From contig OX597819.1 of the NCBI GenBank assembly GCA_951406725.2, positions 65,348,001 through 65,412,000 of the forward strand: a DNA stretch of 64,000 bases, in the 5' to 3' direction. The translations under genes were made by a program, and so were the position numbers. Source of the stretch: Octopus vulgaris. Lineage: Eukaryota. Shown piece by piece: positions 1-64,000 of the stretch (position 1 is the stretch's first letter; each line of letters starts with the position of its first letter). The notes beneath the pieces are model-generated. The model worked only from the letters and a program-made list of their open reading frames with translations. It searched no databases and was not told the DNA's origin.

Positions 1-107
1 CAGCAACAACTACTACCAATGCTACTGCTGCTGCTGCTGCCGCTGCTGCTACCGCTGCTGCTGCCGCTGCTGCTGTCACTGCTGCTGCTACTGTTTATGT
101 TGTTGCT
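1..107. repeat. (GCT)n imperfect trinucleotide repeat
   Basis: gctgctgctgct runs with ct/cc variants. Confidence 0.9.
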
Positions 108-456
108 TTCCTTTTACATTCGTAATTATTCTGTTTCCGTTATGGTCTGTTTTGTACTTTCTACACACTAATTCTTGTAAGTTATTTTTCGAGGTTTATT
201 TAATGGATTTATTATTTCTACTTAATTCATTTTATGAAACACGTAATTTTCCATTCATGTTATTTTTCATTTGTTTTTTAACAGAATGAGAAGAGCGGCA
301 GGTGAGATGCATTGCGGTATTTCGCTTTAACATTCCCGAAGAGGCCAATTAACACAAGATGGACTTTACAAGAGATGTTGCTTATGATTAGTAACGATAT
401 AATGTAGACAAAGAAGCTCAGACACTGAGAAATAAAATTCTGTTAACTTTGTAATA

Positions 457-617
457 GGCGCAGAAGCGGTTGTGTGGTAAGTAGCTTGCTTACCAACCAC
501 ATGGTTCCGGGTTCAGTCCCAATGCTTTCCAAATTGGGATAGTGTCTTCTATTATAGCCTCGGGCCAACCAAAGCCTTGTGAGTGGATTTCGTATACAGA
601 AACTGAAAGAAGCATTC

Positions 618-678
<61 letters not shown>

Positions 679-889
679 GTGGGGTTGTCCCCACAACATC
701 GCTTGACAACCAATGCTCCAGTGTTTACGTACCCGTAACTTAGCGGTTGGGCAAAGAAACCGATAGAATAAAAACTAAGGTAAGAAAGAATAAGTCCTGT
801 GGTCGATTTGCTCGACTAAAGGCGGGGCTCAAGTATGGCCGCAGTCAAATGACTGAAACAAGTAAAAGAATAAAAGAACAAAAGAATAA
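457..889 (+). mobile_element. tRNA-derived SINE family A (octopus-type, CORE-like centre) with internal (TA)n
   Basis: ggcgcag...tgtggtaagtag A-box, gggttcagtccc B-box, internal (TA)n 619-675, tail gactgaaacaagtaaaagaataaaaga; homologous copies at 4901, 19053, 54381, 56073. Confidence 0.9.
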
Positions 890-899
890 CATTTGTAAA

Positions 900-1110
900 A
901 GACGGTTAGAAGAATCGTCAGCACGGCAATATTGTTTTGCTACATATCATCTTCCTTTAGGTTGTGTGTTCAAATTCCGCCGAGCATGACTTTACCTCGG
1001 ATCTTTTCGGAATCGATAAAATGAGTACAAGCTGAGAATTGTAATCTAAATAGCAGTTGAGATCTTGTGTCGATGTAATCGTCTTTCCCTCGCCCTCGAA
1101 TTTCCTGTGA
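900..1110 (+). mobile_element. Degenerate SINE family B
   Basis: gttcaaattccgccgag...ttttcggaatcgataaaatgagtac matches the better copy at 49064. Confidence 0.65.
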
Positions 1111-1614
1111 TAATGTCAGTGTTTGAACACTATGTGTCAATGTGAAAGAGTTTTTATAGAATCGAGTATTTTCAGGTTAGCATGTGGACAGTACCCACAA
1201 AAACAAATTACTATGCTTCCTATAAATTGGCGCATACTGGTAGCTGGTTAATGTACTTAAGAGCGTTATTTCGTAATATCTCCACACCTTCAATAATCGC
1301 ATGTACAGTTTTTTTCTTATTTGCCACATTTCTGAGACTTCTGAAATGTTTTTGCAGAACTATTACTGTCTGCTGGGATTGACATGTCAATTAGCAAGCA
1401 AAGTTAAGCAATGTGATCAATCTGCTTTTTACAAGAATTGTGTTATCTCTCTATAATTTTTACTACTTTGGCAGTCTTATATACCTACCAGTTCTTCTCA
1501 CACGAGAGTCCAAATCTATGGCATATGTTTCAGTGCAGATGCTGACTAAGTCTATCACGATTAGGAATATATTTATTTAAGGCTAACGTAGAGCATTCAG
1601 AGACGAGCTGATCA

Positions 1615-1616
<2 letters not shown>

Positions 1617-1667
<51 letters not shown>

Positions 1668-1685
1668 TATATATCTATCTATCTA

Positions 1686-1745
<60 letters not shown>
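1617..1745. repeat. (TATC)n-(TA)n compound microsatellite
   Basis: direct reading. Confidence 0.95.
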
Positions 1746-1746
<1 letters not shown>

Positions 1747-1747
1747 C

Positions 1748-1812
1748 TTGGCTGATGAGAAATCACGCGCCTAGGTGGCGCTAAATTTTGAAACCTGTAC
1801 CAGGTTGACCAG
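1748..1812 (+). ncRNA. Degenerate type I hammerhead ribozyme
   Basis: CTGATGA 1752-58; stem II gaaat/atttt with inner gcgcc/ggcgc; GAAA 1790-93; stem III cctg-tac-cagg; TT; stem I tgg/cca is offset by 2 nt. Confidence 0.5.
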
Positions 1813-2068
1813 CATTTACTTGTTGTGACCCATTGGAGGTAAGACATTATTGTTGTTCACTGATATTTTTTCCTATCTTGTCTGTAATATATTTGTGACT
1901 ATTCGGTGGTACAGAAGTATTTTTAACTTCTATCATTAGCGATATAGGTACTCATGTAGTACCCTTGTGTATAAATGTACATATTTAATAACGTATGTAT
2001 ATATTTTATTAATTCGCTTATTACTTGTGATGGTATTTTAATAATACCATCCACATACACACACACAC

Positions 2069-2108
<40 letters not shown>

Positions 2109-2329
2109 TATGGAATATGCAATACGAATTTATGTATGTGTAGATTTAAGGAAGCGATATTTGTATAGATAGATTGAAATTAGTTGAGGTCTTTAAATCT
2201 GAAATGAAGAGTTTGTTCAAAATGTTGTGTCAATGCATGTAGGTATGTATATATGAATAAATATTTATGCATAAATATATACAAATGTATGTTTCGGAGG
2301 ATATATAATCCTGGTGGTTACCGTGGTGG

Positions 2330-2452
2330 CTCTCTGTCTATTCCAGGTTACGCTGAACCTCCCCGAGAACTACGTTAAGAGTACACGTGATTGTAGAGTG
2401 CTAAACTACTTGCACATTAATTTCAACTGGAACCCTCGTCGTCGTAATCGTA
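2330..2452 (+). mobile_element. SINE family C 3' fragment
   Basis: gagaactacgttaag...actggaaccctcgtcgtcgtaa, shared with 33567, 28825, 50410. Confidence 0.7.
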
Positions 2453-3234
2453 ACTTGTGTTACGAGTATTATGTTGCATTTCTGTGTATTTTCCTACCTC
2501 GCATTTCATAATATCATTATAACACTATATTATATTAAATATAACATATATTTATTTTGTATTGAATTATATTGTATCATGTTGTATTATATGATATAAT
2601 TTTGCTGTACAATAAATAATATATCAGTTTTGATTTAAGTGCATTATTTGTTATATTTTATTATCGAAAAAAAACTCTGTAATACCGATTACACACAATG
2701 CTAAGGAAGAGTTATGTTGCGAAAACAACAGAATAAATTTCAGTTCATAAACTCTCTTATTCACTTAAGAAAACCCATCAAGCCTTACATGACTTCAATT
2801 TAACGCTAATGTTAAAGTTATTTCTAACCATTAATACGTTTCAAGAGGAATAATACGAATTAAAATTGAAAAATAATAACAAAGAGATTTATAATAGCAA
2901 TTTACATAACTACTTACATAGAACAACCTAAAAGCTCAACACTTCACAATTTATATGAAATTTTAACTAGTAGATTTTGAGGGGAGATTATATGAAAGTA
3001 TGTACTAATTGCTAGTAAGTTAAATTTAACTGTCAGCGTAGACACATTACCGTTTGAATTACGATGGTTATACCTATACCAATGTCGGTATCTCTTTCTC
3101 TCTCTTTCACTGTTTCTGTCTCTGTTTTTGTCTGTTTGTCTCTCTATTTGCTTCTCACTCACTTTTTCTATGTATCCCCCTCTGTCTCTCTTTCCCTCTC
3201 TCTCTCGGTCTCCCTATATATATATATATATATA

Positions 3235-4312
3235 CTAGCTTAAGGTGACCCGCTCTACGCGCGGGTAAGAGTGTGGTTGTTACTTTCTGTTGCTTCCTTT
3301 CTGTTTTTTATCCCCACATTCTCCCTCTTTATTTCTCTCTCCTTTCCCACTCTCTTACTCTTCCTTTCTCTCGGACTCTCCTAAACACCAACATTTGAAG
3401 TGATTCTTTCTCACGACTCACCATGGCAAACATTCAAAACTTCTTCATGATGGACGGCAACAAATTGAAGATTTAAAGGCTGGCGCAAATTTTTTAGCAG
3501 AGAATTCCAAAACACCCGCTCCTGTAAATTTTAATCACCTTCCAGCTCCATTTAGACCCCTTTACATATTTTGGTTAATATACCCCGATTTCATTCGGGT
3601 CTAGACGGGCTACATTTTATAAGATGAGGAATTTTGACCTAGAGGTCACGCCTTTCAGTTGAGGAAAAAAATAGCTGCCATGCAAACTCGCCAGCACTTT
3701 AACATAGGTGTGCATATTTTCAACTCAACCGACCACATAATGCACACATTATATATATATATATGCATTAAATATACAAATGTATACAAATTATATATAC
3801 ATACATACACACAGTTGCGGCCAAAATGTTCAGACGACATTGTTTTCGTCAGAAAAGTACGTATAAAATTTTATCAAAGATGTTTTATATTCTATAATTT
3901 TCAGAGCTCGCTCAGGGCGCCATTGGGGCGACTGTACACAGCTACCGGCCCACTGTCGAAAAGTGTCTTGGTGCGACTATGAAAGATATCTAACCAGAGG
4001 CGGTAAATTCGTCACAATACAAGCAAGGTTCGAGTCAAGTGAGTACTCGACTGGAACCCTGCAAAGTGGAAATATTTTAGTTTTACCTTTATATCTGGGA
4101 CGTAGGACGTCCCGGATAAAAATTCAAATGTTTCCCCAGAAGTAGAGGTGGGCTGGATTGTAGCCACACTTCTATACAAGAGGGAGGACAAGATACAATT
4201 GATCGAATTTGCAAGAGACGGGCCTACAATTTCTGTCTGTTATATATTTTTGAGTATTGTTATCACTAGCGACATCAAGATATAACTTTGTAATTTGTAT
4301 TTTATGTGTAGA
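3235..4312 (-). mobile_element. Non-autonomous Helitron
   Basis: Minus strand ends acccgc-gcgtaga-gcgggt hairpin ... CTAG|T (3235-38) beside (TA)n; candidate A|TC start near 4312 or 4332 (uncertain). Confidence 0.65.
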
Positions 4313-4384
4313 TGTATATATATATATATAGATGTACATGTAATATGTACACATATATATACACATATATACATGCATTACCAC

Positions 4385-4600
4385 TATGACCCGGCAACGA
4401 CAGGGTCATAATGCTAGTATATCGATATATAAGAAACTGAGAATGTGTGTCTGTCTATGTGAATCCCTAAAACTTGAGAACTACACAACCATTTTCATTC
4501 AAATTTTACACACGCCCTACTTAGGGTCCGTGGAGTGCCATGGACAAAGCTCTGGGCGACATTAGGGCGACTGTACCCAGCTACCAGCCCACGGTTGGGT
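4385..4600 (+). mobile_element. Helitron 3' terminus joined to a Helitron-like 5' terminus
   Basis: tatgaccc/gggtcata hairpin then CTAG 4414-17; tcgatatataagaaactgagaatgtgtgtctgtc starts at 4422. Confidence 0.55.
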
Positions 4601-4900
4601 TGGGTTGGGTTAACATCAGAAACGAAATTGTTCTGCGAACAACGGAAGCAACAGATGTAAAATGAAGACAGGCAATATAAAAACATGTATGTGTATATTT
4701 AAGTGCATGTATGTGTATATGTAAGTGTATGTATGTATATGTGTATATGTTTGTATGTATATGTATGTGTATATATATGTATGTGTTTGCATGTATGTGC
4801 ATATATGTATGTGTATGCATATATGTGCATATATGTATGTGTATGTATGTGTTTGCATGTAGGTGCATATATGTATGTGTATGTACGTATGTCTATGTAT

Positions 4901-5086
4901 TTACTCTCTTTTTACTCTTTTACTTGTTTCAGTCATTTGACTGCGGCCTTGGAGCACCGCCTTTAATCGAGCAACTCGACCGCAGGACTTATTTTTGTAA
5001 GCCCAGTAATTATTCTATCGGTCTGTTTTGCCGAACCGCTAAGTGACGGGTACATAACACACCAGCACCGGACAGACACACAAACA

Positions 5087-5161
<75 letters not shown>

Positions 5162-5325
5162 ACGACAGGCTTCTTTCAGTTTCTGTCTACGAAATCCACT
5201 CACAAGGCTTTGGTCGGCTCGAGGCTATAGTAGAAGACACTTGCCCAAGTTGCCACGCAGTGGGACTGAACCCGGAACCATGTGGTTGGTAAACAAGCTA
5301 CTTACCACATAGCCACTCCTGCGCC
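4901..5325 (-). mobile_element. SINE family A, full length
   Basis: Reverse complement of the 457-889 element, internal (TA)n 5094-5153. Confidence 0.9.
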
Positions 5326-5417
5326 TATGTGTATCTATGTATGTGTATGTGTCTATGTATGTAAGTGTATGTATGTATGAATATGTGTGTTTGTGTTATA
5401 TATATATATATATATAA

Positions 5418-5745
5418 GTTCAGGAAAAATTTACATTCAAATGAATATGGTACTTAATTTAGATGCACCACAATTCTGTATGATGTTATCCATAAAAATC
5501 CTTCGTGTGATTATAATCAAAATAAGCAACAAGAATGACTCCGGTAATTTGATACGATCGTTTGGTACTACATCATTTTATAAAATGTTGTATTACAACA
5601 GATTTAAGATGCTCAGTACTCATCAGCCAATTATAGAGGTTTTCAATTAATTTCAAAAATTTCAAATCAAGTGGCAACATTATAGAGAAGGTAGATATAT
5701 AGACAAAGATGTGGATTTAAATTTTAAGAACATATGAGGTAGTGG
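5418..5745 (-). mobile_element. Possible PLE-derived terminal repeat with a hammerhead remnant
   Basis: Abuts (TA)n; minus strand has ttggCTGATGAgtac (5620-26) but the GAAA box is lost. Confidence 0.3.
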
Positions 5746-5774
5746 AGTCCATCAACTGACTGACTAAGATCTTA

Positions 5775-6569
5775 TTGGAGACCACAGACTACAGGAGGTG
5801 GAGAGGTTTACCTATCTTAGATCTACCGTCACCTACAACCAATCCCTTGATGCTGAGATCAATATACGCATTGGCAAGGCAGCTTCTGTGATGGCCCAAC
5901 TATCCAAACGGGCATGGGACAACAATAAGCTGACCAAGACCACAAAAATGAAGATTTACAAGGCATGTGTACTTAGCACTCTACTGTATGGAAGTGAGTC
6001 TTGGATGCCATGCACACACCCAGAGCGTCGACTAAATATCTTTCACCTGCGCCGCCTCCGGAAAATCCTTGGCATCAAATGGCAGAATCATATCCCCAAC
6101 AAAGTTGTCCTCAAGCAAACAGGAATACCAAGCATGTTTGCACTCCTCACACAAAGACGTATGAGATGGCTTGGACATGTTAAATGTATGGAAGATGCCA
6201 GAGTCTACGGTGAGCTTACTAGGGGCTCTAGGTCTGTGGGAAAAATGTTCTTACGATTTGCAAAAAGGACATGAATGCCTGCAACATCAATATTGCCAAC
6301 TGGGAAGCAGTTGCCAGTAACCGTGGAGTTTGGGGACGTACCGTAAAAGAGGAAACACAAAGAGTGACATAGAGAGAGAGAAGAAATGGAAAGACAAGAA
6401 AAGACATCAACGATAAAGTATGACATTACAACCAGCCAGACAAAATCTTCGCTACATTTGCGGCACCTGCCAGCAGGAGATGTATTAGGACATGAAATGT
6501 AAAAGCCAGACTAGATTATTTTATACGCAACTCCATTGTCTCCCGAGACGAAAAGGATGCCAACAACAA
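5775..6569 (+). mobile_element. 5'-truncated RTE (BovB-like) LINE; RT C-terminal remnant
   Basis: ORF 5798-6274: FTYL..., EINIRIGKAA, YKACVLSTLLYGSESW, RRLRKILGIKWQ, RRMRWLGHV; 3' end ccattgtctcccgagacg...ggatgcc(aac)n. Confidence 0.9.
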
Positions 6570-6654
6570 TATATATGGATTTTGTAGACAGGAACTGAAA
6601 CAAATCAATTGTCGACTTTGCCTTTCATCCTCTCGGGGTCGATAAATAAAGTAC

Positions 6655-6698
<44 letters not shown>

Positions 6699-6956
6699 AC
6701 ATGTAAGTGTATGTGTGTGTCTTTGTCTCTGTGTTTCGCCCTCATCACTGCTTCACAACTGCTGTTCATTTATTTACATCCACTTAACTTACTGGTTTCA
6801 CAGGAAAAAACTAATAGAATAAGTACCAGGATTATATAGCATTAAAAAAATCATTAGGATTTGTCTCATATTTTTGTTTGCCGACTCAGTTTTATCTATT
6901 AATTTATCTATGTATGTGTGTGTGTGTATATATATATATATATGTCTATCGATCTA

Positions 6957-8244
<1,288 letters not shown>

Positions 8245-8300
8245 TTTGTGATAAAAATTCTCAAGTAGCAAGATGATTTAATTTAATGGCTGCTGTTGCA

Positions 8301-8680
8301 TATTGGAAGAAGAGGCTTCCTCCAATCGTTGGGCAGGCGTGCGAATCATGCCGCAGTCGGGCTCAAATTTCAACATCGTCATGCACAATATCGGAAGCAT
8401 TCCTTGCAACAATACACACACATATATGCATATATACATACACGCATATATAGATTTGCGTGTATCCGTATATGTGAGTATGCCTATGTGTTTATTTGTA
8501 TATTGGAAGGAGAGGATTCCTTCAATCGTTGGGCGGATATGCCAATATGATCGCAGTCGGGCTTAGTTTTCAACATATTCATGCACACTGTCAGAAGCAT
8601 TACCTGCAACAATATGCTCACATACGTGTATATATACATACAAGCATATATAGACGTGTGAGTATGCATATATAAATATT
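8301..8680. repeat. Diverged tandem duplication, 200 bp period
   Basis: tattggaagaagaggcttcc... at 8301 recurs as tattggaaggagaggattcc... at 8501. Confidence 0.85.
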
Positions 8681-8890
8681 GACTACAATTTAAAATAGAT
8701 TTCATCTGACAAAAGATCCGTTTCAGATTCATTGGAAATAATGATGTCAGAGAGACGTCTTCAAATTATTTGTAGAATATGATACGTAAATTACCAGTTT
8801 TATATATCAAGGGTATTAATATTCCTTTATCCATTATCCCTCATTCTTTATTCATTTGCAGTAAATTTCGTCCGGAATGTATATACATAC

Positions 8891-8991
<101 letters not shown>

Positions 8992-9046
8992 ATATATATA
9001 TATATATATATACATATACATACAAACCACATACACGCACACATAT

Positions 9047-9078
<32 letters not shown>

Positions 9079-9127
9079 GACGGTATTGTAGTTCGCTTGA
9101 TGCATTGTGTATTGTTTGCAAAGAATA

Positions 9128-9381
9128 ATAAGTTTTGAATGGTATAACAATGCACTATAATCCAGACATTGGGCTCAGTACCTTTTTTGTAATTTAGTCA
9201 TCCAAAGTCTGATATGATATTTCGGAATAATATTTCTTCTTCAGATATTTTTAGATGGAGTCTGAGAACATCTGAAGAAGGAATATTATTCCGAAATATC
9301 ATATCTGACTATGGATGACTAAATTACAACAAGTATATAGCCCATTGTCTGCATTATAGTGCACTGTTATACCAATCAAAA

Positions 9382-9386
<5 letters not shown>
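9128..9386. repeat. Imperfect palindrome (~127 bp arms, centre ~9257) between (TA)n tracts
   Basis: ataagttttgaatggtataacaatgcactataa ... ttatagtgcactgttataccaatcaaaacttat. Confidence 0.9.
9259..9310 (+). ncRNA. Minimal type I hammerhead ribozyme (mirror copy at ~9205-9250 on minus strand)
   Basis: CTGAAGA 9272-78, A, stem II ggaat-att-attcc, GAAA 9293-96, palindromic ATAT stem III, ATC triplet; proximal stem I weak. Confidence 0.6.
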
Positions 9387-9437
<51 letters not shown>

Positions 9438-9541
9438 ACGAAAGAGAGAAAGAGAGAGAAAATTACAATGTATATATAGATAAGATACTAATGTCCCTCT
9501 ATCTCTTTGTACATAGATATATTTGTATCTATGTATATATA

Positions 9542-9647
<106 letters not shown>

Positions 9648-10159
9648 GTGTGTATATATATATATGTGTGTGCGTGTGTATGCTTATATATATGCGTTAA
9701 TATATGTAAACATATATATATATATGTATATATATATATGTATATGTGTGTGTTTGTGTATGTATATGTCTGTATGTATATATACATGCACTTACACATG
9801 TACCTAAATTGAAGTATGCGTATTCATTTGAATTGGAGCATGAGATTCTTCTGCACGCATATCTGCGTCAGATTAAGGCGTTTCGCTGTAAGGCAAATTT
9901 TATAATATTCAATAACAAAGTGTATAATAATTACGTACATTAAATTATCAATACAGTTGCCCTCGTAACAAACCAACTACTTATAAGAACCATAAAATGT
10001 ATCTGCAAAGAATATCTTTGACGCAGCTCGCGGGCATGACCTGAATAATATGGAAGAGTTTCAGGATAACGATCAAAACGGATTAAAGGTGAAGAAAAGA
10101 AGCTCGGAAATTAGATGCAAGCAGAAAAAACATCCTGAGAAACACACAGACATATACAC

Positions 10160-10198
<39 letters not shown>

Positions 10199-10293
10199 TA
10201 TACAAAACTCGCAATCACACATATGTAGATATAGATATGAATATATACATACACCGGTGTATATAGATATATAGATAGAATATACAGAAAGAT

Positions 10294-10346
<53 letters not shown>

Positions 10347-10443
10347 TATGTGTGTGTGTGTGTGTATTGATAAATAGCCAAGTTAGACAGATAGCTAGAT
10401 AGATAGGCAGATACATACAAACATACATGCATATATATATATA

Positions 10444-10480
<37 letters not shown>

Positions 10481-10503
10481 GCATATATATATGTATATAT
10501 ATA

Positions 10504-10548
<45 letters not shown>

Positions 10549-10569
10549 GATATATATATATATATATAT

Positions 10570-10634
<65 letters not shown>

Positions 10635-11387
10635 TATATATGTAGACAGAGAGATTGACAGAAAGACGTATGAGCAGATAGCTACATGGACAGATACAAA
10701 GACAGAGTGATAGATAGACATATGTGTAGATTTACATGCATATGAATGTAATTATTCACATATATATGAATGAGCATAATTTTATTCATCATACTCTCCG
10801 ATTGCATTCACGTTTTTCTATACCGAGTGATTTATGTTCATTTTATTGGCTTGTTTTTGTTTCAAAAAAAGCTAATGAATTTTTATAAACAACTTCACAC
10901 ACACATATCCGTACGCAAGCCCACACAAACATATACACACACAGGGCAACACGTGCACGCAGTCACAGGAATACACACAAAAATAACACATACAAAGACA
11001 AACTCATACACATACGCACAAAATAAAAACGGACGTCTATCTGTAGATTGTAAGATTATAGCGGCACTGGTGAAACATATCTTTTTGTGTGTTGCGATTT
11101 ACTTTTGTATGCAGTGTACGTGTTTGCGGGCTTCCAAATTTATATTCATATATATGTATATATGCATGTATGTACACACATACAAACATATATATAAAAA
11201 TATATATATGCAGGAGGTGTGAGAGACATGTATCGAACGGTATAGTGAAATGCACTATTGTTTCTTGAAATTCCAGATAAATGGAAAAGAGATAATGCAA
11301 CGTTTTTCTGTGTCACTGGATACATCCGCTTTGATTTAGGACAGTTTTAGAAAATATTGCATGTAACAATAAGCAAATGATTACAAC

Positions 11388-11436
<49 letters not shown>

Positions 11437-11616
11437 GAGAGAGAGATAGAGAGGGAGAAATAAATACATTGATACATACATATAACATACATATATATAT
11501 ATATACACTGAGATATGCACACACAAACTGACACATGAGTATATATATATTTAATACAAATGATATGTATATGCATATATATATATATATATATACGTAT
11601 GTGTACATACATCTAT

Positions 11617-11659
<43 letters not shown>

Positions 11660-11662
<3 letters not shown>

Positions 11663-12130
11663 GAAACGTGTACAACAAAAAATACGAAGCTCGAGTAGAT
11701 GGAACATGGACTATTTTTTCGAATAACAAAAGAGACAAATGGAAAACAAAACAAACGGCATAATGACCCTTTATCAGTTATTGGCTGTTTTTCTAGTCCC
11801 GTATTTCGAGGATTAAATATACATTTTCGATAAATCAGTTACTTCCGCAAAGCAAATTTAATAAAAATTGAGATTTTTGTGGAGGGTCAAAATTAGTAAC
11901 ACATCAGGACAGTGAAAAGAAACAGGAATGGCTGCAAAGCCTAACCGAGTTTGTGGTGGCCTAATTCAAGTTGAGACAGGAGACAAACCAAAACACGTTT
12001 TCCTTGTTCCACCTACAACGGAGAGAAAGAAAGAAACACAAGTTAGGAGAAGTTAGAAAGATGGACGATGGTCACGTGGTAGCCACGTGAGAAAGGGTGG
12101 AGATATTTAGTAACAGTACCGAATAGAAAA
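11660..12130 (-). mobile_element. Probable PLE-related interspersed repeat abutting (TA)n
   Basis: Minus strand aataaCTGATAAaggg...ttcGAAA resembles a decayed hammerhead; stems not convincing. Confidence 0.3.
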
Positions 12131-12325
12131 TTTTATTTGTCAGCAGAGGTGGAAGGAAAAAGTAGCATTTAATATTCACATAATTCTGGAAATACAAGGG
12201 ATTCATTTGAAATGTTGCTAGTCAACGCAATGTATTCGTGGGTGTGTGTCTGTAGGTGCCCGTGTGTGTGTATACTTTCACATCCAACATAAAGAGCAGT
12301 CACCACATTACATACCATGTCGTCT

Positions 12326-12408
12326 ACCTCTGATGAGTGTAGGCTTATATAATCGGATTATTACCTAACACACCATTGTACCCCTAGTGCGAAACCAATT
12401 GGTAAGAT
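12326..12408 (+). ncRNA. Type I hammerhead ribozyme, intact core, long stem II
   Basis: CTGATGA 12330-36; stem II gtgtagg/cctagtgc; GAAA 12391-94; stem III palindrome ACCAATTGGT; GTA triplet; stem I only ct/ag. Confidence 0.7.
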
Positions 12409-12442
12409 CAGCCATGATGGATATATAATACTGTACACTTCA

Positions 12443-12489
<47 letters not shown>

Positions 12490-12614
12490 TTGGATGATGT
12501 CAAAACATGGTCACGTTTTTATGTTCTTTATTATGCCATTTTAAAAAAGTAAACATTTCACAATGTTGAAGTGTGTTAATCATTGAAAATCATTTTGTAA
12601 TCTTCATAAAGTTC

Positions 12615-12652
12615 AATTAGCGCTTTCATACGTTTGTAGTATTCATCAGATT
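12615..12652 (-). ncRNA. Minimal type I hammerhead ribozyme, intact core
   Basis: Minus strand aat-CTGATGA-atac-tacaaac-gtat-GAAA-gcgc-TA-att; stem III palindrome AGCGCT. Confidence 0.75.
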
Positions 12653-12829
12653 TCAAATACATTAATACTATATCATTATCAGGAATAGTTGAAATTCAAG
12701 GTAAATAATTATTATAATAGTATATTAATAGTTTATAAAGTATATTTATGTTCAAGGCAAATATTATAATATAATATTACATAGTATATCTCTGTTAAAG
12801 GAATACTCACTTTATCTTTAATATGCTCA

Positions 12830-14886
12830 GCTCAGAAATGTTTGAGACACTTGCTGTTGTGCTTATGACTCGTGCTTGTCTCCCATTTAGGAAGCAGCTG
12901 TAGCCACGCATAATGATTGAACCGGACTTGATACCTTGTTTTCATCTCAGATATGTCTTGGTGGAACCTCTCTCTCCATGCTCATCACTATCGGCACCAA
13001 ACTTCGTTGAAAATATCGAGATGAGAATGTAAGAAGTGCATTTTAAGAGACATTCATCATCCCATTATTTCATATGCTGTTAGTATGTCGTTTATTAAAT
13101 CAGCATAGTTTTCATCACTATGATTTCCAAGAAGGTTCTGTACAACTAATACGAATGAATCCCATGTCGTCAGCGCAATTGGATTCACTTTATGTCTGAA
13201 TTTGTTATCAAACATCCATTTTTTGATCACGGCTCCAATGAAAATGCCTGCTTTCAGTTTTGTGCCACTTATTTCTGCATTAAATTTTACTTTTGGGTGC
13301 TGGAAACCACAACCAGTGTGTGTCATTGCTTTTATGAAGTTTTCCATTAGGCCGAGTTTGATGTGAAAGGGTGGAAGGAAGATCCTTTAGGGGTCTACCA
13401 ATGGCATATACAGCACATTGTATCAACCAGCTATGCACTCACCTCTTTTAGACCATTCTTTCAGAATGGTTGCTGTTATCGCGGCTATTTCAAACACACA
13501 AGAACCACATATTTTTGGTATATCCCAGCTGCAGTCCAAGGAGGAGATAAATCACATTTAAATCACCACAAATTATAAACTAAGTAATTAACTCCATTCA
13601 GTTCCATCGATTCATAAGTTACTTCCATAGAGACATTACCGACAGGAATGGAACCGTTTTCATTACCATAATGTAACAACACAGCTTTGAGGCCAATCTT
13701 ACTCGAGTCTATAAACAATCGCCATTTGTTAGCCAGGTGCACGTGTCCTAGATATTGCATGAGTGCATTAATGTCAGTACAGAAACAGGCATTATTTTCT
13801 TGCTTGAAATAGACAGTTGAGCCTTCATGGTAAGAACGGAAAATGGAAATGTTCGGACTTTGCTGTAGGAAAATTCGTTGCTGTAGTTTGTATTGCAAAA
13901 CTTCTGCCTTTTCCTTCGACAATGTTAGGTCTCTTACTAAACCATTCAAATCTTCTTCATTAGAGAAGCGTAGCTCATGTTTCTTAGAATCAACTATGTA
14001 CTCTTCGTCGATAAGAGAATTAGAGGGTACATCTTTCGACGTATCAAGTTCTTTAAGGGAATCATGTGAGAGGGCAACTGGGACAGATTTTTCGAAGTCA
14101 TGTGGGACCTGTTTTAGAGCCGATGTACGATCTGCATACACAATTATTTTTGCTTTGGTTTTCTTTGAGAATCCACTAATATTAGTCATGCAAAAGTAGC
14201 AATCAGAGACATGATTGGTTGGCTCGCGCCATACCTTTGATACAGGAAAACGTATTCCTTTCTGTTTTCCGTTCATCCGCTGTGCATGCCTTGACTGACA
14301 TAGGGTGCAGCATATGTGAGGTGCACACCTCTTGTTTTGGTCCCCAATTTTACACCCGAAATAATATTTATAGGCAGTTTTTGATTTGGTGGCAATGTAC
14401 TTCCGTTGATCACGCAGAGCGAATTTTCCACAGTCATAACAAAAGTTCTCACAGTGATTCACACAGCCTATCCTCTTCATGATCTAACACAATGAACACA
14501 ATTAAAACAGTAATCACGCAGAGCGAGAGACACATATATCACACGTGACGGCAGCGCCAACAACACTGAGAGCTGCCAAGAAGAAACTGACGCAATTTGG
14601 CGCTTGCACATAATACGTCAGCCCCATCTATTACTATACTAACTAATGAACTGTCTCATCATTTGTTTTATTGCTGTTATTTCTTAAATTTCGAATTAAG
14701 ACTGCTTTCAGTTTAGTAAATTTTGTAATACAGCCTATATCTAGCCGAACGTATAGTTATGATCTTCCACATAAATCAAACTCATGACGTTCTAGAACAA
14801 TTCTGAATGTGCATTAGGAATCAGCATCCTTTATTTAGTCTAAAACACATGCTTTTACCCAGTAGTAAAATCTTTGTTGTCATGTG
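12830..14886 (-). mobile_element. Chapaev3-like (CMC superfamily) DNA transposon, frameshifted transposase
   Basis: ORFs 13563-14480 and 13057-13347: CVNHCENFCYDCG, PHICCTLC, VWREPTNHVSDCYFC, WRLFIDSSK, KLKAGIFIG, then GERFHQDI; CAC-type terminus at 14886. Superfamily assigned from remembered motifs. Confidence 0.7.
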
Positions 14887-15184
14887 TAATTGATTCCCTG
14901 TCTCGCCAATATGTAGTTCCTCGCAATTCGGGCATTTAATGCAGCAGATCAAATTTCTGCGAGTTTATAGTGTGTATGTGCGTGCATACACACACACACA
15001 CATACATACATACATACATACATACATACATACATACATACATACATACATACATACACATAGGCGTACGTACGTATATACATGCATACACGCATGCATG
15101 CATACCGGCGTGCATACATACACACATACATACGTACATATATATAACGAACTATCTGTTACTTTCTCAGATGCAGCACGGGTT

Positions 15185-15235
15185 TTTGTCAGTGAACAGG
15201 TTGCGGTCTTAAATCGACGAAAATATTTTGACAAA
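15185..15235 (+). ncRNA. Type I hammerhead with G3:C8 covariant core (GUGAACA)
   Basis: tttgtca-GTGAACA-g-gttg...cgac-GAAA-atat-TT-tgacaaa: 7 bp stem I, 4 bp stem II, AATATT palindromic stem III. Confidence 0.65.
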
Positions 15236-15414
15236 TTAAACTTAAATGTTGAAGTGAATCGAACGGCTTTTGTGTGTTTCTTAAATGGCTTACAAACACC
15301 TTTCCACGCTGCAATTGTTTTCGTTTCAGCACACTATCTCAGAACAAATCACTTGCTATGCAAGTACATCTCCGCAGTTCATATCTGCATTTGAGAAAAT
15401 CTATCCATTTTTTG

Positions 15415-16070
15415 TTCTAATGGATCTACCAGTATGCATGTACTGACACGTTCCACATCTGCTACCATTACACTTGTGTACAGAGGAAAACTTATCCTGT
15501 TTGTTCATATTGAATTTTGACTTTGCTAATAGTTTCTTTAGGTTATATGGTTGCCTTTTGTTTAAGACAAGTGTTTCACTAGTTATGTGTTTTTAATTTT
15601 TCACTTTGTTACGTGATTGGCAAATTTCTTTTGATGATGTTAAAAATGCTTTAGTAATGCGGATTGTATTTGATGCAGAAATGTGATGCAGATTGTGCTT
15701 GATGCAGAAATATGATGCGGATTCCGGTGCTGGGGAAATGGTATTCTGCTCCATTGATGGCTTCGGGGTTCGTTTTTCTCGTGTTGCCCTAAGTTGCTCT
15801 ATAGGTATCTGTTTTGCTCGTTATCTGCTATTTTCTATTAGTAGGAGAGAATAATTTTGCTTGAGCAGGAATCTTTAGAGTTCTATAAGTTGGATGTTCC
15901 CAGTATTTAGATCATCTACTATGGTACCAATTTTCAGGTCTGAGCAGTACGGGGTGTGGCAGTTTGTGTGTGTTGGGTGACATGATTTGAAATTTAGTTA
16001 CTTATGTGTATCTGTGCTTTTGTAATAAATATCATTTGTGATGGTGGTGTTGGTTTTAATACCACTACAT
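15415..16070 (-). pseudogene. Neptune-type Penelope-like element, RT thumb and linker fragment
   Basis: Manual translation with stops: NDIYYKSTDTHK*LNFKSCHP...IGTIV...FLLKQNY...AKQIPIEQLR; KRQPYNLKKLLAKSKF...KCNGSRCGTC. Confidence 0.85.
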
Positions 16071-16496
16071 GGCCTTGCTTTTGTTCCCCCCTACATGGCC
16101 TTGCTTTTGCTTTTTGAGCCAAAAAAATTAAATTAAAAAAATTAAATTAAATTCATTACCATTTTGTCAAGAAATGGTAATTGTGCGTTGCTCATTTCCC
16201 TTGTGAATCTCAGACTAGGATGACCGATTCTCTATGTTTCTCGACCCAATATTGTATGGCAGGAATTCCCAAATTATGGGGATATAAGGTTGTAACATCA
16301 AAACTAACAGTGAAAACCTGGAAGAATTCAGAAGCCTCTACAACGATCTGTCTCTGTCTATTTAAATGTTTGTAGATCTATATATCTGCCAGCCTGTCCA
16401 TCTCTCTAACATACAAACATGTAATTATTTATCTTTCTAGGTGACTCTCAACATATCGATTTGTAAAAACGTATATTGCGTGTGTCTGCATGTATA

Positions 16497-16620
16497 CAAG
16501 GTCTGATCAAAAATGACACGGACTGTTGGCATAGTAAGGAAACTAAAGCACGCAGAGTGAATCTGCTTCGCACAGAATGACACTCACCTCTGCAGTGCAA
16601 GTGTGCAAGTCCACTAAGTT
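16497..16620 (+). mobile_element. Mariner-type terminal fragment
   Basis: TA|caaggtctgatcaaaaatgacacggact resembles a mariner TIR; no partner TIR seen. Confidence 0.4.
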
Positions 16621-16684
<64 letters not shown>

Positions 16685-16740
16685 CACACTTCAAATTTAC
16701 AGAGATCAAAAGACGAAGGCAGCTGAGAAACTAACAATCA

Positions 16741-16893
16741 GGTGTGTTAGTTTGATGCTCGGCAAGAATGGAAAAATAATTGGTTTCAAATATAGGATTC
16801 TAGGTTCATTCCCACTGTGTCTTCTACTATAGCTCGAGGTGAAGAAATATTTGTGTATGGCTTTCGCTGATGGAAACGGAGAGAAGCCCGTCG

Positions 16894-16968
<75 letters not shown>

Positions 16969-17430
16969 ATGACCGTGTGTATACCGTTGGCGATTTTTTC
17001 CCTCTGTCTTTCCTTCTCTGGATCTTTCCTTCTCCTATGTTTCCGACTAAGAGCTCCGCTCGAAACGTTAAACCCTCCTTCTTTCCTTCTTTCCTGAGCG
17101 TCCAATAATACTATATCTGTTCCACGTCCTCGCGTTGTTGTGTTTTTTTTGTGCTTTCTTGTTTGGATTAACTATATATGTATTTGTGTGAATCTGTTGG
17201 GCCTATCTATATGTTTCCTTACGTATGTGTGTGCCTAAGACCACCGCTTACCAACAAGTGTTTTTAATGAATATATTTCATTAACTTCGGCAACAGGCAA
17301 CACGATACCATATAATAAGTAGCGTGTCTTAAAAAAATGCAATACTTTGGTTGATTCATTCGACCAAAATATCCTTAAGGCGCTGTCCCAGGATGGCAGC
17401 AGTGTAATGACTGAATTATGTACAAGATAA
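16741..17430 (+). mobile_element. Old SINE family A copy split at its internal microsatellite by a hammerhead element
   Basis: 5' part gtcttctactatagc...agaagcccgtcgt; 3' part ending atgactgaattatgtacaagataa. Confidence 0.6.
16968..17172 (+). mobile_element. Short hammerhead-bearing element (PLE-terminus or retrozyme-like), family H1
   Basis: gttt-CCGACTA-a-gagc-tcc-gctc-GAAA-cg-TT-aaac at 17039-73 (2 core mutations); homologous to 62395-62595. Confidence 0.7.
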
Positions 17431-17476
17431 CAATTCGATACACAGAAACGCGCACGTACGTGTATGCTTTCTTCTA

Positions 17477-18780
17477 TTAGATTGGCAACTAAGTTTCCGC
17501 CCTTTTTTGTTAAATTTAAATATTTTAAAACGAAGGTTTAATAAAAAATAACAACCAATTAAGCAATAATGTATTCACCCTTGTTGTTTGCACCTTCTGC
17601 CCAACGTTCAACAAATTTTTCAATACCTCGTTGGTAGAAATCACTCGATTACGACTCGAAAAATTGATCCAACCAAGCTTTCATTTCTGCATCAGTATTG
17701 AACGAAATTCCGCGCATAGCATTTGAAAGAGATCGAAAGAGGTGGAAATCCGTTGGTGCCAAATCAGGAAAGTACGTTGGGTGTGGCAGCACTTCCCAGC
17801 CATGCGTTTGAATGGCTTCCTTGGTCATATTGGCAATATGTGGGCGGCTTTTGTCGTGCTGCAGAAGAAGTCCATGCTGATTATTAGGTCTTTTCTCTTG
17901 AATAGCCATGTTGATTCGTTCCATCTGTTGAACATTGAGTTCCGCCTTGACCGTTTGGTTCCGTTCAAGCAATTTGTAATGGATAATCCCTTCCCAGTCC
18001 CGCCATATGCACAACATCGTTTTACGCGGTTGAAGATCTTGTTTCACGTGCGGTGTCATTTGTTTACAGGGGCTAAGCCATTCCTTACGCTGCTTCATAT
18101 TGATGTATAGGTACCATTTTTTGTCGTCAGTAACGATTGAGTAAAGAAATCGTTGCTTGTGGCCATGTGTTGAGCGGTGATGAGCAAGCAAACCAGCGGA
18201 GATTGTGGCTCCATGATTTTTGTTGTTGTCACTTAAAGCATGCAGACTCCATGCTCCATACTTCCGAACCTTTTCCATCGAGTGAAGATGCTTCTTTATA
18301 GCAGTGTGGAAGCATTCCATTTTCTCTGCCAGTTCCCTTGCTGTTTGACGAGAATTATCGTGCAAAAGTTGGTTTAATCGCTCTTCATCGAACTCCACTG
18401 GACAGCCAGAACGAGGTGCGTCTTTGAGGTCAAAATTTCCGTTTTTGAACTTGGTACATCCAATCACTCGGTATATCAACTATTGCACCCTCACCATACA
18501 TAGCACAAATGTCGCGAGCAGCTTTTGCGGCCTTAGAAGCTTGATTAAAAGCAAAAAGGAGGAGGTGTCGAAAATGCTCGTTTTTCTTAATTTGAAATTC
18601 CATTTTAATTAGCTGAAAGTAAACAAAAATTAACTAAAATTAAGTAGAAAAGCAAAAAGCAAAATAGATTCCAATTAGACTCAAAAATAGAATTCTCGAA
18701 AAATAAATAGATTCCAAAGTTTAAAAACGCAATAAATTCCAAAATTTTTTTAAATGGCGGGAACGTATTTGCCAACTCAA
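17477..18780 (-). mobile_element. Full-length mariner (DD34D) transposon, 1304 bp
   Basis: TA TSDs 17475-76 and 18781-82; TIRs ttagattggcaactaagtttccgcc / ggcgggaacgtatttgccaactcaa. Confidence 0.95.
17559..18603 (-). pseudogene. Mariner transposase pseudogene
   Basis: MEFQIKKNEHFRHLLLF..., frameshift near 18470, IVTDDKKW, HDKSRPH, YFPDLAPTD (D34D spacing counted), internal stop at 17649. Confidence 0.9.
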
Positions 18781-19052
18781 TATTTGACTTATGTGCATTG
18801 AGGTATAAACATTCACACTCAAAGATACACATATACAGTAAAGGAATGTTGACTGAATCTAATAAAAAAAAAGGTAGATAAAAAATCATCTAATTATAGG
18901 CGCATTCAACGTGCATTCTTATATGTGCACTGTGCGCATACCCATGCAGAAGGACACTCGCGATTATATATTAATCTCGAAACATACCAACAATAAACGT
19001 ATGTGTTCAACATACAACCAAGCCCGAGGGAACACACAAAATTATACAGAAA

Positions 19053-19344
19053 CACGGGTTCAGTCCTACTGCGTGGCACCTTGGGCAAGTGCCTTCTTCT
19101 ATAGCCGCGGGCCGACCAAAGCCCTGTAGATGGATTTGGTACACAGAAAGTGAAAGACCCGTCATGTGTGTGTGCGAGTGTGTGTGTATATGTGTTTGCC
19201 GCCCCACCCCCATCGCTTGAAATCCTGCAAAAGACCGATAGAAAAAGTACTAGGCTTGCAAGGAATAAGTCCTGGTGTCGATTTGTCCGACTAAAGCCAG
19301 TGCTCCAGCATACCTGAAGTCAACAGACTGAAACAAATAAAAAA
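19053..19344 (+). mobile_element. SINE family A, 5'-truncated
   Basis: gggttcagtcctactgcgtggcaccttgggcaagtg ... gactgaaacaaataaa. Confidence 0.85.
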
Positions 19345-19353
19345 ATATGTATG

Positions 19354-19414
<61 letters not shown>

Positions 19415-19429
19415 TTATGTATATATATA

Positions 19430-19489
<60 letters not shown>

Positions 19490-19490
<1 letters not shown>

Positions 19491-20465
19491 TAGCAGTAAT
19501 ACCCGTCGTTGATCGGATAATTGCTCTTGCTGCTTCTCGGGAGCCACATTCAAAGTATCATTATATTTTTGCACGTGTGACTATTAATCGTACTGACGAA
19601 AATCGATTAATCTGCGACTGCAAAATCAATACTTTCTTACACAATGTACGTACGTGTGCTCGTGCGTTCTGTGCACGCACGAATTAAGCTAAACTTGAAT
19701 GAAGTCCAATCAAAATTCAATTATTTTGGTTTAAAAATCAAGCATTTAATGCCCTCTATTTTTGCGCGTATGTGTTCCATTTCCTCAATAGGAAGTACGT
19801 AGAAGCGTTTCATAAATTTTTGTTGATCAAATAATTGCATTGCTGAATTATTCTTTTAGATCAGTATTTCTCAACGAGGATTTCAGAGGAGAGTTTCAGT
19901 GAGTCGCTGGCGATGTGTCGTGATGATAAAAAATTCAGCCTGCTAAAATTTGGTTAAAGTGATTCAAACTGCAGACTCAACTCAAAATGGTCACATTTAA
20001 TTCAAAGCGTTAAAAATGTTATGAAAACAATTGGTATGTGTTCACAAAGTCCAAACGATTACTACGAAAAAACCCTCCATGTTACATCCCGAAAATTCAT
20101 TTCTTTGCCGAATTTCTACAGTGTTTACGGCGATTCGTTTCTATATCTTGATTTTTTATTTTTCATGCAATTTACGCATGCTTGCGTCAAACAGCTGACT
20201 GTTCACGTCAAACAGCTGACTGGGTAAAGTTCACTATTCAATGCATAGGATAAGGCCTAAACAAACACATTATCGATTTTTGCACTTGCGAGATGAATTT
20301 CGGAACAGAAATGGCGCAGTTCAATTTTCATTCGCCTAAACTTTAAGTGACACATTTTTGGTGGTTCTACGATTTGTTGGCTAGGAGATGTGCAGAGAAC
20401 TTAAACACACAGACACACACACAGATACAAACACAGACACACAAGTTGAGTTTTATATATATAGA
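19490..20465 (-). mobile_element. Complete non-autonomous Helitron (~976 bp)
   Basis: Minus strand A|TCtatatatataaaactcaac start at 20465; tatccg/cgggta hairpin; CTAG|T end at 19490-93 inside (TA)n. Confidence 0.8.
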
Positions 20466-20750
20466 TATACACATACATACATACCCGTAAGCACATTCAC
20501 ATAATTTTTGCTTTCTCTATTTTTGTGTGTGTTCGTGTGTAAGTGTGAGCGACTGTGTGTGCCTCCACATCTTTGTACACCTTACCTAAATACAGTTTTG
20601 CACTTATGACAATATATTTTACTGACTCTATATTTTAGCGTTTACTGCTGTCCACAAGCGTTGATGCGTACATGTAAATAGGAGTATGTATGTGTGCGTG
20701 TGTATTTATGTGGAAGTATGTACATGCACACATATCGACATATCTACATG

Positions 20751-20794
<44 letters not shown>

Positions 20795-20815
20795 TATATA
20801 AATGTATATGTATAA

Positions 20816-20864
<49 letters not shown>

Positions 20865-20988
20865 TAGATAGATAAAAACAGAGATAGATAGAAAAAGTGA
20901 TATATACTGTATACATAAATACATAGCAAACATACACACACATTTATATATTAGTGTGTGTATATGGGTATATATGCATATATATATA

Positions 20989-21055
<67 letters not shown>

Positions 21056-21082
21056 ATGCCTATATATATGTGTGTGTACATG

Positions 21083-21126
<44 letters not shown>

Positions 21127-21600
21127 AAATATAAATGTGTTTGTGCTTGTGCGTGTGAATGTATGTATACATAATTTTATATACATAATCATGTATGTCA
21201 CCATATAAGTGTACGTGTATATTTGTGACTGATATATTGGTTAGCGTATTCTGTGTATATATCTGTGACTCAGTTTACAAAAGTCAGCTTACACACAACC
21301 AACATTACGTAAGCTGTACTTGTGTACGCGCCACCAGTTTCGTGGTTTTGTGTCAGCGAGGTAATCAAGCAATAGATTTATGCATCTATAGAGTTAAGAA
21401 TATAGATTATCTTCATATTTTTTCTTCATGATTTCCTTCCTATCTTGTGATGTTTTTATAATATTTGTATTTATTTATATCGTTTTTCCTCAAACATATT
21501 CTTGACTCTTGCCTGTATTATTTTCCTTCTTTACCGACTTTTCATTTCTGGCTTGTTTGAATTAATAGAGTTATGTGAGTGCGGATACGTACATGTACAT

Positions 21601-21645
<45 letters not shown>

Positions 21646-21650
21646 CAACG

Positions 21651-21699
<49 letters not shown>

Positions 21700-21841
21700 G
21701 TATATATATATGTATATATATATACATACGTATACGTAAACACACACGCATATGTATGTAACGATATGCCTATAAATTTGTTACCTACACTCACAAATTC
21801 GAATAAACATACATGATCATACATATATATATATAGAGAGA

Positions 21842-21872
<31 letters not shown>

Positions 21873-22289
21873 GGTAGATAGATAGATGAATAGATAAATA
21901 GATAGATACAAATATATAACAATATATATAAATATAAATATATATACCTATATAAAAATACACACTCACTCACACACTCACACATATATATATACACTAA
22001 CAAGCATACATTTATATGCATGTATATATTAGGCAGCTCTTTTCTATAATTTTGGGTTGCATTTTCACTCTCTGTCTTTCCTTTTTGCTATGCAACGTCT
22101 GTCTATCGAAATCTGTACGAATAGACATAATACGAATCCCCATATCAGTCCCTCAATCTAAGCCTCATCCGTTATCTCATGTTGCAATCTGTTGTTGTAT
22201 ATATTGATATATGCATACGCATTTGATATATATATATGTATGTGTGTGTAAATATATATATAGAGGATAAATAGATAAATATAGATATT

Positions 22290-22330
<41 letters not shown>

Positions 22331-22409
22331 ACAATCATGGGAGATTATATATCAACGCCTGTGTATGTATATTTGAATATGTGTGTGTAGGTTCTCTTTT
22401 ATATTCATT

Positions 22410-22484
<75 letters not shown>

Positions 22485-22486
22485 TC

Positions 22487-22540
<54 letters not shown>

Positions 22541-22789
22541 ATATATATATACACATCCATTTCCTGAGCGCCTATTAATAATAATACTGTAATTGTTCCA
22601 TTGTTGTTGTTTTTTTGTTTCCCGTTTGGATTAAAATTACACATACATATATATATATATATATGTATACATATTCATATACATAAATACAAGCATACAT
22701 ACACACACAAATATATACACATATGCAGAGACATAGTACATATATATCAATACGTATTCAAGTTATATGTATGTATATCGGTATGACAT

Positions 22790-22815
22790 ATTTATTATTA
22801 TTATTATTGTTGTTG

Positions 22816-22849
<34 letters not shown>

Positions 22850-22935
22850 CATTATCATCATCATCATTATTATTAATATGTCCATCATTATAATCATCCT
22901 CATAATTATCATCATTATCGTCATCGTCGTCATCA
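22790..22935. repeat. (TTA)/(TTG)/(TCA)n compound trinucleotide repeat
   Basis: direct reading. Confidence 0.9.
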
Positions 22936-23405
22936 TTTCTTATTGAACTTATCATTTATCTTTACAAACGTTGTTACCGCTCACCCGTTCTCTCCAGATA
23001 CTCTGTGCATGATTTTTCTTTCTGCCTTAATTTTAACCGTTTTCTTTAGTTTTATACGTACCCTGATTTTTTTCTTTCATGATTTTAACTTTTTGTTTTT
23101 TATCCTGTCATATTTTCTTTCAGTATACTATTTGTTTTTATTTTGATTTGCATACAAGTCTTTGCGGGTATATGTCTATTTTGCAAACGAACTTCTTTGT
23201 GTCTCTATCTGTTTTTACCGTATACAAGAGTTTGTATAGGCAAATACGTAGTTTGTACTGCGTGTTTTTCAAGAGCCTATAAAAAAAATTTTTATACAAA
23301 AACGTTCTAGGTAAAATTGAATTCTGTGCATATATATATATATACATATATACATAAGTCCATATATATATACTTATATACATATACATATATACATAAG
23401 TACAT

Positions 23406-23444
<39 letters not shown>

Positions 23445-23910
23445 CATATATATATGTATATATATATATATATATGAGTACGTATATACATATATATACA
23501 CACACATATATACATATATATATATATGCATACATACATAGGTACATACGTACGTACATGAATACATACAAACGAACATACATACATACATACATACGTA
23601 TATAAGAATAGACCACGCACACACACACGCGCATGTATCGATGCATATTCACCTATATACACTTATTTGCTGCTTGTTTGCAAGAATCTGTTTATATTTC
23701 TCCAAAATCAAGTAGCGAAACTTACTGGGTTAATCTCATACGTTTGGTTTCACTTACTGTTCAGTTAGTTCTTCTACTTTACCTCACTGTCTTCATTTAT
23801 TTTTTAAGAGTATATCGGCATTTCCTTATATGAAGAGTCTTGAAATCTTCATTCCTATTTTTTCATACATATTCTTCATGCTACATTTCAACTTGAGTTC
23901 ATATATATAC

Positions 23911-23953
<43 letters not shown>

Positions 23954-24142
23954 CATACAGACATACATGCATACATACATACATGCATACATACATAGAA
24001 ACATAGATAGATAAACTGACATATACATACGTGCAATCGCATGTATATATATAGAAATCTGCGTGTATATATGTATATTCATATATGAATAAATATTAAT
24101 GCGTAAAAGTGAGTCAAGAAGTACATATGTAAATACTATATA

Positions 24143-24223
<81 letters not shown>

Positions 24224-24341
24224 ATATATTTAAATACAGATATATATATATATGTGTGCATGTATGTGTGCATGGATGTATGTATATGCATGGATGTGTG
24301 TATATGTATATATATATATTTATATATGTATATATAGGTGC

Positions 24342-24408
<67 letters not shown>

Positions 24409-24686
24409 TAGATAAATATATAGATAGATAAACACAGAGAGATATACATACGTGCATTCGTATATATATAGTGATCTGCATGTATATGTAGATATTTGTA
24501 TAACTATCAATGCGTAAGAATGTATTTAAATGTACATTGGTAAATCGATACGTATATATATATATATACATATATATACACACATATATATATATGTATG
24601 TATATATGCATATATATGCGAACATATACATACACATGTACCTACGTACGTGCATACATACATACATACATACATACATACATACA

Positions 24687-24720
<34 letters not shown>

Positions 24721-24769
24721 CATACATACATACATACATACATACATACATACATGCATATCAATCTGT

Positions 24770-26000
24770 ACTAGCAAGCTTTCATTGGGAACAATAGCAT
24801 CCCACACTGGTTAGTTCTGGCAGAGACAAAATTGATCCCGAAATGCAGAACCACCCGCATGGTAAAAAACTATCGGTTAATTGTATACCAGAACTTAATG
24901 TATATGATATATACACCATGTTAAATCCTCTTCTTGCAGGACCATTGTCAAAGAAACAACATTATCACAGCAGAAAAAGAAGCTGTGGAAAAAGTGTGTG
25001 GAAATGTGCCGAGGAATTGTTAATCAACAAAATGTCAGAGGTGCGAGAGCATAGCAGGAACCTAGTTCCAATGTGGCTAGACCAGAAGAAAGCCTTCGAC
25101 TCTATTACCCACTCATTGATGATAGAAGCTCTTCAACTTGCTAATGTTCCAGTGAGAATAGTCAAAGCCATAGCGGACCTGACTTCATCGTGGTCCACCA
25201 TCTTGAAATTAAACACAAAGAGTGGCTGTATTATCACCGATTGAATATCGCAAAGGCATATTCCAAGGCGACAGTCTCTATGTGATGTTGTTTATAGTTT
25301 CTGTAAACCCCTTGTAACTCTTTTTAGATTACTTAAAACCTTATGCAAAGAATGTGCATGGGATGAAAATGAGCCTTGACCTTCTTACAACAATCACAAA
25401 GACTGTAGGTTTCCAGTTTCGTCAGGATAAATGTTGTTATATGGTTGTGAAAAGTTGGAAAAACTATAAACCATACTAGTAACATCTCCATAATGATTTG
25501 ACTGTTTCCTCTGTATTTGATGGGGAATGGTACAGGTATATAGGTGTGGATGAAAATATATCTTACAATGGCACCTGTAACAAAAAACATGCTACTAATA
25601 CAGCCGAATGAAGAAAATTTGAACCTCAGAACTCTCTGTATTCAATATATCAGTGGTCCACAATGTGTTTGCAGTGCCAGTACTCATACCAACATATGGG
25701 CTGCTTTATTGGACTATTGATGAGATCCGAGTCATTGATGTGAAAACCCGAAAGAATACTAATATACATAATTTCCACATAAATAGTGATGTTGACCGGC
25801 TCCAGTTAAAAGGAAAATAAGACGACAGTGGCTTAACATCAATCCAAAATACCTTTGAATGTCTCAGCACATCTCTTCGGCAACGTCTTTTAACCACCAA
25901 GTGTCCAAATGTATCCCTTGACCAAGTTTGCATACATGAGGCTGATAACATCATAAGACTTGAAAGGCAGCTACCTAGTGGTAGAAGATGAAAATGAGGG
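24770..26000 (+). pseudogene. Old R4/NeSL-group (RLE) retrotransposon RT fragment
   Basis: LLINK, WLDQKKAFDSITH, GIFQGDSL, FAVPVLIPTYG...WTIDEIRVIDVKTRK...FHINSDVDRL, with stops. Confidence 0.8.
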
Positions 26001-26039
26001 CAGTGACATGAAACTCCCTTATTCACCAGATGCCACCTA

Positions 26040-26762
26040 TTTCCTTCAGGGAAATCTCTGAGCATTTAATGATATCAGATACCTAAGAATAATTCTTGAC
26101 AACAATCACAGCTGGAGAGCTCACATCAACAATAAGATCGATATAGCTCGCTAAGGTGAGCTCCTCGATCCTAAGAACCTTCCGATCCAAAAGTCTGTTG
26201 CCCCCGGTGGTCTCCCCATACAATGCAAAACATTTCGGAAATTGAATCACCCCAGAGGTCATTCGTTAACAAAATTAAGGGCATGACTGGTCTTGATTAT
26301 TGGGACTACCTTAAAGCATTGAAACTCTATAATAGCCGGCCACGCCTTGCAGGTTACATCATTTGCACGATGTGAAAACTATATTACGAGTAATATTCAA
26401 ACCACCTCAACATTAGCTTCAAATTTCGTCTAAGGCTAGGATCACAGGCCATACAACCCCTACCCAGGATCACAGCAAGTAAATACACTGCAATACAATT
26501 TCTTTTTCTCAACAGGTCCTGCCCAATTTAACATTATCTCAAACAGATCAAAGAGAATCTGGATAAGTTTCTCCAGGGAATACCGGGTAAGCCACCTATA
26601 CCTGAATACAGCTCAATGAATAAGAACTCCCTACGCGAAGGCACTGTGATACTACAAAACTTGATTTTAAAATGATTTAACTAATCTTATCAGGTGAGGC
26701 TATTAAGTTGTACATGACCTGGACCAATCTTTGATGGAAACATATCTAAGGTGTCTAAGTTA
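26040..26762 (+). mobile_element. CR1-group LINE 3' fragment
   Basis: IKGMTGLDYWDYLKALKLY, GPAQFN, LDKFLQGIPGKPPIPEY...NSL; tctaagg-like tail. Confidence 0.65.
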
Positions 26763-27637
26763 ATAAGTTATACATATATATATATGAGTTCTTATGTTTG
26801 CATGTGTGCATACTTTTTCAAATTACATTCAGAAAAATATTTCATATTAAGGGTATACGTGTGTGCTCATAAAACTGATGTTTAGAGACATGTATTAAAT
26901 AGAACTACGTGAAATATATTACATTTATTTACATGAATGTATTTGTGTGTGTGCATGTTTGTGTGTGTGTGCGTCTCCGTGTATGTGTGTGTGTGTGTGA
27001 GTTTGTGTGTGTTGTATATATGTATTCACAGATACATATTTAGCGTTAGGCACGTTGTCTTTGAAAGTACATCACCAATTGAAGAATGAAAGCCATAGGT
27101 CTCAACACACCGAGTTACTTTGACGTGGACTTCAATTCCAGTTTTCTACAATAATATGTAGACATCTATACATGCTTTGAAAATGCTATGTAACTGATAC
27201 AATTTCTAAAACCAATTCATCTTTATACGATTTTAGATCATCCATATTTAATTGGTGTTATGCATTGAAATTGCGGTAACAATATATCACTTTTGAATTT
27301 AGTCCAGTACATTCAGGGAAGGACATTATGAAGCTGATATAATTAACAGACAAGACATTTTGTGTAATTCCCGGTAGGGATGAAAAGTGCAAACATTTGT
27401 GAGGAATAAGTGATTTACAAGATGCAAACTCATACTCCAGTCAAACGCTCCTCTAAGGGAGAGTCATAACGAATAATGACGTCCGATATTTCTAAGGATC
27501 AGAAAATAAATGGAGCGTTCTTGCTTGAAATGTTTGCTAATGGGCATTTAGTTCAATAAAACACAGCGTTCAGCCGGAATTGGAGAAATTCAGATTTTTA
27601 CACCTTATAATGGCTTGCTGGCCAGTCTTTTATTTAT

Positions 27638-27840
27638 GGTGTCGAGCTGGCTGAATCGTTACCACATCGAGTGATATGTTTAACAGCATTTCGTCCGCCT
27701 TTACGTTCAAATGTCATCGGGGTTGATTTAACATTCACCATTCCAGGGTCAATAAAATAATAACCTGTTGAGCACTGACTTCGGTGAATTTGACTATACA
27801 CCTTGCTCGAAACTCCTGGCCTAGTATTCAAATTTTAAAT
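27638..27840 (+). mobile_element. SINE family B
   Basis: ggtgtcgagctggctgaatcgtt...gttcaaat...gggtcaataaaataa. Confidence 0.7.
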
Positions 27841-27844
27841 CAAT

Positions 27845-28030
27845 ATTTATTTCTTTATAGCCCACAATAGGTTAAACATAGAGGGGACAAACAAGGACAA
27901 ACAACGGGATTAAACCGATTACATCGACCCCAGCGCGTAACTGTTACTTATTTAATCGATTTCGAATGGATGAAAGGCAAAGACGACCTCGGTGAAATTT
28001 GAAGACGAAATACCGCTAAGCATTTCACTC
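27845..28030 (-). mobile_element. SINE family B variant (gaggggacaaacaagg tail)
   Basis: Matches the 35061 and 42820 copies. Confidence 0.8.
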
Positions 28031-28824
28031 TTGAATGATGTCAGTAAATCGAATTCAAACATAGCTATGGACATTTGTGTGCATTGACGGATATAACACA
28101 AAACGTCATTGATACTTCTCACACGGCCCGAAATGTTTGAGAAAAGGACTCGTTGTTTACGCCGACTCCGAAAGGAGGAAAAGGCAGTCTATCTTGGCAG
28201 AAGTTTTTCCTAAAATGTACAACCGGAAGAAATACCACTCAGCATTTCGTCCAGCTTTTGAACTTTTCTGCCAAGGTTAATATCGGTAGTTAACGTAAAA
28301 TCAATATGATATGAATGATACTATATGCTATTAGATGCTATATTTTATGTGTGTGTGGGAGTGTATGTGTATGTGTCAGTGTGAGTGAGAGTGTGTGTGT
28401 GTGTCAGTGTACCTGTTTGAGTTGTACGTGTGTGTGTGAGAAAGAGAGAGAACATGTGCGTATGTGTGTGAGTGAACATGTTAGAACTGTACGTGTGGAG
28501 TGTACGTGCGTGTGTGTGTGTGTGAGTGTGTGTGGGTGTGGGTGTATGAGTGCACGTGTTTGAGCTGTACGTGTATGTATATATATGTGTGTGAGTATAT
28601 ATGAGAGAGGGACAGAGAGAGAGAGAGAATATGTGTGTGTATGTGTGTGTGTGTGTGTGTGCGCACGTGCGTGTGTGAATTTGATATGGCACTTATCTTT
28701 GTATATTGTGAACAGATGAAAAGAAACGTTCAATCGCATTTGAAATGAGAATCAAATTAAGTAAAACAAGATAGTTTCCAGTCAACTAAAGACATCTTAT
28801 TCATCTATTGTAGATTAAAAAATT

Positions 28825-29140
28825 GGCACTCAGTCAGGTACGACGTCAAGGGCTCCAGTTCATCTGATGGACGGAACAGCCTTCCCCTACAAATCAACGC
28901 ACAAGTACCTGAGTACGCGACAGACTTAAATAAACTTAATGTAGTTCCCAGAGAGATTCAAGATGACACAGAATCTATCAAGGCTGGCTCTTTGAAATAC
29001 AGCTACGACACATTTTGTCAGGTGAGTGAACTGGAGCAACGTGAAATAAGGGGTCTTGTTGAAGTACACAACGTGCCACCAAAAATCGATCGAGAGCCGA
29101 ATACCCTATATTCTAAGCTGCGCACCTTCACCAATAAAGT
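28825..29140 (-). mobile_element. SINE family C
   Basis: Reverse complement of the 33567 family. Confidence 0.7.
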
Positions 29141-29714
29141 GTTATATAGGGGACGATAATTCTTTCTTTTCTATCCTGTCGTTTATTGTATTTGTGAGAC
29201 ATCTTTCCCTGATTACATTTTCCAAATCCGGAGATGTCTAGAGTTATGGAGCTTTCAGAATAAATGCGGTGCATTTTGTCTATAAAACCATCCCCCCTTA
29301 AAGAGGTACAATTCTCAAACCCTATACGTTCCGTTAGACAATTGCAGTGTGGTTGTACCATGGAAGCATGCACACAACAGTATCAGGTCAGTCGGTGAAA
29401 CCGTCCCCAGGAGCAATACCATCATCCTCATCCCGATTCACAGTCCTTATCATCATCGTCGACACCGCCTTCATTGCCATCGCCACTACGATATGATTTA
29501 CAAAGACATCAGTAGCCATAGCAACAAGAAGCATAGAAATCACAAAGAATATTTAAAACAGTACACACAGGAATTTTCGGAGTCATACAGTTATACACCC
29601 AGCCAAAATGGCTGTACATACGTACATCCATCCAGCTTTCATACTTGAGTATATGTGTGTTCACTCATGTATGTATGTATGTATGTATGTATGTATGTAT
29701 GTATGTATGTATGT

Positions 29715-30253
29715 CAGGTCACTTTCTAGTGCTACTGGTAACATGTACCCTCATGGTCGGGTCGGCGGCGACTAAACCGGCAGCCCCACCAAGCTTTCTT
29801 GGTGAGTGGGGTGTTTGTTGAACAGCCTGCGGTATGAAAACCAAAACCCATCAAAAGGCGGAGGAACTTTTGAGAGTCAACGGCCATCCAATAAATGTCT
29901 TAAGAGTGTATCATGCGCGGGGGCATAGAAATAATCGGACTGAATACCCAATCGCGCGGTTAAACCATTGGGAGTGAAGGACTCCTAGCCTTTGTTAGGG
30001 CATCCTTCTAGGAGAAGGTAACTCAGGTAACTGAGATAACTCCGGCATAAAACCTGCGGCTTAGTGGTTACCGATGATGTTGACTTGTTCTTCTTTTCGG
30101 ATTATGGCTGCTGTTGCTTAGTGAGTGGGATTGACTCAGTGCACAGCCTTTCCTCACTTTAAAAAAAAAAATTCTTGCACAGGCATTGCACGATAAGCAA
30201 CATTGATTAAGCTTCATGCAATGGCATACTCGATAACGAGGGGGCAGCCACCA
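29715..30253 (+). mobile_element. GC-rich non-coding interspersed element, RTE 5'UTR-like
   Basis: Sharp GC island in a (TATG)n tract; tctaggagaaggtaactc resembles an RTE 5'UTR motif; hairpin-rich. Confidence 0.45.
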
Positions 30254-30264
30254 TATATGTATGC

Positions 30265-30335
<71 letters not shown>

Positions 30336-30357
30336 GGCTGTATGTATACTTATATAT

Positions 30358-30606
30358 GGAGTGGTTTAGTAGTTAGGGTGTCAGCATCATGATCGTATTA
30401 TTGTGGTTTCGATTCCTGGACCGGGCGACTTGTTGTGTTCTTGAGCAAAGCACTTCATTTCACGTTGCTGCAGTCGACTCAGCTGGCAAAACTGAATAAC
30501 GCTGCGATGAACTGGCGCCCCCTCCAGCTGGGGACAACATATGCCATAGAAACCGGGAAATCGGGCCCGTGAGCCTGACTTGGCTTTAAACGGGCGCATT
30601 TATTAT
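30358..30606 (+). mobile_element. SINE with family-C head and a different 3' module
   Basis: gtggtttagtagttagg...ggtttcgattcc B-box, tgttcttgagcaaagcactt, then gctgcgatgaactggcgcc...tccag. Confidence 0.8.
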
Positions 30607-30725
30607 TTTATATATACACACACATCCACATATATATATATACTGAGATAGGTATAGATAGATAGAGACATACATATATATAGATATAGATACATATATA
30701 CATATGTAAGTGCGCATATATATAT

Positions 30726-30777
<52 letters not shown>

Positions 30778-32069
30778 GCACAACAATACACACACATATA
30801 CACTCATATGCATATATGTATATGTTTATATATATATATATGCGTATATGTGCATATGTACGTAAATACAGGTACAGTTATATTATGACTCTCACATGAA
30901 TAAATGCGCATAAAAAGCATAGCGCAGGCTAGAGACGCATGCGCACAAACAATGACAGGCACGAACTGACGTAATCAAACAAGTAATCACTAAATACCAT
31001 CAGAAACACCACCTAATACATACCACTAACGATTGCAACAACAACAATACCATAAGCAACAACATTGGCAGCAACACAAGCAACAAGAGAGAAAAATAAA
31101 CGAAAAAAAAACAACCTCAACGAGAACAACAGAAACAGCAGGAATTGTATTTAAAAATACACGCATACTGTCTTAAAATACAAGACAACAAAACTGTAGA
31201 GAAACAGCAACGGGGAAAAAATGCATATAAGCACACCTGCGCAGACACACACAGATAAAAACACACAGAAATGTACTCAAATGAGGGTATACATATAAAT
31301 TTACGCATATATGCTTACACAATTTAAGAAACAAAGGAAGTTACAGTGAATCAATATGGCGTCCGTTTCATTAATCACCATATTTCTCACACTGGCAAAA
31401 CAGTCTTTGAATGTTAATGAGAGACTTGGGTGTCTTTATGTTTTGTTTAGTCTGTTTTTGATACGTTTTTTTTTATATCTTTGCAATTTGTTCTTTCCTT
31501 TTGTTCTGTTTTTGTACAATTTTAGTTATATCTTTTTTGGTAGGAGGGGTAACATATTTTTTTTAATGTTTTATGTTTTGTTTTTTATTTCCTTTGATTT
31601 GGTTCATAGTCATTACTTTATAGTCTAACTCTATGTATATAGATGTCTGTGAGTGTCTGTCTTCGGAAAGAAATGCACGCTAATAATTGTGGTTCGTTGT
31701 TTAATGTTTGCGTATGCATGTTGCAGCGTTGCTTCGCTCTGTGTGGTGATAAGAGTTGAGAGAATGAAACGAAAAGAGTATTTCAAAGTTTGAGCGCATA
31801 AAAGGAATGAACGGGTGACAAGGAGTGCTTCGTTATTCAGAATCATACAGGGAGTGACTGTGCACACACACACACACACAAACATGGAGAGAGACAGAGA
31901 GAGGGAGAAAGAGAGAACTAGACAAAGTTACTTATATCCTCAAATATATATGCTAATATTTTGAAGTGTGTATAGATGTATAGATGTATATATATATATA
32001 GATGTGGGCGTGTCTGAGTGTAGGTGGCTGTTCATTTACGGCCCATTAATGGCTGATATTCATGTCCAT

Positions 32070-32117
<48 letters not shown>

Positions 32118-32122
32118 GTATC

Positions 32123-32163
<41 letters not shown>

Positions 32164-32903
32164 ATAACTTTTTGCAGGTCTCTATCTATATATCTATTAA
32201 TGAATGCACACACACTCACACATGTATATAAGCGTGTGCATGTGTGTGTATGCATGTATGTATATATGAATGTATATTATACATACTTTATATTGGCATG
32301 GATGTTCATGTTATATGTGTTTCCCTTGTCTGACAACACGTGCAATAGTACAGCCATAAAATGAACAAAATATTATGAATATATATATATCGAGTGTCAT
32401 TTAATATTCATGTGTATAAACACTTGTTTCTATGTCTCCCCATTGAATAGAGGAGAAGGCTACGTATGCTCAGTAATACATTCACACAAATGTTGGGAAG
32501 CCACATTGTATTGAAACAGCCCTGGTTTGTTTGTATTAATAAGTTTGTGGGGGAAAAGCAATTGTGTCTCTGTGCAGAATATACATTGGTATTTAAATGT
32601 TTTCAGAATGGAAATAGGTTATGATGGAGCAGCGTATACGTATGTATGTTTGTGTGTGTGGGGTGCAACTGCGCGCGCGTGCATATATGTATATATATAA
32701 TATATTATTTACACGTACTAATATATATATATATATATATACAGAGAGAGAGAGTGGGGAGAGAGTGAGTGAGAGAGAGATGTTTGTATATGACATATAT
32801 ATAAATGAATACAATTCATATAATATACATATTACATATATACAAATGTGCATAATTCAAATATCTTCTTATATATTTATCTATCTATCTAACTATCTAT
32901 CTA

Positions 32904-32985
<82 letters not shown>

Positions 32986-33011
32986 AACATACATGTATGC
33001 ATGTGTGTGTG

Positions 33012-33047
<36 letters not shown>

Positions 33048-33143
33048 GACAGAGAGAGAGAGAGAGGTAAAGAGAGATAGAGACATATATGGATAATTGT
33101 GCGGGTACGTATATATATAGATAGCAGAATATACAAATCTACG

Positions 33144-33222
<79 letters not shown>

Positions 33223-33566
33223 GTCAGGCAGTTTGTCTGTCTGTATGTGTGCATGTATATATGTATGCTTGTAAATATGTATATATGAAATGAGGGTGAC
33301 TATGAAAGTGAGATGACAAAAAAAGAAAACGGTGCATATACTTTTACAGGTTGTTTTACAATAAATTTCTAGAAACATATTCATAGGTTGATTTGAAGAA
33401 GCTAGTAATTTCTGCAGTTATTTACTGAGGCATTGTGGGTTGACATCAGAGTATTGAAAGTACGATGGTCCAAGAGTAACAATTGGCTACCTTATCGTAC
33501 ACAATTAATACCTGGCTCGGTGGTTCGTTGCTATGTTGTTCTTGCTCTTATTCTCGTTTCGTGTAA

Positions 33567-33825
33567 GCGTGTGGCTTAACGGTTAGGGATATTCGGCTAT
33601 CGACTACAAGTTTGTGAGCTCGATTTTCGGCGGCACGTTGTGTCCTATTGTACTTGTAATTCAAAAGAACCAGCCTTCTCACATTTCTTAAATGTCCGTT
33701 ATAACTAAGATAAGGCTACGTGTGTCTGTGGATCGCTCAGCCACTTGCTCGTTAATTTCATGAGCAGATTCTTCCATTGGGCGAATCACCTGGATCCATC
33801 CTCGTCGCAACCGACGGAGTGACAG
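33567..33825 (+). mobile_element. SINE family C (internally deleted)
   Basis: gcgtgtggcttaacggttaggg head ... cctcgtcgcaaccgacggagtg. Confidence 0.75.
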
Positions 33826-34237
33826 TTGGATTTCTTGTTCACACTCAGGTCAGTCGCATCAAACCGACACATCATCGGAGGTCTTCTTGTATTGAATACT
33901 CCATTTACTTCAATTCTGAATATATGATCTATAACTGAAAGCTTGCCAAATGGTATCGGAAATAATACAATCCTGTATAAATTGGGAGGAACACTTTTGG
34001 ACATTTTATTTAAATGTAGATAATGTTGTTGGTTTAATTTAATAACAGCTACATCATTTGCATAACGAAAGTTTCTGTTCGGGGTTTCAGTAACATCTGT
34101 TACCGTATTATGACTTGTGGAAGAATCATACAAATATATATGGAAGTACAAACAATTACACACACACGCCACACTAACACATAAACAATTATATACATAT
34201 GCACACACACACACACACACACATACCCACACACGCG

Positions 34238-34322
<85 letters not shown>

Positions 34323-34741
34323 CGAAAGCGAGAGTAAGAAGTACATATATAGAGAGAATCGTATTTGATAGATAGTGATATATAGATACATGTGTGTATG
34401 GGTGATATTTGTATGTATGCATATAAACACACACACACACACATATATATATGTAAAAGATAGAGAGACAGACCGACAGACAGAGCAAGATAGATAGAGA
34501 GAGGCAGAGAGAGAGAGAGAGAGAGAGATTCATCGATGGTGGAATGAGAGAAAAGAGAACTCCACAAATCTTCTGAAGCATCAAAGTGTCCGAAGTTTCG
34601 ATGTCATTCTGTGAAATTTCAAATTATGCAACAGTGAAAAAATTCTTTTATCACACATAAATATATAGCTAGATACATTGGCATTTAAATACATATCCAT
34701 AGACATGTACTTATATACCCTTGTGCATAGAGAGAGAGAGA

Positions 34742-34793
<52 letters not shown>

Positions 34794-35060
34794 GTGAGAG
34801 GGGGAGAGAGAGTGTATACATATACACATGGACACGCGCATTCACAGGCTTATATTTTGCTGGGAAATGTATCTAAATATTTCCAGTCTATTTCATTTCA
34901 GTTCAAAGAATGTTGTATTGATAAAAAAAAAGTTGATATTTTTAACAATATATACATAATATTTGCAATAATAGGAGCAACAAGAACAGTACCAACAACA
35001 ACAATAACAACAAAAGCAACAATAACAAAAACAACAACAATTATAATAATGATAACATTT

Positions 35061-35240
35061 TTCTTTATTCCCCACAGGGGATTAAACATAGAGGTGTCAA
35101 ACAAGGACAGTCAAGGGGATTAAGTCGATTATATAGACCCCAGTGATTAACTGGCGCTTATTTAATCGACACCGAAAAGATGAAAGGCAAAGTTGACCTC
35201 GGCGGAATTTGAACTCAGAACGTAACCCAGAGGAAATAAC
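35061..35240 (-). mobile_element. SINE family B variant
   Basis: gatgaaaggcaaagttgacctcggcggaatttgaactc. Confidence 0.85.
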
Positions 35241-35244
35241 AAGG

Positions 35245-35766
35245 CTGTGACTCTCATCGCTTCTGATCTTAACTGATTGTACGTTGAGTTGTCGTCTTGC
35301 TATAACAGATCGGCTACAATAAATATTTTGCTAAGTACCGCAGAGGTGCTTCTCAATTGTTCGACCGAAACTAGTTCAGCTTGTCCGTTGGTGGTTGACA
35401 ATATGTGCATGTTTGATCAGTAGAAGAAGTAGCTGGGGAAAATCATAGCCATGCTTTGAAAGGAATTCTTTAAAATTTGAATAGCTCACCCCTGGAAAAA
35501 TAGGTGTTTCGTTGAACATCCTTCAACAACGCTTATTCAGGGACCTTTTGAGTGGGATGGGTTACTCAGCCTGCCGAAAATTCTAACTGGGCCCCACCTG
35601 CAAGGTCATGCGCTGTTTATCTTGATATGAGATCACCATGCCGCGCACATATGGTTGAGATGAATGTGCCTGGTGTAACTTTAGCAGGCGGGTAGTCATG
35701 ATGGGTATCTTGGGCTCCATATATTTTACCCCAATCTCATTTAAATAACATGTACTACACACTCAA
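35245..35766 (+). mobile_element. Non-coding repeat family D ending in (TAA)n
   Basis: Homologous over ~480 bp to 41071-41552; both end ...cactcaat and run into TAA repeats. Confidence 0.75.
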
Positions 35767-35772
35767 TAATAA

Positions 35773-35855
<83 letters not shown>

Positions 35856-35858
<3 letters not shown>

Positions 35859-37322
35859 CAGAGCTGAATGCAAGAAACAGGATCGAAGCAATCAATGCAT
35901 TAGCTATACCAGTCGTGACTTACAGTTTCAATATTGTTAACTGGTCAATTACTGAAATATGTCAGCTCGACAGAAAAATAAGGAAACTGTTGACAATGCA
36001 TAGAATGCACCACCCTAAGGCAGATACAGAAAGACTCTATCTGCCAAGAAAAGAGGGAGGCCGTGGTCTTTTGCAACTGGCAATAACAATGAAGATTGCT
36101 ACACTTGGCCTAGACACCTACCTGAAAAACTCTGAGGACTGGATGCTAAAACTTGTCTCAAAACATGAAAACAAGAAAGCATCATACTCAGTCACAAAAC
36201 AGGCAAAGGAATATCTAAGTGAATTCCGAATACAACCAATTTCGGAATTAGAGATAGATATACAAGAAACAAGCACAGAAAAAGCTAGGCGCATGAAAAC
36301 CCGTGCCAAAACTGCGGCCTTAGATATTCTGAATAATAAATGGCAAGAAAAACCTCTCTATGGCAAATACCCAAAGAGAGCGAATAATGCAGATATCGAC
36401 AAAGCCGTGACCCATCAATGGCTAATGGCCTCTGGCTTAAAATCTGAAACAGAGGGGTTTATCATAGCAGCTCAAGATCAATGCCTACCAACAAGAAACT
36501 ACCAGGCCAACATATTAAAGATCAGAAGCAGTCCAACGTGTCGTGTATGCAAGCAACAAAATGAAACCATTGACCATGTGGTCTCCAAGTGCAGTCTTCT
36601 AGCGCCTACAGAGTATCTCAACAGGCACGATAGAGCTGCACAATATATTCACTGGGTAATCTGTAAAAACCTGGATTTGCCCCATGAAAAAAACTGGTGG
36701 GAACACAAACCACCCCCAGTGCTTGAAAATGACCACATCTCACTCCTCTGGAACTTCACCATTCAAACTAACAGGAAGATAGATGCAAATAGGCCAGACA
36801 TCATATTGAAAGACTTCAAACAAAGAACATGCCTCCTCATTGATATGACTGTCCCAATCGATATAAACGTATCTGTCAAGACCTACCAAAAACTGAGCAA
36901 ATATAAAGATCTTGAAATAGAAATCAGCAAAATGTGGAAGCTGAAGACTAAAACAATACCTGTTGTCATAGGTGCCCTGGGAATGATAGCAAAAGGGGCT
37001 GATAGCTACCTAACTCAGATACCAGGAAACCCAAAAATGGCAGAAGTTCAGAAGATAGTGCTCATGGAACTGCTCATATCCTACGCAAAATACTCTCTAT
37101 GTAATCTCAAGGTTTAAAACAAACATAATTTTCGGTTTAAAAAAAAAAAAAAAAAACCCCCCTTTTTTTTTTTAGACATACATTAGTACAACATCCCCAC
37201 CCCCCAAATATATGGCACACTAGGCATAACAACAACATGAACTTCCAACCCTGTTGTCTCTTGAGGTCTCTGGGTGAGACTTGGAGCCAACTTGTACAAA
37301 TATAAAGCAAAAGTCAAACATA
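35856..37322 (+). mobile_element. R4/Dong-like RLE retrotransposon family 1, 5'-truncated, flanked by (TAA)n
   Basis: ORF to 37117: RMHHPKAD.ERLY, GGRGL, CRVC...ETIDHVVSKC zinc knuckle, RHD, RPDII...IDMTVP, KLSKY, PVVIGALG. Confidence 0.95.
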
Positions 37323-37344
37323 GAATAATAATAATAATAATAAT

Positions 37345-37614
37345 ACCAGGGAACCAACACATGGCAGAAATTCAAAAGATAGTGAACATGAGAACTGCTC
37401 ATATCCTACGCAAAATACTTCCTATGTAATCTCAATTTTTAAAACAAACAATTTTTGTATGGTTTTTTAGACATTCACTAGTACAACACTAAGTACAAAC
37501 CAAATATATGGCACCTTAGGCATAACACAAGCATGGACTTCCAACTTGTTATCTCTTAAGATCTCTGAGTGAGACTTGGAGCCAAGTTGTACAAATGTAA
37601 AGCAAGAGTCAAAC

Positions 37615-37616
<2 letters not shown>
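37345..37616 (+). mobile_element. R4/Dong family 1, 3'-end-only copy
   Basis: Repeats 37021-37320, followed by (TAA)n. Confidence 0.9.
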
Positions 37617-37704
<88 letters not shown>

Positions 37705-37722
37705 CAACAACAATAACAATAC

Positions 37723-37789
<67 letters not shown>

Positions 37790-37793
<4 letters not shown>

Positions 37794-38168
37794 CTTTCTA
37801 ATTGATGTATCAATAGCGGCAGATGACAACGTGTCTCTAAAAGAAATGGAGAAACTCTCAAAATACAAAGACCTGGAAATAGAGGTAAATAGAATGTGGA
37901 ATCTGAAAACAGAAACAATTCCTATCATAGTAGGTGCATTAGGCATGATAAAAAAATATTCAGACAAATACATAACAAAAACACCAGGACTTACAAACAC
38001 ATATAACATACAGAAAATTGCACTACTAGGCACTGCACACATCCTACGCAGAACACTTTCCATACAATAACCATCAGAGCATCACAACAAATCACAGCAC
38101 ATACCCAAGGCACACAGAACTGCGCTCGGTAGTGAAGTGAAAGCACGCTATAAAAATAAAACTACTGA
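37790..38168 (+). mobile_element. R4/Dong family 2, 3' fragment
   Basis: LSKYKDLEIEVNRMWNLKTETIPIIVGALG; near-identical to 40396-40745. Confidence 0.9.
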
Positions 38169-38199
38169 ATAATAATAATAATAATAATAATAACAATAA

Positions 38200-40745
38200 T
38201 GGTCGGCGAACGAACAACCAAAAAAAAAGGAGTATTAAAACAACAAACTAAGCATCTGAGCAACTTTGGACCCCCATAACAATTGAAGAGGTCACCCAGG
38301 CACTGCAAAGACTAAGCAACTGGAAGGCACCTGGGCATGACAAGATCCCCAATCTCTGGTTGAAATATTTAACAAGAATGCACAAAAAGCTGTCTGGAAA
38401 TTTTAACAACATACTGACAGAGCCAGAGACAATACCTGAATGGCTCACGAAGGGGAAAACCATCTTAATTCCCAAATCAAATGAGACAGCAAAACCAGAA
38501 AACTACGGACCTATCACCTGTCTCCCTACAATGTACAAAGCATTTACTGCAGTAATATCGCAAAGATTGAACAAGACCTGGACGAAAACAACCTATTTCC
38601 AGAAGAGCAGAAAGGATGCCGCAAAGGCTCATATGGTTGGAAAGATCAACTAATGATCAATAAAGCCATAACTGAAGACGGTCACAGAAAGAAGAAAGGC
38701 CTTAGTATGGCTTGGATCGACTACAAAAAGGCGCTTGATAGCATCCCCCACACATGGATCCTCGAAACACTAGCCATGAACAAAGTTGCCCCAACAATTA
38801 TAAAATACATAGGACACTCTATGAATAAATGGCAAACAGTGCTACAGCTCCAAACAAAAGAGGGACTTGTGAAAACCAAAGCCATCCCCATTAGAAGAGG
38901 AATATTCCAGGGAGATACGCTCTCTCCACTCCTTTTCTGCTTGGCACTGTCACCTCTATCGGATATGTTAAACATAACTGGATGCGGATATAAATGTTAC
39001 GGCAAAACGATCAGCCACCTTTTATATATGGATGACCTAAAACTATACGCTGCAAATAACAAACAGCTCGAAACACTACTAAAGTCAGTTCATGGATTTA
39101 CCACAGAAATAGATATGAAATTTGGATTAGAGAAATGCGCCAAAGTAAACCTGAAAAGAGGAAAACTTGTTAAGAGTAGCAACATCACACTAGATAAAAC
39201 CAATGAAATAAAAGAATTAGACCAAAGCCAAACTTACAAATACTTAGGAATCCATGAACTAGATAAAACACAACACACACAAATGAAAGAGAAAATAAAA
39301 AAAGAATATTATAGACGAGTTAGATCAATACTGAAAACAGAGCTCAATGCTAAAAACAAGATAATGGGTATCAACACTTTAGCCGTCCCAGTTATAAGTT
39401 ACAGCTACAATATCCTTAACTGGACATTAAATGAACTGACCAAAATAGATAGGAAAACAAGAAAAATAATGACAGGATTTAGGATGCATCACCCAAAATC
39501 TGACATAGAAAGGCTATATATACAACGTATAGATGGCGGTAGAGGCCTTATACAGCTGGAAAACTACTATAAAATAACCACCATAGGACTGCAAAAATAT
39601 CTACTTCAGAAGGAAGGAAAACTGATACAAATAGCGGCAAAACACGAGCAAAACAAAAAAAACTGTTCTCAGTCTTTTAAGAAAGCTGACAAATACAAAC
39701 AAGAAATCATACCACCTAACAAATATGAAGAAGAAGAAAAAGAAGAAGAAGAAGAAGAAGAAGAAGAAGAAGAAGAAGAAGAAGAAGAAGAAGAAGAAGA
39801 AGAAGAAGAAGAAGAAGAAGAAGAAGAAGAAGAAGAAGAAGAAGAAGAAACAACAAAAGCTATAAAACAAATGAAATCCAAACTAAAAGTAGAACAGCAA
39901 CGAACCATGATAAAACGATGGCAAGAAAAGCCCCTTCATGGCAAATACTGGACTAAACTAAATGCAAAAGAAATAAATCCCAACAATGGTTGAGAAGCTC
40001 AGGACTCAAAGCAGAGACAGAAGGATTTTTAATTGCAGCACAAGACCAAAGCCTCTCCACCAGAAATTACCAAAACCATGTAATGAAAAGAAATATAATA
40101 AGTAACTGCAGAATATGTGGAGATGGACAAGAAACAATAAATCATATTATCTCTGGTTGCCCAGTCTTGGCTAAGAAGGAATATATTCACAGACACGACA
40201 GAGTTGAGACCTATATACACTGGAAACTATGCCAACATTATGGAATAACAACAGGAAAAAGATGTTATAGGCACACACCAGAAAAGGTCACAAAAAACGA
40301 GAAAGCAACCATACTCTGGGATATGCCGATACACAGAGATAGAGAAATTAAGGCCAACAGACCAGATATAGTTGTCAGAGATGATGAAGAAAAAAATGCT
40401 TTCTAATTGATGTATCAATACCGGCAGAGAAACTTTCAAAATACAAAGACCTGGAAATAGAGGTAACTAGAATGTGGAATCTGAAAACAGAAACAATTCC
40501 TATCATAGTAGGTGCATTAGGCATGATAAAAAAATATTCAGACAAATACATAACAAAAACACCAGGACTTACAAAAATGTAACATACAGAAAATTGCACT
40601 ACTAGGCACTGCACACATCCTACGCAGAACACTTTCCATACAATAACCATCAGAGCATCACTACAAATCACAGCACATACCCAAGGCACACAGAGCTAAG
40701 CTCGGTAGTGAAGTGAAAGCACGATATAAAAAATATACTACTGAA
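38200..40745 (+). mobile_element. R4/Dong family 2, RT plus RLE endonuclease, frameshifted
   Basis: KAPGHD, AWIDYKKALDSIPH, GIFQGDTLSP, LLYMDDLKLY, YKYLG, CRIC...HIISGC, RHD, RPDIV; (TAA)n on both sides. Confidence 0.95.
39727..39849. repeat. (GAA)n expansion inside the R4 ORF (poly-Glu)
   Basis: ~40 GAA codons in frame. Confidence 0.95.
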
Positions 40746-40747
40746 TG

Positions 40748-40817
<70 letters not shown>

Positions 40818-40818
<1 letters not shown>

Positions 40819-41026
40819 TCCTACTGTAGGCTCAAGGCCTGAAATTTTGGGGTGGGGGCTAGTCGTATAGCCTGACCCAAGTGCGCAACTGGTACTTAAT
40901 TTATCGACCCAGAAAGGGTGAAAGGCAATGCCGACCTCGGCAGAATTTGAAAGAAGAACATAGCAATGGGCGAAAATCTGCAAAGCACTTCGGCCGGCGT
41001 CCTAAAGATTCGGTCAGCTCGCCGTC
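40818..41026 (-). mobile_element. SINE family B
   Basis: ctggtacttaatttatcgaccc...aaaggcaatgccgacctcggcagaatttgaa...cagctcgccg. Confidence 0.85.
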
Positions 41027-41070
<44 letters not shown>

Positions 41071-41074
<4 letters not shown>

Positions 41075-41552
41075 TGTCTTGCTATAGAAGATGGGCTACA
41101 GCAAATATTCTGCTCAATACCACAGATTTGCTTGTCAGTTGTTTGACCTTAACCAGTTGAGCATGTCCCTTAGTGGCTGACGATATGTACATCTCTGATC
41201 ACGAGCAGAAGTAATGGCGGGGGGCGTCATAGCCATGCATTAAGAGGAAGCATTTGACGTTGAGTAATTCACCTCTGGAAACATGACTGTTTCGTTCATC
41301 ATGCTTACACAAACCTTATTCAATCACCTTTTGAGTGGGATGAGCCCCTCAACTTGAAGAAAATATCTGGCCTTCGCCTACAAAGTCATGCGCTGTTTAT
41401 CTTGATATGATATCACCACGTTGCACCACCTATGGTTCTGATGCATTTGTCTGCTGCCCCTTTATCAGACGGGTAGTCATGATGTGTACATTGATCTTCG
41501 TATATTTGTACCACAGTGTCACTGAGATGGTATGCGCTACCCTCTCACTCAA
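41071..41552 (+). mobile_element. Repeat family D, second copy, between TAA tracts
   Basis: Homology to 35245-35766. Confidence 0.75.
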
Positions 41553-41666
41553 TGATAATAATACTGTTACAATAAGTTTACCTCTTTGGCACGGCCAGAA
41601 TAATCAGGAAATATTAGATAGCTGAAAAGAACGAACAGTAGGCTGGAGGTTATTATTATATGCAGA

Positions 41667-41754
41667 GATAATAATAATAACAATAACGATAATAATAATA
41701 TTAATGATAATAATAATAATTATAGATTTAGTAGAAGTAGTAGCAGCAGCAGTG

Positions 41755-41807
<53 letters not shown>

Positions 41808-41855
41808 GGTAGCAGCAGCAGTAGCAGCAGCAGCAGTAGCAGTAGCAGTAGTAGT

Positions 41856-41933
<78 letters not shown>

Positions 41934-41952
41934 GGTGTTGGTGGTGGTGGTG
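41667..41952. repeat. (TAA)/(GTA)/(GCA)/(GTG)n compound trinucleotide array
   Basis: direct reading. Confidence 0.95.
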
Positions 41953-41954
41953 GG

Positions 41955-42172
41955 TGCGCCATATTTTAGCACAAGTCCAGCAGTTTCAGGTGATGGACAA
42001 GTCGATTATATTTATATCAAGTCCATTGCTTAAATGGTACTTATTTTATCGACCCCGAAAGGAAGAAAGATTAAAACCGACCTCGACCGAATTTGAACTG
42101 GGAACATAAAGAGAGAGAATAAATGCCGCTAAGCATTTTACCCGGCGTGAAAATGATCTTGTAACCTCGCTG
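41955..42172 (-). mobile_element. SINE family B, degenerate
   Basis: ggtacttattttatcgaccccgaaagg...gacctcgaccgaatttgaact. Confidence 0.7.
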
Positions 42173-42623
42173 CGTTAGAAGTTGCTGTAGTAGTAATAAA
42201 GGTGATGAAGAGGAGGAGGTGGAAGAGGAGAAGGAGGAGGAGGGGAGGAGGAGAGGAAATGGTACATAAAACAGAATGACGGATTTAAATCTGACCTGTG
42301 GTAGAGAGAGCATTTCTTTGAAGATGTCACGGATGGCGAGGAAAAACACTGACAATAAAAATTGATTGAGTAACCGAATTAGTTTGTTAATTAGTAATAA
42401 TATCAATTCACTTCAAGAATAAAAATAAGGAAGTGAAATAGAACCAATCTATTTATTTCTTATTGGCATAATAACAAGATACAACAAAATATGTTTCAAG
42501 ACACGAGTTCACACCAAGAATCTGAACCCAGAATGAAATATAAATAAATATAATAATAACTGTTATAAGTAATATAGGAAGGAGGAGTAGTAGGAGGATA
42601 AATAATATTCATGGTGATAGTAA

Positions 42624-43053
42624 TCTTTCGACTCAAGTCACAAGGCTCGAAATTTGGGAGGAGTGGGCCAGCCGATTAGATCGACCTCAGTACGTAAATG
42701 GTAGTTAATTTATCGCTCTCCGAAAGGATGCAAAGCAAAGCCAACCTCGGCGGAATTCGAACTCAGAACATAAAGACAAAGGAAATAGCGCTAGGCGTTT
42801 CGCCCGGCATGCTAACGTTTCTTATTTCTTTATTGCCCACAAGGGGCTAAACATAGAGGGGACAAACAAGAGCACAGAAAGGGATTAAGTCGATTACATC
42901 GACCCAAGTGCGTAACTGATACTTAATTAATCGACCCGGAAAGGATGAAAGGCAAAGTCGACTTCGGCGGAATTTGAACTCAGAAAGTAACGGCAGACTA
43001 AATACCGCTGAGCATTTCGCCCGGCGTGCTAACGTTTCTGCCAGTTCGCCGCC
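42624..43053 (-). mobile_element. Two tandem SINE family B copies
   Basis: gaaaggatg...cggcggaatt(c/t)gaactcagaa at 42722 and 42939; head ...ctgccagttcgccgcc ends at 43053. Confidence 0.9.
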
Positions 43054-44276
43054 TTTGATGGTAATAGTAATGAGGTTGGTGGTGCTGCCGTCGAAGTAGA
43101 CTTTATATTTTTAGATTAGAAACAATGGAGATGAGATCTGAAGAAAGCGAGAGAAACAAACGTGTGATACAGAATGTGAGAGAGTGAAAGAAAGAGCTAC
43201 AGAGAGATAAGCAGGCTAACTAATTGAAGAATAATTGAGTCATAAATTAATTAACAGCAATGTGAAAGCAATCTATATCCAAGTAATACAGTGGATATGA
43301 TTATATTTAATATCTCAATACAGAAGCCGTTCATAGGCAGACACTTCATTAACAACATTAATCCTTAGTAGTCAGAAAACTTGAAAAAAATTACGAATCT
43401 ACCTAAAACAAGATAACTTGAGTTTTAATGAACACTTTGACATTCAGTGTTTTAGATCTCAGAAAAATAAAATCATTATATCAATTGTTAGTCCATACTT
43501 CAGACCCTGTTCAGATGCATGTTTTTCAATGCGTAATTGAAGTAAGTATAAATCGTATTAGAAATATCAATATCTTTAAACAAACTCCTTTGATTATTAA
43601 ATCTATAAAATACAATATATTTAAACACGTAAAAAATAGCCCAAATGCCAAACAATATGAGAAGGGAATCACAAATATAATGTATCAATTATTGTTAGGA
43701 AGGAAAATAAACCGCAAATATGAATATGAATTTAGTACTGAAAATTCTACTAAAATTTAGGTTTCGTTTATACGTTTTAATGCAAGCAGACGATTGAATA
43801 TAGAAAGTTAACAAACCATAAAAGCTCCTTGTGCCCTTATCTAAGTGGGTGATATTTAAGTGCATGGGTTATAGTTAAAAACCTGAGGTTTAGACCAAAG
43901 GTACGTGCAAGTTTTGTCCTTAGTCCTTGACACTGGTAGGAGTTGGTTTATGTCGGACAGTTACGAAACTATAAACACCTATTAAAACCATCAAACAACC
44001 TGACATTCATAGAAGTGAGGCAGCGGAAACGCCATATGTGTGTGTGTCTGTGTCAATGTGAACGTATATGTGTGTGTCTGTGTTTGCGTGTATGTAAGTA
44101 AGAGGTGTATATATACCAGATATAAATGTGATAATTGTGTAAATACACATGCATATATATTGAATACACACACACATATATAAATACATACGTATATACG
44201 CATCTGTGTGTGCCTATGCATCTGTATTTATAGATACACGTACGAATTTAACGAATAAATATACATATAGGTATAC

Positions 44277-44331
<55 letters not shown>

Positions 44332-44477
44332 TATATTCTTGTATATGTATGCATTTGTATGAATATATATGTATATTTTATATATATACATACACACATA
44401 TATGTATATACATGGATATATATATATACATATACAGATATATAAATATACATACATACATATATATATATATAAAC

Positions 44478-44554
<77 letters not shown>

Positions 44555-45020
44555 TCAATATATACATATATACAGATGTCTGTAAAAATGAAACCACCTG
44601 TCATATGTGTACAACGGTAAATCAAAAACTAACTACCTACTAAGATCGAACTTCGATTCCTGACATTGTGAAGCGTGATTTATAAGCTATAAAGCCGAAA
44701 ACAATAAACAATAAAAATAAAATATATATGAAATAAAAAACTACTGTATATTTCTAAAGTAATGCCTCATATCAGACGTGAGTATTCTAAGGTGGTACTT
44801 CCTACGGGTCACCAGAATCATCGCATTTCTCCATTGGCAACTTTTTTTCTATTAATTTATTTATTATTATTATTTTTCTGTAATAACCATCATGACTTCG
44901 AGGTTGAGAGAGGTCACGCAAACACAAAATAAAATCACAAGTCTAACAGACATCAGCATCACCATCATGACATCCGTCAAATCTAACACTAATACATATA
45001 TATATATGCATGTATGTATA

Positions 45021-45197
<177 letters not shown>

Positions 45198-45516
45198 ATG
45201 TATATATGTACCAGCAACTTCAAAAACAAGATTTATTTATGATGGAAAAACAAAAGTTATTTTCTTTTTTTCTCTCTTTATTATTTTTTATATATTTTTA
45301 CAATATAACATAATAGATATATTCATCATATGAAATCGATAAATCACGAATGATAGATCAATATAATTTTTTTTTTATTTTACATTTATTTATTTTTCGT
45401 TATATACATACTTATCATATATACGCACTCACACACACACATGCACACACGCACCAACGCACACATGCACACACACACAAACACATACACATACACACAT
45501 ACACACATATATACAT

Positions 45517-45584
<68 letters not shown>

Positions 45585-46204
45585 GCATATATTTATACAC
45601 ATACATATATGCATATAACGATGTATATATATATAAATTTATATATTACGGAGGTGTGTATATTTCTGATATAATAACAGTTTTTGTCTTTTATGGAGGA
45701 CAGTCCGAACATGCTATGAAGGTAATATTTAAATCATGCAACCGTAAATTATCCAATGTGAATTGGCCTGTAAAAGTTCTGTGAGGCAAATACAGATTCA
45801 GACACCCAGATATACGTATGCTTAAACTTATAAAGAATAGTAAAAAAGCAACAATTAAGTAAGAGAGAGACAAACAGACACACGAGCATAAACATTTGCA
45901 CAGTAACTAGTGTTTGCATAAACGCTCATAGAGACAACGGGAATACATAAAATTTACATAAATTGTGATAAGCTACGTTTAATAGATATGTGCGTATGTA
46001 GGTTGTCATATCTACACACATTCACTCATACACGCATAAACACACACACACAGATATATATATATATGTGTGTGTGTGTGTGGGTGGGTGGGTGTGTAAA
46101 CATGATTTATCAATGAATGTGTATACAAATACACTTCTAAACAAATGCACATACTTACATACATCAACATACGTATATATGTGAACGAACATGTATATAT
46201 ACAT

Positions 46205-46251
<47 letters not shown>

Positions 46252-46407
46252 AAGAGATCGTATGTATGAAGGTACATATCCGTACACGGATATAACATAT
46301 ATATATATATATATTTAAATATATATATACATATATATATATGTACCTATATACATATACATACAAAAACGAGCACACACACGCACACACGCACATGCTC
46401 ATATATA

Positions 46408-46501
<94 letters not shown>

Positions 46502-46989
46502 CATACATATATACATACATACATATACAGATGTGTGTGTTTAGTGAATGCGTATGCTCTAAGTCAACAGGAAATTTAAACAGATAGGAAAACGCATTTC
46601 TATACATTCATGACCCATATTTCATAACCCTGTCTGATCGGTATTGCATGCTTCAGCACATATCACGGGTACATGAATGCGTTTGCGTAGAAATATATCT
46701 GCATACATGTGCATGTGTTTCAGTGTGCAGACACACACACATACCTGCACATAAGCTCAAGGACACACAGAGTTACGTTTTCGTACAAGAAGCGTTAATC
46801 ACGTAAGCTTGTACTTCTATATGTATATATATACACACATATTCACACATATATATACATATCTATACATATATATATATATTTGTATGTATGTATGTAT
46901 ATGTATATATTTGTACTTATATACACATATATATGTATATATATATATATATACATATATATAAACAATATATATACTTATCTATCTTC

Positions 46990-47170
46990 CTGTCAGGTGC
47001 CCCAGATGAACCAACTTCACAGCAGGAGGTGCAGATGAGGGCAGCTGCATCAAACTCTCTCATGCACCAAACTTCAATGGCTAAAGCGCATTCGTGAAGT
47101 AAAAGTATGTAGCAAAACTAAATGGCAGTGCCCCAGCATGGCAACAGCTCGTGAGCTGAAACTAGATGAA
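46990..47170 (+). mobile_element. Repeat fragment sharing a family-A-like tail
   Basis: gtgccccagcatggcaacagc...gctgaaactagatgaaa. Confidence 0.45.
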
Positions 47171-47252
47171 ATATATATATAAATATATATATATATCTAT
47201 ATGCATGTATGTGTACGTATGCGCGTGCATGAATGTGTGTATATATGTATAC

Positions 47253-47286
<34 letters not shown>

Positions 47287-47526
47287 TTGTGTGTGCGTCT
47301 GTGTGTGTGTGTATGTATATATATATGCGTGTGTGTGAGTGTGTGGTGTGTGTGTATTTGTCTGTACGTGTTTGTGTATGTGCGTGTGTGTGTAGGTACG
47401 TGGATTTGCTTGTCGTGGAAAGTGATCCCGTGAAATTCTTGCCAACGCGTTGTTGTCCACCATTACGAAATTGGCCGGAGCAAGTAAAATCGGGAGCTAT
47501 CAGAAATGAAATAGAAATGACAATGA

Positions 47527-47715
47527 GGCTGATGATGATGATGATGATGAGGAGGAGGAGGAGGAGGAGGGGGAGGAACAGGTGGTGATGGTGGTGGTGG
47601 TGGGGGTGGCGTTGGAGGAGGAGGAGGAAGAGGAGGAGGAGAAGGAAGTGGTGGTGGTGGTGGTGGTGGACGACGATGACAATGACGACGATGTTGACGA
47701 CGATTATGATGATTA
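47527..47715. repeat. (GAT)/(GAG)/(GGT)n compound repeat
   Basis: direct reading. Confidence 0.9.
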
Positions 47716-48376
47716 TGTCATACAAAATAATATATGATAGAAAAATTGCTCTTTCCCCGTGTTTCCAGAAATGAATTGTTGACATCCCAAAGGCACCCTC
47801 TCAAAACATGCTTATGTTCCCTCTTTGATATTTCCTGTGATCATAGATGGACCTATCATCAACTACGGTACACGCTCACTGCTGAATTGCAAATGTGAGA
47901 AGCTGCGCAGAATATTTGCAGTAGCCAGCCATGATTTCACACCCAGACAAAACATATACAAATCGCCTTCGTGGCAAATAAATGAAATCATTATTCTCAT
48001 TGTTTTTCTTGTGAAAGCTAATGGGATAGTTCTTAATTACTGGTTTATCCTTTACTTGAAAGCAGGCAACAACAAATCAAAGATTTCAAGTAGTGCCTTC
48101 TCCTGTGACTCAAAGAGACAATGCTCTCATTAGAATGCGAGCTGTACCAAACAATGCTGTCTTCTGGATCACTTTGAGAATGATAGCATCTCCAATAATC
48201 TTAATATGTTTTTCAAAGCTTTTGGAAACTGCTCCTAATGCTCCAATTGCCACCGGTATCACCATTACTTTCCTCATGCCCCATAACTTATCTATCTCAT
48301 CCCGCAGTCTCTGGTATTTCTCACTCTTTTCTGTTTCCTTACGTTTCAACCTTGGATCGCCTAGCATTGCAACATC

Positions 48377-48378
<2 letters not shown>
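47716..48378 (-). mobile_element. R4/Dong family 3, 3' fragment with 3'UTR
   Basis: IDVAML.D...EKSEKYQRL..LWG...IPVAIGALG...IQKTALFGTARIL; starts at a TAA/TGA tract; 3' boundary approximate. Confidence 0.85.
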
Positions 48379-48409
<31 letters not shown>

Positions 48410-48419
48410 CATCATCATC

Positions 48420-48530
<111 letters not shown>

Positions 48531-48993
48531 GTCTTTGCACAGATTCTATCGCTAGAGATGTACGAAGGTGCCAGCTTTTCATTACCAGTGAACTAAGGCA
48601 ACACCCCTTATTTTTCGAGCGCCATGCAGAATATTCGAGCGATTCCAAGCAGTTCTGTTTTCTGCAGGTGCTGCACCCTTATTGCAGCCCGTGTTTGTTC
48701 CATGTACTTCTCAAGATTTTTACTCACTGTTCTCAGGGCTCCGACAATTATTGGTACTACTACCACTTTTTTCATTGACCAAAACTGCTTCACAGCTCAA
48801 ACTAACCTATCCTGTCTCTCGACATTTCTTTCTTCTTTATCGCATACGTTGTTGTCAGCTGGGCATAAAATATCTATGAACCAGCATCGTTTGCTTTCTT
48901 TCTCAATTAACACTATGTCTGCCTTCCTATTCTCTATCTCATGGTCACACTCAATCATAAAATGCTATAGGATTTTTCCTTGTCATTTCCGAT
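48531..48993 (-). mobile_element. R4/Dong family 4, 3' fragment
   Basis: HKPEGII..., WSMKKVVVVPIIVGAL...LQKTELLGIARI; 3' end runs into (TAA)n. Confidence 0.85.
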
Positions 48994-49063
48994 GATGCCT
49001 TCGGGTTTATGTTCGTTTATCATCGTCATTAGTATTGTTGTTGTTGTTGTTGTTGTTATTGAA

Positions 49064-49300
49064 GGCGGCGGGCTGGCAGAATCATTAGCACGCCGGGCGA
49101 AATGCTTACCGGTATTTCGTCTGCCTCTGCGTTCTGAGTTCAACTTCAGCCGTGGTCGACTTTGCCTTTCCTCCTTTCGGGGCCAATGAAATAAGTACCA
49201 GCAGCGTACTAGGATTGATGCGATCGACTAGCCACCTCCGCCATCACTTCCCCACCAACAGAAAAAAAAACAACTTTCAAGGCCTAGAATGTCTAGAGTA
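49064..49300 (+). mobile_element. SINE family B, near full length
   Basis: ggcggcgggctggcagaatc A-box, gagttcaac B-box, ggtcgactttgcctttcctcctttcgggg. Confidence 0.85.
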
Positions 49301-50409
49301 AAAATAATGATTATTATTATTGCTGTTATAACTCAAAGAAATATTCATTGTTATCTACCGTTACATTGGTAGGATTTCTACGTCGTCAGTCAGAATGTAT
49401 TTCCTTACCAATGTACATTTTATAATTCAACCTCCACCCAGATCAAATTTTCTTTTCTTCATTCTTAGAATCGATAACATAATCTACCAGTCATATATTA
49501 GAATCGATTTCATCCAGAAACACCTCCTTCCTAAATCTATGTTATTGTGCTCATGTAAGAACCGATTATTAATAATTACAGTTGGTTATATTCTATTTCA
49601 GTGAACTTTCATAACGCAACGGCAATTTTCAAACGTTTTCAACTCATGAATTATTCATATTCTGACAATTTTTACAGTCATATCGTTGGTAATGTTTTTA
49701 TATTCTGGGTGATATTTTTGTAAAATCCGGTTCATCCTCTTATCCATATTCCTTTGCGTAATAGAGTGAAATTTGTCTATGCATTGGAAGAAAATATTAT
49801 GGCTTTCGTAGTGACGTTTATTAGTTATTTTTATACTTTATGAAAAATATTTTCTGGTTTGGCTTAGCATATTGCAATTCTCGTCTCGTCTCTGATTATG
49901 TATCTTTGAGCAGTTCACATAGTGTGTGTTTCGGTCTTTAATCAGAATTGTACATACTATACACGTTTTCTCCTCGCCACCTTATACTTAACTTGTTGGC
50001 ATCACCTTCTTTTCTTTGTCATATATTCTACTCAGGATTTAGTTTCATCAGTGTTGTTTGATTTGTGCGTTACATCACTTTACTATATTATGGATCTGGC
50101 TAAGTATTGACGTTCGAGTTAACACAGATCTTTGATTCTAAAATATATGTCCACTGTACAAGTGTATATAATTCAAGTGGATTCTATACATGTTTGTATA
50201 TTCGTTACATTATCAATATTCCTGATATAGCTAAATTAAACCTAGTTGCATTGTGTGTCAGGGAATCCTGCTGATTGTGGGATTATTTATTAGGGCAAAA
50301 AGGAAGATTAAAGCTGTAACAGTTTTACGTTGAGAGTATACAGAGATTGTATTAAACCGTTTGTCATTATTTATATATCAATGTTTTATATATGCATTAG
50401 TTATTGTAG

Positions 50410-50621
50410 TCTGTCGGTTACGACGACGAGGCTCTCAGCTGATATGATCAACGGATGAGCTTGCTCGTGAAATTAACGTGCAAGTGGCTGAGCACTACAC
50501 AGACACGTTACGCCTTAATGTAGTTCTCAGGGAGGTTAGGCGTGATACAAAGTGTGACAACGCTGGCCCTTCGAAATACAGAAACTACTCATTTTTGCCA
50601 GCTGAGTGGACTGGAGCAACA
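50410..50621 (-). mobile_element. SINE family C
   Basis: gtcggttacgacgacgagg...ttttgccagctgagtggactggagcaac. Confidence 0.85.
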
Positions 50622-50888
50622 TGTCTCTGCATGCTTCTGGATTTTAAGCGACGTTTCAAGAATCGTGTGTGTGTCTGTATGTGTGTGGGGGGAAAGGGAC
50701 TTGTGTGGTTATGTTATATTCCGTTAGGAATGTGGTAGAGTGTAGTATAAAGTTCGTCCACCTTCAGAACTACCCAGTACTATCGGTAGGATTTATATAC
50801 TTCCAAGTGTAAATTTTTGCATTCGTCACGCATATAAAATTGAAGAAAATGGAGTGAAGAAGAAGGAGGGAGGTTGGACATTTATTAT

Positions 50889-50993
50889 TTGCTACAATTG
50901 TTTCGACACTACGTAGCTTACCAAGAATAAAGACATTTGATTATGAAACTGTTTGTTTGCATAATGAGATCTACTTGTGTTTCCTCGGGCGAT
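50889..50993 (-). ncRNA. Degenerate type I hammerhead with ~75 nt stem II
   Basis: Minus strand tcgc-CCGAGGA-aacac...gtgtc-GAAA-caattg-TA-gcaa; palindromic ACAATTGT stem III; U4C change. Confidence 0.55.
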
Positions 50994-51872
50994 ATACTAG
51001 TGTTGTCTCCGCTAGTTTAAAATCGTCGAATTAAGGCCATCTCCTCTGTTCGCCCTGGTTTCAATTTACTAGCGGCTGACAGACCCATGGTGTGTGCTGC
51101 GAGATCGTATTTGTCGGACTGCTATTAAAGGTAGTAGATGGTACTGGCTGAAATTTAAGTAGGATTGGTCTTCTATTTGGTTATATCTCTGATCTGTTCT
51201 TCATGGTTGGCTACGCATGTGAATTTCTTAAGCTGACCTTTAGTATTCAGTGATCGGATACATACATACACACTGACTCACACATACACTCTCACATACA
51301 ACCTAATGCATATATGCCTGTATACACGCATACACGCACTCACATATACATACACATAGATATGTAAATAAACCTACCGCTTTGACTTGCACATACATAT
51401 ACTGAAGCGCGTGTGTATATACAGACTCTTACAGACGCATTTTCCTGGAATATATTTTGTCCGGTGAGCACAACCAAATTTCATTTCATCTTTCTTAGAA
51501 GTCATCGTTTTCGATATTTTCCATACTCACAATTTCTCGTGGAGCTCATATCTTCAGAAAGAGGTCTATGTGATGATTAGTTGGAGTGGGGCGCTAGGAA
51601 TGTGACGTGGGCGTCAAGGGGGCGGAGTCCGAAACAGATTGGGAACCACTGAACACCCGATCATATATTACGCAATTCCGACAATTATGCTGCTCTTACA
51701 AAAGCCGAATCTTTTACTTATCTCAACTTGCTTCAACGTAGTCGTGTCTTGTACAAATACACCTCAAACATCACTGATCATTTTTCACGTCCAAATCTAA
51801 CCCCTACCATAACGGATTTTTCCTTACGCTTTTCATGCCTTCACACCACTGCTTCATCGCCGTTACCTACCA

Positions 51873-52140
51873 CAATGGTTCCTAAATTGGGCGGTATTGT
51901 ACTGCTGGAGACGGTAGAAGGTTCGAAGAGGGAGTTGAAGAAAGGTGAAGCGATAATGGCGTAGCGATTCGTATAAACACAACAAATATTAAGTACGTTA
52001 TGTTACGTTTTATTGGTTAAATGCAGTTGCTTTGAATGTGCTTCAGAAAGAAGTTAATGTGATGATTAGTTGGAGTGAGGTGCTAGGAATGTGGCGTGGG
52101 CGTCAAGGGGTCAGAGCCCGAAAAAGATTGGGAACCACTG
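51873..52140 (+). mobile_element. hAT-type MITE
   Basis: caatggttcctaa ... ttgggaaccactg (CAGTGGTTCCCAA-type TIR); no clear 8 bp TSD. Confidence 0.65.
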
Positions 52141-53756
52141 AACACCCGATCATATATTACACAACGTCCTCTTCTCCAAATCCTTTGGCAATTCCTTTCA
52201 GCCGAGTAATAACAGCTCCATTTATGTCAAGTATCTTTGGTAACAAATATATTTCATCACTCACCCTGGAGAAACAATTTGGCAGATGAATAAAACCATC
52301 TTATCCCAACACATCTCGCACTCATCAAAAACGAGTTATCCAAATATTTTAATCGGATCTACACTTGCAGTTGTTGGGAGTAAAAACTAGGTTTACAAGG
52401 CGTGGAAAATCTCATCCACTCATCAAAACTTACGCTGTACTCTAACATTTCAACATTTGCCCCCTTGACGCTCTGTCCCTAAATGATGATAACGGGCGCT
52501 GTATGCACTTCAGCTTGCAGTCAATCAATTTTGCGTTCATCACAGCAATCTCCACCAATATAGGTGAGTACATTTCTTCTCCATTTCTGAAAGTCTATGG
52601 ATTAATGAGCATTATCCCAAGGAGAAAGGTTTAATCTTCGTATATCATATTTACTTCACATTACACTATCTTATGTTATCATTTCTCAATCTCTTCTCTT
52701 CAATCTCATGAGAGCCCGCACCTTTCGTACCCATAGGCCATGCACGAAAGTACAGTTTCAATATCTATTAACAATACTCTCATCCATCACTGTAAATCCT
52801 GATGTTTCCTGAATGTACAGCAATACGACATCTGCAGAGCGGTTTCACTCACATGTCACTCACATGTGGGCTTTCACATTGGAGAATATCAACGAAAGCA
52901 ATATATTACAGATATGAATTAGTAAATAAATCTATTTCTTTTTCGCTGATTACATAATCATCATAGGTATATGCAGGTGCATGATCAAGAGAGTGCGACT
53001 GAGAGAAAAAATATTTGTGTATTTATATTCAAAATATATATTTCTATTTGTATATCTGTAAATTCCATGATATCTTTTTTATTTACATCTGGCGCGTCTG
53101 TTATATAAACACACGTTCAATTGAAAATATCTTATATTTTTTTGTATCAAAAACATTTCCTCCTTACTGTTACTTTTTTTTTTTTTCTTCTTCAGATATT
53201 ATCCTTACCAGCGTTTTATCTAATGAGCTTGACTTTTTTCCTCTTCAGGTTAAAATTTAGCAAAATTACGTTCATACATCAAGGTTAATGTTACTTTTTG
53301 CTTTTCGTTCCTAACCCGAAAACTGATTCTTAGATAATTTCTTGCTTGATATCCGAAATCATATTTTATTGATCATCCATAGACAAAACTGAAACAAACA
53401 TTTACCGAATTATCGCTATTTTCTTTTTTCTTTTTTGTTAGTTCCCTATTTTTACTTTCATAGTTTTTAAATTTCTTTTTCCATTTTTCAACTCTCCTAT
53501 GTAGTGCTATTTACTTCAAATTGTATTTTTATATTTTATTTTTTTCAAATATATATTTTGTTTTTATCGAAAAAGATATGAACTAGAGTCATTAAGTAAA
53601 TATTGCCAACAGAAGGGAAGCGAGAACAGCTATTAAGTTTATATATAAGGATTGAATAAATTCAAAATAACTCTTATTAATATTGAATATTTCATGTTAT
53701 TTTGTAATTCGTGATTGCTTTGATCACACACAAATACACGCGTACGCAAACATATA

Positions 53757-54004
53757 TTAGGTTGGTGCATAACTATTGCGGCTGTTTTTCAACAAATTTT
53801 ATTCAGCAAAAATAGTAACAATGTTTAACAAAAAACATCTTTAAATGGCGGTCTGACAGTCTGCCAAGCAAATGAGAAGCAGTAATTGAAGTTGATGGTA
53901 AATATGCTCCAGAATAATCATTTAAAAATGTGTTTGTTACATGCTGTTGATTGGGTTGAATAAAATTTGTTGTAAAAAGCTGCAATAATTATGTACCAAC
54001 CCAA
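53757..54004 (+). mobile_element. Mariner-derived MITE, 248 bp
   Basis: TA TSDs; TIR ttaggttggtgcataactattgcggc / gctgcaataattatgtaccaacccaa; internal DSLPSK*EAVIEVDGKY transposase tail. Confidence 0.9.
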
Positions 54005-54380
54005 TATATGTATAAACATACATAGAGATCGTAAATATCGTTTATAAGTGTTCGCGGGAGTGTCATTTCCGCATGTGTCTTCCGTATATATGAGTATGTT
54101 TTCTCAAGAGTCACGTAGACGGAACAGACATATCGACCCGAAAAAAAAAAAAAAATTCAGAACGAATTCTTTTATATTCATAATGCATTCCTTGTTACTC
54201 TCTCACATATAAAGAGACAGTAAACCCATCACTTCCGGAAATCTGTTACCTTCGACACTATTGTTTATCAATGGCGATATAAACTTAAATATAGAGACAT
54301 ACACATATGGCATACGACAAGTGTGTAAGAGTACGCTTAAGTGTGTACACTAATAAAATCTCAGTAAAAGTATCTTGTAA

Positions 54381-54584
54381 TATTCTTTTATTCTTTTATC
54401 CTTTTACTTGTTTCAGTCATTTGAATGCGGTCATGCTGGCCATGCTGGAGCAAATCGACCCCAGGACTTTTTTGTAAGCTTAGTACTTATTCTATCGGTC
54501 TCTTTTACTGAACCAATAAGTTACGGGGACGTAAACACACCAGCGTAGTTTGTAAAGCGATGTTGGGGGGACAAACAGACACAC

Positions 54585-54668
<84 letters not shown>

Positions 54669-54819
54669 GAAGGGCTTCTTTCAGTTTCGATCTACCAAAT
54701 CCACACACAAGGCCTTATTCTGTCCAAGGCTATAGTAGAAGACACTTGCCCAAGTGGGACTGGATCCGGAACCATGTGCTCGGTATTCAAGTTAATTATC
54801 GCAGAGCCACTCCTGCGCC
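54381..54819 (-). mobile_element. SINE family A
   Basis: Reverse complement of consensus; internal (CA)n(TA)n. Confidence 0.9.
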
Positions 54820-56072
54820 TATATCATAACAATATATGCAAATCTCAGTTAAGAAATCACGAAAGCAGCCCGAAAACAAAATATGTTATCCTGGACAAAA
54901 AATTGCTCTAGAAAACATGAACGTTCTTGAATTTTCTTCTAAACGCTGTTGTATACATTGCAGTCAAATTCATTCCTGTTGACTTCTTTTTTTGTGTTCT
55001 TCAATAATTCATACATAAATCCTTATGTGTTTGATCCATTAATAAAAGCATAGTATATATCGAAAATGAAGTAATGTTTTTCTCATACTTTATTTCTGAA
55101 ATGTTCAGTGTTTCATCTCCAAACCTTATTCCATTATATTCCTCTCTATCATTTTGCATTTTGTGAGTTATTCTTTCTCTCTTAAGATTTGTCAATATTG
55201 CAGTTTGTAATTTTTACCTAACTTTTTTTCTTCCTTTTTCTCCAATTCATTTCAATCATTTTATTATCCTCTCAGAAATAATCACCCATATACTGCACTC
55301 AAACTCAAGTATTTTTCTGCCTCTGAAAATGCTTCCATTTGCTTGAGACTTTCTCACCTGGTATATTTTTTAGATGATTCCCCCATCTTTAAATTTAAAT
55401 TCCACTGGTTTCCTATCCTGCATGATTGCCACGGAGATATATGGTTATAACTTCTCTTCCACTCCATAAATATATATTAAACTCTATTCAATTCTTCTCA
55501 AATAAAATCCTTCCGCTTCGCCATAGTTTCCACAGACATACAAAGGAACTACTATACCATATATGAAAACCTTCAGTGTTTCCGTATATCCTTGTCATTT
55601 CCTCACTACAATTCTTTTCTTATTTTGACACGTTAAATCTTTTCTTCATAATTTCAACGTCATTGCTCATTCTGTTTTTTTTTTTCACATTTTCAGCTCC
55701 CAAACAATTTCACTCTCTCCTTCCTTTACTACTTGTCTCACCAATATTTTTTTATTAGTGACAATTTTTCTCCCGTTTGCATGTACCTCTTTATTTAATT
55801 CTCATCTTATAACATAATTTCTCTCTTCCACCCCCTTCATTACAACCACTGCTTTCTCATTTCGTATCAATGAAAGCAACAACCGAAGAGAGGATTAAGC
55901 TTTACATATAGTAAGGTAGCAAAATAAGTACGTCACTTAGATGCAAAATCTCTTCAATTACAATTCATATTGTAAGTTTTTGCGTAGATCATAGAACATC
56001 GCTGGTTTGCATTAGTTTCAAACGTATACAAACAGCTAACAATTTGCGTTCTTTGTTGAATCTTGCTGACAG

Positions 56073-56492
56073 TTTACTCTTTTACTCTTTTACTTGTTTC
56101 AGTCATTTGACTGTTGCCATGCTGGAGCACCGCCTTTAGTCGAGCAAATCGACCCCAGGACTTATTCTTTGTAAGCCTAGTACTTACTCTATCGGTCTCT
56201 TTTGCCGAAACGCTAAGTTACGGCGACGTAAACACAACACACCAGCATTGGTTGTCAAGCGATGTTGGAGGGACAAACACAGACACACAAACATATACAC
56301 ACACATATATATATACATATATGTATATACATATATACGACGGGCTTCTTTCAGTTTCTGTCTACCAAATCCACTCACAAGGCTTTGGTCGGCATGAGGC
56401 TATAGTAGAAGACACTTGCCCAAGGTGAGACGCAGTGGGAACTGAACCCAGAACCATATGGTTGGGAAAGAAGCTACTTATGACACAGCCAC
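56073..56492 (-). mobile_element. SINE family A
   Basis: Reverse complement of consensus; short internal microsatellite. Confidence 0.9.
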
Positions 56493-58544
56493 GTACATAG
56501 GTGTAGAAGAAATATCTCTCTCGAGAAGAAAACGTAAGTAAATCTATTTTAGCTGCACATTAGATCCAAAGATATTTCTTTTTTCATATAGATACAGATT
56601 GATATATAAAAAAAGCAAGTGTACCTATATAAACATAAATATACATAAGTACATATTTATATATGTGTGCGTATATTCATGTGTACACCCCCCCTCACAT
56701 ATACATATACATACATACACACTAACGAATGTTTGTGATTTTGTAATCTTCTGGTCACTGAGTATGTCAAATGTATGCATTCTTGCATGTATGAATGGCA
56801 GAATCATACGTCCAATGCATACAGTGCATTCCTATAATTGTTCTCGCACCCTGCGATTTGAGTTCATTCCACTGCGATACTTTGAGATAAGCCTTCTCGG
56901 GGTCAACAAGTTTAGTGTAAACTCAGTTGTAATACAGATATTTTACCCAAGAGATATCACATCAAAGATGTTCCATTAGGATTTAATACCGGATGGTTCT
57001 GTATTTCCGTTCGCCTGGACTTGAGAAAGAGTAATAATTATCTGAAATAACGTACTCTTGCTTACGAAATCGTGTTTGACATCTAGCTACGCTCTTAGGT
57101 TTTGTATTTGTCTGCGAGTGTGTGAGTGCATGTGCTTGTGTGTGCTTGTGAATGATTGCGTGCCTGTGTGAGTATTGAGTTTGCAATAATACTCGCTTCA
57201 GACATTTGCTTTTCTTAATATTTCACGTGATTATCTCTATTGCCATGTGTGCTCATGCCATAACGCATTGTACTGCCTACGTAACTAAATACAATAAAAT
57301 ATGTCTGCATATAAGTGTATTTGTGCGCATGTGTATGTGCGCACGCGTGTTTATGTGTATTTTGAGGGAATGGAAAAGATAAAATCTAGTTTACATGTGT
57401 TCCCTTGCTAGCAGAACATCAGAAGTAATAAGTACTCAACGAAGTGTACTCCACTGGAAACTCATGAACTACAATAATCCACGCCAATAAACAATTACTG
57501 TCTCTTACAATTGTTTTTTTACCTACTTCGGATTTTCAAATTTTAAAGTTTACTAAATAACACGATATCTAAATACGACTGTATTCTAATGACAGAAATT
57601 CGCAAAAGGATATTTCATTGCTAGCAGCATCGAGTTCAATTTTCAATTTGCCTTCAAATTCAGTGTCGATAAAATTGTTACCATTTACGCACTAGGTAAA
57701 AAGTGATCGGCAAATTCCCTCTACTTAAATTTCAGGCTTCAGCCAAAATTTAATTCCATTTTTACTAAGCTTCATGAGTAGATATCTCGAATTGTTTTAG
57801 CACCAGATAAAAATGCTTATCTTTGCAGCATTCGTCCCAATTCTTTTTATTAGGTGTTCAAATATCGCAGAAATCACATGTGAGTTATTCACAGTCTATA
57901 AAATAAAGTACGAAATAGACGCCATTTTTCATATAGCTGTCACGTGACAAAATAATTCCCTGTAGATTCATTAGTTGTGAGAGCCTGCATACGATAGATA
58001 ATATTTTTAACATTCAAATAATCATTAACCCTGCTTGACACTTATTTAGACATTACAGAAGAAGGATAATCTACGGTACTTAATTTCATTTCATCTCTAA
58101 ATGTAAAGAGCACCAGTAATCATTTGAATGGCGTTTACCGATAAAAGGTAAGCGTATCAGTTTAAACAACGGAACGGAATGTGACTTGAATTAATAGTAC
58201 GTCCATCATAGAGAGAATATTCATTACGAAATATATTAATAGTAATTAAATATATTCTCCGTTCTTTTGCTTTGTGGCTATAACTTATTTGGTTTACAGA
58301 ATGAATATATATATAGAACGTATGATATTAAATATTTAGAGATAGAGAAATATACATATGTATATATGTACACACACGCATATACTTTTAAGCATATTTG
58401 CATACATATACTCAAAATATTTACCTATCTGTTTATCTATCTATCTATCCATCTCCTCTCTATCTCTCTCTCTCTCTGTATATATATGTATATATTTATA
58501 CATATATATATATATAGATATATTTGTGTGTGAATATAAATATG

Positions 58545-58576
<32 letters not shown>

Positions 58577-59058
58577 CACACACACGCATATATATATATA
58601 TATGTATATGTATATATATAGATATATATGCATATGTGTGTATGCGTGTGGGTGTGAATGCGTATATGTGAACATATATGCGTGAGCGCTCGCATGAGTG
58701 TGTGTGAATGAATGAATACAATTATAATAAATGAATTAATGACATAGACAAAAGTATATTATTAGAACAAACCCAGTAACAAATTTGGATTAATGTTCAT
58801 CTGGACAGCTTAAAAACTTCCTCTAATGTCTTACGCTAAATATGGCATATAAAGACTATATATTCAATTATTCTATCTTTGTAGGTATTCAGAGATCTAA
58901 AGGAAAATCAACTTCAATAAACGTAAACGCCCGGCTACACGTACCCACATACACACCTAAAATCTCCCTTCCCTTACACACACGAATATACACGAAGTAT
59001 ATACATATATTTATATATTTATGTATGTAATGTTGTATTTCTCTCTCTCTCTCTCTCT

Positions 59059-59116
<58 letters not shown>

Positions 59117-59343
59117 TATATATATATATTATACGTTCATGAGTATGGATATCTCTTTCAGTAAATACACAGACACGCATGTTATATAAAATTACACGAA
59201 ATGGAAGTATTGGAAAATATCATAAGTGTTCTATGGTGTGTGTATGTATCATTTTACTTTTACCAATGTCTATATCTTTCCCTGTCTCATTATACCTGGA
59301 CATACAAACACGCACATACTCAAACATACACACACACGTATTT

Positions 59344-59402
<59 letters not shown>

Positions 59403-59407
<5 letters not shown>

Positions 59408-59590
59408 GGAGAATCCACAAAAAAAACAAAAGACGAAGACAGGTGATGTAGACAACAAACATATGTATTAGTATAACGCTCGGAAAGTGAAAAAGTCTTT
59501 AAAGTTTCGAGCCTACGCTTTTCCACAGAAAGGAACACAGAAAGAAGCAAGGAGAGAAAATAAAGAATGTGTAGTGGCTAGCGATCTATA
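59403..59590 (-). mobile_element. Short hammerhead-bearing element related to H1
   Basis: Minus strand cttt-CTGTGGA-a-aagc-gtag-gctc-GAAA-ct-TT-aaag at 59497-532; abuts (TA)n. Confidence 0.6.
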
Positions 59591-59906
59591 GACAAAATCA
59601 ACCTATATATATATGTATATCAATAATAAAAGGGTAAAATCAATTAATTATTAATTAATTTTACCAAATAGTGTTCAGTATGTAAGAGGACCATTTAAGG
59701 TATATTTAAAGTATTACGTTATGTAATTAGGGTTCAGTAAAATAATTTACTTTACTACATACTGAAACTTTTAGAAATAGCAGCCAAAAAGTTTTTTTAG
59801 CTATTTTTTTACTATAAGACAAATCTCCCAGACAGTGTATACTCAAAAATAATTCACGCAGATATGGAGGGAAAAATAACAAAATATCACATGTACATAA
59901 GATCAT

Positions 59907-59968
59907 TTGAGAACGAACGTTCCTGGATTAGTTGAATTTAAAAATCAACATTTCCTTCGTCAGCTCAA
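59907..59968 (-). ncRNA. Hammerhead, mirror copy with GAAA>GGAA mutation
   Basis: ttgag-CTGACGA-agga...tcca-GGAA-cgttcg-TT-ctcaa. Confidence 0.6.
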
Positions 59969-60534
59969 CATTTCTTAGATTTGGATTAGAGAGCACTAAA
60001 AATCGAACATACCCGTCTGATATGAGTAATCTCAGATAAACCATCTTCAACCGCCAGTACCAACCAATTCAAAAAGTACGAATGAGACATTGCATTCCTC
60101 CCGCTTCCATCCACGTGAGTTATAGAGTAAACAAATTCTTACAGTGAGAACCATAGTAAAAACAGTGAGAGAGAATTATATTATCAATAATAAAAGGGTA
60201 AAATCAATTAATTATTAATTAATTTTACCAAGTAGTGTTCAGTATGTGGTAAAGTAAATTATTTTACTGAACCCTAATTATATAACGTAATATTTTAAAT
60301 ATTCCTTAAATGATCCTCTTACATACTGAACACTACTTGGTAAAATTAATTAATAATTAATTGATTTTACTACGGTTCTCACTGGAAGAATTTGTTTAGC
60401 GGGAGGAATGCAATGCCTCATTCGCACTTTTTGAATTGGTTGGTACTGGCGGTTGAAGATGGTTTGTCTGAGATTACTCATATCAGACGGGTATGTTCGA
60501 TTTTTAGTGCTCTCTAATCCAAATCTAAGAAATG

Positions 60535-60596
60535 TTGAGCTGACGAAGGAAATGTTGATTTTTAAATTCAACTAATCCAGAAACGTACGTTCTCAA
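60535..60596 (+). ncRNA. Type I hammerhead ribozyme, conserved boxes intact
   Basis: ttgag-CTGACGA(60540-46)-a-gga..gttga/tcaac..tcc-a-GAAA(60580-83)-cgtacg-TT-ctcaa; ACGTACGT palindrome; A-A at base of stem II. Confidence 0.75.
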
Positions 60597-60789
60597 ATGA
60601 TCTTATGTACATGTGATATGTTGTTATTTTTCCCTCCATATCTGCGTGAATTATTTTTGAGTATACACTGTCTGGGAGATTTGTCTTATTGTAAAAGAAA
60701 TAGCTAAAAACACTTTCTGGCTGCTATTTCTAAAAGTTTCAGTATGTGATAAAGTAAATTATTTTTCTGAACCCTAATTATATAACGTA

Positions 60790-60854
<65 letters not shown>

Positions 60855-62394
60855 CACATATAAGTCACATTATTCATCACAACTGTGCTTCGAAAGGCAA
60901 CATGAAAATCTGAGTAACAGTTTTGTGATAATTTTGTAGCTTTAATAAAAGTACATATATTTTTATTTTGTGCGTGCGTGTGTGTGTGTGTGTGTGTGTA
61001 TAACATTATTCATTAATTTTCAGTGCATTTACTTGTATGTAAGGACGCGTGTATATAACATATGTATGCATGTCAACATGTTTGTGAATTGGTTCGTTTC
61101 CAAAATTAAGATAAACTCCTATCACGTATTAAGCTATCGGCATGAAAGCAAAACTTCCTTCACTGTATATGCTATTGTATGAAATAATGCTACAAATTTT
61201 TCTGAAGGTGTATGCATTTACTCTATGTGTATTTGTGAGCACTAGTATGTCTCTGTATATATCATTCGGTTGTGAAAATCATTTATGTACGTGTGTATAT
61301 TGTGTTGTATGCGCGTGTTTATGTATGTGTATAATTGTAAAATCAATTGTCTCCTTGAAAGAATCTCTACAATTATAAATTCAAATTGGCGATTTATATT
61401 TCCAGCAATCATCCTATGCTCGAATTCTTTATGGATTGTAGATATGAACACAGTCATTGTTGGGCACTTAAGAATAACAATCTGGCAATTACGCGGTTCC
61501 ATACTGGATCGAAACACCACTGCTCCAATAAATTGAACATCTGTTTTCTCCTATAACATCGACATTTTTATATGGAAATTGTACTACACAAATTTGGTAC
61601 ATCTACATTATTCAATGCAGGTTTAAATTGAAAATGCTGTGCGCTCTCGTTTTGTGCGCGGTTACTACGCGAAGTAATGACCGCATATATCGGTGTCTTC
61701 TAAGGATTGGCAAAATTGCTGAAAATAATTTGTGTTTTAAAAGTCCCGCTAACTTTCATGTATACGAATATTCATTATTTAAATTATAAGCTATGCTGTT
61801 ACGTCTCCAAAGGAAAGCTGGAGGGAGTCAGAATTTAAGTTATCTTATGTCTTGAAAATGTGTTTTATTCAACGATACAAAATACATATAAAGAGACCTT
61901 TGTACTTCTATATATGCACAACGTGTACTCTCCATGATAAACGCTGATAGCTCATCTATTAAAATAATTCTCATATATTATCGTTTTCTAAAAGTGCTAG
62001 AGATCATATTCTCGTTAAACGTCGAAATATTTATCGGTATGTGAACAATCATATATAACCGTCCACATTCACAAATATGTTTAAAGGGACATTAGTTTAA
62101 ATTCATCTATCGGCTATTAATACATTGAAATCAAATTGCAATACAGATACTTTATATATTATCGCCAAATAGAGTTACCAAATATTAGATAGAACCGAAT
62201 ATTAAATACATGTACTTCGGAGTTATTATCTCCTCTTCTGCGACAGAGAACGGAAAGGCAGATGCTGCAAAATTAACCCAGAGACACGAATAATATTCCC
62301 CTCATAGTCGAATAACTGTTGCCGCTATTCAGCTGCTCACTGTGTCATACCTGACCACACCGTCTTTTACACACGCAAACATCTATATGTATTA

Positions 62395-62595
62395 ATAGGC
62401 CGATAGATGCATGTGCATCGTTGACGATTCTCTTTCTCCGTCTTCCCTTCTTTGGACTTTTTCTATATTTCTGATGAAGAGCTCTGCTCGAAACATGAAA
62501 TCCACTTTCATTCCTTTCCTCAGCGTCCAATAACAGTGTACTTATTACACGTCCTCGCATGGTTTTTTACTGCTTGTTCATGTTTAGATTGATTT
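62395..62595 (+). mobile_element. Hammerhead-bearing element family H1, second copy
   Basis: ttt-CTGATGA(62471-77)-a-gagc-tct-gctc-GAAA-catg-aaa; downstream agcgtccaataa...acgtcctcgc shared with 17097-17133. Confidence 0.75.
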
Positions 62596-62604
62596 TATAT
62601 ATAA

Positions 62605-62724
62605 AAGAGACTGACACAATGAGCACTAGGCTTACAAAGCATAAGTTCTGAGGTCGATGTGTTCGACTAAAGGCGCTGCTACAGCATGGCCGTAGCCAAA
62701 TGATGAAACAAATAAAGGAATAAA

Positions 62725-62725
<1 letters not shown>
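62605..62725 (+). mobile_element. SINE family A 3' fragment
   Basis: actaggcttacaaag...ttcgactaaaggcg...gaaacaaataaa. Confidence 0.75.
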
Positions 62726-62813
<88 letters not shown>

Positions 62814-62817
62814 AAAC

Positions 62818-62882
<65 letters not shown>

Positions 62883-62912
62883 TATAAATATATATAAAAT
62901 AAAAATATATAT

Positions 62913-62955
<43 letters not shown>

Positions 62956-62957
62956 AA

Positions 62958-63039
<82 letters not shown>

Positions 63040-63581
63040 TTTGCTTCTTATCTAACTTTACAAAGAAAAGATTGGCAATGACGTCGAAGATTCGGTTTAC
63101 CGTACGTCATCAGCTTATTCATCGCTGATAAGCCGAAGTTTCAAAGTTACCAATAACCTATATATCCTATCTATATCTGTAGGAAAACTTAGTAAAACAC
63201 TTTGATATGCATACACATGTATAGGCCTACATACTCACATTTATATAGAAGATATTTGCAGAAGGGGCCACGCAGCGTAGCTGAATTGAAAGCCACGGTT
63301 TTTCCGAGTAAAATATCTTGACCGTAATTACACACGCACAACCACGCATTCATGCATACATACATACATGCCTACATATGTGCGTTTATATTTTTGCGTA
63401 TGTGTATAGAGAGGATGGCATTCTTAGTAACAATTACATATCAATATAATCTGATATCCTGATGAAAGAAATTCAAAAAAAAGAAACACATTCTTGTACA
63501 TTCTGAAATTAATCCTGTAAGAATGGAGACAAATGAAAACTGTAGTGAAGAATATACTGATGTTTATCTGCGATAGTCGAA

Positions 63582-63619
<38 letters not shown>

Positions 63620-63780
63620 AATGAAGGTAGTGGTGAGATCATGAGGATGATTAAGATCATCATCATCATGAATATGACGAATATGATTATCATGATGACG
63701 ATATAGAGGATGATGACACTGATCACGATGATCATTATGACGATGACGACGACGATAATAATAATAATGACGATGATGTC
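63582..63780. repeat. (GAT)n-rich degenerate trinucleotide array
   Basis: direct reading. Confidence 0.9.
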
Positions 63781-64000
63781 GACAGAAACGTATTTGTCTT
63801 ATTTGTCCCTGCTTGTCATGACGAAGCAATTTCGAAAGTCTGTCCGCTTAGATTACAGCTAAAAGGTGTAAGAAGATAGAATTAAGGAGAGAGGGAAATA
63901 AATCTCAGATCTAGACTGGAATATTATGAAAACCAAAACACGTTAGCGAAATCTGAAATCAGCATTATCTGTACTTTTGTGTTTAAGTTCAGAAGCCATT

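Follow-up and report, generated by a model that had tools for sequence, protein, structure and literature searches.

What is the 1.2-kb fold-back at the far end of a 64,000-nt stretch of Octopus vulgaris DNA (contig OX597819.1; the whole stretch is called the window below), and how did its two arms arise? An earlier reading of the letters alone had taken it for cDNA of a circular or multimeric self-cleaving RNA of ~560 nt, copied past one full round with a template switch, and had proposed a large-monomer family of retrozymes. We followed this up in the genome, in the published descriptions of similar elements, and by RNA structure prediction.

Two outward-facing arms of one 564-nt unit

The fold-back comprises two copies of one unit, numbered c1-c564 by counting downwards from 60247. 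Its features in window coordinates are as follows.

59603-59617, unstranded: short degenerate TA run, left end of the insertion
59613-60247, minus: left arm, 1.1 units (c1 to c564, then c1-71); 3' end at site B, 88-nt tail present
59613-59700, minus: 88-nt tail between the fixed ends A (c547) and B (c71); contains an AU-rich hairpin with a covarying base
59633-59766, minus: conserved structured domain surrounding the two putative RT start sites; the internal inverted repeat of the unit forms its outer stem
59907-59968, minus: damaged left-arm type I hammerhead (GAAA>GGAA; loop III GUAC>GUUC)
60238-60247, unstranded: inversion junction, 10-nt microhomology between the 5'-truncated arm ends
60238-60803, plus: right arm, 1.1 units (c482 to c564, then c1-547); 3' end at site A, tail absent
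60535-60596, plus: type I hammerhead, motif intact; predicted cut after GUU, at 60591
60535-60539 with 60592-60596, plus: hammerhead stem I (5 bp); CUGACGA at 60540-60546, GAAA at 60580-60583, GUU at 60589-60591
60796-60862, unstranded: (TA)n target microsatellite, right end of the insertion

Most of the sequence-only reading of this anatomy held when measured. It had given each arm ~1.1 monomers, the left in minus orientation (59618 again at 60182) and the right in plus orientation (60241 again at 60741); we find 59618-59683 repeated at 60182-60247 (98% identity, period 564) and 60238-60302 repeated at 60738-60802 (94%, period 500). The right arm, said to lack 23 nt and ~41 nt, has one extra base and two deletions, of 42 nt following 60364-60370, where there is a microhomology of 6 nt, and of 23 nt following ~60397. 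Both arms point outward, and the 10 nt in which they overlap, 60238-60247, form one of the two halves of an inverted repeat inside the unit, where the flip had been placed. Both ends enter TA-rich sequence, also as described, and the reported lack of an ORF is borne out by a longest stop-free frame of 66 aa in the unit read circularly and 73 aa in the locus. The arms are sister sequences, 96.1% identical to each other and at most 93.2% identical to any outside copy, and the locus has no two consecutive complete hammerheads on unit spacing. Elsewhere in the window, 14887-16320 (minus) is a decayed PLE RT/endonuclease remnant whose main segment shows 31-41% identity to proteins of the genome's intact PLEs, with a best E of 2.5e-48.

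The hammerhead motif

The plus hammerhead has an unpaired A, a long stem II, a 2-bp stem III and a palindromic GUAC loop. It keeps both boxes and the minus one has GGAA for GAAA, as first noticed; G occurs at this position in only 2 of 83 arms, and we propose that the change is a later mutation private to the window copy. The claim of one ribozyme per strand did not survive: the second ribozyme is only the inverted copy of the first, and the antisense strand has no conserved core, a loose motif occurring at unrelated positions in 5 of 31 monomers.

Both boxes and the NUH are retained in 63 of the 82 arms that span the hammerhead, and its core columns are 98% conserved, against 93% elsewhere in the unit. 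Among 18 chosen sequences, 99% of cells are paired in the hammerhead, two stem I pairs are altered on both sides, and C3-G8 is replaced by U3-G8 or U3-A8 in a sister family (family 2, below); the U3-A8 variant is known from schistosome PLEs (PMC4209133). Loop III alternates between the palindromes GUAC and GGCC. It is self-complementary in 43 of 74 family-1 and 43 of 45 family-2 hammerheads, which suggests that cleavage may proceed as a dimer in some subfamilies; 31 of the 74 in family 1 have no such loop, and some hammerheads without a palindrome have a 3-bp stem III instead. An Rfam scan of the locus returned no hammerhead family match, only repeat-driven miRNA noise, and the ribozyme is therefore called from its motif and from covariation. 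The isolated hammerhead folds no better than shuffled sequences (z -0.9 to -2.1).

A dispersed family and its sister

Searches for family 1 in the window's own genome, which spans 2.8 Gb in 227 contigs, yielded 2807, 2998 and 3966 candidates at first look, 40 of them scored per search. We mapped 80 loci on a circular reference, in a sample biased to long, well-matching copies; two entries, L252 and L253, are one locus counted twice. This pair, 13 kb apart (G000:C16), consists of an identical insertion with identical flanks, either a segmental duplication or an assembly duplicate. The sister family, with a unit of 554-556 nt that is 73% identical to family 1 over aligned columns, gave 1697 candidates, and 47 of its loci were mapped. 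In both families the unit closes on itself, and its GC content is 0.31 and 0.33. A genome search with the monomer thus turned up thousands of candidates; the copies are dispersed and tandem dimers are rare.

Near-identical sequence is also present in sequencing runs labelled with five organisms. Contigs of three runs, which we guess to be RNA, cover 26-27 of 30 unit bins, a kind of coverage that cannot show transcription, ends or circularity. There is further diversity within the genome. L127 (1393-2285) represents a family-1 subfamily with a CUGAUGA core, a stem II ~20 nt longer, a period of ~585 nt and two complete hammerheads. Relatives of the unit at 71-78% identity (L070 5537-5849 and 6654-6816, L078 6370-6674, L251 1903-2531) suggest additional families, and the ends of those at L070 and L078 are structured as in the main ones. 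Our literature search found no description of this octopus hammerhead family; a Repbase or Dfam consensus may exist under 'Penelope' or 'unknown'.

Insertion anatomy

Arms have two preferred 3' ends, A (c547) and B (c71 of the next unit), 88 nt apart, and 5' ends that vary from arm to arm. Ends at A or B account for 77 of 115 family-1 arms and 55 of 66 family-2 arms, and a TA run adjoins 119 of 132 such ends. Inverted pairs face outward: the main tally contains 53 divergent and no convergent pairs, and a later set added six outward ones. Of these 59 pairs, 23 could be scored for the composition of their ends, since in the other 36 one end or both lie away from A and B; 22 of the 23 combine one A with one B (p=3e-6 against 0.5). 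Junctions mostly show 0-5 nt of overlap or a few inserted bases, the 10 nt of the window locus being the longest of 34. Contig depth in one large run, which is not copy number, rises steeply toward site A and collapses beyond it, which fits 5' truncation. A minor third class of 3' ends lies at c35-45, inside the AU-rich tail hairpin (L005, L015, L089, L108, L132, L137, L233). Preferred 5' truncation points in the family-1 unit are c140-142, c162-165 and c217-220, possibly RT stalls at RNA helices.

5' truncation, a partial tandem, an inverted partner, a one-sided tail and a microsatellite target make up the PLE insertion signature, and both families carry it. Published PLE insertions are 5' truncated, with a partial tandem, an inverted partner and a tail that is often at one end only (PMC8557442). 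With Anolis PLE protein in vitro, both target strands were cut and extended, and reverse transcription began internally, at two sites that mark off the tail (PMC11167929). Two-site priming on both strands by a PLE dimer would account for the inverted repeats and the one-sided tail together. Setting retrozyme against PLE, as had been done at the outset, poses a false alternative: the retrozyme-like features stand, and the element inserts like a PLE, with A/B ends, (TA)n and outward inverted pairs.

Relation to the PLEs of the genome

Ordinary pseudo-LTR copies had been expected always to be attached to a PLE ORF; at none of the 127 mapped loci (80 family-1, 47 family-2) is such an ORF continuous with an arm, which upholds the earlier view that this is something else. 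Frames in the units reach at most 66 and 84 aa in the two families and gave no tblastn match to PLE proteins. PLE fragments lie in the flanks of 8 of the 127 loci, none continuous with the arm; at L077/L139, analysed in detail, the 3' end of that PLE and a TA run lie between fragment and arm. The 55 single arms have no common non-unit upstream sequence. Several GIY-YIG loci with homology to the unit (L057/L077, L038/L078, L070, L072) were considered as the partner and rejected as separate insertions beside a PLE, that at L077 lying in the PLE's TA tail.

The genome contains many intact PLEs with a 781-aa RT + GIY-YIG ORF and pseudo-LTRs that are 99-100% identical; they terminate in (TA)n, with a tail of ~35 nt present or absent. 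They have a CxxC linker, by which we take them to be Neptune-like. Relaxed blastn, local alignment and profile HMMs detected no homology between the unit and PLE ends across 48 PLE-containing loci, with 150 of 6136 GIY-YIG candidates scored. One young autonomous family (L061-L068, L075, L076) has the 781-aa frame intact, and several of its copies have an overlapping upstream frame of up to 479 aa without a Pfam match, a second ORF being unusual for a PLE. Its pseudo-LTR carries a U3-A8-like minimal hammerhead motif, and L076 has one inverted end tailed and the other untailed. Penelope-like families appear in a recent annotation of octopus repeats, which, in the sections considered here, never mentions ribozymes (PMC13282606).

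Structure of the whole unit

Around the A and B sites, 6 of 26 pairs are altered on both sides and 96.9% of cells are paired (21 chosen sequences). Folded as circles, sense units reach lower z scores (-4.4 to -8.5, six units) than antisense units (-1.6 to -3.5, four) or controls (-2.3 to +0.5, five). The consensus fold of 18 sequences scores -187, against -113 ± 5 for shuffled columns, and 41 of its 182 pairs, long-range helices included, are altered on both sides; most of this covariation comes from the one split between the two families, so the events are not independent. The RNA is under selection, with structural constraint that covers the whole unit and not only its ends. A self-paired fold is no proof of circularity.

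Circular or linear template

Among family-1 arms, 40 of 133 reach one unit and none reaches two, the longest being 1.6 units; among family-2 arms, 11 of 66 reach one unit and one reaches 2.7. Complete hammerheads on unit spacing, two or more together, occur at L127 (1 of 79 family-1 loci) and at L199 and L209 (2 of 47 family-2 loci). The description as tandem monomers therefore fails for family 1 as a rule and is right only in rare cases, namely these hammerhead pairs. The three are candidate source copies. L199 (3962-5478; G000:C2, about 149445961-149447477) is the family-2 array of 2.7 units; it has three U3-A8 hammerheads, and its units have 11 rare variants in common. L093 and L259 were rejected as multi-hammerhead copies, their hammerheads not being unit-spaced.

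Where an arm passes the same positions twice, the passes differ at 147 of 4081 positions, with no recurrent fixed differences away from the ends; at L108 they are identical at 178 of 178. Identity between passes exceeds the median identity to outside copies in 20 of 23 arms. Being closer to each other than to outside copies and free of recurrent fixed differences, both passes come from a single template unit, which a circular template would explain simply. A circle has been proposed for PLEs (PMC4209133), and circular RNA has been shown for coral, mussel and axolotl retrozymes (PMC7229834).

The arms of L127, L209 and L199 all start at c217-220, and a common start of this kind in two-hammerhead arms is what a linear RNA whose 5' end is defined would give. 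A first pass of the start-site test, in family 1 only, found no excess at c217-220. Among 29 independent arms from a set gathered with no bias for 5' extent, one stops there and five stop at c140-142.

Origin of the fold-back

In our view the locus is probably a single insertion of a scattered hammerhead element of 564 nt that encodes no protein, likely made from circular RNA by the RT/endonuclease of an autonomous PLE. In this mechanism a rare source copy with at least two hammerheads would be transcribed, and the transcript would cleave itself, probably through a double hammerhead, and release a 564-nt monomer; stem I would hold the ends of this monomer, which would then be ligated. A PLE protein dimer would bind the structured A/B domain and both strands of the (TA)n target would be cut, each target 3' end priming one cDNA, one at A and one at B. 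Each cDNA would run a variable distance around the circle, 1.1 turns at the window locus, before the two truncated ends join via microhomology; the right-arm deletions would be RT slips or later losses. Most likely, then, a PLE RT made the two arms of the fold-back as separate target-primed cDNAs on ribozyme RNA that was circular (or multimeric), and the truncated ends of these cDNAs were joined. Two published results count against this explanation: hammerhead mutants of the Anolis PLE inserted unaffected (PMC11167929), and 8 of 9 Xenopus retrozyme dimers showed no cleavage in vitro (10.64898/2026.07.22.740005).

A linear template is unlikely, though the chance is appreciable. The element would then be a non-autonomous miniature PLE (pseudo-LTR c217-547, 234-nt body, pseudo-LTR, tail) transcribed from ~c218 and reverse transcribed from A/B, copies of more than one unit arising from a multimeric transcript or from jumps between terminal repeats, and the hammerhead just trimming RNA ends. 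The shared start of the three two-hammerhead arms speaks for it, as do the unprocessed RNA that is the dominant substrate of the Anolis PLE (PMC11167929) and the near-identical pseudo-LTRs (99-100%) of the autonomous PLEs of this genome. However, the unbiased set places a single arm at c217-220 and five at c140-142, and preferred stops also fall at other points; a lineage kept up by linear two-unit RNA alone should show inherited differences from pass to pass, and none recur; and structural constraint falls on the whole unit. We think it distinctly improbable that the copies are truncated pseudo-LTR fragments of an unsampled autonomous PLE, the 564-nt period marking an internally deleted derivative with no independent life. 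All the insertion features are those of an ordinary PLE (PMC8557442), opposite-strand hammerhead pairs 100-700 bp apart have been noted for truncated PLEs (PMC4209133), and the 40 candidates scored per search come from thousands; yet 0 of 127 loci run into an ORF, the 55 single arms share nothing upstream beyond the unit, and the closed unit and its long-range helices are common to two families that are ~73% identical.

Hardly credible, finally, is a single cDNA folded back at the internal inverted repeat, or an inverted duplication of DNA after insertion, even though the window junction falls exactly in that repeat and the arms are sisters (96.1% against 93.2%). The right arm includes ~480 nt for which the left arm could provide no template once the flip had occurred, so one folding cDNA cannot yield the locus; at L009 and L018 neither arm contains the other; junction positions vary, with overlaps mostly of 0-5 nt; and the A+B pairing contradicts it. 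Arms that end at fixed 3' sites across the family fit two priming events better. Of the original proposal, a non-coding type I hammerhead family of ~560 nt copied past one round stands, and the single cDNA with a template switch falls.

Comparison with known systems

Metazoan non-LTR retrozymes (PMC7229834; 10.64898/2026.07.22.740005) resemble the octopus families in being non-coding, with GC of 31-33% and one type I hammerhead per unit, and in head-to-tail repeats, a strongly self-paired predicted circle and co-occurrence with PLEs. The octopus units, at 554-585 nt, are larger than the ~170-400 nt circles studied in invertebrate retrozymes; the size is nevertheless not exceptional, as had been supposed, retrozyme consensus lengths of 51-972 bp having been reported (10.64898/2026.07.22.740005). 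Unlike retrozymes, the octopus copies are almost never full dimers (at most 1.6 units in family 1 and 2.7 in family 2) and are dispersed in (TA)n; their fixed internal 3' ends, tail and inverted arms have no retrozyme counterpart in the parts of the published descriptions compared. The hammerhead, too, is of PLE type rather than retrozyme type, with a long stem II, an unpaired base before G10.1 and the U3-A8 variant.

EN+ PLEs (PMC8557442, PMC11167929) have in common with the octopus families 5' truncation, partial tandems, an inverted 5'-truncated partner, a tail at one end, microsatellite targets and a hammerhead upstream of the 3' end. The octopus element differs from them in having no ORF, a tail of 88 nt rather than 30-40 nt, and no detectable homology to the PLEs sampled in the genome. 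Chlamys MRC1-like elements are likewise non-autonomous PLE derivatives with pseudo-LTRs and head-to-tail copies; they generally resemble their autonomous family at the 3' end, and their N-terminal-endonuclease clade is described, in the portions considered here, as without canonical hammerheads (PMC8557442).

Small size, a rod-like fold and a hammerhead also characterize viroid-like circles, which have ribozymes on both polarities. The octopus unit, in contrast, has its ribozyme on one polarity, the second being the inverted genomic copy.

Retrozyme features found are thus a hammerhead per unit, non-coding sequence of low GC with no evident LTR, PBS or PPT, a monomer predicted to be self-paired and, only rarely, tandem hammerheads; the telomerase-like RT + GIY-YIG ORF of an autonomous PLE is absent from the unit and from the 127 loci. 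The element inserts like a PLE and, by its sequence, matches a non-LTR retrozyme. Our verdict is a PLE-mobilised non-LTR retrozyme, dispersed rather than arrayed, for which cleavage and circularity are predicted.

Significance

A derivation of animal retrozymes from PLEs has already been argued (10.64898/2026.07.22.740005), and hammerhead pairs on opposite strands have been on record since 2014; this kind of element is thus already known. As far as our searches show, what is new is the pair of families, the dispersed form of 1-2.7 units, the covarying domain at the putative RT start sites and the counted A+B pairing. Metazoan retrozymes have been reviewed, in the sections considered here, as having no motif that points to a mobilising retrotransposon (PMC7761336), and the link to PLEs has so far consisted of co-occurrence and pseudo-LTR similarity (PMC7229834; 10.64898/2026.07.22.740005). 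The octopus family itself bears the PLE insertion signature, together with a covarying RNA domain at the putative start sites. More speculatively, and in our judgement with somewhat less than an even chance of being right, a long-lived lineage of viroid-like RNA circles of ~560 nt may parasitise PLEs through conserved RNA structure and not sequence homology, its insertions recording a dimer that primes on both target strands at two fixed sites of the same RNA. A 564-nt substrate, intact PLE ORFs in the same genome and a published in vitro PLE assay make both circle-rolling reverse transcription and paired two-site priming testable.
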